Part shown: positions 1 through 64,000 of the stretch, piece after piece
How the letters are laid out: each line of letters starts with the position of its first letter
Numbering within the stretch: the stretch's first letter is position 1
Assembly (NCBI GenBank): GCA_030390025.1
Contig: CM059432.1
Span: forward strand, 5,270,001 to 5,334,000
Length of the DNA: 64,000 nt
Origin: Squalus acanthias
Lineage: Eukaryota
Direction of reading: 5' to 3'
Made by a program: the position numbers and the translations under genes
Notes under the pieces: generated by a model
Seen by the model: only the letters and a program-made list of their open reading frames with translations
Told to the model about the DNA's origin: nothing
Databases searched by the model: none

Positions 1-113
1 ATGTAAACTTTGTGCTGCCTGCTGATTAAAATGATTACAGCGGTGAGGAAGCGCTAAATGCGCAGTTCAGTGGCTCAGTGCCTCAGCAGGGGGCCCAAGT
101 TCGTGCACTGCTA

Positions 114-566
114 GCACCACTTAAAGCCAGCCTGCACCACTTAAAGCCAGCCTGCACCACTTAAAGCCAGCCTGCACCACTTAAAGCCAGCCTGCACCAC
201 TTAAAGCCAGCCTGCACCACTTAAAGCCAGCCTGCACCACTTAAAGCCAGCCTGCACCTCTTAAAGCCAGCCTGCACCACTTAAAGCCAGCCTGCACCCC
301 TTAAAGTCAGCCTGCACCTCTTAAAGCCAGCCTGCACCACTTAAAGCCAGCCTGCACCACTTAAAGCCAGCCTGCACCACTTAAAGCCAGCCTGCACCAC
401 TTAAAGCCAGCCTGCACCCCTTAAAATCAGCCTGCACCTCTTAAAGCCAGCCTGCACCACTTAAAGCCAGCCTGCACCACTTAAAGCCAGCCTGCACCAC
501 TTAAAGCCAGCCTGCACCACTTAAAGCCAGCCTGCACCCCTTAAAGTCAGCCTGCACCTCTTAAAG
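114..566. repeat. 20-bp minisatellite (TTAAAGCCAGCCTGCACCAC) x ~22
   Basis: 22 head-to-tail units 121-560 plus partial flanks; no spacers. Confidence 0.97.
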
Positions 567-639
567 GGGAGGTGCATTCTGGCTGGAGCAGGTGCTGGAA
601 GTGTCTGGGGAAGAGAGTGAGCAAGAAGAACACTGACTT

Positions 640-3040
640 ATGGTACAACAGGGCAGAGAGCGTGCTCCAAGCTTCTTAGATGCTGCACTGGAGGCCTTGG
701 TGGGGGAGGTGGACAAGAGGAGAGATGTCCTCTATCCACAAGGGGCCAGGAGGCCCTCCAGATAAACTTGAAGAAGGCACTGAGAGCAGATAGCCCTGGC
801 AGTCAACACCAGAAGCCAAGCCCCGAGGACCTGGATGCAGTGCTGCAAAAAGTTCAATGACCTCACACGGGTGGTCAAGGTCAGTGAATTCATCTTTAAA
901 TGCCATATTCCACCAACTGCACCACTAGCCTCACACACTGCTCAATGCACCACCCCTCCATCACTCACCTACCAACAATCTCTAGCAATCACCGCTCATA
1001 CCTCACATTCATAGCTTCACCTCACCCTCACCTGCTTAGCACTGATGCAAGCCTCACACCCACATCTCAAAGCTTGTACACACTGCCAGCTATTCAACCA
1101 TGACAGGCACAGCACCCAATCACATTGAACCACATTCACTGACACACTTCCCTCTCTCTTGCAGGACAAGATGGCTCATAACTGGGGGCAGCTGGGGCTA
1201 CCCGTAGGGAAGCAGACGCGCTTGCATGACCTTAACCTGTTGGAGGAGACGGTGCTGGAGACTATTGGAGTGGCCATCTCTGAGTCCGTGGCCAGCGGCG
1301 GGGCTGAAACAATGCAAGATGACGGGATCCTCATACCTAATCCTCCTCCTCACATCCCACTTCCCCCTCATCCCACAATCTCTTCTCATTTAAAAGCTGC
1401 AGATGGTGTAAGCATGCACCTCTTGCTTTCCCCCCTCCCCTCACCGCAACCCTACGCTTGTGCCTTTCTCCTTTCAGATTCAGATTTCTCCAACAACTGC
1501 AACCTGGCCAGGCAGTGGTGGAGGTGCAGGAACTACAAGAGGAAGAAACATAGAAACATAGAAAATAGGTGCAGGAGTAGACCATTCGGTCCTTCGAGCC
1601 TGCACCGCCATTTAATGCGTTCATGGCTGAACATGCTACCTCAGTACCCCATTCCTGCTTTCTCGCCATACCCCTTGATCCCCCTAGTTGTGAGTATTAT
1701 ATCTAACTCCCTTTTGAATATATTTAGCGAACTGGCCTCAACAACCTTCTGTGGTAGAGAATTCCACAGATTCACCACTCTCTGGGTGAAGAAGTTCCTC
1801 CTCATCTCAGTCTTAAATGGCTTCCCCTTTATCCTTAGACTGTGACCCCTGGTTTTAGTTTTCCCTAACATTGGAAACATTCTGCCCGCATCTAATTTGT
1901 CTAAACCAGTCAGGATTTTAAACGTCTCTATAAGATCCCCCCTCATTCTTCTGAACTCCAGAGGATACAAGTTCAGTTGATCCAGTCTTTCTTGATATGT
2001 CAGTCTGGCCATCCCAGGAATCAATCTAGTGAACCTTCGTTGCACTCCCTCAATAGCAAGAATGTCCTTCCTCAAGTTAGGAGACCAAAACTGCACACAA
2101 TACTCCAGGTGTGGCCTCACCAAGGCCCTGTACAACTGTAGCATCACCTCCCTACTCCTGTACTCAAATCCCCTTGCTATGAAGGCCATCATGCCAGAAG
2201 GCAGTGATGCTGAAGACACAGCACCATCACTCCATTTCACACTGCCAGCCACCAGCTCAGATATTGGCACTGCGCGTAATTTAGAGGATAGCTTAGATGC
2301 GGGATCTGCACGTGGTGAGACACTGGGCACGAGTGGCCTGCAGCCAGGGCAGGGGGCAAGGATAGCGCAGGTGCCAGCTCCATGGAGGGCAAGGCCGCAC
2401 ATGAGCTCTGCTGAAGAGGACTCAGATGAGGACTTCGATGGGGCAGGCTACAGAAGAAGGCTGTTGGGTATGCACAATGAAACGTTTGGTGTATTGGCAG
2501 GCCCACCAGAAAGCCTGCGGTCAATGTCAAGGAGCCTGGAGGAGTCCAGCACCAACTTGCCACAGGGCTCTGTGCAGAGCTTGGAGCCCATCCTTTCCAG
2601 CATGAAAGTGACAGTCAAGTCCGTTAGCAAACTTGCGTACCCAACACCTGATGGCCGATGTCTCAGCTTCCACTGCAGCTCAAGCAGAATCCATCCAACG
2701 TCTGGATGCTGCAATGGGAGATCAGTCTTCTGTCATGCAGGCTCAGCGTTGCTGCCACACAAGCACAGACTGCTGTCATCGCGGCTGTGCTGACCAGTGT
2801 TCAAAGGGGCTTGCAGGGTGTCACAGCAGTCCAGCAATCTGTCCTCCAACAGGTCACCAGGACCGCTGAGGCGCCGCCCCGGGGGAGTGTCACTGGCTCT
2901 GGGGAGCACGAACCTGTTGTCCTCTCTCAGGATGACAGCGTTCATCCTCCCACCCCTGCCACCCCACCAGTGCCCCTGTTGTTGCCTATCAGTCAGCCTA
3001 CCCCAGACTGCTGCCACCCATGCCGAGATAGTGCAACACA
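640..3040 (+). pseudogene. Degraded, intron-containing Myb/SANT-like DNA-binding protein gene of a Harbinger-type DNA transposon
   Basis: 640-879 translates MVQQGRERAPSFLDAALEALVGEVDKRRDVLYP...(3 stops)...RTWMQCCKKFNDLTRVVK then GT donor; AG acceptor 1163-1164 continues DKMAHN...LNLLEETVLETIG; later acidic/low-complexity part is split by a CR1 insertion. Confidence 0.7.
1549..2195 (-). mobile_element. CR1 LINE 3' fragment inserted in the Harbinger relic
   Basis: ORF 1641-2402(-) contains [19 protein letters not shown]...FFTQRVVNLWNSLP; (TTCTATGT)n-type tail. Confidence 0.93.
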
Positions 3041-3047
3041 AGCCGGG

Positions 3048-3355
3048 CCGGAGAGTCTAGAACCAGGGGTCACAGTCTCAGGATAAGGGGTCGGCCATTT
3101 AGGACTGAGATGAGGAGGAATTTCTTCACTCAGAGGGTTGTGAATCTTTGGAATTCTCTGCCCCAGAGGGCTGTGGATGCTCAGTCTTTGAGTATATTCA
3201 AGACTGAGATCAATAGATTCTTGGATATTAAGGGATATGGGGATAGTGCGGGAAGGTGGAGTTGAGGTCGAAGATCAGCCATGATCTTATTGAATGGCAG
3301 AGCAGGCTCGAGGGGCCGTATGACCGACTCCTGCTCCTAATTCTTAAGTTCTTAA
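3048..3355 (+). mobile_element. CR1 LINE 3' end
   Basis: GESRTRGHSLRIRG...FFTQRVVNLWNSLP coding remnant and CR1 3' UTR. Confidence 0.9.
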
Positions 3356-3470
3356 GTAATTTCATCAACTAGGTTTGCGGGGTAGATAACGTTGACTTAA
3401 AATCTGATGTTGGTGGAAAAGAACCTTTTCGTTTGACTCTAACTTGCATATTCCTTTTTGTTTTCACTAG

Positions 3471-3489
3471 CCAACGTCACGAGAGATTG
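3471..3489 (+). CDS. MEP1B: Meprin A beta, 19-nt micro-exon 2 (PTSREI)
   Basis: Pyrimidine tract + TAG acceptor, GTAAGT donor; phase joins next exon in frame. Confidence 0.7.
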
Positions 3490-3704
3490 GTAAGTTTGAT
3501 GTTCATTTGTTGATAAAAATGACCAGATATTTTATATAAGAACGAGATATTTCAACAATACCAAGTGTCTCAACATCCTCGCTCCCAGAATAATTCTAGT
3601 TTCCTCTTGGACCCTCTTATCCTGCCTGTTTCAGTCATATTCTACCACCCTTTGTGTGAACAATTTCACCTCATGTTACAGCTTACTCTTCATTTCCGAT
3701 TTTT

Positions 3705-4130
3705 TATCCAGTCCGGCAACGCCTCGATTTTAAAATTCTCATCCTTGTTTGCAAATCCCTCCATGGCCTCGCCCCCCTCCCCATCTCTGTAATCTCCTCC
3801 AGCCCCACAACCCCCCGAGATCTCTGCGCTCCTCCAATTCTGGCCTCTTGTGCATCCCCGATTTTAATCGCTTCACCATTGGTGGCCGTGCCTTCAGCTG
3901 CCTGGGCCCTGAGCTCTGGAATTCCCTCCCTAAACCTCTCCATCACTACCTCTCTCGCCTCCTTAAGGCGCTCCTTAAAACCTACCTCTTTGACCAAGCT
4001 TTTGTCATCTGTCCTAATCTCTCCTTATGTGGCTCGGTGTCAAATTTTATTTGATAATCGCTCCTGTGAAGCGCCTTGGGACGTTTAACTATGTTAAAAG
4101 TGCTATATAAATGCAAATAGTTGTTGTAGT
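3705..4130 (+). mobile_element. L2-type LINE 3' fragment
   Basis: RSLRSSNSGLL...GGRAFSCLGPELWNSLP remnant; tail ending ...GCTATATAAATGCAA. Confidence 0.85.
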
Positions 4131-4229
4131 GTCTCCTGGTATTTGTACACCTTGCCAAAGTGAACAATTTGTCAATTCTCTTCATAATATTGCATAACGG
4201 TCATAGAACTTCAAAATTAATTCATTATA

Positions 4230-4555
4230 AAGAAAGAAAGACTTGCATTTATAAAGTGTCTTTCATGACCTCAGGACGTCCCAAAGTGCTTTACAGCCAA
4301 TGAAGTACTTTTTGAAGTGGAGTCACTGTTGTAATGTGGGAAACGCGGCAGCCAATTTGCGCACAGCAAGCTCCCACAAACAGCAGTGTGATAATGACCA
4401 GATCATCTGTTTCAGTGATGTTGGTTGAGGGATAAATATTGGCCCCAGGACACCGGGGAGAACTCCCCTGCTCTGTTTCGAAATAGTGGCCCTGGGATCT
4501 TTTATGTCCACCTGAGAGGGCAGACGGGGCCTCGGTTTAACGTCTCATCTGAAAA
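4230..4555 (-). mobile_element. Deu-domain SINE (SacSINE1-like), 5'-truncated
   Basis: Matches other SINE copies in the window; Deu-like core AGATCCC..CACTATTTCGAA..CCCCGGTGTCCTGG. Confidence 0.85.
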
Positions 4556-4974
4556 ACAATGCCCAGAGGTTAACCAGCAGCCTAAAAGGATGAGCCAGCA
4601 ACTAACCTGTGTGCAGCGGAGGAGCCCTTTAAATATCTGCTGCTGGAGGGTCTCTGCTGCCTGTTAGCGCCACGACTTGCTGAGCGAGTTTATCATGGGC
4701 CGTGTCAAGACCAATATCACAAAAGCATCCGACAAGAGTAGGACCCTTATTTAAATATTCTAACGAGGCTTTTTAATACTTCTTGCGCACGCCATGGATG
4801 CCTACAGAGGAGCCGATACAATATGGCGGCAACGCACTTCATGCGGGGAAAGAGCGCGCGCACACCACCCGCCATATTGGACCTTCAGTTTTACACCGGT
4901 GACATGAGCGCAGCGTGATCGAATTTCTAGGCCAAAACATTTTCATTACAACGACTTTACAGAGAATTACCACA

Positions 4975-5460
4975 GTCCCGCGCAATAAGGTTTTAAGTCG
5001 GTTCACGGACTCCCAGGCCGCCTGCCTTTTCTGTGGCCTGGAGGAGTCCGTGTTCCAGGTCTATACGGAGTGTGAGAGGTTGCAGCCCCTCTTCCATTAT
5101 TTGAAGGGGCTGCTCCTCAATTTTTGGCTGCACTTCAGTCCCCACGCTCCTGATCTTTGGTCACCCGGTGCGGGGGCGGAGGGGTGCGGGCAGGTTCGGG
5201 GGAACCTCCTCGTGGGGCCTGGCCAAAGTGGCCATCAACTGGTCCAGGCAGCAGGCGGTCGAGGGGGTCGTTCGGCCTGACTGCCTGCCTGCCTCTCTTC
5301 CGCGGCCATGTTCGCGCCCGGGTGGCCCTGGAGATGGAGCACGCGGTGTCCGCCGGCACGCTCGAGGCCTTCCGCGACCGGTGGGCACCGCGGGGACTGG
5401 AGTGCTTCATCACCACCGGCAACCGAATTGTAATTTAATTTAATGTTTTAAGTTAAGTTA
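4975..5460 (+). mobile_element. Tx1/L1-clade LINE ORF2 3' end, frameshifted
   Basis: CLFCGLEESVFQVYTEC zinc-finger remnant; LAKVAINWSR; FRDRWAP. Confidence 0.75.
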
Positions 5461-5696
5461 CAGTTTTATTGATTTAACCAGAAGAGTACACAGAATTACA
5501 AAGGCTATGCAGCACAGAAACAGGCCATTCGGCCCAACCAGTCAACGCCAGTGTTAATGTTTCACTCGAGCTTGCTGACTTGCCGATGCATTGCATCCTT
5601 TACAACGACTCGCATTTATATGGTGCCTTTAATGCAGAAGAACATCCTTTAAAAACAGGAAATAAACATTTACCAAGCACTTTTAACATGAGCACA

Positions 5697-6401
5697 GTGC
5701 ATGTACATAGATCCCTGAAGGCAGCAGGACAGGTAGATAAGGTGGTTAAAAAGGCATATGGGATACTTGCCTTCATTAGCTGAGGCATAGAATATAAGAG
5801 CAGGGAGGTTATGATGGAGCTGTACAAAACGCTAGTTAGGCCACAGCTGGAATACTGTGTGCAGTTCTGGTCGCCACACTATAGGAGGGATGTGATTGTA
5901 TTGGAGAGGGTGCAGAGGAGATTCACCAGGATGTTACCTGGGCTGGAGCGCTTCAGCTATGAAGAGAGACTGGACAGGCTGGGGTTGTTTTCCTTAGAGT
6001 AGAGAAGGCTGAGGGGGGACCTGATTGAGGTGTACAAAATTATCAGGGACATAGATAGGGTAGATAGAAAGGAACTTTTCCCCTTAGTAGAGGGGTCAAT
6101 AACCAGGGGGCATAGTTTCAAGGTAAGGGGCAGGAGGTTTAGAGGGGATTTGAGGAAAAACTTTTTCACCCAGAGGGTGGTTGGAATCTGGAACTCACTG
6201 CCTGAAAGGGTGGTAGAGGCAGGAACCCTCACAACATTCAAGAAGCATTTAGATGAGCACTTGAAACGCCATAGCATACAAGGCTACGGACCGAGTGCTG
6301 GAAAATGGGATTAGAATAGACAGGGCTTGATGGCCGGCGCGGACACGATGGGCCGAAGGGCCTCTTTCTGTGCTGTATAACTCTATGACTCTATGACTCT
6401 A
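5697..6401 (+). mobile_element. CR1 LINE 3' fragment
   Basis: [15 protein letters not shown]...FFTQRVVGIWNSLP; (CTATGACT)n tail; nearly identical to 13056-13754. Confidence 0.93.
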
Positions 6402-6699
6402 TTAAAAGATTAGTGAGGCATCAGGGGAGCAGTGCTGAAAGGAAGGCCAGTTAGACTCTGAGCACCATGGCCCCCTATTCTAACTCACCAAGGATTGCCA
6501 TCAAGATTGCTGGGCATCAGGAGCTGACCCCAATTTTGATGAAAAACCTTATACCGTTGTGTACAGCTGAACACTATCGATACTAAAGCTGTCCATCACA
6601 GGCGCGCATGTACACGTAAAGCCATCAGGGTATGGTTATGACCGACAGAAAAAGCAAAACCAATACAATGTTTGTGCACAAATAATTGGCATTAAAGCT

Positions 6700-6960
6700 C
6701 GGCGGGGGATGAGGAGAATTTTCTTTTTAAGCAGCGAGTTGTTGTGATCTGGAACGCGCTGCCTGAAAGGGCGGTGGAAGCAGATTCAATAGTAACTTTC
6801 AAAAGGGGAATTGGATAAATACTTGAAGGGGAAAAATTTGCAGGACTATGGGGAAAGAGCGGGGGGGAGTGGGACTAATTGGAGAGCTCTTTCAAAGAGC
6901 CGGCACAGGCACAATGGGCCGAATGGCCTCCTCCTGTGCTGTCTCATTCTATGATTCTAA
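6700..6960 (+). mobile_element. CR1 LINE 3' end
   Basis: IWNALPERAVEA remnant; ATTCTATG tail. Confidence 0.8.
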
Positions 6961-7022
6961 TGTAATATTCTTAGCTTTAAAAAAAAATCACTGAACATAA
7001 TCCATTTTCGTTTCTCTTTTAG

Positions 7023-7073
7023 AAGTGGACATCGACGGTGGATTAGATCAAGACATATTTGAAATAAATGAAG
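7023..7073 (+). CDS. MEP1B: Meprin A beta exon 3 (propeptide EVDIDGGLDQDIFEINE)
   Basis: AG/GT flanks; resembles meprin beta propeptide DVDGGMDQDIFDINE. Confidence 0.92.
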
Positions 7074-8371
7074 GTAATTTGGATTCATTTTACATCAGTT
7101 GATATAATGCTTCTGGTTGCTATCTGTAATAGACGCCATTCACGGGATGTGGGCGTCGCGCGCGGTGCGCTCCCGTTAGCGCCCCCGGGAGGCGCAAAGC
7201 TCCCAATTTCGCCCCTTTCTGTTGCTCCTCTTTCAACTGCGAGACACTTTTTTTTAATCTCGATTTCCTCCCCTTCAGCTGTTTAGGATGACAATCTCTT
7301 TCCCTTCACTTGCAAAGCCGACTGTGATCTTCAGCCTTGTTTAAATTGCAGGCCTTGACTGCTGGCGCCATTTGGGTTTCCTACGTCCACTGCCCATACA
7401 ACCCGGAGTGATTCCAGACCCAGTGCGGGGGAAATAAGGTGTCGCTGCCAACCCAGGATGACTTTATTTTTGTATTACATCGTTTTAGATCGGGGTTAGA
7501 TATATTTCTTAAGGCTAAAGGGATCAAGGGATATGGGGAGAAGGCAGGGACAGGCTACTGAATTTGGATGATCAGCCATGATCGCATTGAATGGCGGAGC
7601 AGGCTCGAGGGGCCGAATGGCCTACTCCTGCTCCTATCTTCTATGCTTCTATGTTTCTATGTTTTTGATTTTCAATAAACATACTCTCTTGAAAAGATTC
7701 TCATATTATAATGTTGTGCCTAATTAGACTCTAATAATGCACAGCAACAGGACATTCGGCCCGACTGGTCCGAGCCGGCGTTTCTGCTCCACACGAGCCT
7801 CCTCCCACCAATGTTCCCTTATTTTTTTTTTCATCTGCCGTCCCTTTAACTGGCTGCGCGGCCCATTCGAATTTTCACACACGTGCGGTTTCTTCCCTGT
7901 AAAAGCCGGTGAGCAGCCTACAGGGGAACTCCACATGGCCGCCCAACTTAGCAGGAATGTTGCCTCCCACCCCTCTCCATCTCACCCCATCACCATATCC
8001 TTCTATTCCTTTCTCCCTCATGTGTTTATCCAGCTTCCCCTTAAATGCATCTACGCTATTCGCCTCAACCACTCCCTGTGGGAGCGAGTTCCACATTCTC
8101 ACCACTCTCTGGGTAAAGACGTCTCTCCCGAATTCCCAATTGGATTTATTTTAGTGACTATTGTATACTTCTGTCCCTTCGGTTTGGATGACCCCACAAG
8201 TGGAAACATCTTATCTACGTCTACCCTATCAAATTCTGTCATCATTTTAAGACCTCTATCAGGTCACTCCTCAGTCTTCTCTTTTCTAGAGAAAAGATCC
8301 CCAGCCTGTTCAGTCTTTCCTGATCGGTATAACCTCTCAGTTAGAATCATGGAATGGTTACAGCGCAGGAG

Positions 8372-8960
8372 CATAGAAGATAGGAGCAGGAGTAGGCCAT
8401 TCGGCCCCTCGAGCCTGTTCCGCCATTTAATGCGATCATGGCTGATCATCCAAATTCAGTACCCTGTCCCTGCTTTCTCCCCATATCCCTTTATCCCTTT
8501 AGCCTTAAGAAATATATCTATCTCCTTCTTGAATATATTTAATGAATTGGCCTCAACTGCCTTCTGTGGTAGAGAATTCCACAGGTTCACCACTCTCTGG
8601 GTGAAGAAATTCCTCCTCATCTCAGTCCTAAATGGCTTACCCCTTATCCTTAGACTGTGACCTCTGGTTCTGGACTCCCCCGCCATCGGGAACATCCTTC
8701 CTGCATCTAGTCTGTCTAGTCCTGTTAGAATTTTATAAGTTTCAATGAGATCCCCTCTCATTCTTCTAAACTCTAGCGAATATAAGCCTAATCGACCCAA
8801 TCTCTCTTCATACGTCATTCCTGCCATCCCAGGTATCAGTCTGGTGAATCTTCGCTGCACTCCCTCCATGGCAAGAACATCCTTCCTCAGATAAGGTGAC
8901 CGAAACTGCACACAATACTCAAGGTGTGGTCTCACCAAGGCCCTGTACAACTGCAGCAAG
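8372..8960 (-). mobile_element. CR1 LINE 3' fragment
   Basis: ORF 8456-8959(-) CR1 RT C-terminus. Confidence 0.92.
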
Positions 8961-9115
8961 ACCCGTTGAGGCTATTGAGCCCGTGCCGGCTCTCTGCAAG
9001 TCCCGCCCCCCCACCCTTTCCCTGTAGCCCTGAAAAAATTTTTCCTTCTGGTATCATCCTTGTAAATCTTTTTTGTACCTCCTACAGTGCTTCTAATGTT
9101 GTGTTTATTCTGCAG

Positions 9116-9159
9116 AACTAGGATTGAATCTTGTAGAAGGGGACATCAAACATGACAAG
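9116..9159 (+). CDS. MEP1B: Meprin A beta exon 4 (ELGLNLVEGDIKHDK)
   Basis: CAG acceptor, GTATGT donor; astacin propeptide EGDI aspartate-switch motif. Confidence 0.93.
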
Positions 9160-9209
9160 GTATGTTGGTAATAATAATATTTCATGTAACTATGTAGCAG
9201 AAAGTTAAG

Positions 9210-9647
9210 AAAAGATAGACTTGCATTTCTACAGCACCTTTCACGACCTCAGGATGTCCCAAAGCACTTTACAGCCAATGAAGTACTTTTTGAAGTGCAG
9301 TCACTGTTGTAATGTGGGAAACGCAGCAGCCAATTTGCGCACAGCAAGCTCCCACAAACAGCAATGTGATAATGACCAGATAATCTGTTTCAGTGATGTT
9401 GGTTGAGGGATAAATATTGGCCCAGGGACACCGGGGAGAACTCCCCTACTCTTCTTCAAAATAGTGCCATGGGATCTTTTATATCCACCTGAGGGGTAGA
9501 CGGGGCCTCGGTTTAACGTCTCATCCGAAAGACGGCACCTCCGACAGTGCAGCGCTCCCTGCCTAGATTTTTGTGCTCAAGTCTCTGGAGTGGGGCTTGA
9601 ACCCACAACCTTCTGACTCAGAGGCGAGGGTGCTACCCACTGAGCCA
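9210..9647 (-). mobile_element. Deu-domain SINE with tRNA-like head
   Basis: A box TGGCTCAGTGG and B box GGTTCAAG on minus strand; Deu core; L2-like tail. Confidence 0.88.
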
Positions 9648-9720
9648 CATATATATTCCATGTTACCTGTATGATTGCTACCAGGATCACTGATTTGGTT
9701 TGTGTCTCTTTCGATGCCAG

Positions 9721-9799
9721 ACAATTGACAGAAGCGCTCTTACAGATGACAAATACAGGTGGCCAAAAACCATTCCATACTACTTGGAAGATTCTTTAA
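9721..9799 (+). CDS. MEP1B: Meprin A beta exon 5 (TIDRSALTDDKYRWPKTIPYYLEDSL)
   Basis: CAG acceptor, GTAGGT donor; activation site and start of astacin domain. Confidence 0.93.
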
Positions 9800-10679
9800 G
9801 TAGGTATTAATATTGATCGAAAGCTGATTGTTTTGCTTTTTGTAACTGTTCATTTAGATCTACTTCTAATGTAAATCTATTGCAAAGTTTTAACAAATTA
9901 CCATTGCTCTGCTGTTGCCCCACATCTGGGCCCCCCATGATCTCCTTCCAGCATCAGCTTATCACCCAGGTTAGGCTGGGAGGGAGAGATCGTCTAATCT
10001 TCTCTCTCTTGTGAGTGGGTTCAAAGCATTCCGGCAGACTGGGAAATGAAGTGGCCAAATGCACCCAACGCTATATACATGGTAACGTTAGTATCTTAGT
10101 GTTCACAAAACAAAACGGTATTTTATATCGCTTACACTCCGCTGATCCTTTATCTGCTAATTTTTGTCAAAAGATCTTGCAGGGGTCAAATCTATAAATA
10201 ACTCATTCTTGAAATCTGGTGCATTAACTGGCGTCCTTACATTAATGTTTATAAAGGCCATCATTTATTGCCCATCCCTAATTGCCCTCGAGAAGGTGGT
10301 GGTGAGCCACCACCTTGACAACTGAGTGTCTTGCTGGGCCGTTTCAGAGGGGCAGTTAAGAGTCAACCACGTTGCTGTGGGTCTGGAGTCACATATAGGC
10401 CAGACCGGGTAAGGGCGGCAGATTACCTTCCCTAAAGGACATTAGTGAACCAGATGGGTTTTTACAACAATCCGGTAGTTTCATGGTCACCATCACTGAG
10501 ACTGGCTGTTTATTCCTGATTTATTGAATTAACTGAACTTAAATTTCCCAGCTGCTGTGGTCAGATTTGAATTCATGTTACATGAAATTATTAGTTCAGG
10601 CTGTTGGATTATTAGTGCAGTAACATAACCACTATGCTACCGTTCCCACAGAATGCATGGAGAGAGAAACAGAGTTAAT

Positions 10680-10955
10680 GGGCTGGATTTTGTCTTGCGT
10701 CGGGTTGGGATCGTGTAATCCGCATTTCGTGTTTCCCCCCCGACTCCAGATTAATGTGGATGAATGATGCAATTTTCACTTAACTGGGCAATTGAGTTCC
10801 AGCATGTGGGAACCCATGAACGAATTAGTGGTTTCAGTATGAAAGTCGCCTCTGATGATGTCATCATTGCTGACTGCCTAGTCTCAGAGACTGTTGGTGA
10901 GAGAGGACCTGCCTGGCTTGCTTTTGATGTGAGTGGACCTGGATGCAAAATATGG

Positions 10956-10995
<40 letters not shown>

Positions 10996-11320
10996 AAATG
11001 CAGCCCAATGTTTCAGGTCTGATTCATTTCAGATTTCCAGCATCCGAATTCGCTGCCACTCCTCTTCCAGCAATACCCACCTTGAAGAAGTTCTGCTCTT
11101 CTCTCCAACGGGATTCCCCGTTTGCCTCTTTCGCCCTGTTCACCTTCACTGCTGTCTGTTTAACCTTCTCGTGTTTGAACAGCTATCGACTAAAACCCGC
11201 TTTCACAGCCACACCTCTCTCCTCAGCAACGGTCTCCGGCCCCAACTAATTCCACACGGACTCCGACATAAAATGCTGTCAGTGGTGTTGTCGGTACAAC
11301 TTCGATTTTAAATCAAGGCC
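10680..11320. mobile_element. Possible MITE containing (GA)n at 10958-10991
   Basis: Imperfect termini GGGCTGGATTT / AAATCAAGGCC; flanks AAT/AGT. Confidence 0.4.
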
Positions 11321-11476
11321 AGTAACGTTGTAGCTGCTACATGTATACTAAGATACTTTACAGGGGGAACGTTGCAGTGGGATGCCACCTGCGTGAGAAC
11401 GTACACGGGTGTATAAATGTTTGTGAGCAACGTGTGAGCTATTCGCTCTGGCAATTAAACTCCATCTTTCCCGTAG

Positions 11477-11594
11477 ATGTGAATGCTAAAGGTATCATCC
11501 TCAGAGCCTTTGAACAGTATCGCCTCAAATCCTGCATTGATTTTAAGCCTTGGACTGGAGAAGAAAACTATATCTCTGTATTCAAAGGCAGTGG
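11477..11594 (+). CDS. MEP1B: Meprin A beta exon 6
   Basis: [43 protein letters not shown] flanks. Confidence 0.96.
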
Positions 11595-11769
11595 GTAAGA
11601 CTTTTGTCCTGACACTGGTGCATCTACGCTACCTCCTGCGCTGTCTTTACTCTTCACACTTGTGTCCATTCAATTGTTTGGAGGAGTTAAGATATGAGCA
11701 CGTAATCTCGGCTGTTTTTCTTTCACAACTTTTATTGAGTAAGAGATCCTAATCAGCAGCTGTACCGTA

Positions 11770-12333
11770 TAAGAACATAAGAATTAGGAGCAGGAGTCGG
11801 CCATTCGGCTCCCTCGAGCCTGCTCCGCCATTCAATAAGATCGTGGCTGATCTTCTGCCTCAACTCTACTTTCCCGCCCGATCCCCATATCCCTCGATTC
11901 CCCTAGAGTCCAAAAATCTATCGATCTCTGTCTTGAATATACTTGACTTCACCTGACGAAGGAGCAGCCGCTCCGAAAGCTTGTGATTTCAAATAAAACT
12001 GTTGGACTATAACCTGGTGTTGTGCGACCTCTCACTTTTGTACACCCCAGTCCAACACCGGCATCTCCGCATCTTGAATATACTCAACGACTCAGTATCC
12101 ACAGCCCTCTGGGGAAGAGAATTCCAAAGATTCACCACCCTCAGTGAAGAAATTCCTCCTCATCTCAGTCTTAAATGGCCGACCCCTTATCCTGAGACTA
12201 TGCCCCTAGTTCTAGACTCTCCAGCCAGGGGAAACAACCTCTCAGCATCTACCCTGTCAATTCCCCTTCAGAATCTTATATGTTTCAATGAGATCTCCTC
12301 TCAATTCTTCTAAACTCGAGAGAGTATAGGCCC
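11770..12333 (-). mobile_element. CR1 LINE 3' fragment, interrupted at 11944-12071
   Basis: CR1 3' UTR and RT C-terminal remnant. Confidence 0.88.
11944..12071 (+). mobile_element. 128-bp Penelope-type mini-insert with minimal hammerhead motif
   Basis: 13-bp TSD TCTTGAATATACT (11931-11943, 12072-12084); CTGACGA-A-GGAGC/GCTCC-GAAAGCTT core. Confidence 0.75.
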
Positions 12334-12703
12334 ATTTACAATAATTTGGTTGTTTTTCTTTAATAGAAAGTTGAAGACTTTACTGCAACAGTTACAAAGT
12401 CAGAAATAGTTTCACTTTAGTATATTCAACTTAACCTTTCCATTTTAGCTCAAATCCCCATTTTAGTGTCACACTGAGGGAAATGTTACGTTGCTGGCGA
12501 TGAGATGTTAGACCGAGCTCTGGACTGCCTGTTCCAATAGTTCGGGTGAAGCTTCAAGATCCTACGGTACTACTTGAAGAAAAGCAGGGAGCTCTGGTGT
12601 CCAACATTCCACTCGCAACCAATACCCCGCAGCAAAAAACCGCATGAACCAATACCTGGCTGTCAATTGTGGCTCAGTGGGTCGCACTCTTGTTTTTGTT
12701 TTT

Positions 12704-13754
12704 GGGACTGGAAGCCTGTGTCCAGTGGTGTACCGCAGGGATCGGTGCTGGGTCCTTTGCTGTTTGTAGTGTACATTAATGATTTAGATGTGAATGTAGG
12801 AGGTATGATCAGTAAGTTTGCAGATGACACGAAAATTGGTGGGGTGGTAAATAGCGAGGAGGGAAGCCTCAGGCTACAGGACGATATAGACGGGTTGGTC
12901 AGATGGGCAGAACAGTGGCAAATGGAATTTAACCCTGAAAAGTGTGAGGTGATGCATTTTGGGAGGTGATGCATTTTGGGAGGATTAACAAGGCAAGGGA
13001 ATACACAATGAATGGTAGGACCCTAGGAAGGACAGAGGATCAGAGGGACCTTGGTGTGCATGTACATAGATCCCTGAAGGCAGCAGGGCAGGTAGATAAG
13101 GTGGTTAAAAAGGCATATGGGATACTTGCCTTCATTAGCCGAGGCATAGAATATAAGAGCAGGGAGGTTATGATGGAGCTGTACAAAACGCTAGTTAGGC
13201 CACAGCTGGAATACTGTGTGCAGTTCTGGTCACCACACTATAGGAGGGATGTGATTGCATTGGAGAGGGTGCAGAGGAGATTCACCAGGATGTTACCTGG
13301 GCTGCAGCGCTTCAGCTATGAAGAGAGACTGGTCAGGCTGGGGTTATTTTCCTTAGAGCACAGAAGGCTGAGGGGGGACCTGATTGAGGTGTATAAAATT
13401 ATGAGGGGCATCGATAGGGTAGATAGAAAGGAACTTTTCCCCTTAGTAGAGGGGTCAATAACCAGGGGGCATAGTTTCAAGGTAAGGAGCAGGAGGTTTA
13501 GAGGGGATTTGAGGAAAAACTTTTTCACCCAGAGGGTGGTTGGAATCTGAAACTCACTGCCTGAAAGGGTGGTAGAGGCAGGAACCCTCACAACATTCAA
13601 GAAGCATTTAGATGAGCACTTGAAACGCCATAGCATACAAGACTACGGACCGAGTGCTGGAAAATGGGATTAGAATAGACAGGGCTTGATGGCCGGTGCG
13701 GACACGATGGGCCGAAGGGCCTCTTTCTGTGCTGTATAACTCTATGACTCTATG
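12704..13754 (+). mobile_element. CR1 LINE RT/3' fragment splitting a SINE
   Basis: SGVPQGSVLGP, KFADD; 17-bp tandem duplication frameshift near 12947-12980; ACTCTTG repeated at 12686 and 13755. Confidence 0.93.
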
Positions 13755-13808
13755 ACTCTTGCACTTTGGAGTCATGAAGGTTGTGGGTTCAAGTCCCACT
13801 CCACTGAC

Positions 13809-14928
13809 TTAAGCTCAAGATCTAGGCTGGCACTCCAGTGTAGTGCTGAGGGAGTGCTGCACTGTCAGAGGTGCCGTCTTTTGGTTGAGACGTTAAACCT
13901 CTCAGGTGGATGTAAAAAAATACCATGGCACTATTTTGAAGAAGAGGAGGGGAGTTCTCTCTGTGTTTGATCTGCTCATTATCACATTGCTGTTTGTGGG
14001 AGCTTGCTGTGCGCAAATTGCCTGCTGCGTTTCCTACATTATACAACAGTGGCTAATGTTCAAAAGTACTTCATTGGCTGTAAAGAGCTCGGCTATTGAG
14101 GTACTTTTCTGTGATTCAGAACATCCGAGTCACGTTCACCCATCTCTGACCTACATTGGCTCCCGGTCCGGCTAAGCCACAATTTTAAAATGCTCATCCT
14201 TGTTTACAAATCCTTCCATGGCCCTCGCCCCCTCCCTATCGCTGTAACCTCCTCCAGCCCTACATCTCTGCGCTCCTCCAATTCTGGCCTCCTGAGCATC
14301 CCTGATTTTAATCGCTCCACCATTGGCGGCCGTGCCTTCAGCTGCCGAGGCCCTAAGCTCTGGAATTCCCTCCCGAAACCTTTCCGTCTCTCGGCCTCTC
14401 TCTCCGCCATTAAGACGCTCCTTAAAATCTACCCATCTGATCTAATTTTCTCCTTATGTGGCTCGGTGTCAAATTTTGTTTTATAACGCTCCTGTGAAGC
14501 GCCCTGGGGATATTTTACTACGTTGCCGGACCGGGAGCCAATGTAGGTCAGCGATGGGTGAACGGGACTCGGATGTTTTGAATCACAGAAAAGTACCTCA
14601 ATAGCAGAGCTCTTTACAGCCAATGAAGTACTTTTGAACTTTAGCCACTGTTGTATAATGTAGGAAACGCAGCAGGCAATTTGCGCACAGCAAGCTCCCA
14701 CAAACAGCAATGTGATAATGAGCAGATCATCTGTTTTTAGGCGTTGGTTGAGGAATAAATATTGGCCAAAACACAGAGTGAACCCCCCTCCTCTTCTTCA
14801 AAATGGTGCCGTGGGATTTTTTTACATCCGCCTGAGAGGTTTAACGTCTCAACCAAAAGACGGCACCTCCAACAGTGCAGCACTCCCTCAGCACTGCACT
14901 GGAGTGCCAGCCTAGATCTTGAGCTTAA
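13809..14928. repeat. Local inverted duplication (arms 13809-14172 and 14525-14928) of a SINE plus junction DNA around an L2 fragment
   Basis: Unique junction GAGCTC..CTATTGAGGTACTTTTCTGTGATTC..CCGGTCCGGC present in both orientations. Confidence 0.88.
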
Positions 14929-15241
14929 TGTTGTTGTAGTCTCAGGCGGGCAGCAGACCTGAACACTGACATCGAATCATAGAACGGTTACAGCACAGAA
15001 GGAGGCCGTTGGGCCCGTCGAGCCCGTGCCGGCTCTCTGCAAGAGTCCTTCAGCCAGTCCCGCTCACCACCCGCCCTTTCCCCCCGTCGAGCCCTGCAAA
15101 TGTTTCCTTTTCAAGTCTGCATCCAATTCTCGATAGAGCTGCCAATTCATTTTTTTTTGTTGGTACTTTCCACTTCTGCTGCACTTGTCAAAGAACTAGT
15201 AACACGGGCGACTTCAATGTGAAGGATTCGTTCTTTCTCAG

Positions 15242-15420
15242 GTGCTGGTCCTCAGTCGGCAACCACCAAGTTGGGAGGCAGGAGCTCTCAATCGGCGAAC
15301 GATGTGAACGAATAGGAACCATCGAGCACGAGTTCCTTCATGCACTGGGCTTCTGGCATGAGCAGTCAAGATCCGATCGCGATGACTATGTCACGATAAT
15401 GTGGGACAGAATTGACAACG
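15242..15420 (+). CDS. MEP1B: Meprin A beta exon 7 (zinc-binding [12 protein letters not shown])
   Basis: Astacin HEXXHXXGXXHE motif; AG/GT flanks. Confidence 0.97.
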
Positions 15421-15517
15421 GTAAATTGGGAAGGTGCTGTGCCAGCGGATGCCGTATTGTCAGTACTGGCGACATAAGGCTGTTACTTGACGCGTTTTCT
15501 TTTTGCTGTTAATTCAG

Positions 15518-15736
15518 GTAAAGAGCACAATTTCAACAAATACGATGACAAGGAAACTACTAACCAGAACATACCGTATGACTACACCTCCGTGATGCAC
15601 TACAGTTCCACGGCATTTAACAATGGCTCTGAACCAACCATAGTCACCAGGATTGCAGACTTCCATAATGTGATTGGGCAACGTTTAGATTTCAGCGACT
15701 ATGATCGTCTGAAACTCAATCGACTCTACAACTGCT
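15518..15736 (+). CDS. MEP1B: Meprin A beta exon 8 (Met-turn SVMHY)
   Basis: KEHNFNKY...PYDYTSVMHYS...GQRLDFS...LYNC; follows a 97-nt intron. Confidence 0.97.
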
Positions 15737-16139
15737 GTGAGTTCCCGTGATTTGGATAGAATTGGAAGATCTTGATTACTCCGGCAGGCAGGATCAAATT
15801 ACACATTCCAGACAAACTGGTGGGTGTGGCTTGTCCTCCAAGGGGACCAATCAGAAATTTGGTGCTGCAAATAGACACGACCTAGGATTGGGCGAGGGTG
15901 GAATTTGCAACAAGTTAGTAAGTGTAAGGAAAATAAGAAGAAGCGCATCACTTCAATGACCGTAGAGGCTGAGGTCTTCCAGGCTTTAGTCACAGGTCCT
16001 GTGTACAGGTAATCGCCATGTATCTGTAACCAATGGATCCTCAACTAGATCCTTGTGCAGACCTGCACTGTGCTTCTCGTTGTGTCTCAGCACCTACCAA
16101 CACTAATAAATTGTGGATGGCTGTTTTTTATGTCATCGG

Positions 16140-16890
16140 AACATGAGAAATGGGAGCAGGAGAAGGCCCTTCCAGCCTGCTCCGCCATTCAACAAAATCA
16201 TGGCTGATCTTCTTCCTCAACTCCACTTTCCCGCCTGATCCCCATATCCCTTGATTCCCCTAGAGTCCAAAAATGTATCGATCTCAGCCTTGAATATACT
16301 CAACGACTCAGCATCCACAGCCCTCTGGGGTAGAGAATTCCAAAGATTCACAACCCTCTGAGTGAAGAAATTCCTCCTCATCTCAATCCTAAATGGCCGA
16401 CCCCTTATCCTGAGACTATGCCCCCTAGTTCTAAGGCTCTCCAGCCAGGGGAAACAGCCTCTCAGCATCTACCCTGTCAATCCCCCTCAGAATCTTATAT
16501 GTTTCAATGAGATCACCTCGCATTCTTCTAAACTCCGAGAATATAGGCCCATTCTACTCAACCTCTCCTCAAAGGACAGCCCTCTCATCCCAGGAATCAA
16601 TCTAGTGAACCTTTGTTGCACCACCTCTAAGGCAAGTATATCCTTCCTTAGGTATGGAGACCAAAACTGTGCACAGTACTCCAGGTGTGGTCTCACCAAG
16701 GCCCTGTACAATTGTAGTAAGACTTCCTTACTCTTGTACTCTAACCCCCTTTGCAATAAAGGCCACATGCCATTTGCCTTCCTTATTGCTTGCTGTTCCT
16801 GCATGTTAACTTTCTGTGCTTCCTGTACAAGGATATCCAAATCCCTCTGAACACCAACATTTAATAGTTTCTCACAATTTAAAAAATATT
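16140..16890 (-). mobile_element. CR1 fragment hosting a MITE (resumes 22018-22047)
   Basis: CR1 RT remnant; host AAAAAATATT continues as GTGTTTTTCTATTCTTCCTACCAAA after the insert. Confidence 0.88.
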
Positions 16891-19800
16891 GGCCCAGATA
16901 TTCCGATCGTAGGCCTCCCGCGGGAGGAGGGCTGCGATCTGGAAAAATCTGCGCCCTTACCTGACGGCTCCCGGGAGGTGCAGAGTTCCGCTCCTGGGCC
17001 TCTCCAAACTGCCGGTGCGCAGGGCCCACGTATCCCAGAGGCGCAGGCGGTTCGCAGCGTTCCTGGGATCACGTGAGCCATGGGGAGCCAATCAGAGAAG
17101 GGAATCTCCCTTCATACATTTGACAGGAAGACCTGTCAATTATATGAGTGGAGATCACCCCAAAACATAGTAAAACTTCAAATAGTTTTTTTTTTAATCA
17201 CATTTTTAAAATAACTTGAAATTACATAAATTAACTATTTTAAACAAAAATTTAAATTTTTGAAAAAAATAATTAAAGTTTTTAACAGGGCTAAAAATAA
17301 ACTTACCTTTCTTTAAAGTATTTTTAAATGATAAATCAGTGGGAAATTTTTTTTAAAACTTTTTTCAACTCTTATCCTGGTAAAAGCAGGCCTTACGCCT
17401 GCTTTTACCAGGCGCAAGAATTGTAAGTGTTTTCTGCGGGCGGAGTGTCTCCAAAAAGCGGAACTATCCGCCCGCAGAGGCCCTTCTCCCGGGCAGCCGG
17501 AGGATCTGTCAAGAGCTTTCTTGACAGATCAGAAATAGAAACAGAGAAACATAGAAGATAGGAGCAGGAGTAGGCCATTCGGCCCCTCGAGCCTGCTCCG
17601 CCATTTAATGAGATCATGGCTGATCATCCAATTTCAGTACCCTGTCCCTGCTTTCTCCCCATATCCCTTGATCCCTTTAGCCTTAAGAAATATATCTAAC
17701 TCCTTCTTGAATATATTTAATGAATTGACCTCAACTGCCTTCTATGGCAGAGAATTCCACAGGTTCACCACTCTCTGGGTGAAGAAATTCCTCCTCATCT
17801 CAGTCCTAAATGGCTTACCCCTTATCCTTAGACTATGACCTCTGGTTCTGGACTCACCCGCCATCGGGAACATCCTTCCTGCATCTAGTCTGTCTAGTCC
17901 TGTCAGAATTTTATAAGTTTCAATGAGATCCCCTCTCATTCTTCTAAACTCTAGCAAATAGAAGCCTAATCGACCCAATCTCTCTTCATACGTCATTCCT
18001 GCCATCCCAGGTATCAGTGTGGTAAATCTTCGCTGCACTCCCTCCATGGCAAGAACATCCTTCCTCAGATAAGGCGACCAAAACTGCACACAATACTCAA
18101 GGTGTGGTCTCACCAAGGCCTTGTACAACTGCAGCAAGACATCCTTGCTCCTGTACTCGAATCCTCTCGCTATGAAGGCCAACATACCATTTGCCTTCTT
18201 AACCGCCTGCTGCATCTGCATGCTTACCTTCAGCGACTGGTGCACAAGGACTCTCAGATCTCGTTGCACTTCCCCTTTTCCCAATCTATTGCCATTCAGA
18301 TAATAAACTGTCTTCTTGTTTTTGCCACCAAAGTGGATAACCTCGCATTTATCCACATTATACTGCATCTGCCATGCAACTGCCCAATCACCCAACCTAT
18401 CCAAATCATACTAGAGTTTCTCTGCATCCTCCTCACAGCACACACGCCCACCCAGCTTTGTGTCGTCTGAAAACTTAGAGATATTACATCTAGTTCCCTC
18501 GTCTAGATCATTAATATATATTGTGAATAGCTGGGGTCATAACACCGATCCCTGCGGTACCCCACTAGTCACTGCCTGCCACTCGGAAAAAGACTCGTTT
18601 ATTCCAACTCTTTGCTTCCTGTCTGCCAACCAGTTCTCTATCCAAATCAGTACCTTACCCCCAATTCCATGTGCTTTAACTTTGCACGCTAATCTCTTAT
18701 GCGGGACCTTATCGAAAGCCTTCTGAAAGTCCAAATACACCACATCCACTGGTTCTCCCTTATCTATTCTACCAGTTACATCCTCAAAAATTTCCAGTAG
18801 ATTAGTCAAGCATGATTTACCTTTTGTAAATCCATGTTGACTTTGTCCGATGCTGTCACTGTTTTCCAAGTGCTCTGCTATTACATCTTTTATAATGGAC
18901 TCTAGCATTTTACCCACTACCGATGTCAGGCTTACCGGTCTATAATTCCCTGTTTTTTCTCTACCACCTTTTTTAAATAGTGGGGTTACATTAGCTACCC
19001 TCCAATCCATGGGACCTGTTCCAGATTCTATAGAATTTTGAAAGATGACCAGCAATGCATCTACTATTTCTAGGGCCACTTCCTTACGTACCCTAGGATG
19101 TAGATTATCAGGCCCTGGGGATTTATCGGCCTTCAATCCCACCAATTTCCCTAACACCATTTCCCTACAAATACTGATTTCATTCAATTCCTCCCTCTCA
19201 TTAGACCCTATGTTCCCTGACATCTCTGGGAGTTTATTTGTGTCCTCCTTTGTGAAGACAGAACCAAAGTATGTATTTAATTGGTCTGCCATTTCTTTTT
19301 TCCCCATTATAAATTCCCCTGATTCTGACTGCAAGGGACCTACGCTTGACTTCACCAATCTTTTTCTCTTCACATATCTATAGAAGCTTTTACAGTCAGT
19401 TTTTATGTTCCCTGAAAGCTTACTCTCATATTCTATTTCCCCCTCTTAATTAATCCCTTTGTCCTCATTTGCTGAATCCTAAACTGCTCCCAATCCTCAG
19501 GTTTGCTGCTTTTTCTGGCCAATTTATATGTCCTTTCCTTGGATCTTATGCTATCCCTAATTTCCCTTGTTAGCCACGGTTGAGTTATCTTTTTTGTTTT
19601 ATTTTTATGCCAAACTGGGATGTACAAATCCTGTAGTTCATCCATGCGATCTTTAAATGTTTGCCATTGCCTATCCACCGTCAACCCTTTAAGTAACACT
19701 CCCCAATCCATCCTAGCCAACTCGCACCTCATACCATCGTAGTTTCCTTTATTTAAATTCAGGACCGCAGTCTCTGAGTCAACTACTTCACTCTCCATCT

Positions 19801-22017
19801 TAATGAAGAATTTATCATATTATGATCGCTCCTCCCCAAGGGGCCTCGCACAACAAGATTGCTAATTAATCTTTTCTCATTACATAATACCCAGTCTAAG
19901 ATGGCCTGATCTCTCATTGGTTCCTCGACATATTGGTCCAGGAAACCATTCCGTATACACTCTAGGAATTCCTCCTCCACAGTATTGTTACTAATTTGGT
20001 TAGCCCAATCTATATGTAGATTAAAGTCACCCATGATAACTGCTGTGCCCTTATTGCACGCATCTCTAATTTCCCGTTTAATGCCATCTCCAACCTCAGC
20101 ATTACTGTTTGGGGGTCTGTATACAACTCCCACTTACGTTTTCTGCCCCTTGGTATTTCTCAGCTCTACCCATACAGATTCCACATCATCAGAGCTAATA
20201 TCCTTCCTTACTATTGTGTTAATCTCCTCTTTAACCAGCAATGCTTCCACCTCCTTTTCCTTTTTGTCTGTCCTTCCTGAATATTGAATATCCCTGGATG
20301 TTGAATTCCCAGCCTTGGTCACCCTGGAGCCATGTCTCCGTAATCCCAATTATATCATATCCGTTTACATATATTTGCGCAGTTAATTCATCCACCTTAT
20401 TACGAATGCTCCTTGCATTAAGACACAAAGCCTTCAGGCTTGTTTTTTTAACACTCTTTGTCCTTTTAGAATTATTATTTACTGTAGCCCTGTTTGATTT
20501 ACACCTTTGATTTCTCTGCCTTCCACTTTTGCTTTTCTCCTTCCTGTCTTTTGCTTCTATCCTTGCTTCCCTTTCCTCTGTCTCCCTGCACAGGTTCCCA
20601 ACCCCCTGCCATTTTAGTTTAAACCCTCCCCAACAGCGCTAGCAAACACTCCCCCTAGGACATCGGTCCCGGTCCTGCCCAGGTGCAAACCTTCCAGTTT
20701 GTACTGGTCCCACCTCCCCCAGAACCGGTTCCAATGTCCCAGGAATTTGAATCCCTCCCCCTTGCACCATTCCTCTAGCCACATATTCATCTGAAATATC
20801 CTTCTATTTCTACTCTGACTAGCACATGGCACCGGTAGCAATCCTGAGATTACTACCTTTTGAGGTCCTATTTTTTAATTTACCTCCTAACTCCCTTTAT
20901 TCAGCTTTTAGGACCTCATCTCGTTTTTTACCTATATCGTTGGTACCTATATGCACCACGACAACTGGCTGTTCACCCTCCCCCTCCAGAATGCCCTGCA
21001 GCTGCTCCGAGACATCCTTGACCCTTGCACCAGGGAGGCAACATACCAACCTGGAGTCTCGTTAGCGGCCACAGAAACGCCTATCTATTCCCTTACAATA
21101 GAATCCCCTATCACTATAGCTCTCCCACTCTTTTGCCTCCCGTCCTGTGCAGCAGAACCACCCATGGTGCCAGGAAGTTGGTTGCTGCTACCTTCCCCCG
21201 ATAAGCCATCTCCCTCAACAATATCGAAAGTGGTATATCTGTTTGAGAGGGGGATGTCCACAGGGGACCCCTGCACTATCTGCCTGCGCCTACTACTCTG
21301 CCTGGTGGTCACCCATTCCCTTCCTGCCTGTGCAGCCTTTACCTGCGGTGTGACCAACTCCCTAAACATGCTATCCACGATGTCCTCAGCATTGCGAATG
21401 CTCCAGTATGCATCCATTCGCAGCTCCAGCGCTGCAATGCGGTCTGCCAGTAGCTGCAGCTGGATACGCTTCCTGCACACATGGTCAACAGGGACACAGG
21501 AAGTGTCCCTGATTTCCCACATGGTGCAGGAGGAGCATGCCACGGGGCTGAGCTGTGCTGCCATGACTTACCCTTTAATTAATTTAAATTAACTCAAATC
21601 AATACCACAAATTACACTACAATTAAATGATATACTCAAGGGCCCTTGTATATTAGCCCTCCCTGCTACACAACAGAGACCTTAGAAACTATAACCACAA
21701 AAATTAGGACCTTCTAAACTTTATAAACTATTAACCTTAACTGTCAAACTACAGAGTAGTATAAATACTCACCTGGCCGTACTCACCCAATCAGCTGCTT
21801 CCTCTTATCCGCGTCACTTTTTGAATTGTGACGTGGCTCTGGAATGCCGCCGCCGGTCTGTGAGATTGGTAAGCTGCTGAAAAAAGCCCGCGAAAGTGAG
21901 TTTAAATACTCACTGTGCTGCTGCTCTCTACGCTCCCGACACTGGCTGGCATTTCCAATGTCCCTACGGGTGGGTACACAGCGCGTACCCACCCGTAGGG
22001 ATCGGAATATCCGGCCC
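16891..22017. mobile_element. Harbinger-like MITE family A copy 1, containing a nested CR1
   Basis: TIRs GGCCCAGATATTCCGATC / GATCGGAATATCCGGCCC; 3-bp TSD ATT; homologous to 38832-39580. Confidence 0.82.
17537..21940 (-). mobile_element. Near full-length CR1 LINE (ORF1 zinc finger + SGNH esterase, ORF2 APE + RT), disrupted
   Basis: ORF1 CSSC..., GRAIVIGDSIVR; APE CLNARSIRNK, GDFN, SDH; RT YRPVSLTS, DFQKAFD, GVPQGSVL; several stops and frameshifts. Confidence 0.95.
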
Positions 22018-22169
22018 ATTGTGTTTTTCTATTCTTCCTACCAAAAGTCATGCTCTCAATGTCCATAATGAGACAGGGCAAAGATCACTGTGGAACAAGG
22101 ACACAGACTGAAAGTCCTTTTTATCATGACCTGAAACTGTAGAAAAGAAATGTTTGGTGCAGGTAGAAT

Positions 22170-22440
22170 GAAGAAAGAAAGATCTTGCATCATTACATCA
22201 TCTTTCACAACCTCAGCACATCCCAAAGCACTTCACAGACAATGAAGCACTTTTTGAAGTGTAGTCACTGTTGTAATGTAGGAAACGTGGCAGCCAATTT
22301 ACGCACAGCAAGCTCCCACAAACAGCAATGTGATAATGACCGGATAATCTGTGTTTTAGTGATGTTGGTTGAGGGATAAATATTGGCCCAGGACACCGGG
22401 GATAACTCCCCTGCTCTTCTTTGAAATAGTGCCATGGGCT
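22170..22440 (-). mobile_element. Deu-domain SINE 3' part
   Basis: Match to other copies. Confidence 0.85.
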
Positions 22441-22488
22441 CCTTAAAAGTATTTCATTGTTTAGCAATTTTTGTTTTGAAGACTACAT

Positions 22489-23233
22489 GGGGGAAAGATT
22501 CGGTTGCTTTGTGCCTCCCGTTAGCGCCCTAAGTAACGGGGCGCAAAGCAACTAGCGCCCGGGCGCGGCGCTGCCAACACCTCCCGCGAAATACAGCGGG
22601 AGGTTAGCGGTGGCGGTAACCGTTAGCACCCCATGGCGCTGCGCCGCCGGCGATGACATCATCGCCATGCGCAGCGCCCTGCTCGCGCCCCGGCCGCGAT
22701 GTTTGGTAGCGCCCCCTGAATTACCGCCAAACGCTATGTCTGACGGGGTCAGGGGGGGCCTACCTGCGGCCGGGGCGGTGCTATTTAAAGGCGAGGTGCG
22801 GAGCAGCCATTTTTGTTGCTGGCTGCCTGCCAGCACTTGCCTGCGCTCCCATCCCCGGCCTCCTGAACCAGCCACCCACCCCCGCGGAGTGCCGGATGCG
22901 CTCCATGAGCCTGGCATGTCTCGTGAGTGCCGGGCTCTTTTGCCGGCACTCCGATCCCCGGTGGCCCAGCTGGGCCCTGGGTCGCGCTGCGCAAGGCCCC
23001 TCCCCTTTAAGATTGGGAGGAAGGCCAGCAATACTGCGGCGCCATGCGCTGCTGCACATAGTGTCGCGATATTCCCTCGCAGCGCCCCAAGACGGAGGCG
23101 GGGCGCTTGCAGTAGCTCCGCTTCCCTCTTGGGGCGCTACCACTCAATTTCGGCTGCGGGGGGCGCTAATTTTTTCGGGGAGTGCCCCGGCAAAGTTAGC
23201 GCCCCAAAGGGGGCGCGACTCAATTTTCCCCCC
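22489..23233. mobile_element. GC-rich MITE family B
   Basis: Termini GGGGGAAAGATT / AATTTTCCCCCC; 3-bp TSD CAT; repeated TTAGCGCC motifs. Confidence 0.7.
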
Positions 23234-23363
23234 CATATCCTTTAACTTTATCCCCCCAATTTCCTCCCTGGGCCACACACCATCTGTCGGAGAGTACATC
23301 AGCAAGCAAACTGCTCTCAATTGTACTTTAGCCCGAGAGCAGCCCAGAGAGGACTCTTCGAAA

Positions 23364-24046
23364 GGGCTAGAAATTTGCCTCCTTTGCGTTTCCCGTTAGC
23401 GCCTCCAGGGGGCGATAACGGGGCGCTAATGACTTACCGCCCGGGCGCGGTGATGGTACCGCCGCCCGCGAAATTCACCTGGAGGTTTGCGGCGGCGGTA
23501 ACCCCTAGCGCCACGCTCTCCTGCGCCCGGAGATCGTGACGTCGTCCGGCTGCGCGGCGCCCCGGACCCGAAATTCAGTTCCGCCCCCTGCAGCATCGCC
23601 GGGCGACAACACCGAGAGCTGCAGGAGGCCGTTGTCCGGGAGGCCGGGCGCTTTGGGAGCGCTAATTAAAGGTAAGGCCGCTGGTCTTTAGGAGAAATGC
23701 GTGATTGATCAGCCCTCCTCTTCGTTAGAGAGCTTGGGGCTGATGGTCGAGGATCCTGGCTGCCGTCGGCGACGAGGGAGATCATTGAAATGCAAAGCCT
23801 GCAGCGATGGCCCTTCCCTTTGAGGGAGGGAAGGAGCGCTCGGATCCCGGCAGTGCTGTGGTGGTCAGGTGGTCATTGTGCCGCGCTGCACCTCTACCGC
23901 CCCTCCTGCCTGGTTTAGTGCTCCACTTCCTCCCTGAAGCGCTAACACTGATTTACCAAACGCTGAGAATGATCGGCGCCTGGCACTAATTTTTCCAGCT
24001 TTCAAAATTTAGCGCCCCAAACAGGGCCAGACCGAACTTCTCCCCC
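23364..24046. mobile_element. GC-rich MITE related to family B
   Basis: Shares CCCGTTAGCGCC start and TTAGCGCCCCAAA end; TSD not evident. Confidence 0.5.
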
Positions 24047-24297
24047 TTTCTCTCTCTCCATCTTCCTCTCCCCCCCTCCCCCCCTCACATAGAGACACAA
24101 GGCTCTGCTCAGTACCACCCACAGTGATGTGGCCAGTATTAGAACTCCGAAGGGGAGGGGGACATCAAATCTGCAAATATTCCTGGGTGTCTGACATATT
24201 AGGACACCGGGCTACATCCAAACAGTCTTTCACTGTAGGAGGCGTTCAAGTCGACACACTCAAAACCAAATGTAAACCTTTTAAATGCACTGAAGTT

Positions 24298-24630
24298 ATC
24301 TCTGTAACCTCCTCCAGCCCGCCAACCCCCCGAGATCTCTGTAACCTCCTCCAGCCCCACAACCCCCCGAGATCTCTGTAACCTCCACCAGCCCCACAAC
24401 CCCCCGAGATCTCTGTAACCTCCACCAGCCTGACAACCCCCCGAGATCTTGGTAACCTCCTCCAGCCCCACAACCCCCCGAGATCTCTGTAATCTCCACC
24501 AGCCCCACAACCCCCCGAGATCTCTGTAACCTCCACCAGCCCGACAACCCCCCGAGATCTCTGTAATCTCCTCCAGCCCTACAACCCTCCGAGATCTTGG
24601 TAACCTCCACCAGCCCCACAACCCCCTGAG
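24298..24630. repeat. 37-bp minisatellite x9 inside an L2 fragment
   Basis: ATCTCTGTAACCTCCTCCAGCCCCACAACCCCCCGAG with exact 37-nt period. Confidence 0.95.
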
Positions 24631-24812
24631 ATATCTGCGCTCCTCTAATCCTGACCTCTTGCGCATCCCCGATTTTAATCGCTCCACCACTGGCGGCCAT
24701 GCCTTCAGCTGCCTGGGGCCCTAAACTCTGGAATTACCCCCATAAACCTCTCCGCCACTCTCTCCTCCTTTAAGATGCTCCTTAAAAACCTACCTCTATG
24801 AGCAAGCTTTTG

Positions 24813-25277
24813 TGTCAGCCATGGCTCAGTGGGCAGCACTCTCTCTCACCTTTGAGTCAGAAGGTTGTGGGTTCAATTCCCACTCCAGGGACTTGAGCAC
24901 ATAAATCTAGGCTGACACTCCAGTGCAGTAATGAGGGAGTGCTGCAGTGTCAGAGGTGCCGTCCTTCGGATGAGACGCTAAACCGAGGCCCCGTCTGCTC
25001 TCTCAGGTGGATGTAAAAGATCCCACGGCCACTATTTCGAAGAGCAAGGGAGTGCTCCCCGGTGTCCCGGCCAATATTTATCCCTTAATCAACATAACCA
25101 AAAAGCCTCAGATTATCTGGTCATTATCACATTGCTGTTTGTCGAAGCTTGCTGTGCACAATTTGGCTGCCACATTACAACAATGACTACACTCCAAAGA
25201 GTACTTCATTGGTTGTAAAGCGCTTTGAGACGTCCAGTGGTCATGAAAGGCTCTGTATAAATGCAAGTTTTTCTTTA
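24813..25277 (+). mobile_element. Full-length Deu-domain SINE inserted in L2 3' end
   Basis: tRNA-like head, Deu core and tail; L2 resumes at about 25278-25387. Confidence 0.88.
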
Positions 25278-25428
25278 CCTGTCCTGGCTTGGCGTCAATT
25301 GTTTTTATATTGATAACGCTCCTGTGAAGCGCCTTGGGAGGCTTTGCTGTGTTAAAAGTGTTGTATAAATGCAAGTTATTGTTGTTGAGGTAAAAGATAA
25401 ACTCTCAGCTTTCTCTTTTTTTGGTTAG

Positions 25429-25581
25429 CCTCCTCGCTCAGCTTTTTGGACCAGTGCACTTTTGAACTGGAAAATATTTGTGGCATGATTCAAGGCCCAG
25501 AAAACAATGTAGATTGGCAACATGTTACCCAGGCCCTGGCTGGACCTGACAAAGACCACACCAACATGGGCAACTGTGAAG
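25429..25581 (+). CDS. MEP1B: Meprin A beta exon 9 (MAM domain start)
   Basis: SSLSFLDQCTFELENICGMIQ...DHTNMGNCE; AG/GT flanks. Confidence 0.96.
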
Positions 25582-25631
25582 GTAAAGTAATACAGTTTCA
25601 TCGTTATAAAGCATTACTTTATGAAATAACA

Positions 25632-26200
25632 GCGAGTGTCTCACTTCCTGACTCCCCAAAGCCTTTCCACCATCTACAAGGCACAAGTCAGGAGTGTGAT
25701 GGAATACTCTCCACTTGACTTTTTTAAAATTCATTCACGGGATGTGGGCGTCGCTGGCAAGGCCAGTATTTATTGCCCATCCCTAATTGCCCTTGAGAAG
25801 GTGCTGGTGAGCCGCCTTCTTGAACCGCTGCAGTCCGTGTGGTGAAGGTGCTCCCACAGCGCTGTTCGGAAGGGAGTTCCAGGATTTTGACCCAGCGACG
25901 ATGAAGGATCGGCGATATACTTCTGAGAGATCTGGGTGAGTCATTTTATTATCGACGCCCTTACACAAGGGGGTCTCCCAAACCCGCGACCTCTACCGCC
26001 TAGAAGTTCAAGGCCAGGAGGCGCATGGGAACACCACCACCTCCAAGTTCCCCTCCAAGTCACACACCATCCTGACTTGGAAATATATCGCCGATCCTTC
26101 ATCGTCGCTGGGTCAGAATCCTGGAACTCCCTCCCTAACAGCACTGTGGGAGCACCTTCACCACACGGACTGCAGCGGTTCAAGAAGGCAGCTCACCAGC
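25632..26200. mobile_element. Rearranged fragments of a CR1/L2-group LINE in both orientations
   Basis: SHFLTPQSLSTIYKAQVRSVMEYSP; homologous to 34578-35226. Confidence 0.75.
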
Positions 26201-26517
26201 AGCCGCCCCCCACCCCCGCTCCCCCCCCACCCGCCCTGATGGTGGCCAGGCACTGGAATTACGACCCGCACAAATGAGCTGCTCCTCCCACTGACCCTGT
26301 AGATTCCGGCAGAGTAAACACAGGAGAACTTCAGCGGGTACGATCCTGGCGGAACTGATGGGACGACCTCCCATCAAAACACAATTTGATAAATATTTGA
26401 CAATAGGAAGCTATGCTGTCGAAAAGATATCACATTATACGATACTGTATTCATTAAAACAGAGATAAAATAGTGGATACTTTGCTAATTTGATGCTCCA
26501 ATCATTTCACGTGGCAG

Positions 26518-26733
26518 GTAGTGGATACTTCATGCATTTCAGCACTGGCACAGGCCATGTGGGACAGAAGGCCTTTTTGGAGAGCAGGATCTATTACCCC
26601 AAGCGGGGCTTCCAGTGCTTGCAGTTCTACTCGTTCAAGGGTGGAAGTGAACAGGATGAGCTGAACATTTGGCTCCGAGTTTACGATGAAGCTAATCCCA
26701 ATGGCACTTTAACGAAAGTCACTGGAATACAAG
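26518..26733 (+). CDS. MEP1B: Meprin A beta exon 10 (MAM)
   Basis: GSGYFMHF...LESRIYYPKRGFQCLQFY; AG/GT flanks. Confidence 0.96.
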
Positions 26734-27039
26734 GTATGTCAAGCAAGGACAAGGAGTGGGTTTAAATAATAAGTTATTGGTGTGCAATCTGAAGGGTGAT
26801 CGGGCCCTTGCTGCATCAATAAGATGACTGAACATGTCTGATTGCACTCAACACAAAGAGATGACTCCTTGGCGTAACGATGCTTACGGAACACCATTCT
26901 CACTTGTGGGAAAGGAAGTTCTCTCTGTAACTAAATTCTTTTTCTTAAATTGCCATCTCCGGTACATTTCAACAAAACCTCCCCGCATGGCGGTTGTTTC
27001 TTCAAACTTTGTCAACATTTGGCGATGTGTTATGGATAT

Positions 27040-27540
27040 CACAGAAGTTTAAGTTACGAGGAAAAGTTAGAGAAACTGGGCTTGTACTCTTCGAGAAAGG
27101 CGGGAACACTCGGTGACTTAACTGAAGTTTTCAAGATTATATGGAGTACATAATCTTTGATTTGATAGAGGTGTTTAAAATCATGAAGGGTTCGGATAGA
27201 GTAAATAAAGAGAAACTGTTTCCAATGGCTGAAGGGTCGATAACCAGAGGTCACAGATTTAAGGTGATTGGCAAAAGAACCAGAGGCGACATGAGGAAAA
27301 ACTTTTTTATGCATCGAGTTGTTAGATTTGGAATGCGCTGCCTGAGAGGGTGGTGGAAACAGATTCAATAGTAGCCTTCAAAAGGGAATTGGATAAATAC
27401 TTGAAGGAGAAAAAATTGCAGGGATATGGGGAAAGAGCGGGGGGAGCGGGACTAACTGGATTGCTCTTCGAAAGAGCCAGCGCAGACTCGATGGGCTGAA
27501 CGGCCTCCTTCTGTGCTGTACGATTCTATGATTCTATGAC
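27040..27540 (+). mobile_element. CR1 3' fragments
   Basis: DLIEVFKIMKG...TRGHRFKV; ATTCTATG tail. Confidence 0.85.
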
Positions 27541-28192
27541 ACATTGACAAGGTCAGTCCAGACAATTTGTTTTCAGTGTGGCAATTAGTTCAGATACCAA
27601 AGAGAAACAAACTAGGTGTAAGAAGGGAGACTGGTCAGAATATTTTATACAAAGTGCAGTAGACTTCGAGAACGAGGTTACCAGGGAAGGTCATTTGAAG
27701 TTAATGATTCAATTAGCTTTTAAGAGTCAGCGGAGAGTGTTTCTGGAGAGCAGAGAGATTGATGATGATCAGAAGCTGAGTGTGCAGGTGGACAACAATT
27801 AATATGAATGGGCCTGGTAACCATTTCAAATATCATGCTTTGTGTTTTTTAGGGTGGGGACGGGGGTGGAGGGGTCGGGGGGGGGCGAGAGGGATATTTG
27901 GAGCCAAATCAAAGATGCATCACATTTCAACAAATAGGGGCTGATTTTCGATTTTGGGGCTAAGAAACATAGGAATTGCTAGACGAAAAAAGACCAAGTT
28001 CCAACGAGTTGTCCTTCTACCAGCCTGGGAGACCCACACCACATTAATAATGGAGTTATTGACTCATCATAGCAATCAATCTCTGTCAATTAGTCTACAA
28101 CAGACCCAGGAACGACACGGAGAACCAAGCCCCAGAGGTGGAGAGCTCATCACTTGCGCATACGTGTTTCGATATAATTCACCATTCTTATA

Positions 28193-28735
28193 TATGCAGG
28201 TACAGCAAGCAATTAGGAAAGCAAATGGTACGTTAGCCTTTATTGCAAAAGGATTGGAGTATAAGAGTAAAGACATCTTACTGCAATTATACAGGGCCTT
28301 GGTGAGACCACACCTGGAGTAGTGTGTACAGTTTTGGTTTCCTTACCTAAGGAAGGATATACTTGCCATAGATGGAGTGCAACGAAGGTTCACCAGACTG
28401 GTTCCTGGGATGGGGGGATTGTCCTATGGGGAGTAGACTAGGCCTATATTCTCTAGAGTTTAGAAGAATGAGAGGTGATCACACTGAGACATATAAAATT
28501 CTTAAGGGGCTTGACAGGGTAGATGCTGGGAGAATGTTTCCCCTGGCTGGAGAGTCTAGAACCAGGGGGTCACTGTCTCAGAATAAGGGGTCGGCCATTT
28601 AGGACTGAGATGAGGAGAAATTTCTTCACTCAGTGGATGTGAATCTTGGGAATTCTCTACCCCAGAGAGCTGTGGAGGCTCAGTCGTTGATTTTAGTCAA
28701 GACAGAGATCGATAGATTTTTGGATACTAAGGGAA
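28193..28735 (+). mobile_element. CR1 fragment, tail-to-tail with the next CR1
   Basis: MQVQQAIRKANG...LVRPHLE. Confidence 0.9.
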
Positions 28736-31700
28736 TAAGAACATAAGAATTAGGAGCAGGAGTCGGCCATTCGGCCCCTCGAGCCCGCTCTGCCATTCAA
28801 TGAGATCATGGCTGATCTGCGACCTCAAGTCCATTTTCCTACCTTATCCCTATATCACTTAATTCCTCTGGAGTCCAAAAATTTATCGATCTCAGTCTTG
28901 AATATACTCAACGACTGAGCATCCACAGCCCTCTGTGGTAGAGAATTCCAAAGATTCACAACCCTCTGAGTGAAGAAATTCCTCCTCATCGCAGTCCTAA
29001 ATGGCCGACCCCTTATCCTGAGACTATGCCCCCTAGTTCTAGACTCTCCAGCCAGGGGAAATAATCGCTCAGCATTTATCCTGTCAATCCCCCTCAGAAT
29101 CTTATATATTTTAATGAGATCACCTCTCAGAGAGTTTAGGCCCAATCTACTCAATCTCTCCTCATAGGACAACCCTCTCATCCCAGGGATCAATCTAGTG
29201 AACCTTTGTTGCACCGCCTCCAAGGCAAGTATATCCTTCCTTAAATAAGGAAACCAAAACTGTGCACAATACTCCAGGTGTGGTCTCACCAGAGCCCTGT
29301 ACAATTGTAGCAAGACTTCCTTACTCTTATACTCCAACCCTTTTGCAATAAAGGCTAACGTACCACTTGCTTTCCCAATTGCTTGCTGTACCTGCATATA
29401 TAAGAATGGTGAATTATATCGAAACATGTATGCGCAAGTGATGAGCTCTCCACCTCTTGGGCTTGGTTCTCCGTGTCGTTCCTGGGTCTGTTGTAGACTA
29501 ATTAACAGAGATTGATTGCTATGATGAGTCAACAACTCCATTATTAATGTGGCGAATTGCTTGTTGTACCTGCAAGATAACTCTCTGTATTTCCTGTACG
29601 AGGACACCCAAATCTCTCTGAACACCAACATTTAATAGTTTCTTACCATGTAAAAAATATTCTGTTTTTCTATTCTTCCTACCAAAGTGAATAACCTCAC
29701 ATTTCCCCACATTATGTTCCATCTGCCACCTTATTGCCCACTCACTTAGCCTGTCTATATCCCTTTGCTTTTCGTGTCCTCCTCACCGATTACTTCCCAA
29801 CCTAGCTTTGTATCATCAGCAAACTTGGATACATTACACTCGGTCCCTTCATCTAGGTCATTGATATCGATTGTAAATAGCTGAGGCCCCAGCACTGATC
29901 CATGCGGCACCCCACTAGTTACAGCCTGCCAACCTGAAAATGACCCATTTATCCCTACTCTCTGTTTTCTGTCAGTTAACCAATCCTCTATCCATGCTAA
30001 TACCTTACCCCCAACCCCATGCGCCCTTATCTTGCTTAACAACCTTTTATGTGGTACCTTATCGAATGCCTTTTGGAAATCCAAATATACTACATCCACT
30101 GGTTCCCCTTTATCTACCCTGCTCGTTACATCCTCAAAAAACTCTAATATATTTGTTAAACACGATTTCCCTTTCATAAAACCATGTTGACTCTGCTTAA
30201 TCATATTATGATTTTCTAAGTGCCCTGTTACCACTTCCTTAATAATGGATTCCAGCATTTTCCCGATGACTGATGTCAGGCTAACTGGCCTCTAGTTCCC
30301 CGTTTATTCTCTCCCTCCTTTCTTGAATAGCCGGGTTACATTTGCTACCTTCCAATCCGCTGGGACCGTTCTAGAATCTAGGGAATTTTGGAAGATCACA
30401 ATCAATGCATCCACTATCTCTGCAGCCACCTCTTTTAGAACCCTAGGATGTAGGCCATCAGGTCCAGGGGATTTGTCGGCTTTTAGTCCCATTAGTTTCT
30501 CAAGTACTTTTTCTCTACTGATAGTAATTACTTTAAGTTCCTCACTCTTATTAGCCCCTTGGTTTCCCACTATTTTTGATATACTTTTAGTGCTTTCTAC
30601 TGTGAAGACAGATACAAAATATTTGTTGAAAGTCTCTGCCATTTCCTTATTCCCCATTATAATTTCACCTGACTCAGCCTCTAAGGGACCAACGTTTACT
30701 TTTGCTACTCTCTTCCTTTTTACATACTTGTAGAAGCTCTTACAATCTGTTTTGATATTTCTTGCTAATTTACTCTCATATTCTATTTTCACCCTTTTTA
30801 TCAATTTTTTGGTCATCCTTTGCTGGTTTCTGAAACTCTCCCAATCTTCAGGCTTACAAGATTCTTTGCAACATTATAAGCCTCTTCTTTTAATCTAATA
30901 CTATGCTTAAATTCTTTAGTTAGCCACGGGTGGCTCACTTTTCCCATGGAGTTTTTATTTCTCAATGGAATGTATATTGGTTGAGAATTTTGGAATATTT
31001 CTTTAAATGATTGCCACTGTTTATCTACTGTCATACCTTTTCATCTAATTTCCTAATCGACCTTAGTCAGCTCGCCCCTCATACCTACGTAATTGGCTTT
31101 CTTTAAGTTTAAGACTCTAGTGTCGGATTTAAGAATGCCACTCTCAAACTCAATGTGAAATTCTATCATTATGATCACTCTTTCCGAGAGGATCCTTTAC
31201 TATAAGATTACTAATTAACCCTGTCTCATTACACAAAACAAGATCTAAAATAGCCTGTTCCCTGGTTGGTTCCATGACGTATTGTTCTGGGAAACTGTCT
31301 AGAATACATTCTATGAACGCATCCTCTAGACTACCTTTGCCAATTTGATTTGTGCAGTCTATATGCAGATTAAAGTCCCCCACGATTATTGTATTACCTT
31401 TGTTACAAGCTCCTATTATTTCTTGATTAATACTCTGTCCAATGGTACAGCTACTGTTAGGGGGCCTATAAACTACACGCACCGTTGTTTTCTGCCCCTT
31501 GTTATTTCTTATCTCTACCCATACTGATACTATTTTCTGATCTTCTAAGCCAAGATCCTTTGTCGCTACTGTCCTTAAGTCATCCTTAATTATCAGGGCT
31601 ACCCCACCGCCTCCTGTTCCAGTCTGCCTGTCTTTTCGATAAGTCAAGTACCCTGGAATATTTAGTTCCCAACCCTGGTCACCTTGCAACCATGTCTCTG

Positions 31701-31880
31701 TAATGGCGATTAGATCACACCCATTTATCACTATTTGTGCCACTAATTCGTCTAACTTGTTACGAATGCTTCGTGCGTTCAGGTAAAGATCCTTTAGTTT
31801 TATCCTTTTACCATTATTCCCTGCTTTCATCTTATTCGCTGATGCACGATTACCTTTGAACTCTTTGTCCCTTCCTGTCA
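28736..31880 (-). mobile_element. CR1 LINE, essentially complete ORF2, disrupted
   Basis: ORFs 31150-31944, 30304-30816, 29755-30258, 28855-29631 give APE and RT (KFADD). Confidence 0.95.
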
Positions 31881-32098
31881 CACAAGGGATATGGAGATCG
31901 GGCAGGAAAGCGGAGTTGAGGTCGAAGATCAGCCATGATCTCATTGAATGGCGGAGCAGGCGCGAGGGGCCGAATGGCCGACTCCTGCTCCTATTTCTTT
32001 TATGTTCTCACATGTATCTTCTTTCGTGAAATCACGCATAAATTAGAAATGGCTCGGAGATTGCAGAAAAATATTTTTAATTTATTTTTTCGTAACAG

Positions 32099-32572
32099 GC
32101 GCAGGTCTGAATTACTGGCAGCTTCATCATGTTAGCCTGAACGTCTCCAGAAAGTTCCGCGTTGTTTTTGAAGGAGTGAAAGGAGCAGCTGGCTCCACTG
32201 GAGGCATTTCCATCGACGATGTCAACCTCTCAGAAACGCATTGCCCCACGCACGTGTGGCACATCAGGAACTTTACCCGCATTTTAAGCACCAGCCCAGC
32301 GGGGTCTGGTGGCTCAATCTACAGCCCGAGGTATTATTCCAGTGAGGGATACGCATTTCAAATCAAGGTGGACGTAAATGGCACAAGCAGCCGGCCCTTT
32401 TACCTTGGCGTGTATTTCCACTTGGTCAGCGGAAGTAATGATGACCGGCTACAATGGCCGTGCCCGTGGAAGCAAGGGACGATGTTGTTAATGGATCAAC
32501 ATCCAGACATCAGACGTCGCATGTCCCACCAAAGGAGTGTCACCACGGACCCGAATAAAACCACCTCCGAAG
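32099..32572 (+). CDS. MEP1B: Meprin A beta exon 11 (MAM end, TRAF/MATH)
   Basis: WQLHHVSLNVSRKFRVVFEG...SIDDVNLSETHCP...WPCPW; AG/GT flanks. Confidence 0.96.
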
Positions 32573-32658
32573 GTCAGTTGACACCTCGATTAGTCTTTCT
32601 GCTTTCATTTCCAGGTTTTTGCTGTCCACATTAATTGCTGTCTGGCTTTGCTTTGTAG

Positions 32659-32832
32659 GTAAGCTCTTTTGGGACAAACCTGAAAGAGTAGGAAATTTAG
32701 TGACAGAACCGGACGGCACCAAGTATTATCGGGGGCCAGGAATGGGAACCAGTGCGTTTTTATCCCACGAGCGACTGAAAAGCAGAGAGTTTATCAAGGG
32801 AGATGATGCCTACTTTCTTTTAACCGTGGAAG
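32659..32832 (+). CDS. MEP1B: Meprin A beta exon 12 (TRAF end)
   Basis: FWDKPERVG...HERLKSREFIKGDDAYFLLTVE. Confidence 0.96.
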
Positions 32833-33879
32833 GTAAGACTCTGTGTTCTAGACTCGCTGCATTACACCTTACGGTTCAAGAAATATAAAGTAGGCAGTGA
32901 GAAAAGGCCATCGAGCCCATCTACCTCGGAGAGTGAAGTATTAGTATAACTACTACAAGACGTCACCGGTGTCGTTAAAACTGAGCATTTTGTTTTATTA
33001 CAGCACAGAAACAGGCCACTCGGTCCAACTTTTCTTTTTTTTCTTTCTTTAACTGGTCCGTGCCGGTGTTTATCCTCCACACGAGTCTCCTCCCACCCTA
33101 CTTTATCTCATCATATCAGCAAATCCTTCGATTCCTTTTTTCCCTCATGTACTTATTCAGCTTCCCCTTCAATGCATCTATGCTATCAGGTAGCGTAGTT
33201 CCGCATTCTCACCACTCTCTGGATCAAGACGTTTCTCCTGAATTCCCCATTGGATTTATTGGTGACCATCTTATCATTTACGGCCCTTCTAGTTTTGACT
33301 CCTCCACAAAGTGGAAACATCTTCTCTGCATCTACTCCCTCAAACCCCTTCATTATAAGGACTTCTATCAGGTCACCTCTCAATCTTCTCGGTTCAGTAA
33401 GCAGAGAAGAAACCCAGCCTGTTTGAGAGTTACGACCCCCTCAGTTCTGGCGTCATCCTCAGCAATCTTTTTTGCACCTGTGCCTCTATATCCTTTTTGT
33501 AATATGGAGACCAGAACTGTGCACGGTTCAGTAATAAAGAAATCAAAATATATACACCCCTGTTATGTTTAGTAATTCCTAGTTAGGTACACACAAGTAC
33601 TAATCCTTATCTTTGAACACATTTACATCACGAATTAAATATGTAAATCATTTTTGACTAAGTAAATAAATATTAGAGCTATTTCGGTTAATAAATTACC
33701 ATCAATAGACATAGCATGATGGTAAAGTAATTCTTGACATTGCTGAACAGTACCACAGAATTCAGGTTAAATGTTTGAAGAAATCTGCACTTATATTGAT
33801 GTGAAAATGTGTTGGATCAGATGTGACGAGACCAATCATGCAGCGTTCTCCATTGAACTGTGGTACTTTGTCCTTTTAG

Positions 33880-34198
33880 ATGTATTTCATCTTGTTGGCC
33901 CTCAACCTACACCATCAAGACCCAGCCCCACCACTGTTGGTCCTCAACCTACACCATCAAGACCCAGCCCCACCACTGTTGGTCCTCAACCTACACCATC
34001 AAGACCCAGCCCCACCACTGTTGGTCCTCAACCTACACCATCAAGACCCAGCCCCACCACTGTTGGTCCTCAACCTACACCATCAAGACCTGCCCCCAAT
34101 ACCACTGCGAGCGCGACCAGCGAACCAGGACCATGCCTTGACTTTCAATGTAAAAATGATGGTGTCTGCACTGTAGAAGATGGAGAACCTGTATGCAG
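33880..34198 (+). CDS. MEP1B: Meprin A beta exon 13 (PTS-repeat stalk + EGF-like start)
   Basis: DVFHL-(VGPQPTPSRPSPTT)x4+1-...CKNDGVCTVEDGEPVCR; AG/GT flanks. Confidence 0.94.
33894..34103 (+). repeat. Coding 42-bp tandem repeat x5
   Basis: Units start at 33894, 33936, 33978, 34020, 34062. Confidence 0.96.
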
Positions 34199-34269
34199 GT
34201 AATGCCTTTTGTTATCACTGCAATATTAGACTGATTACTAAAAACTAGAAAGTTACTAGAAACTAGAAA

Positions 34270-35412
34270 TAACTTTTATTTCTATAGCACCTTTCGAGAC
34301 CTCAGGACACTTTACAGCCAATCAAGTACTTTTTGAAGTGTAGTCACTGCTGTAATGTAGGAAACGCGGCAGCCAATTTGCACACAGCAAGATCCCACAA
34401 ACACAGCAAGCTCCCACAAACAGCGACGTGATAATGACCAGATAATCTGTTTTTAGTGATGCTGGTTGAGGGGTAACTATTGGCCAGGACACTGGGGGTC
34501 GTGGGGGAACGGCGGGGTGTGGGGGGGGGGGGGGGGGGGGCGGCGGGGGAGGAACTCCCCTGCTCTTCTTCAAATAGAAACTTAACTGGACCAGCCACAT
34601 AAATACTGTGGCAACAAGAGCAGGTCAGGGGCTGGGCATTCTGTGGTGAGTGTCTCACCTCCTGACTCCCCAAAGCCTTTCCACCATCTACAAGGCACAA
34701 GTCAGGAGTGTGATGGAATACTCTCCACTTGCCTGGATGAGTGCAGCTCCAACAACACTCAAGAAGCTCGACACCATCCAGGACAAAGCAGCCCGCTTGA
34801 TCGGCACCCCATCCACCACCTTAAACATTCACTCCCTCCACCACCAGCGCACTGTGGCTGCAGTGTGTACCATCTACAAGATGCACTGCAGCAACTTACC
34901 AAGGCTTCTTCGGCAGCACCTCCCAAACCCACGACCTCCACCACCTAGAAGGACAAGGGCAGCAGGCGCATGGGAACACCACCACCTCCAGGTTCCCCTC
35001 CAAGTCACACACCATCCTGACTTGGAAGTATATCGCCGATCCTTCATCGTCGCTGGGTCAAAATCCTGGAACTCCCTCCCTAACAGCACTGTGGGAGCAC
35101 CTTCACCACACGGACTGCAGTGGTTCAAGAAGGCGGCTCACCACCACCTTCTCAAGGAGCAATTAGGGATGGGCAATAAATGCTGGCCTTGCCAGCGATG
35201 CCCACATCCCAGGAATGAATAAAAATAAATAGTGGCCGTGGGATCTTTTACGTCCAACTGAGAGGGCAGACGGGGCCTCGGTTTAACGCCCCATCTGAAC
35301 GACGGCACCTCCAACAGTGCTGCACTCCCTCAGTACTGCACGGGAGTGTCAGCTTAGATTTTGTGCTCAAGTGACCCAGAGGTGAGAGCGCTACCCACTG
35401 AGCCACAGCTGA
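34270..35412 (-). mobile_element. Deu-domain SINE split by a LINE insertion
   Basis: SINE 3' half 34270-34577 and 5' half 35227-35412. Confidence 0.82.
34578..35226 (+). mobile_element. CR1/L2-group LINE 3' fragment
   Basis: YKAQVRSVMEYSPLAWMSA...WNSLP; A-rich tail; TSD AAATAG (34572, 35227). Confidence 0.85.
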
Positions 35413-35807
35413 CTATTGATACTTATACTGTGGTCCAGATGCCATTTTTCCCCCTTCAGCCCCTGCTTCACCACATGACTTTGCGTATCCATTTATGGCT
35501 CGCCTGGTTGTGGAATATTAGCCAGAGCCAGGATTCTGTCTTGTTCCCTTTCCTTCTCTTGCTCGCCAGACAACAAAGACGGGGAATGCTATTAGGAGGC
35601 AGAGTTATCGCAGCTACCATACAACACAATACCATATTAAAAAGTGTACCATTTAAGAGAATGATTCGTCCTATGATTTTATTTTTCTCTTTCTGTGGGT
35701 AAATACCCCAGCCTTCACTTGGCATTTGCCCTCTGCAATATTGATAGAAATCACTGTGGAGGGAATCATGTGCACAAGACCTGTGTCTCATCACTCCGTC
35801 ATACAGA

Positions 35808-36638
35808 GGGCGCGATCTTGCCAGCCCTGGGGAGGCGGGTTTAGAGGCGTGACTGCCGGGAAATTGGCAGAATCTGGGGGCGGGTGCCCAACCCACCCCC
35901 CAACCCGCCTCCGTGCCATCTTGCCAGGAGGCGGGTAGCTGTCCCGCGCCGGGTCCCGTCTCCTTGGAGACGGGAAGGGGATTAGTGCCACTTAGCTGCC
36001 TGTTAACAGGTAGTTAACAGGCAGAAAATAGGATTATCCCCTTTTTGCCCTCACAAGTGCAGGCTTCCCGAAGGCTCCGAACCCCGCCAGGGTCACCAAG
36101 GCGAGCAGTGGGTCTGCGAGGGTCGGACGGTTGCAAAGGTGTGCTGTGAAGGTAAGTGATGGGTGCAAGTGTGGAGAGGTGAGTATCTGAGGTAAGTGGA
36201 AAGTGTTAGAAAAAGTGTATTTACCTTTGTTTCTTCCTGCAGGCTTCAGTCAGTGGGTATGCGGAAAGTCTCGCACCTACGCAGTGGGAATGCCAGATGG
36301 CCGTTGCATTCTCCAATGCAACAACTATCTCATTTCTGCAAAAGAGAGAGGTTTGATGAGGTCTTGAATTCAAGGCCTCATCAAACTACAGAGAATGTCA
36401 CTGTTTGACAGCTTCACAGAGCTGTCAAACGATAATTCATCTGTCAAATGAAACGTCATACGTTGATGTTCTCTGCAACCGGCTTTCCCTAATTAGCCTG
36501 CTAAGCCCGCTGGGCGGGCTTAACAAGGTCAATCAAGAGAAAATAGCGTGGGTTGGTCAGAAGTTGATGGAGGCGGGACTGAAACCCGACAAGTGGGAGT
36601 CCCGCCTCCAAAAGCTCCCCATTGGCAAAATCACCCCC
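35808..36638. mobile_element. MITE family C
   Basis: TIRs GGGCGCGATCTTGCCA / TGGCAAAATCACCCCC; 3-bp TSD AGA. Confidence 0.68.
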
Positions 36639-36721
36639 AGAGTGTTGCAGCAGTTTTAAGAGTGACCCTTTGAGAAAGACACTGGGGGTAACTTTCAACT
36701 TCAAGCGGAAAACTTCTGGTA

Positions 36722-37178
36722 AAAAGAAAGACTTGCATTTATATAGTGCCTTTCACGACCTCAGGACGTCCCAAAGCGCTTTACAGCCAATGAAATACTT
36801 TTTGAAGTGCAGTCACTGTTGTAATGTAGGAAACTGCGGCAGCCAATTTGCGCACAGCAAGGCCCCACAAACAGCAGTGTGATAATGACCAGATAATCTG
36901 TTTTAGTGATGTTGATTAAGGGATAAATATTGGTCAGGGACACACTCCCTTGCTCTTCTATCAAGATAATGCCATGGGATTTTATAGCTATACCTGAGAG
37001 GGCAGACAAGGCCTCGGTTTAACGTCTCATCCAAAGGATGGCACATCTGACGTTGCAGCACTTGCACTGGACTGTCTATCTTAGATGTTTGTGCTCAAGT
37101 CTCTGGAGTGGGATTTGAACCCACAATCTACACTGACTCAGAGGCGAGGGTGCTACACACTGAGCCACTGGCTGACAC
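36722..37178 (-). mobile_element. Deu-domain SINE
   Basis: Match to other copies. Confidence 0.85.
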
Positions 37179-37894
37179 AAGTGGTAGCAGAATGGCTGCC
37201 CGTTATACACCCTGGCCGAATTTCCTTTCCATCGAAGTTGCACCGCACTTCTGACAAAGTAACACCGGAGTAGCAACAACAAATCCAAGGAATTTCCCGG
37301 CCATAGTCTCAGCGTTGGGTTAACAGAAATGCCTTCGGGTTTGCTCTCATGGCCAACTGAGCCCTTAGATTGGATGCGTATCCTGCAATTCGGTATTTAC
37401 AAACAAACGTCTGGAATTTCCTCGGGGGTCACACAGCATTCCATCGAATTTTACAGCATAGAAACAGGCCATTCGGCCCAACAGGTCCCTATGTTAAACG
37501 GTTTCCGCCGATCTTGCACCAAAGTTTCGGCAGGAGAACCAGTGGTGAGAATGGGGAACTCGCTAACACTTGGAGTAGTTGGGAGGCGAATAGCATAGAA
37601 GCATTTAAGGGGAAGCCTGATAAGTACACGAGGGAGAAAGGTATAGAGGGTTATGTTGAGATGAAGACGGGTGGGAGGAGGCTCATATGGAGCAAGGACC
37701 TGTTGATCCGAATGGTGTAAAATTCTATGTAATGCTCTGTAATCCCCAAGGAAATGCCAGACGTATGTTTGTAAATACACTTAATTATATATTATTCAAA
37801 GCAAAGAAACTCCTTTCTCACCAATGAGCGCATCGCCCTATCACAGTATTTGTGTGCCTCAGTACCTGAGATATTACCCTCTATTATTTTACAG

Positions 37895-38099
37895 GTGTAC
37901 AACCGGTGAGAATTGGTGGTATTCCGGCAAATACTGCGAGACTCCTGGCAAGCAAGAAGAAACGGTTGTGATTGCAGTGGCCTCATCTGTAGCCGTGTTC
38001 TTCGCCATGCTGATAATCACACTGCTCTGTGTATACTGTCTGAGACGCAAATACCAGAAGAAAAAGGGAATGAAGGATCAAGGCATGCATTTAGCCAAT
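37895..38099 (+). CDS. MEP1B: Meprin A beta exon 14 (EGF end, transmembrane helix, cytosolic tail)
   Basis: CTTGENWWYSGKYCE...VVIAVASSVAVFFAMLIITLLCVYCLRRKY; GTGAGT donor. Confidence 0.95.
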
Positions 38100-38159
38100 G
38101 TGAGTGTTTGAAATCGATCCATAAAAGATTGATTTTGAGTAAACCCAATATTTACATTC

Positions 38160-38470
38160 GGGGCATAGTCTCAGGATAAGGGGTCGGCCTTTTAAGACAG
38201 AGATGAGGAGGAATTTCTTCACTCAGAGGGTGGTGAATCCTTGGAATTCTCTACCCCAGAGGGCTGTGGAGGCTCAGTCGTTGGGTATATTCAAGGCTGA
38301 GATCGATAGATTTTTGGACTCTCGGGGAATCGAGGGATATGGAGATCGGGCGGGAAAGTGGAGTTGAGGTCGAAGATCAGCCATGATCTGATTGAATGGC
38401 GGAGCAGGCTCGATGGGGCCGAGTGGCCGACTCCTGCTCCTAATTCTTAAGTTGTTATCTTATGTTCTTA
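38160..38470 (+). mobile_element. CR1 3' end
   Basis: Same as other CR1 3' ends. Confidence 0.88.
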
Positions 38471-38831
38471 AATGCTTCTCGTGCCTAATTTGGCGACTGA
38501 TGGTAGATTTTCCGCCCAATAGACAGCTGCATTGTTTTTCTTCAGTTAACACAGGGAGCTGCCGTGCAATGACACGTTGGGCATCCACTGCCTATTGTCG
38601 GGTGCAGAGACGTGAAACCCTTAAGATAACTGGGGTGCCCACCATAGCTCAACGCCAGTGGTGAGCACAAAGGGGGCTGGGAAGCATTTTATGTCAACGA
38701 GCCTCCACCCAGCCCCCGCACCCCACCCCTCCCCAGAATGGATGGAGTACTTAAGCATTCCTCCCAGCCACAAAACACCATTTGGAGCAGGTGTTGAAGG
38801 GGAGGCCACTATTCATTGTTAGAAAAATAAT

Positions 38832-39580
38832 GGCCCGTCATTTCCGATAGGCGGCTTCCTGCGTGCGGATGCCTCCTATCGGAAAAAAAAATCTACGCCC
38901 TTACCTGAGGTGCTCCCGAGGTCCGGACACTTCCGCTCCTGGGCCTCTCCACAGTCGAAATGTGCAGGGCCCACGTATCCCAGGGGGCGCAGGTGGTTCA
39001 CAAGCGTCCCTGAGATCACGTGGGCCATGGGGAGCCAATGAAAGAAGGGAATCCCCCTTCATACTTTCGACAGATAGACCCGTCAAAAGTATGAATAGGG
39101 ATCAATGAAAAAAGACACTAAAACATTAAATACATTTTTTTAAAACCATCACGTTTTTAAAATGAGTTAAAATTACATTAAATTAAATATTTTAAACAAA
39201 AATTTAATTTTTTGAAAAAAATAATTCAAGTTTTTTACGGGGCTAAAAATAAACTTACCTTTTTTCAAAGTATTTTGAAATTATAAATGAGTGAAAAAAA
39301 TATATATATTTTTTTACTTTTTTAAACTCTTATGCTGGTAAAAGCAGGCGTAAGATTTCTAAGTGATTTCTGCGGGCGGAGGTTCTGCAGAAAGCGGAAC
39401 TCTCTGCCCGCAGAGGCCCTTCTCTCGGGCAGGCGTCCGATCTGTCAAGAGCATTCTTGACAGATCGGAAATGCCGGTTTTCAGCGCATGCGCTTGGCAT
39501 GCCTGAAACCAGTATTTCCGATGTCCCTGCGGGTGTGTACACAGCTCGTACACACCCGTAGGCAACGGAAAATACGGGCC
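38832..39580. mobile_element. Harbinger-like MITE family A copy 2 (uninterrupted)
   Basis: TIRs GGCCCGTCATTTCCG / CGGAAAATACGGGCC; TSD AAT. Confidence 0.85.
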
Positions 39581-39721
39581 AATGTTCCAGGGACCTCTTT
39601 GCTCCTTGTCCAGTGCTCTCCCAGGGCCCCTTGCCCCTTCCTCTCACATCCGACAATTGCCCAGCATACAACAGGCAGCCCATAGCCCTTCACTGGTAGC
39701 CAGCATCTGATATGGCGTGTC

Positions 39722-40095
39722 ATAGTAACCTAGGAACAGGAGGAGGCCATTCAGCCCCTCGAGCCTGTTCTGCCATTCAATGAGATCATGGCTAATTTGG
39801 ATCTTTATTCCATCTACTCGCTTTGGTTCTGTGACCCTTAATACCCTTACCTAACAAAAATCTATCAATCTCAGTTCTGAAATTTTCAATTGACCCCCCA
39901 GCCTCAACAGCTATTGTGGGGAGAGATTTCCTGATTTCCACTACCCTTTGTGTGAAGAAGTGCTTCCTGACATCACCCCTGAACGGCCTGGCTCTAATAT
40001 TAAGGTTATGCCCCCTTGTTCTGGACTCCCCTGCCAGAGGAAACAGTTTCTCTCTTTCAACCCTATCAACTCCTTTAATCACCTTAAACACCCCA
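39722..40095 (-). mobile_element. CR1 3' end
   Basis: ORF 39792-40091(-). Confidence 0.85.
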
Positions 40096-41074
40096 ATTTG
40101 TTCACATCATGAAAGATGTGCTGGAGTACCACAAATGGGTTGTCCAATGAGGTCAGTCAGGTCACCCCCCTTGTGTGCAATGCTGACCCCACAGTGTCGG
40201 AGACAGGATAATGTTAAAATTTGGCCCAAATTCTCTGGGTTCTGGTTCTGAATCCTGTTAATACTGCTTGGATAAAAGTCTAATAGTTACAAGGGTCCCA
40301 CAGAAATTGGGCGTAAATAATAGGTAATACTTTGAAAGACGTATTTCTGTCATTTCTTCGGCATCATAAACCCCGCCCCCCCTCACACAGAGTGCATTGT
40401 CTGATGGAGGCAAAAAGGGGCGAGGACTCAGTGTTACCGAGTCCTTTTCCAAATTCCACCCCCCGCCCAGAAACTTTCTTTTGCAGCCCCAGAGCGCAAG
40501 AATTTGGCCAAACTGACTGATGCTGGGGGTACATTTCCACAGGCTTCAGCAGCCCTCCGATACCCTACCCACCTCGCCATTCTTGATGAGAGAGTTTGGG
40601 CAGTAAGTGCTAGCAAGCTATTTGACTATGGTGGCATTGCATTCACACCTGATTCTGTCCTTGCCCAGTGCCCTCAGCTGCCCTTCCCAGAGTGCTCACT
40701 GGATAGCAAACAGGCGTGGGTATGCCAGCTTTAGATTTATTTTCCCCTCCCGAGTCCAGGGTGCATTTTCCAACAATTGCACCCTGTTCTACCTCAACTG
40801 AGATCAGGTAGCTCAGCACGTTTGGGGCAGTCATACCCTCTGGTCGGTATAGTTCGGCTATACCCTGGGCAGAGCACTTGCCAACGGACTGACTAAGGGT
40901 GATGAGGTTCATGTGTGTTTGGAAAAGGGAAGGGAAGCGGGAAGACCTCGGGACAATCTATTGATGTTTGGGCCGACCATATTATCATACGTCTTGTGCA
41001 TCTGATACTTTTTATTAGTTCGTATAAATTTGAAAATATCCTGTTTAAACAAAAAACATAGATGCAGAACTTAA

Positions 41075-41520
41075 GTTAGGTGGATAGACTAGAGAAGCTG
41101 GGGTTGTTCTCCTTGGAGCAGAGAAGGCTAAGAGGAGATTTGATGGAGGTGTTTAAAATCATGAAGGGTTTAGATAGAGTGAATAAAGAGAAACTGTTTC
41201 CAACGGTTGAAGGGTCGATGACCAGAGGCCACAGATTTAAGGTGATTGGCAAAAGAACCAGAGGCAACATGAGGAGAAACTTTTATACGCAACGAGTGGT
41301 TAGGATTTGGAATGCGCTGCCTGAGAGGGTGGTGGAGACAGATTCAATAGCAGCCTTCAAAAGGGAATTGGATAAATACTTGAAGGAGAAAAAATTGCAG
41401 GGATATGGGGAAAGAGCGGGGGGAGTGGGACTGACTGGATTGCTCTTCGAAAGAGCCGGCGCAGACTCGATGGGCCGAATGGCCTCCTTCGGTGCTGCAC
41501 TTTTCTAGGATTCTACGATT
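41075..41520 (+). mobile_element. CR1 3' fragment
   Basis: ORF 41080-41508. Confidence 0.9.
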
Positions 41521-41744
41521 AAGCAAAACAACTCCCTGCCCACCGCAAAAACCGCAAATTTGATTATTCTACGTGGATTATGTAACCTCCATGACATTTT
41601 ACAATTCACTTAGACAGTAAATTGGATTTGCCTCAACACGCTGCTCATTCTATATAAAAATTAATGGCGTTTTTCCGCTAGCTACACTCATCAGCTGATT
41701 GTTTCTCAGGGTGAACCGTTATAAACCAATTGTCTTTTCAACAG

Positions 41745-41756
41745 ACCCAAATGTGA
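41745..41756 (+). CDS. MEP1B: Probable last meprin A beta coding exon (TQM-stop)
   Basis: TGTCTTTTCAACAG acceptor, phase 0, stop, AATAAA at 41832-41837; alternative acceptor at 41709. Confidence 0.5.
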   Translation, partial: TQM

Positions 41757-41932
41757 AAAAACTGGACAGAAGTCTCAAGGCATGAAGAAGAAAGAGGACG
41801 ACTCGGGCAAGCGTGGCCTGAAGTAAATCCGAATAAATTTGCACAAATCAATGAGTGATCCGGTGATCTTTGCTTTCAAGATATTTGACATTCACCTGTA
41901 AAATTTGTATGAAGGTTGCGCATTGCATCACT

Positions 41933-42300
41933 TGATTTTAAAATTCTCATTCTTGTTTTCAAATCCTTCCGTGGCCTCGCCCCCCTCCCTATCTCTGTAA
42001 TCTCCTCCAGCCCCACAACCCACCGAGTTGTCTGCGCTCCTCCAATTCTGGCCTCTTGAGCATCTCCGATTTTAAAGGCTCCACCTTCAGCTGCCTGGGC
42101 CCTCGGCTCTGGAATTCCCTCCCTAAACCTCTCCGCCTCCTTTAAGACGCTGCTTAAAAACCTACCTCTTTGACCAACCTGCCCTAATATCTCCTCATGT
42201 GGCTCGGTGTCAGATTTTGTTCTATAATCGCTCCTGTGAAGTGCCTCGGGATGTTTCACTACGTTAAAGGCACCAGATAAATGCAAGTTGTTGTTGATGA
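41933..42300 (+). mobile_element. L2 3' fragment
   Basis: Match to 3705-4130. Confidence 0.85.
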
Positions 42301-42309
42301 TTTTAAAAC

Positions 42310-43092
42310 AAGGTTGTGGGTTCAAGTCTCACTCCAGGGACTTGAGCACATAAATCTAGGCTGACACTCCAGTGCAGTGCTGAGGGAGTGCTGCACTGTC
42401 GGAGGTGCCGTCCTTCGGATGAGACGTTAAACCGAGGCCCCGTCTGCCCCCTCAGGTGGATGTAAATAGATCCCACGGCACTATTTCAAAGAAGAGCAGG
42501 GGAGTTCTTCCCAGTGTCCTGGCCAATATTTATCCCTCAATCAACATCACTAAAACCGATTATCTGGTCATTATCACATTGCTGTTTGTGGGAGCTTTTC
42601 TGTGTGCAAACTGGCTGCTGCGTTTCCTACATTACAACAGTGACTACACTTCAAAAAATACTTCATTGGCTGTAAAACGCTTTGAGGCGTCCGGTGGTCG
42701 TGAAAGGTGCGATATTGAAACATACAAGATTCTGAGGGGGATTGACAGGGTAGATGCTGAGAGGTTGTTTCCCCTGGCTGGAGAGTCTAGAACTAGGGGG
42801 CATAGTCTCAGGATAAGGGGTCGGCCATTTAAGACTGAGAGGAGGAGGAATTTCTTCACTCAGAGGGTTGTGAATCTTTGGAATTCTCTGCCCCAGAGGG
42901 CTGTGGATGCTGAGTCGTTGAGTATATTCAAGGCTGAGATCGATAGATTTTTGGACTCTAGGGAATCAAGGGAAATGGAGATCGGGCGGGAAAGTGGAGT
43001 TGAGGTCGAAGATCAGCCATGATCTTATTGAATGGTGCAGCAGGCTCGAGGGGCCGTATGGCCGACTCCTGCTCCTAATTCTTATGTTCTTA
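42310..43092 (+). mobile_element. Deu-SINE followed directly by a CR1 3' end
   Basis: SINE to about 42712; CR1 IETYKILRG... to tail. Confidence 0.85.
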
Positions 43093-44329
43093 TAAAGGCA
43101 AGACTTTCTTTCTTTCTTTCTATTGCAACAAAATGCCAAACAAAAATCATTACAAAAAATAATGTAACAATAATCTAAGCTTGGACTGTAACGGCAGACA
43201 TCAAAATACCAACTCATTGCACACCACAGCTCAGGGGGTTTTGCGTATGACGTTATAGTCAACGTGCCCGCTGAGATTCGCGGCCGTGCTGCTGTCTGGA
43301 GGTCGTCGCGCCAAAGATGGCCACCGGCTTTTCAATGGGCATTTTCGTGCATACGCGAAATTTTGAACGGCCCGTTAAAGGGACCGCGCACCCGGAAAAA
43401 AATATTAGGGGCAACGTTGATTACGGTGGCTTCTTATATATTGTCACAGGGCGTAAATCAAGGTTTAAGAATGTGTTCTAAATCAGTGCTAGCAATGATC
43501 TTACAGTGATTCTCAACTCATTAGGAATGATAAGATTCTGAGTAAGAATGCAGTTACCGTCAGAAACATTTTTTCAAAACGAACGCTGGCAGTGTCTGTA
43601 AGCTGTGTTTGAGAAGTCTTGTAACTGTACGATCAATTACATCCACCAATTTCATAGAAACTTAATTAAACGAATTATCCCAACAAGTCTTGCATTCACC
43701 TTTTTCAAAAATGGAAACATTTAGCGTTTAGCACAGTGGTGTTCAGTGTTGAACCACTCACACACAGCATTACAAAATAAGAAGCCACAGGTCTGATTTT
43801 CCACCCCCCCAGACACTTTTTTTTCATTTCTCAGGACAGCATTTATTGCCCATCCCTAATTGCCCTTGAGAAGGTGGTGGTGAGCCACCTTCTTGAACTG
43901 GTGCAGTCCGTGTGGTGAAGGTTCTCCCACAGTGCTGTTAGGGAGGGAGTCCAGGATTTTGACCCAGCGACGATGAAGGAACAGCGATATATTTCCAAGT
44001 CAGGATGGTGTGTGTGACTTGGAGGGGAACTTGGAGGTGGTGGTGTTCCCATGTGGCTGTTGCCCTTGTCCTTCTATGTGGAGGAGGTCGCGGGTTTGGG
44101 AGGTGCTGTCGGACTTAGTCACTGATACATCTCCTTGCACAATGGAGTTACAATCAGGTGGTCAAGTCTGCCCGGGTTGTTCCTTTGTGTAACCTTTAAA
44201 CTGACCAAAGTGGAAGCAAGCTACCTGCCTACCTGGCTCCTGATTGCAGATGCATGGATTCTACAGATAATGGAGGGGAAAATAAGTCTATCTGCTCTTC
44301 TTAGATAGTAACCATAGAATCACCTGCAA

Positions 44330-45360
44330 TGGTTTCTCTTCCGCACTGTCACCTCTGGTGTCCCCCAAGGATCTATCCTTGGCCCCCTCCCATTTCCCAT
44401 CTACATGCTGCCCCTCGGTTACATCATCCGGCAACACAACGTGAGTTTTCACATGTACGCTGATGATACCCAGCTCTACCTCTCCTCCACCTCACTCGAA
44501 CCCTCCACCGTCTCTTTACTATCAGACTGCTTGTCCGACATCCAGCACTGGATGAGTAGAAATTTCCTCCGATTAAATATCGGGAAGACCGAAACCATTG
44601 TCTCCAGTTCACCCAATAAACCCAGTTCCCCTTCCACTGATTCCATCTCTCTCCCTGGCAACTGTCTAAGGCTGACCAAGTCTGTTCGCAACCTTGGTGT
44701 CATTTTTGATCATGAATTGTGCTTCCTACCTTATCACCAAGACCGCCCATTTCCACCTCTGGAATATCACCCGTCTCCGCCCCTGCCTCAGCCCATCTGC
44801 TGCTGAAACCCTCATCCATGCCTTTATCACCTCTACACTTGACTATTCCAACGCACTCCTGGCCGGCCTCCCTAGTTCTACCCTCCATAAACTTGAGGTC
44901 ATCCAAAACTCTGCTGCCCGTGTCCTAACTCGCACCAAGTTCCATTCACCCATCACCCCTGTGCTCGCTGACCTACATTGGCTCCCAATTAAGCAACACC
45001 TTGATTTCAAAATTCTCATCCTTGTTTTCCAATCCCTCCATGGACTCGCCCCCTCCCTATCTCTGTAATCTCCTTCAGCCCTAGAATCCCCCGAGACCTC
45101 TGTGCTCCGCCTATTCTGGCCTTTTGAACATCCCCGATTTCAAATACGCCACCATTGGCGGCCATGCCTTCAGCTGTCTAGGCTCTAAGCTCTGGAATTC
45201 TGGAATAAGACGCTCCCTAAAACCTATCTCTTCGACCAAGCTTTTGGTCATCTGCCCTAAGAGCTCCTTATGTGGCTCGGTGTCAAATTTTCTTTTTGAT
45301 AACACTCCTGTGAAGCACCTTGGGACGTTTTGTTACATTAAAGGCGCTGTATAAATACAA
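44330..45360 (+). mobile_element. L2 LINE RT and 3' end
   Basis: SGVPQGSILGP, YADDTQLY, LDYSNALL, QNSAARVL, LHWLP. Confidence 0.92.
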
Positions 45361-45502
45361 ATGGTATGTTGGCCTTTATTACAAGAGAATTTGAGTATAA
45401 GAGTAAAGACGTCTTACTGCAATTATATAGGGCCCTGGTGAGACCACACCTGGAGTATTGTGTACAGACTTGGTCTCCTTACCTAAGGAAGGATATACTC
45501 AC

Positions 45503-48500
45503 TGTGGTAACACAATACAGCGTCCTGTGACTCGAACTTTATTGCATCACTTCCTGTGATTAGTCCAGGATAAATACTGGACTGATCAGTTGGATCCTGG
45601 AGAGGCATAGAGTAAGACCTCTTTTGTATGTAGCACCTTTTTAGTTGATTAAAGCTTACTTTAAGTTCACCACGCGTAAGGCTCATTCTTACGACAATTT
45701 AATCAACTTTAGAAAACTTCGCACTCAAACTTTTTGGACGAACTCGGAACGAAGGATCCAGGGAATCATCCATCATGGAAAACATCCTTAAACCATCGCG
45801 TCTTGACTTGGACCCAAACACCCCAGCAGCCGGTAAGGGGTGGAAACACTGGTATCACACGTTTGACAATTTTCTTGAATATTGCAAGGCTGATGATGAC
45901 TCAAAGTTGCGGATACTCATTAACTGTATCACCCCGAATGTATTTCAGTATGTGGAGGAATGGGGCAGTTACGAGGAGGCAATTCGGACGCTTAAGAGAC
46001 TATATACTAAGACACCGAATGAGGTCTATGCCAGACATCTACTAGCTACAGCCCAACAAGGGCCGGAGGAATCCATTGATAAATTCCTCCAAGAGCTTCG
46101 CAGACTTAGTATGGACTGTAACTTTCAGGCGGCCTCAGCTGAGCTGTACCGTGAAGAAATGATCCGTGATGCTTTCATCTGCGGGCTTGCCTCCCCATTT
46201 ATACGCCAGCGTCTACTGGAAAGTAAGACACTTGAGCTTCAGAGAGCTTATGACATGGCTTGCTCTCTAGATCTGGCAAAAAGAAATGCAGACCTTTATA
46301 CAGTGCCCAGACCTCGGTCTGCTGCCTTAACTACAGTCAGGCAATTTAAGAGGCCACAGGTGAACTCTATTAGGGAGGACTTTATCCCTGACGATCAATC
46401 TGATGACTTCACTGATGAAGAGGATGATGACCCCACTGTGGCAGCCTCTTGGCAATCTAAGAAATGCTTCTTTTGTGGTGATGAGTTTCACCCTCGGAAA
46501 TTCTGCCCTGCTTGCAATGCGTTTTGCAGTCATTGCAACAAAAAGGGTCATTTTGCAAAGGTTTGCCTATCAAGAGCCTCTACGAGGGCTTATCAAGCTA
46601 AGTCCTACCGAACTGCCCCGGTAAGGGCCTATCAAGATGTTCCGGCTAAAATCTATCGTGCTTCCTCTCGGGTTTTCTCTCGAAGAAACACACCTAGAGT
46701 TTCAGCCACTCTTTGTGCAACAACACCAATTACAGCTGCTTGTCCTCAGAACCTATTCCATGCAGCTACAAAAGCATCAATTAATGGACATACTTTAGAT
46801 GCCTTAATTGACTCAGGTAGCACTGATAGTTTCATTAGGGAACAGATTGTTGCAGAGTTAAAGCTACATGTTTTCCCATCGGACCAGGCAATTGCGATGG
46901 CTCAGTCATCACTTAATACCAGAATTTCTGGCTTTTGTATGGTTGAAATAACACTTAATGGTCACAGGTATCCCTCCACCCGGCTTTCGGTGCTCAAGGA
47001 CTTATGTAGTGATCTTATCTTAGGGCTAGATTTTCAAAAGCAGCATAAGAAGCTCACCATTGAGTTCGGCGGATCCAAACCTGAACTCACTATTTCTAAT
47101 ATACGACCTCGATTACCGGTCTGTGCATTGTCAGCAGCTTCACTGGATGAACCCTCATTGTTTACCAGTATCCCTCCTCGATGCAAACCGATTATAACAA
47201 AGTCACGACGTTTCAGTCAGGAAGACCAGTCTTTTATTGCGGCTGAGATTTCTCGGCTTTTAGCAGAGGATATCATCGAGCCTTGTTCGTCGCCATGGCG
47301 CGCCCAGGTCGTTATTGTTAAGAACCCTCTACAACCTCACAAGAAACGGCTGTGCATTGACTATTCACAGACCATCAATCAATATACGGACTTGGACGCA
47401 TACCCATTGCCGCGCATCGATGATATGGTTAATAAACTGGCTGAGTACACGGTGTTCTCAACATATGATCTGAAAAGTGCCTATCATCAGGTACCCTTGA
47501 AGGTCTCAGACAAGCAGTATACGGCCTTTGAAGCCAATGGACGGCTGTATCAATTTTGTCGCCTCCCCTTTGGGGTCACTAATGGAGTGGCTGTCTTCCA
47601 GCGAGCAATGGATGACCTGGTCAAACAGGAAGACTTGAAGGATACGTTTCCTTATCTGGACAATATTACTGTCGCAGGTTGCAATCAGCGGAAACATGAC
47701 GCCAATCTCCAACGATTTTGGGATGCACTCCAGCACCGTAATTTGACATTAAATGCGGCTAAATCCATTGAGTCACAACCAACCATCAACATCCTTGGCT
47801 ATTGTGTGGGCAATGGCATCATTAAACCTGACCCTGAAAGGCTTCGCCCACTCCAAGAACTCCCGCCACCTAAGAATCTGGCCTCCTTGCGCCGGGCCCT
47901 CAGCCTGTTTGCATACTATGCTAAATGGATTCCTAACTTCTCGGACCGAATCCAACCTCTACTGAAGGCCAGCACATTCCCACTAGACACAGCGGCTGTT
48001 GCAGCCTTTAACCTCCTGAAAAAACAGTTGGAGAAAGCGGCTCTTCACTCCATCGATGAGAGTCTTCCTTTTGTTGTTGAGTGTGATGCCTCGGAGGTGG
48101 CGATCTCGGCCACTCTGAATCAGGAAGGTCATCCGGTGGCATTTTTGTCCAGGACTTTTCAAGGGGCTGAGCTACATTATCCTCCAGTCGAGAAAGAAGC
48201 TACAGCCATCATAGAGGCAGTACGGAAGTGGGGTCATTTCCTAGCTTGCCAGCACTTTACCTTAATCACGGACCAGCGATCGGTCGCCTTCATGCTCGAT
48301 AATCGAAAACGGACCAAAATTAAAAATAATAAAATCCAGCTTTGGCGGCTGGAATTGGCCTCTTTTGGTTACACCATCCACTATCGACCTGGCAAGGAGA
48401 ATATGGCTCCGGATACCCTCACACGAGCATTCTGCTCTGCCATGGCACCCTCTACGCTCGTAGACATCCATGATGGGTTGTGTCATCCGGGCGTTACTCG

Positions 48501-49941
48501 CATGCTACACTTCGTGCGGTCCCGAAATCTCCCATTCTCTACCGGGGATGTAAAGAAGATGTGCTCGGACTGCAGAGTCTGTGCGGAATTGAAACCTCAG
48601 TTTTTCCGCCCCTCGGGTGGTATACTCATACATGCGACCCAGCCAATGCAACGGCTTAGCATCGATTTTAAGGGGCCGTTGCCCTCTTCAACTCGCAACA
48701 CTTATCTATTGACCATGGTCGATGAGTATTCCCGTTTTCCGTTTGCCTTTCCCTGCCCCAATATGCTGACGACCACGGTTATCAGCTGCCTTGAGCAGGT
48801 ATTTGCTTTCTGTGGCATGGCATCCTATGTTCATTCGGATCGGGGCCCTTCTTTTATGTCAGGAGAACTCAAGGCCTATCTCTCGGAACGGGGTATTGCT
48901 GCCAGCAAAACGACGCCTTATCATCCGGTCGGAATGGGCAAGTCGAGCGTTTTAACGCTATCATCTGGAATGCGGTACGTCTGGCTTTGAGATCTCGGGG
49001 CCTACCTAACCAGCAATGGGAAGCAGTACTTCCAGACGCATTACACTCCACACGGTCCCTCCTTTCGACCGCCACAAATACGACGCCTCATGAACGGTTC
49101 TTCCGATTTCAGCGTCGCTCATCCTATGGGATATCTCTCCCGTCGTGGCTGACTGCACCGGGACCAGTGCTACTCCGAAGATATGTCCGGGCGTCTAAGA
49201 ATGACCCCCTGGTAGATGAGGTTGAGCTCACTGACGTCAACCCTACCTACGCCTATATTCGGTATCCTGACGGTCGGGAATCTACCGTGTCATTGCGGGA
49301 TCTGGCTCCCTGCCCGCCGAAACATAGAGGGACACCAGGGGATAAATTGTACCAGGCACATCTCTGGGCTCGCCAGGTGCCTCTCATCACGATCTGGATC
49401 TGACGCCGGCTGGTACCTCACTCCAGCGTGCCGACCTGGGGCAGACTGACTATGAGCCCGTCGGGGCTCGCACGCGCAGCCACGATCCACCCCGTACCGT
49501 ACGCTCGGAAACGGATCTGCCACAGCCCTGCCCGACACCCGTTCGGGCACCAGTACACAGTCAGGATCGTCCTGACCCCTCACAGAGCGGGCTGGATCAC
49601 TCGGACTCTGGTCCACGGCCCGCGGCGGGTAAACGGGCTAGGGGCCCTCTACCGCTACGAGAACCCAAACGGGTGCAGCTCTCCCTCGTCCAGCGGCTAC
49701 GAAATGGAGGGAGCATCCCGGCCTCCTAATCTTTTGGGGGGGGAGAATGTGGTAACACAATACAGCTTCCTGTGACTCGAACTTTATTGCATCACTTCCT
49801 GTGATTAGTCCAGGATAAAAACTGGACTGATCAGTTGGATCCTGGAGAGGCATAGAGTAAGACCTCTTTTGTATGTAGCACCTTTTTAGTTGATTAAAGC
49901 TTACTTTAAGTTCACCACGCGTAAGGCTCATTCTTACGACA
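45503..49941 (+). mobile_element. Full-length Ty3/Gypsy LTR retrotransposon
   Basis: 194-bp TG..CA LTRs (45503-45696, 49748-49941) with 2 mismatches; 5-bp TSD CTCAC/CTTAC; polypurine tract before 49748. Confidence 0.97.
45775..49403 (+). CDS. Gypsy gag-pol polyprotein, frameshifted near 48932
   Basis: Zinc knuckles CFFC..H..C and CSHC..GH..C; protease LIDSGS; RT YDLKSAYHQ, LPFG, YLDN; RNase H CDAS; integrase HHCC, IDFKG, HSDRG. Confidence 0.93.
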
Positions 49942-50280
49942 CTTACCATAGAGGGAGTGCAACGAAGGTTCACCAGACTGGTTCCTGGGATGGGGGGACT
50001 GTCCTATGAGGACAGATTGAGTAGACTAGGCCTATATTCTCTAGAGTCTAGAAGGATGAGAGGTGATCTCATTGAAACATACAAACTTCTTACAGAGCTT
50101 GACAGGGTAGATGCAGGGAGGATGTTTCCCCTGGCTGAGGAGTCTAGAACCAGCGATCACAGTCTCAGAATAAAGGGTTGGTCATTTAGGACTGAGATTA
50201 GAAGAAATTTCTTCACTCAGAGGGTGGTGAATCTTTGGAATTCTCCACCCCAGAGGGTTGTGGAGGCTCAGTTGCTGAGT

Positions 50281-51013
50281 AGTGTGCCAGTGCAGCCTTC
50301 GGTCGCCTGAGGAAGAGAGTGTTTGAAGACCTGGACCTCAGACCCGGCACCAAGCTCATGGTCCACAGAGCAGCAGTGATACCCGCCCTCCTATATGCTT
50401 CAGAGACATGGACCACATACAGCAGGCACCTCAAAGCACTGGAGAGGTACCACCAACGCTGCCTCCGCAAGATCCTGCCAATCCATTGGCAGGATCGGCA
50501 CACCAACGTCAGTGTTCTCGCTCAGGCCAACATCCCCAGCATCGAAGCTTTTACCACGCTCGATCAGCTCCGATAGACGGGCCACATCGTCCGCATGCCC
50601 GATACGAGACTCCCAAAACAAGCGCTCCACTCGGAGCTCCGACACCGCAAGAGAGCCCCAGGTGGGCAGAGGAAACGCTTCAAGGACACCCTCAAAGCCT
50701 CCTTGAAAAAGTGCAACATCCCCACCGACACTTGGGAATCCCTGGCCCAAGACCGCACAATGTGGAGGAGAAGCATCCGGGAAGGCGCCGAACACCTCGA
50801 GTCTCTTCGCCGGGAGCAAGTGGAAGCCAAGCGCAAACAGCGGAAGGAGCGCACGTCAACCCAAGCACCCCACTCACCCGCCCCTTCAACCACCGTCTGC
50901 CCCACCTGTGACAGAGACTGTAGGTCCCGCATTGGATTCATCAGTCACCTGCAAACTCATTTTTAATGTGGAAGCAAGTCATCCTCGGTTCCGAGGGACT
51001 GCCTAAGAAGAAG
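50281..51013 (+). mobile_element. RTE-clade LINE 3' fragment
   Basis: AFGRLRKRVF...LLYASETW...RMPDTRLPKQ...CPTC..H..H; (AAG)n tail. Confidence 0.9.
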
Positions 51014-51448
51014 ATATTCAAGACAGAGATCGATAGATTTTTCAATATTAAGGGAATCAAGGGATATGGGGATAGTGCAGGAAAGTGGAGTTGAGGTAGA
51101 AGATCAGTCATGATCTTATTGAATGGCGGAGCAGGCTCGAGGGGCCGTATTGCCGACTCCTGCTCCTAATTCTTATGTTCTTATGTAAATACAAGTTGTT
51201 GTTGTTGTTAGATGGTACAAAGAAGCATCTTTTGTTCTCGTTTGTAATTTCACTACAAAGAGCGAAGAGAGAAAATATTCCCCCATGTTTTTCTGTTTAG
51301 TCTATAACTAAAAAATACAAGACTGACATACTGGAAACGGCTGCTTAGAAACCATCATGTGGAATAAAGTAAAGTAAGTTGAAGAGAGCGTAAAATGTTG
51401 GGGATCTTGAAGACACCTTGAAGGGATGGTTTGCTGACGTAACACATT

Positions 51449-52211
51449 GGCCCAGAAATTAAACAGTGAGTGTTCACGCGGGGGTAAGGCTTCCCCGCGA
51501 TATCTCACTCCGCGCCTACCTTTTTCCTCCGGGCCCACACGAACTTTAGTTTCAAGGCCAGTCCCACATGCAGCTGTGCAGTGCTTGCATGACCCAGAGA
51601 CGCAATTAGTTCGTGCGAGCTCTGGGATCACGTGATTCAGTTAGAGCCAATGGCAGCACACCATCTTTCATTCATAGTTTTAACAGCAAGGGCTGTCAAA
51701 GCTATGAATCCTACACACCCCCAAAAGAACAGCTAAACCTCAATTAAATTTAAAAAAAAGCCATCACATTAATAAAATAAGTATAGTTAAATAAATTAAC
51801 CACTTTAAACAAAAAATTAAATTTTTGAAAAAATGTAAAATCTTTTTAAAAGTTATAAAAATAAACTTACCTTTCTTTAAAGTCTCTAAAAAAGATAAAC
51901 CTGTTGAAAAAAATTTAAAATAATACTTAATTAACTACTTACCTTGTTAAAAGGGGGTCTACGCCTCCTTTCTTTATGTGTAAAATCTTCCATGCTTACC
52001 TGCGCGTTCAAAGCTGCAAAAATAACTAAGTGCACTGCGTGCGCGCAGCCTGTAGCGCGCACGCAGTTCACTTAGGAACCGCCCCCTTTTGAATTCACGA
52101 AGTGCCGGTTTCCCGCGCATGCGCAGTGCATGCAGGAAACCGGCAATTGGAGACCTAAAACGCGAGAGTACACAGTGCGTACTCTCGCGTATTCGGTCTA
52201 ATTTTCGGGCC
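51449..52211. mobile_element. Harbinger-like MITE family A copy 3 (divergent)
   Basis: TIRs GGCCCAGAAATTA / TAATTTTCGGGCC; TSD ATT; same AT-rich core. Confidence 0.8.
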
Positions 52212-52304
52212 ATTATTGTGCTAATTTGTTACGTGGCGTGACAGGATCAGATTTCATGCACATGATTTACCCACACAAAGAGTTACCAATCTCAGCTGCG
52301 CTAT

Positions 52305-52625
52305 CTTTTTTTTATTCGTTCCTGGGATGTGGGCGTCGCTGGCAAGGTCCAGCATTTATTGCCATCCCTAGTTGCCCTTGAGAAGGTGGTGGTGAGCCGC
52401 CTTCTTGAACCGCTGCAGTCCGTGTGGTGAAGGTACTCCCACAGTGCTGTTAGGGAGGGAGTTCCAGCATTTTGACCCAGCGACGATGAAGGAGTGGCTG
52501 ATATGCTTCCAAGTCAGGCTGGCGTGTGACTGGGAGGGGAACTTGGAGGTGGTGGTGATCCCATGCGCCTGCTGTCCTTTGTCCTTCTAGGTGGTAGAGG
52601 TTGCGGGTTTGGGAGGTGCTGCCAA
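52305..52625 (-). mobile_element. CR1/L2-group LINE 3' end
   Basis: Reverse complement of 34910-35226; another copy at about 43815-44110. Confidence 0.8.
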
Positions 52626-53141
52626 AGAAAGGAGCTATAAGGGGAAAAAAATTGGAAATACTGAAAATCTAAAATAAATAAATATTGGCAATACACAGCA
52701 GACCCAACCGTATCTGAAAGAGAAAAGAGGGGGGTTCCAACATTGAACTGCAAACCTGGCACTTACACCGAGATCATGCTCTCGGGCACTGACCCTGCCA
52801 GAGAACGCAGGGCCAGGGGAGGACACATAATTAGCCTGGGGCTGGCAGGGACCCGTGCCTACATGGATACATCTTGGGTGCTCGCCTACACCAAGCTGCT
52901 GGGTAAGCCATCCTCTGCTGCCAGGGCCACGCTGATGCACGTTACCAAGTGGCTCTCTTTGTAATGGGCCTGCGCTAACCCAAAAACAATTTACCTTTTC
53001 TAAGTCATCAGGGTGCAGGCCACTTCACCGGCCTGGACAACCCGACCAGTGCTGCCCTCTTCCCCCCCGCCCCCCACTTCAAGGAGGCGGAACGCCTCTT
53101 CTGACTTGGCATAACAGCCTCCAAAGTTTTTGCAAACTTTT

Positions 53142-53178
53142 GCAACAACACATCATCAGTAGGGTGAAACTAACCTGC

Positions 53179-53211
<33 letters not shown>

Positions 53212-53257
53212 ATTAGTGGGTGAACAATCCAACGCTGGGTGAATTCTGCTTCACAAC

Positions 53258-53289
<32 letters not shown>

Positions 53290-53325
53290 ACGACGTCGCG
53301 ATGAACGCTTGGCCGCCACAAGCCA
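53142..53325 (-). pseudogene. 28S rRNA fragment (domain V, peptidyl-transferase region)
   Basis: GGTCTAAACCCAGCTCACGTTCCC and GGAAGAGCCGACATCGAAGGATCAAAA are reverse complements of conserved LSU sequence; only ~184 bp, with substitutions. Confidence 0.93.
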
Positions 53326-53647
53326 AAGTTAGGCTGGGTCCCTGTGAGGGCGACGATGCGGGAGCTCCAAGCATCGAGACGCCCTTCCCCCCATCCTTGC
53401 CCTCACTGACGCGGGTCCCCCTTGTAAAGGGCAGACAGAGGTTCCACCCCTCACAATTCCCCCCGTGAAAAGTGGCAGCACAGGCTGGGGCCAACTGTAT
53501 CTCGGTCCTGGCCAGCTTCCTGTCCCCTTCTGCTGCACTCCCACTGGAGATCCGGTGCAATTGCAAGTCCCGGTTGTGATGCTAAGATGTTGGATGTGTC
53601 CTTGGGGAAAGGAGTCAAGCAGGATCTGGGTACCAGTCAATCTTGGT

Positions 53648-53990
53648 CATTTAGATAGAGTAAATAAAGAGAAACTGTTTCCAGTGGCTGAAGGGTCGAT
53701 ATCCAGAGGGCACAGATTTAAGGTGATTGGCAAAAAGAACCAGAGGCAAGATGAGGAAAAACTTTTCATGCGACACGTGGTTAGGATTTGGAATGCGCTA
53801 CCTGATAGGGTGGTGGGTACAGATTCAATAGTAGCCTTCAAAAGGGAGTTGGATAAATACTTGAAGGAGAAAAAATTGCTGGGCTATGGGGAAAGAGCGG
53901 GGGAGTGGGACTAACTGGTTTGCTCCTCGAAAGAGCCGGCACAGACTCGATGGGCCGAATGGCCTCCTCCTGTGCCATATCATTGCATGA
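53648..53990 (+). mobile_element. CR1 3' end
   Basis: LDRVNKEKLFP...IWNALP. Confidence 0.88.
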
Positions 53991-54077
53991 TTTTCTTAAC
54001 CATTTCGAAACCTTTACCCAGCTTTCTGAACAAAAAAAGAAAAGTTTTCAAAGAACAGAAAAAATGAAGGGAGATTC

Positions 54078-54550
54078 AAAATAACAACAGAAAACGCTGG
54101 AAAAACTCAGCAGGCCAGGCAGCATCCGTGGAGAGAGAAACAGAGTTAACGTTTCAGGTCGAAGACCTTTCGTCAGAACTGGAAAAAAGCAGGAAATGAA
54201 ATAGATTTAAAGAAAGTATAAAGCTGGGAAAAGGGAGAGGGGATGAAAGAACAAAAGGAGAGATTAAGAGACATTGAGAGACATAAAGTGATAATCAAGG
54301 CAAGAGGAGGTGTTGATGTGACAGGTTGAGGCTAAATGAAGTGTGAAATGCACTGGCAGAATGAAGGACAGCTGCCAGCTTCTGGGGGGAAAAAAAAGGG
54401 GAGGCCAAACAAAAGGGTGGATGAAAAAATAAAATATAAATGTGATGGGGGCCGAGGTTATGATCTAAAATTGTTGAACTCGATGTTGAGTCCAGAGGGC
54501 TGTATGGTGCCTAAACGAAAGATGAGGTGCTGTTCCTCGAGCTTACGCTT
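54078..54550 (-). mobile_element. Penelope-like element 3' end with hammerhead motif
   Basis: Minus strand RKLEEQHLIFRLGTIQPSGLNIEF (typical C-terminus of PLE GIY-YIG ORFs), then CTGACGA...GAAACGTT at 54144-54180. Confidence 0.8.
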
Positions 54551-54683
54551 CATCTGGATTTGGGCATTGGCTGGAACACCAAGGCTTTCATATCTGGAGA
54601 GGGTTGCCTAACATTTCTCAATGGATCAAGTGTTGTCACCGAATAGTTTATCCATGTCTTACCTTTGGCCTCTCTCACTCTTT

Positions 54684-55148
54684 CAGCTGTGGCTCCGTGG
54701 GCAGCACTCTCGCCTCTGAGTCAGAAGGGTGTGGGTTCTAAATCCCACTACATAAAACTTGAACACAAAAAATCTAGGCTGCAGTGCTGAGGGAGTGCTG
54801 CACTGTCGGAGGTGCTGCGTTTTGGATGAGACGTTAAACCAAGGCCCCGTCTGCTTTCTCGGGTGGACGTAAGAGATCCCATGGCCACTATTTCGAAGAA
54901 GAGCAGGGGAGTTCTCCCCGGTGTCCTGGGGCCAATATTTATCCCTCAACCAACATCACTAAAAACAGATTATCTGGTCATTATCACATTGCTGTTTGTG
55001 GGAGCTTGCTGTGTGCAAATTGGCTGCCGCGTTTCCCACATTACAACAATGACTACACTTCAAAAAGTACTTCATTGGCTGTAAAGCGCTTTGAGACGTC
55101 CGGTGGTCGTGAAAGACGCTGTAGAAATGCAAGTCTTAATTTCTTTTT
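54684..55148 (+). mobile_element. Deu-domain SINE
   Basis: Match to other copies. Confidence 0.87.
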
Positions 55149-55192
55149 CGCAAGTGTTGTGTCTCTCCCCTGCTAATCCGGTCTGTAAGATG

Positions 55193-55935
55193 TGCGGAAA
55201 TCGCCTCTCGCCCCGTCAAACAGTTTCCAAAGTTCAGACCCGTCGAACAGACAACACAAAACCCAATGAATCTGTGAAAAACTTCTTTTACTCAGCAAGA
55301 GATTACAAGTAAGCATCCGACAGTTATGTAGCGTATAATAATTCCCAATTATACCTCAGCATACACAGAGCTGTCCCTTTGCTTTAAGCTCAAGCAAAAC
55401 ACCACATACGTACTAACCCCAGCGAGTGGTCAATCCGGCCAGTGACTAGACGTATGACTTCTGGCAACTGACCAGGTCGCCCGGCTACAGCAGCGAGCGG
55501 TCAATTGACAGCATCTTTTATAGCCCAAAATTTGGCAGCCCTCCCACTGTGTACATGTCCCTAACTATACGGCATAATGGTCAGCAATTGTTTCTCAGAC
55601 CCTCTTATCACTAGTTCGTTGAGCCTCCGTGGGTTTCAAGGCGAGGTACATTCCATAGTCTGAAGATGTTTCTGTTTTTGCACTGATGCCACAGCTCAAT
55701 AGTCTGTTCCCACAGAACTTTAGAAGCTTGTTTTCCATATCTGTTGAAAGACAATTGGCAGCTTTCACAGTTTACAAGTCAAACATTTATTTTGCAAAGT
55801 TCTCGCAGCAACCAGTCTCTGTCCTCGCGAAGCATGATGGTACATAAAATTTGGCCAACTTTTCAAGTTACAGCAAAATTTACAGCAAATAGTGTGTTCT
55901 ACAGGTCGTGTCCCATCCCCTCCCCGAATACCGCA
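55193..55935 (-). mobile_element. Candidate solo LTR
   Basis: Inverted termini TGCGGAAATCG / CGAATACCGCA; minus-strand TATAAAA near 55520 and AGTAAA near 55290; no clean TSD. Confidence 0.4.
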
Positions 55936-56232
55936 GTTCCCGTCCCAGACTCATTTACCTCACAGTCGGTATTAACTGGACACTCATCTGCATTACCCTT
56001 TTTCTCCCATTACCTCACAGGCTGTATCTTGAGCTCCAGTCTCTCCTCTCATTTCTCATGTCACCTCACAGACAACCTGGTCCCTGTCACTGTATCTCTG
56101 ACCCGGCCATTATCTGACAGTGTGTGTGTGACCTGATAGTTGGAGTTTCTGTCCTCTTGCCCACTGTCCCTTTGCCTCGCACATCACCTGCCTCTTTCTT
56201 ATTAACTTGGGACACCCTTAACATCCCCTTCG

Positions 56233-56655
56233 CAGCTGTGGCTCAGTTGGTAGCACCCTTGCCTCTGAGTCAGAAGGTTGTCAGAAGGGACTTGAGCACA
56301 AAAATCTAGGCTGACACTCCAGTGCAGTACTGAGGGAGCGCTGCACTCTCGGAGGTGCCGTCTTTCGGATTAGACGTTAACCCGAAGCCCTGTCTGCCCC
56401 CTCAGGTGAATGTAAAAGATCCCATGGCACTATTTCGAAGAAGAGCAGGGGAGTTAGCCCCGTGTCATGGGCCAGAATTATCTGGTCATTATCACATTGC
56501 TGTTTGTGGGAGCTTGCTGTGCACAAATTGGCTGCCGTGTTTCCTACATTACAACAGTGACTACACTTCAAAAAGTACTTCATTGGCTGTAAAGCGCTTT
56601 GAGGCATCCGGAGGTCGTGAAAGGCGCTATATAAATGCAAATCTTTCTTTCTTTC
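56233..56655 (+). mobile_element. Deu-domain SINE
   Basis: Match to other copies. Confidence 0.85.
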
Positions 56656-56712
56656 TCGCTCTCCTACTAACTCAGACTATGTACTAAGCATCAGTTACTT
56701 ACGAATGACAAG

Positions 56713-57247
56713 GGCGCCGCACTTTAGGAAGGATGTGAAGGCCTTAGAGAGGGTGCAGAAAAGATATACGCGAATGGTTCCAGAGATGAGGGACTTCAGT
56801 TACGTGGATAGACTGGAGAAGCTGGGGTTGTTCTCCTTAGAGCAGAGAAGACTGAGAGGAGATTTGATAGAGGTGTTCAAAATCATGAAGGGTCTGGACA
56901 GAGTAGATAGAGAGAAACTGTTCCCGCTGACGGAAGGGTCGAGAACAGAGGACACAGATTTAAGGTGATTGGCAGAAGATCCAAAGGCGACATGAGGAAA
57001 AACTTTTTTACGTAGCGAGTGGTTATGATCTGGAATGCACTGCCTGAGAGGGTGGCGGGGGCAGATTCAATCATGGCTTTCAAAAGGGAATTGGATAAGT
57101 ACCTGAAGGAGAAAAAATTGCAGGGCTACGGGGAAAGGGCGGCGAAGTGGGACTAGCTGAAGTACTCTTGCAGAGAGCCGGCACGGGCTCAACGGGCCAA
57201 AAAGCCTCCTTCTGTGCTGTAACTGTTCTATGATTCTAATCTATTCT
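56713..57247 (+). mobile_element. CR1 3' fragment
   Basis: APHFRKDVKALERVQ...; ATTCTA tail. Confidence 0.88.
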
Positions 57248-57633
57248 AAAAGATGTTACTCATGTTGATTTATCTCAGCCATTCTATTACAAACAAGCTA
57301 AGTTTCACTCTTATCCACAACCTCCTTCCCTGGACACACACCAGACAGACCGAGCGCCACCTACAGGCGAGACTGTGTTGTGCAGGAGGCTGTCGGCCAA
57401 AGGCACAGCGCCCCCTAGCGGTGGGAGGGTCCAAACCACGGGCCAGGCGGCAGCGCCGCGAGTGGCGGGAGGGGTGTATTGCAGGAAGAAAACTCTTCCT
57501 CGGAGGACTGAAGGGCAAGGCTGCAGCGCCCCTAGCCGTGTGGGAGGAGATACATCACCAGGCCAGAGTTCGATAGCGGATTGAGTCAGCCAGATGCAGC
57601 GCCCCTAACGGTCGGAGGAGCTACATCTGTAGG

Positions 57634-57733
57634 GTTCCGACGAAGGGTCTTCGACCTGAAACGTTAACTCTCTTTCTCTCTCCACGGATGTTGCCTGGCC
57701 TGCTGAGTTTTTCCAGCGTTTTCTGTTGTTATT
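57634..57733 (+). mobile_element. 100-bp Penelope-derived insert with mutated hammerhead core
   Basis: Reverse-complement match to 54078-54180; 8-bp TSD TCTGTAGG (57626, 57734). Confidence 0.8.
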
Positions 57734-58237
57734 TCTGTAGGTAATAGTTCTGTCGCGGGCTGAGTGAGTCAGCCAGCGGCAGCGCCCCTAGCGCTGGGAG
57801 GAGATACATCACCGTCCAGAGCTATAGAGCGGGCTCAGTCCTCCAGCTGCAGCGCCAGTAGCGGTGGGAGGAGATAAATCACCAGCCCAGCGTGATAGAG
57901 CGGGTTGAGTCCTCCAGCGGCAGCGCCCTTGGCGGTGGGAGGGACGCGCCGCAGGAGGCGGGCTGTCGCGGGGCGGGTGTGGAGGCCCCGGTGGTAGCGC
58001 CGGGCCTGGAGTTCAGTGCGAAGCTGCGACTGGATGCACTCACGCCCGGGAGGCAGCAGCGCCGCCACCACCACCGCCGCCTTCGTTCGCCCTGTCATTT
58101 TAAGTCAGCGAAGGCTACGAGTGGGACGGACGGGCCTTGCGGGCTAAATTTTCCCCACCACCTCCCACCCAGCCTCCTTAGCCCGCGTCGCCGAGCCATG
58201 TAACGGAGCCGGGGAGGAGGAGCGGAGAGGAGAGGAG

Positions 58238-58657
58238 ATGGCGGCCAACTGGCAGGACGTGTTGACCGACAAGGCCGAGCTGCTGCTGGGCCGGCTGGAG
58301 GAAGGCGTGTGGGCCGGCCTGGGCCTGCTGCGCAGCGGCCTGGGCATCGATTTGGGCCTGGAGCCCTGGCTGAGGCGGCAGGCGCCCGGCTCGGCCGGCT
58401 GGCTGCTGCTGCTGCTCTCGCTGCTGCTGCTCTCGCTGGCCGTGCTGTGGGCCGCCGCCTGCCGCCTGGGCCGCTGCCTCCTGCTGTCGCTCGGCAGGCG
58501 GCGGGAGGGCGCCGAGGCCTCGGGGCCGGCGGCGGCGCCTGGCGGGCGGAGGAGCGGCGGCGGCGGCGCCAGGAACAGGGACAAAACCCCCGGTGACGTC
58601 CAGCAGCAGCGGATCGAAGAGCAGAAGAGGAGAAACAAGAGGAAGGAGAAGCCAAAG
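58238..58657 (+). CDS. MTDH: Metadherin/LYRIC-like, coding exon 1 (140 codons)
   Basis: MAANWQD...GLGLLRSGLGIDLGLEP, hydrophobic TM ending WAAAC, EEQKRRNKRKEKPK then AAG|GTGAGA donor; strong Kozak GAGATGG. Confidence 0.88.
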
Positions 58658-58689
58658 GTGAGAAAATGGGCGAAAGAAACCGCGACAGA

Positions 58690-59390
58690 TCACACAAACC
58701 CCCTGAAACTCTTTAATTTAAACACAAACCCCACCCTCAACCCCTTCACAAACACACACTCTCCCCAACCCCTTCAAATAAACAAACCTGCACCCCGAAC
58801 CCCTTAAAATGAACAACCCCCCACCCTGATCCCTTAATATAACCTCAACCCCATAAAATTAACACAAACCTTCCCTAACCCCTTAAAATGAACACACACT
58901 AACCCCGAACCCCCTAAGATAACCCTCACCCCCACCCTTAACCCCGTCAAATAAATAACTCCCTGTACCTTTTGTAATTAACTCCTGGATCCCTTATAAT
59001 AGCCCTCCACCCTGAACTGCCACACTGAACCCCTTAACATTAATAAACCCCTACCCGCACCCTTAATCCCTTCAAATGAATAACCCCTCATAAATAATAA
59101 CCTCCCTGAACCCCTGATGATAACCCCCTGCACCCACCGTGAACCCCTTAAAATGAACAATCTCACTGAACCCCTTATAATAACTCCCAGAACCTATTGT
59201 GAACTCCTTTTATAATTAACAACCCCTGTACCCCTTGTAGTAACAAACCCCCTTGTATGTACCTTAACCCCTTTATAATTTACAAACCCCCTGTGCCCAC
59301 CCTGAAGCCCTTTACCCTTTGAATTAACAAACCCCTGAACCCCTTTTAATTAAAAACCCCTGTATCCACCCTGAACGTCATATAATTAAC
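58690..59390. repeat. Low-complexity AACCCC/TTAA-rich degenerate repeat
   Basis: Dozens of CCCC runs, almost no G on plus strand. Confidence 0.8.
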
Positions 59391-60714
59391 ACGCCTGTGC
59401 TCTCCCGATCAGCCTGGGATATTCATTGAACATTTTATTTTTAAGCTATTATTTGAAAGTGTAACCTTGCGGGGCCCCCACTCAGTTACAGGGTATTTCT
59501 TGTGTTAAATCTGAGGCCGAAGCTTTTCCGTTAGCCTACCTACCCCCGCTGCGCCCCCCCCCCCCCATTCCTCCCCCTAAACAAATTCACAGGAAAGCCT
59601 CTCGGTCTCGGGAGGGAGTTTAAAACAGTGTTATGTTGACCCTCTGCTAAAGTGTGTTCTTTTATTGTCAGTAAGTAGCCAAAGAGCTTTAGAGAGAGGA
59701 GGAGGAGGGGGAATCTAAAGTATGATATCTTCTCAATCTGCTTTTTGAACAGCCTGAGCCTTGTCGACAAGGCACGAGTGTGGTTAGGCCAGTATCCAAG
59801 AACCAGTTGTGTGATGTGGCAGTTTCAGACAGTGAGAGCAAGAATATCGTGGCACAACCAAATTTATGAACGCAGAAATGTTGCGGTTTTTTGTGTGTAG
59901 TTGCGCATTCACAGGCAAATTTATTGCAGATATACATTTAATGGTTACTTCCGCTTCAGTGTGGATTAACTGGAGCGATTTGCTAAAGAACAGTTAAAAC
60001 GTGTGTGTCTTATCTGCAAACAGATAGTTAGCCATAAACTCGCTTGTTGACTGAGCAAATAAAAATGTTTGCCATGTATTTGCTACTGAGAGCGGTTAGT
60101 GGCAAGGTTCAGTGATACTCTAAAATGTCAAAGGATGCTAGTTAAATGCTGTGTATTTTCTTAAATATTAACTGTAGAATTTTTCACATTCTCTTTCTGC
60201 AGAATGCTTTAGGTATATTTTGAGGGTTTTAATAACGAATCTGTTGCAATCTCAATTCATCTTTGAAGTTTGGTTTGATATCGGGAGGGTTGAGATACTG
60301 ACAGTTTTCAGAATTGCATCTTTGCAACGAAAACAATTACTTTTATATTTGTGTGGCACCTTTTAGTGCTTAATAAAAAAAAGTCTCACAGCACATCTAA
60401 AAATGGAACGAGAGAGAGAGAAAGAGAGGTAGGAGGGGTGACTAAAAGCCTAGTTCAAAAAAATGGGTTTTGAGGCTTTTAAAGGAGGCGAGAGACAGAG
60501 GGATAGAGATGTTTAGGAAGCAGATCCCATTCTCTGGAGCTAAGACAATGAAGACCGCCACCAACTGTGGGGGAAATACACAAAAGGACAGAGGCAGGGG
60601 ACGGGGGGTGGTGCGCTGAGGGTTACAAGACTGGAAGAGGTGGCGGAGATTGGGTGGAGCAAGGTCGTCGCGGGATTTGGGACGGGAGTTATAATGTAAT
60701 ATGTTGGTGAGCCA

Positions 60715-61035
60715 GTGCAACCTACAACGCCCGAGATCTCTGCGCCTCCGCCAATTCCGGCCTCTTGCGCATCCCAGATTTTAATCACTCCACCATTGGC
60801 GGCCGTGCCTTCAGCTGCGAAGGCCCTAAGCTCTGGAATCCCCTCCCTAAACACCTCTACCTCTCCTCCTTTAAGACACTCCTTAAAACCTATCTCTTTG
60901 ACCAAGCTTTTGGTCACCTGACCTAATATCTCTTTATGTGGCTCTGTGTCGAATTCTGTTTGATAATCGTTCCTGTGTGAAGCGGCTTGGGACGTTTTAC
61001 TGCGTTAAAGGCGCTGTATAAATGCAAGTTGTTTA
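60715..61035 (+). mobile_element. L2 3' fragment, with an older inverted copy at ~60340-60690
   Basis: Match to 3705-4130. Confidence 0.82.
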
Positions 61036-61769
61036 ATTCAGCTGGGACAGAGTGAACGAGACTTGGTGTAGCACAGGATAAGGGCAGCAGTATTTTGGAC
61101 AGAAGTGTGGTTAATGATTTTAGTGACGAAGGAGTTGAGTTGAGCACGAAGATGGGCAGTGTTGCTAAGGTGGAATTAGGTGGTCTTGGTGACTGATCGA
61201 ATGCAGGGTTCAAAGTTCCACCCTTGGCCAAACCGTGCCGAATTGTGGCTTAGTCAGAGCAAGTGACTGGGGAGGGGAATGGGATTGGTGACAAGGGAGT
61301 AGAATTCATGGTGCGGACCAAAAATAATAGCCTTGGATTTAGAACATTTACACACTTTACACATTTAAAAAAACAAAGCAAAATGTCTAGATGTTATAGT
61401 AGTGGCAAAACACATGGCTCAGAATGCAGTACCTGGGTTTTCTGTTATAGACCTGGCCCAGGGGTTCGTATAGCTTGATAATGAGTCACTGCTGGCATTT
61501 TAAGATACACAGAGCAATTCCATTATAGTTTCATTTTAAGACCCTTTTTAAAGCACTTTACTCAACCATCTATTATCCTAAGGCATGTTTATCTAAGAGG
61601 CAGTGATGAAACATTATATTGTGGGTGCTGTAAATCAAATTAAGACGTTTAAGGTGGCAGATCATACAATCATTTCCGTGTGTTTTTAAGAGGGCTGGGG
61701 AAGAGAGAGGAATACTCCTGGCTAACTTCAGAAATTTAAACACACTACATCCATAATCTGGTACATTGA

Positions 61770-62140
61770 AGACATAAGAATTTAGTCGGCCATACGACAT
61801 TGAATGGCGGAGCAGACTTGAAGTAAGATCATGGCTGATCTTCGACCTCGACTCCACTTTTCCGCCCGATCCCCATATCCCTTGATTTCCCTAGAGTCCA
61901 AAAATCTTGTATCTATCTCAGCTTTGAATATACTCAACGACTCAGCATCCACAGCCCTCTGGGGCAGTGAATTCCAAAGATTCACAACCCTCTGAGTGAA
62001 GAAATTCCTCCTCATCTAAGTCTTAAATGGCCGACTCCTTAACTTGAGACTGTGCCCCCTAGTTCTAGGCTCTCCAGCCAGGGGAAACACCTCTCAGCAT
62101 CTACCCAGTCAATCCCCTCTCAGTATCTGGTATGTTTCAT
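61770..62140 (-). mobile_element. CR1 3' end
   Basis: ORF 61782-62015(-). Confidence 0.85.
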
Positions 62141-63087
62141 AGTTGCTTATTTAAAATTGTTGAGTTGTGACTTCACTTTTTTTAATTTTAAAAGTAACAT
62201 TTTGTAGGTTATAAGATTTTCAAGAATAAAATTGTACTTTTGGTTGACTGCTCAAAACAATCTGGGTCTGCATGAGTATTGCATAGTTTTTCCTGCGGGA
62301 GAGAGGTGTGCCTTATATCAAATGGGGGGGGGGGGGGGGAACTGCTAAGAGTTAATCCTGAATCTGCCGTTCAACCTTTCTGCTGGATTCTGTCTGAAAA
62401 TTCAAAGGGGTACAGTCCTAAAAGATGGTCAATTTCAAAATAATTTGTTCACAAATGCAGACCTTTTAATCAAGCGTTTCACACAGTATGCTGCTGTGTT
62501 GTAGCAGAATCTAGCTTGTAACTTTGCACCACCGGTCCCTTCACCCTGCACAGTCTGAACAAAAGACCACTGTAACTACATGACTGCAAGCACTCTGTAG
62601 GCAAGCTGAAGAAATGCTGATGGGAACCTTTTTAACTGGTGCGGTATAAAGCTGGATTTTGTGTTGCCGTTTCCTTCACTGGCACTGATTTTCGCTCACT
62701 ATAACTGTTTATAAATAGAAAATCATGGTCAAAGCTATGGTATGGTGACCATCTCCACCTGTGAGGCATATAACTCAATTGTTTGCTTGATCAGTGTTGC
62801 TTGTGGTGAGATTTGATGAGAGAATGGTCGTCTCTGCCACCCTCTCGTTCCATGAAAGTTTGACTTGTAAGAAAGAATAACATGTTGGGATTGAGAAAGG
62901 CCGTTTGATCCATTGGAGCCCATCCTTTCAGTAGATTAACTCCTATCATCATTGTAATTTTTAATAACACAGGTGTTTTTTTCGCCAATAGATTGGTAGG
63001 TGGTTCCAATTATTTCTCATTCTCAGTAATTAATTAAGTTTTTCCTGATGTGCTCAAAATTTGCTTTCCACTCATCTGTGTGCCACA

Positions 63088-63545
63088 GTGTCAGCCGTGG
63101 CTCAGTGGGTAGCACCCTCGCCTCTGAGTCAGAAGGTTGTGGGTTCAAGTCCCACCCCAGAGACTTGAGCACAAAAATCTAGGCTGACACTCCAGTACAG
63201 TGCTGAGGGAGTGTTGCACTGTCGGAGGTGCCGTCTTTCGGATGAGACGTTAAACCGAGGCCCCGTCTGCCCCCTCAGGTGGACGTAAAAGATCCCACGG
63301 CCACTATTTCGAGCAGGGGGCGTTTTCCCTGGTGTTCTGGCCAATATTTATCCCTCAATCGACATCACTAAAACAGATTATCTGGTCATTATCATATTGC
63401 TGTTTGTAGGAGCTTGCTGTGTGCAAAATTGTCTGCTGTGTTTCCAACATTAAAACAGTGACTACACTTGAAAAAGTAGTTCATTGACTAAAGTGCCTTT
63501 GGGATATCCAGTGGTCGTGAAAGGCGCTATATAAAATGTCTTTCC
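63088..63545 (+). mobile_element. Full-length Deu-domain SINE
   Basis: A/B boxes, Deu core, tail. Confidence 0.88.
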
Positions 63546-64000
63546 TCTTTCTATTCTGATCCTGTTTTCTTGATGCACTCTGAACTGTTGATCTGGGTTT
63601 ACTTGTCTACAACCATTGAATATTTTACACAATTTGAAATGGTTCATCCTTAACCATCAAAACTGTGAAACTTTAATCCCTCTAAACTTTCTTCATAATT
63701 CAACCTTTTATATTTGTTTTTTTGTATCCTTTCGAACTGTATCCTAATGACCATGACTGAGTGCCGTGTTCTCGGTTTGGGCTAACCAGAGTATTCCAGA
63801 GCTTAAGCATAACAGGTGTAGACTTGGACTCTAATGTTTTAGACCTATATCCTAGTATGCTATTGGTGTTTTATAGCATTGCCACACTGAAAGTTGAGTC
63901 TACTTTTACATAAGAGTTTACAGCACAGAAACAGACCATTCGGCCCAACTGCTCTCTGTCGATGCTTATGCTCCACACGAGCCTCCTCCCACCCTACTTT

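Follow-up and report, generated by a model that had tools for sequence, protein, structure and literature searches.

Mature tRNAs end in CCA at their 3′ side, and TGG is hence required in a primer site that they serve (PMC5006619). The Tf1 element of Schizosaccharomyces pombe primes reverse transcription with its own RNA: the initial 11 bases in its transcript anneal to the primer site, with RNase H cleaving between bases 11 and 12 (PMC7175516), the primer complex forms a three-duplex structure (PMC10085805), and a copied primer site is found at the 3′ end in about half of the Tf1 cDNAs (PMC11042837). In the accessible portions of the literature, self-priming among Gypsy elements is tied to the Tf1/sushi group (PMC6317226, PMC10085805, PMC7175516), whose members (e.g., Tf1/Tf2, Tj1, and Tosmo1-3) have a primer site right after the 5′ LTR that is complementary to an LTR segment, together with an 11-nt core, an intact RT-RNase H, and extra helices beside the duplex (PMC7175516, PMC4600332, PMC10085805). 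Self-priming has further been predicted, by the same sequence criterion that we apply here, for the plant Tcn1 and TAR elements (PMC6317226), and it has been speculated that the first LTR elements were self-priming (PMC3601003).

Here we describe a complete LTR retrotransposon at 45503-49941 of a 64,000-nt window (i.e., the whole stretch of DNA analysed) from Squalus acanthias (CM059432.1), which has in common with that group a primer site beside the 5′ LTR that is complementary to an LTR segment, the 11-nt core, and predicted extra helices (Table 1). It is a young Gypsy (Ty3/Gypsy) element of a widespread animal clade, and our analyses make it highly likely that this clade primes reverse transcription with its own RNA in the manner of Tf1, instead of with a tRNA. 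Self-priming is proven in Tf1, whereas for the clade we infer it from matched sequence changes and the lack of TGG in 25 families, which together support the tRNA-independent priming suggested in an earlier sequence-only reading of the locus. Since this type of mechanism is already known, the clade extends a known trick and does not represent a new one.

Table 1 Features of the Squalus acanthias element, with positions counted from the first base of the window
Feature	Position	Strand	Remark
Left target-site duplication CTCAC	45498..45502	+	one mismatch vs right copy CTTAC
5′ LTR, 194 bp, TG...CA	45503..45696	+	
Predicted self-primer AGTTGATTAAA	45643..45653	+	putatively at or near transcript start
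ATTAAA hexamer within LTR 11-mer AGTTGATTAAA	45648-45653		
Predicted short hairpin stacked directly 3′ of primer	45654..45666	+	computed fold
Predicted second hairpin in U5	45675..45693	+	computed fold, this element
Primer-binding position TTTAATCAACT, no TGG, complementary to LTR 11-mer	45698..45708	+	
gag-pol frame from ATG	45775..48990	+	out of frame near 48,930
Gag with two Cys/His knuckles	inside gag-pol frame 45775..48990	+	
Protease	about 46771-47034	+	Pfam
RT, YLDN motif	47341-47802	+	
RNase H	47998-48366	+	
Integrase zinc finger and core	48454-48927	+	
Integrase C-terminal region, other frames in this copy	48930..49729	+	second break near 49,340
Polypurine tract GGGGGGGGAGAA	49736..49747	+	
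3′ LTR, 194 bp	49748..49941	+	2 differences from 5′ LTR
Right target-site duplication CTTAC	49942..49946	+	

The domain order of the element is Gag-PR-RT-RH-IN, with Ty3 as its best solved relative, and sibling copies are flanked by exact 5-bp target-site duplications. A single open reading frame had been ascribed to the element from its sequence, which holds for the family, where a 1,323-aa frame is the commonest among 150 scored copies, but not for the window copy, which is frameshifted by single-base gaps near 48,930 and 49,340 relative to all 8 siblings compared. The absence of a chromodomain, noted in the same reading, was borne out: Pfam found none in the three frames of the window copy, neither a chromodomain nor a Tf2-type SH3 domain was found in 27 full-length homologs chosen from the 120 listed, the precomputed domains of those 120 homologs include no chromodomain, and the integrase C-terminal region of the window copy has no match to a Tf2-type SH3. 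The RT catalytic motif (about 47,680-47,700) reads YLDN in place of YxDD; of 103 aligned homologs, 79 have N at its last position. The family is nonetheless evidently mobile, and the papers listed for this motif concern BEL/Pao-type or nematode elements.

The 5′ LTR ends at 45696, and the primer-binding position therefore begins one base past it, separated by the single base A45697, with no TGG there. As had been claimed for this site, TTTAATCAACT is the exact reverse complement of AGTTGATTAAA over 11 nt, and pairing ends on both sides of this stretch. Could such a match arise by chance in an AT-rich LTR? The 11-mer is itself AT-rich and many places were open to the first inspection; against this, only 13 of 20,000 dinucleotide shuffles of the LTR reached a complement of at least 11 nt to the 20 bases after the LTR, none of the 4,010 other 20-mers of the element reached a 10-nt complement to the LTR, and, as described below, the pairing recurs with different sequences across the clade. 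Chance is thus so improbable as to be negligible, and we regard it as ruled out by the related loci, the second family in the same genome, and the covariation across 25 families.

The 3.7-Gb Squalus acanthias genome contains many copies that are about 98% identical to the window element (1,525 candidates in our census, 40 of them scored), and both 11-mers were kept in all 30 sibling copies fetched. A sister variant (contigs of runs X1 and X4) has an extra A right before the LTR 11-mer, at window position 45642; with this base, the duplex with the primer site would gain a twelfth pair, which a second family of the clade in the same genome has too. This second family has 81% RT-RNase H identity to the first and a different LTR, and its pairing is 13 nt long (CAAGTTGATTAAA with TTTAATCAACTTG), being present in five of the six copies with a resolved LTR (seven fetched); the sixth, L141, has one mismatch. 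Three Gag searches with distant queries all returned this second family, so the genome contributed two sampled families of the clade. Some second-family copies occur on one strand with a spacing of about 4.3 kb (C4:938041 and 942336; C5:93135031 and 93139317), as expected of tandem elements that share one LTR; Tf1 tandems arise by an integrase-independent route (PMC11042837).

Among the homologs listed, polyproteins of about 1,200 aa were found in crustaceans (shrimp, woodlouse, and mantis shrimp), a nematode, a fluke, a sea anemone, and a snail, in addition to Squalus acanthias. The relatives sampled at the DNA level comprised 80 metagenome and 10 genome-bin loci, mostly fragments without a 5′ end; the latter are ten contigs in bacterial genome bins (L111-L120) that encode relatives and likely represent eukaryotic DNA. 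A complement of 11-19 nt in the same register was present in all 16 related loci with both LTRs resolved, with one mismatch at the LTR-proximal end in two of them (L044 and L073). In partial or circular contigs, a pair of 9-18 nt was found automatically in 17 of 25 (one, L103, is shared with the two-LTR set). Of the eight automatic misses, five had no intact gag start. L047 and L062 do pair, with the copy of the LTR that lies at the opposite end of the contig, and L032 shows no pairing in its 118 upstream bases although its gag start is intact. In L114, which was added to this set, reading by eye gave a 15-nt pairing. Upstream of gag, L066 (1-270) carries a duplication of the primer site and the adjacent LTR end.

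The sequence-only reading had proposed covariation between the primer position and the LTR 11-mer as a check, and such covariation is what we found. In a set of 25 families (one locus per family, chosen by eye, with near-duplicates and the mismatched copies L044, L073, and L141 excluded), 272 of 275 positions of the 11-nt core form Watson-Crick pairs and two further ones form G-U pairs; the families have 20 different 11-mers, and cross-family pairing averages 71%. The best of 20,000 permutations gave 225 pairs, a figure which is not to be read as a probability, since the LTR arm was taken as the stretch with the best complement, the position of the LTR end was deduced from a CA for 14 of the 25, and the families have ancestry in common. 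At the sequence level, the cleanest case, free of these arm-search, LTR-end, and kinship caveats, is the pair L072 and L080: the two share 98.7% identity in their internal part, and a change of one primer base (in both LTRs) is accompanied by the matching change of its primer-site partner. Unpaired changes occurred in single copies (L044, L073, and L141). No family of the 25 has a TGG primer site at offsets 0-5.

The register of the pairing is fixed. The primer site begins one base after the CA of the LTR. The last bases of the LTR arm are AAA, located 23-69 nt before the LTR terminus, and mostly GCC or ACC comes next. The second core base is G in 24 of 25 families and is preceded by a T-rich run, an initiator-like context (an initiator consensus is TCAKTY; PMC3601003). 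A splice-acceptor reading of this T-rich run and AG was rejected, because this AG is part of the duplex with the primer site, and in 6 of 25 families its A is a T. Predicted folds starting at the core contain several helices and give the duplex a probability of 0.74-0.97 in 23 of 25 families, another fold winning in the other two (L064 and L109), and a helix starting right after the primer is predicted in 14 of 25 families against 4.3 expected. These predicted side helices are mostly local loop hairpins, unlike the Tf1 "pretzel", in which, as published (PMC10085805), sequence adjacent to the primer site pairs with the LTR.

Mechanistically, transcription would begin at the AG of the LTR 11-mer (45643) or a few bases ahead of it, and the 5′ end of the RNA would fold back onto the primer site. 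The element's RNase H would then cut the 3′ end of the duplex (45653/45654), beside the stacked hairpin, and the freed 3′-OH would prime minus-strand strong-stop DNA, which would jump to the short R of the 3′ LTR. If the retained primer is copied during plus-strand synthesis, the primer site would be rewritten from the LTR; such rewriting would keep both sequences matched, and the covariation may thus be partly templated and not only selected. Pairing in the clade often reaches 13-19 nt, unlike the 11 nt of Tf1: it extends through positions 12-13 in 22 of 25 families and positions 14-16 in 14-18 families, and falls to chance level at position 17. This argues against a strict 11-nt primer at the cap end, as pairing beyond 11 nt would be superfluous with a single cap site at the 11-mer; variable transcript starts together with primer copying would explain the longer pairings.

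The same extended pairing also bears on a variant of self-priming, counted within our overall confidence in self-priming, in which the primer lies inside the RNA: the RNA would start far upstream in the LTR, and a cut would make no more than the primer's 3′ end or, in an alternative form, the copy of the 11-mer in the 3′ LTR would be used. In most families, the pairing continues beyond the 11-nt core for a further 2-8 nt upstream, which is in keeping with an internal primer, as are the fixed duplex end at the 3′ AAA and a TATA-like GATAAATA about 70 nt upstream of the LTR 11-mer, none being obvious at the usual distance. We nevertheless consider this variant unlikely, given that the highly amplified window family pairs over exactly 11 nt and that the second-position G after a T-rich run resembles an initiator.

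Another explanation holds that the duplex hides the 5′ poly(A) signal, or serves packaging, and that something else primes. The overlap between the LTR 11-mer and a poly(A)-like ATTAAA, pointed out in the sequence-only reading, is real in the window element; it is not a constant property, since only 14 of 25 families, the window family among them, have AATAAA or ATTAAA within the LTR arm, and we rejected it as a defining feature. The hexamers in these 14 families speak for signal hiding, which may be a second function of the duplex; as a replacement for self-priming it is quite improbable, because the other 11 families keep the pairing without a hexamer in the arm, the partner invariably occupies the exact primer position, and the 25 families show no other primer site.

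Priming by a host tRNA, a tRNA half, or another small RNA, with the LTR match as a by-product, is in our judgment very improbable. It has a precedent in Copia lineages, for which half-tRNA priming without TGG is described (PMC6317226). The tRNA search that had been recommended for this site returned a longest match of 7 nt, within a scope of 47 distinct tRNA genes from about six isotypes, and this narrow coverage leaves host RNAs some room. The 20 different primer sites, each matching its own LTR, weigh more heavily against a host primer, as they would need 20 different host RNAs. Self-priming remains our preferred reading for the clade.

We placed the clade in an RT-RNase H tree (85 rows, 408 columns) in which 14 fish, frog, fungal, and unnamed proteins stood in for Tf1/sushi-ichi; group labels were our own, based on Pfam domains, host names, and Gag similarity, and the tree contains no named Tf1, sushi-ichi, Mag, or Cigr-1. 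The lineage forms one clade (29 rows, SH-aLRT 100), sister to, and not inside, a set that we take to be Mag-like from Gag similarity (SH-aLRT 92, below the starred level), and the fish, frog, and fungal sushi-like elements form a separate clade (SH-aLRT 99). The same sister pair of lineage and Mag-like set was obtained in a 136-row FastTree without the sushi-like set. Joining the lineage with the sushi-like set was rejected (AU p=0.018), and placing it as sister to all chromodomain groups (chromoviruses) was not (AU p=0.254). The separate clades and the rejected joint grouping, together with the lack of a chromodomain or Tf2-type SH3, indicate that the lineage is not a Tf1/sushi member, in agreement with the earlier suspicion that the element falls outside that group; an independent origin of self-priming is not thereby proven. 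At five fetched loci of the 16 with a chromodomain in the same genome, no RT was found near the chromodomain. Tf2-type SH3 matches in this genome belong to endogenous-retrovirus-like elements, which were used only as an outgroup. Searches among viral contigs gave no relatives, nor did a generic RT motif match there, and the ESM Atlas gave generic RT clusters only.

The nearest tree neighbours, the Mag-like Gypsy elements, share with the clade short LTRs, the absence of a chromodomain, and a weak Gag similarity (21-28%). A tRNA-type TGG primer site is the general rule in the Mag lineage. The Mag-like elements of the same genome indeed have such sites (four of five loci), unlike the clade, and their self-complement is at most 6 nt; their RT-RNase H identity to the clade is 27-30% only. 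Existing names that may apply to the clade are Cigr-1 and MolGy (molluscs and annelids), candidates by listing and host only: Cigr-1 is placed under Mag and has been recorded in Biomphalaria glabrata (PMC6238403), which is the host of two of our homologs. The Cigr-1/MolGy papers make no mention of primer sites in the text searched. The clade also resembles the TAR lineage of plant Ty1/copia (Houba, Osr-1), where self-priming outside Tf1/sushi was predicted from the same kind of sequence evidence (PMC6317226), with the difference that TAR elements belong to another superfamily and are hosted by another kingdom.

No report of self-priming in a non-chromodomain animal Gypsy clade appeared in the literature searched, from which Repbase and subscription papers were out of reach. 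Repbase entries may already record self-priming for single families. A second self-priming lineage, lacking a chromodomain, would mean that the trait was invented repeatedly or that it is ancient and was lost on many occasions, and the clade makes the idea of self-priming ancestry testable on a tree. A broader proposal, possible though in our view somewhat short of probable, is that a large animal-wide clade near Mag gained self-priming independently of Tf1/sushi, converged on the 11-nt core found there, and in many families masks its 5′ poly(A) signal by means of the priming duplex. If true, tRNA-free priming would be a common, repeatedly gained strategy in animal genomes, beyond the silencing exerted by host tRNA fragments, as such elements would presumably escape tRNA fragments aimed at the primer site. 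On the practical side, these abundant elements will be overlooked or ranked lower by annotation tools for which a tRNA site is mandatory.

Several further observations were made at the locus and in its host genome. The element is inserted in an abundant older repeat (45400-45502 and 49942-50280), the halves of which are continuous in many contigs. The endogenous-retrovirus-like elements of the same genome (L121-L130) are about 9 kb long; a long spacer separates their RNase H from the integrase, and they contain additional long frames. Downstream in the window, positions 53172-53325 on the minus strand hold a fragment of eukaryotic large-subunit rRNA (Rfam RF02543, 206 bits).
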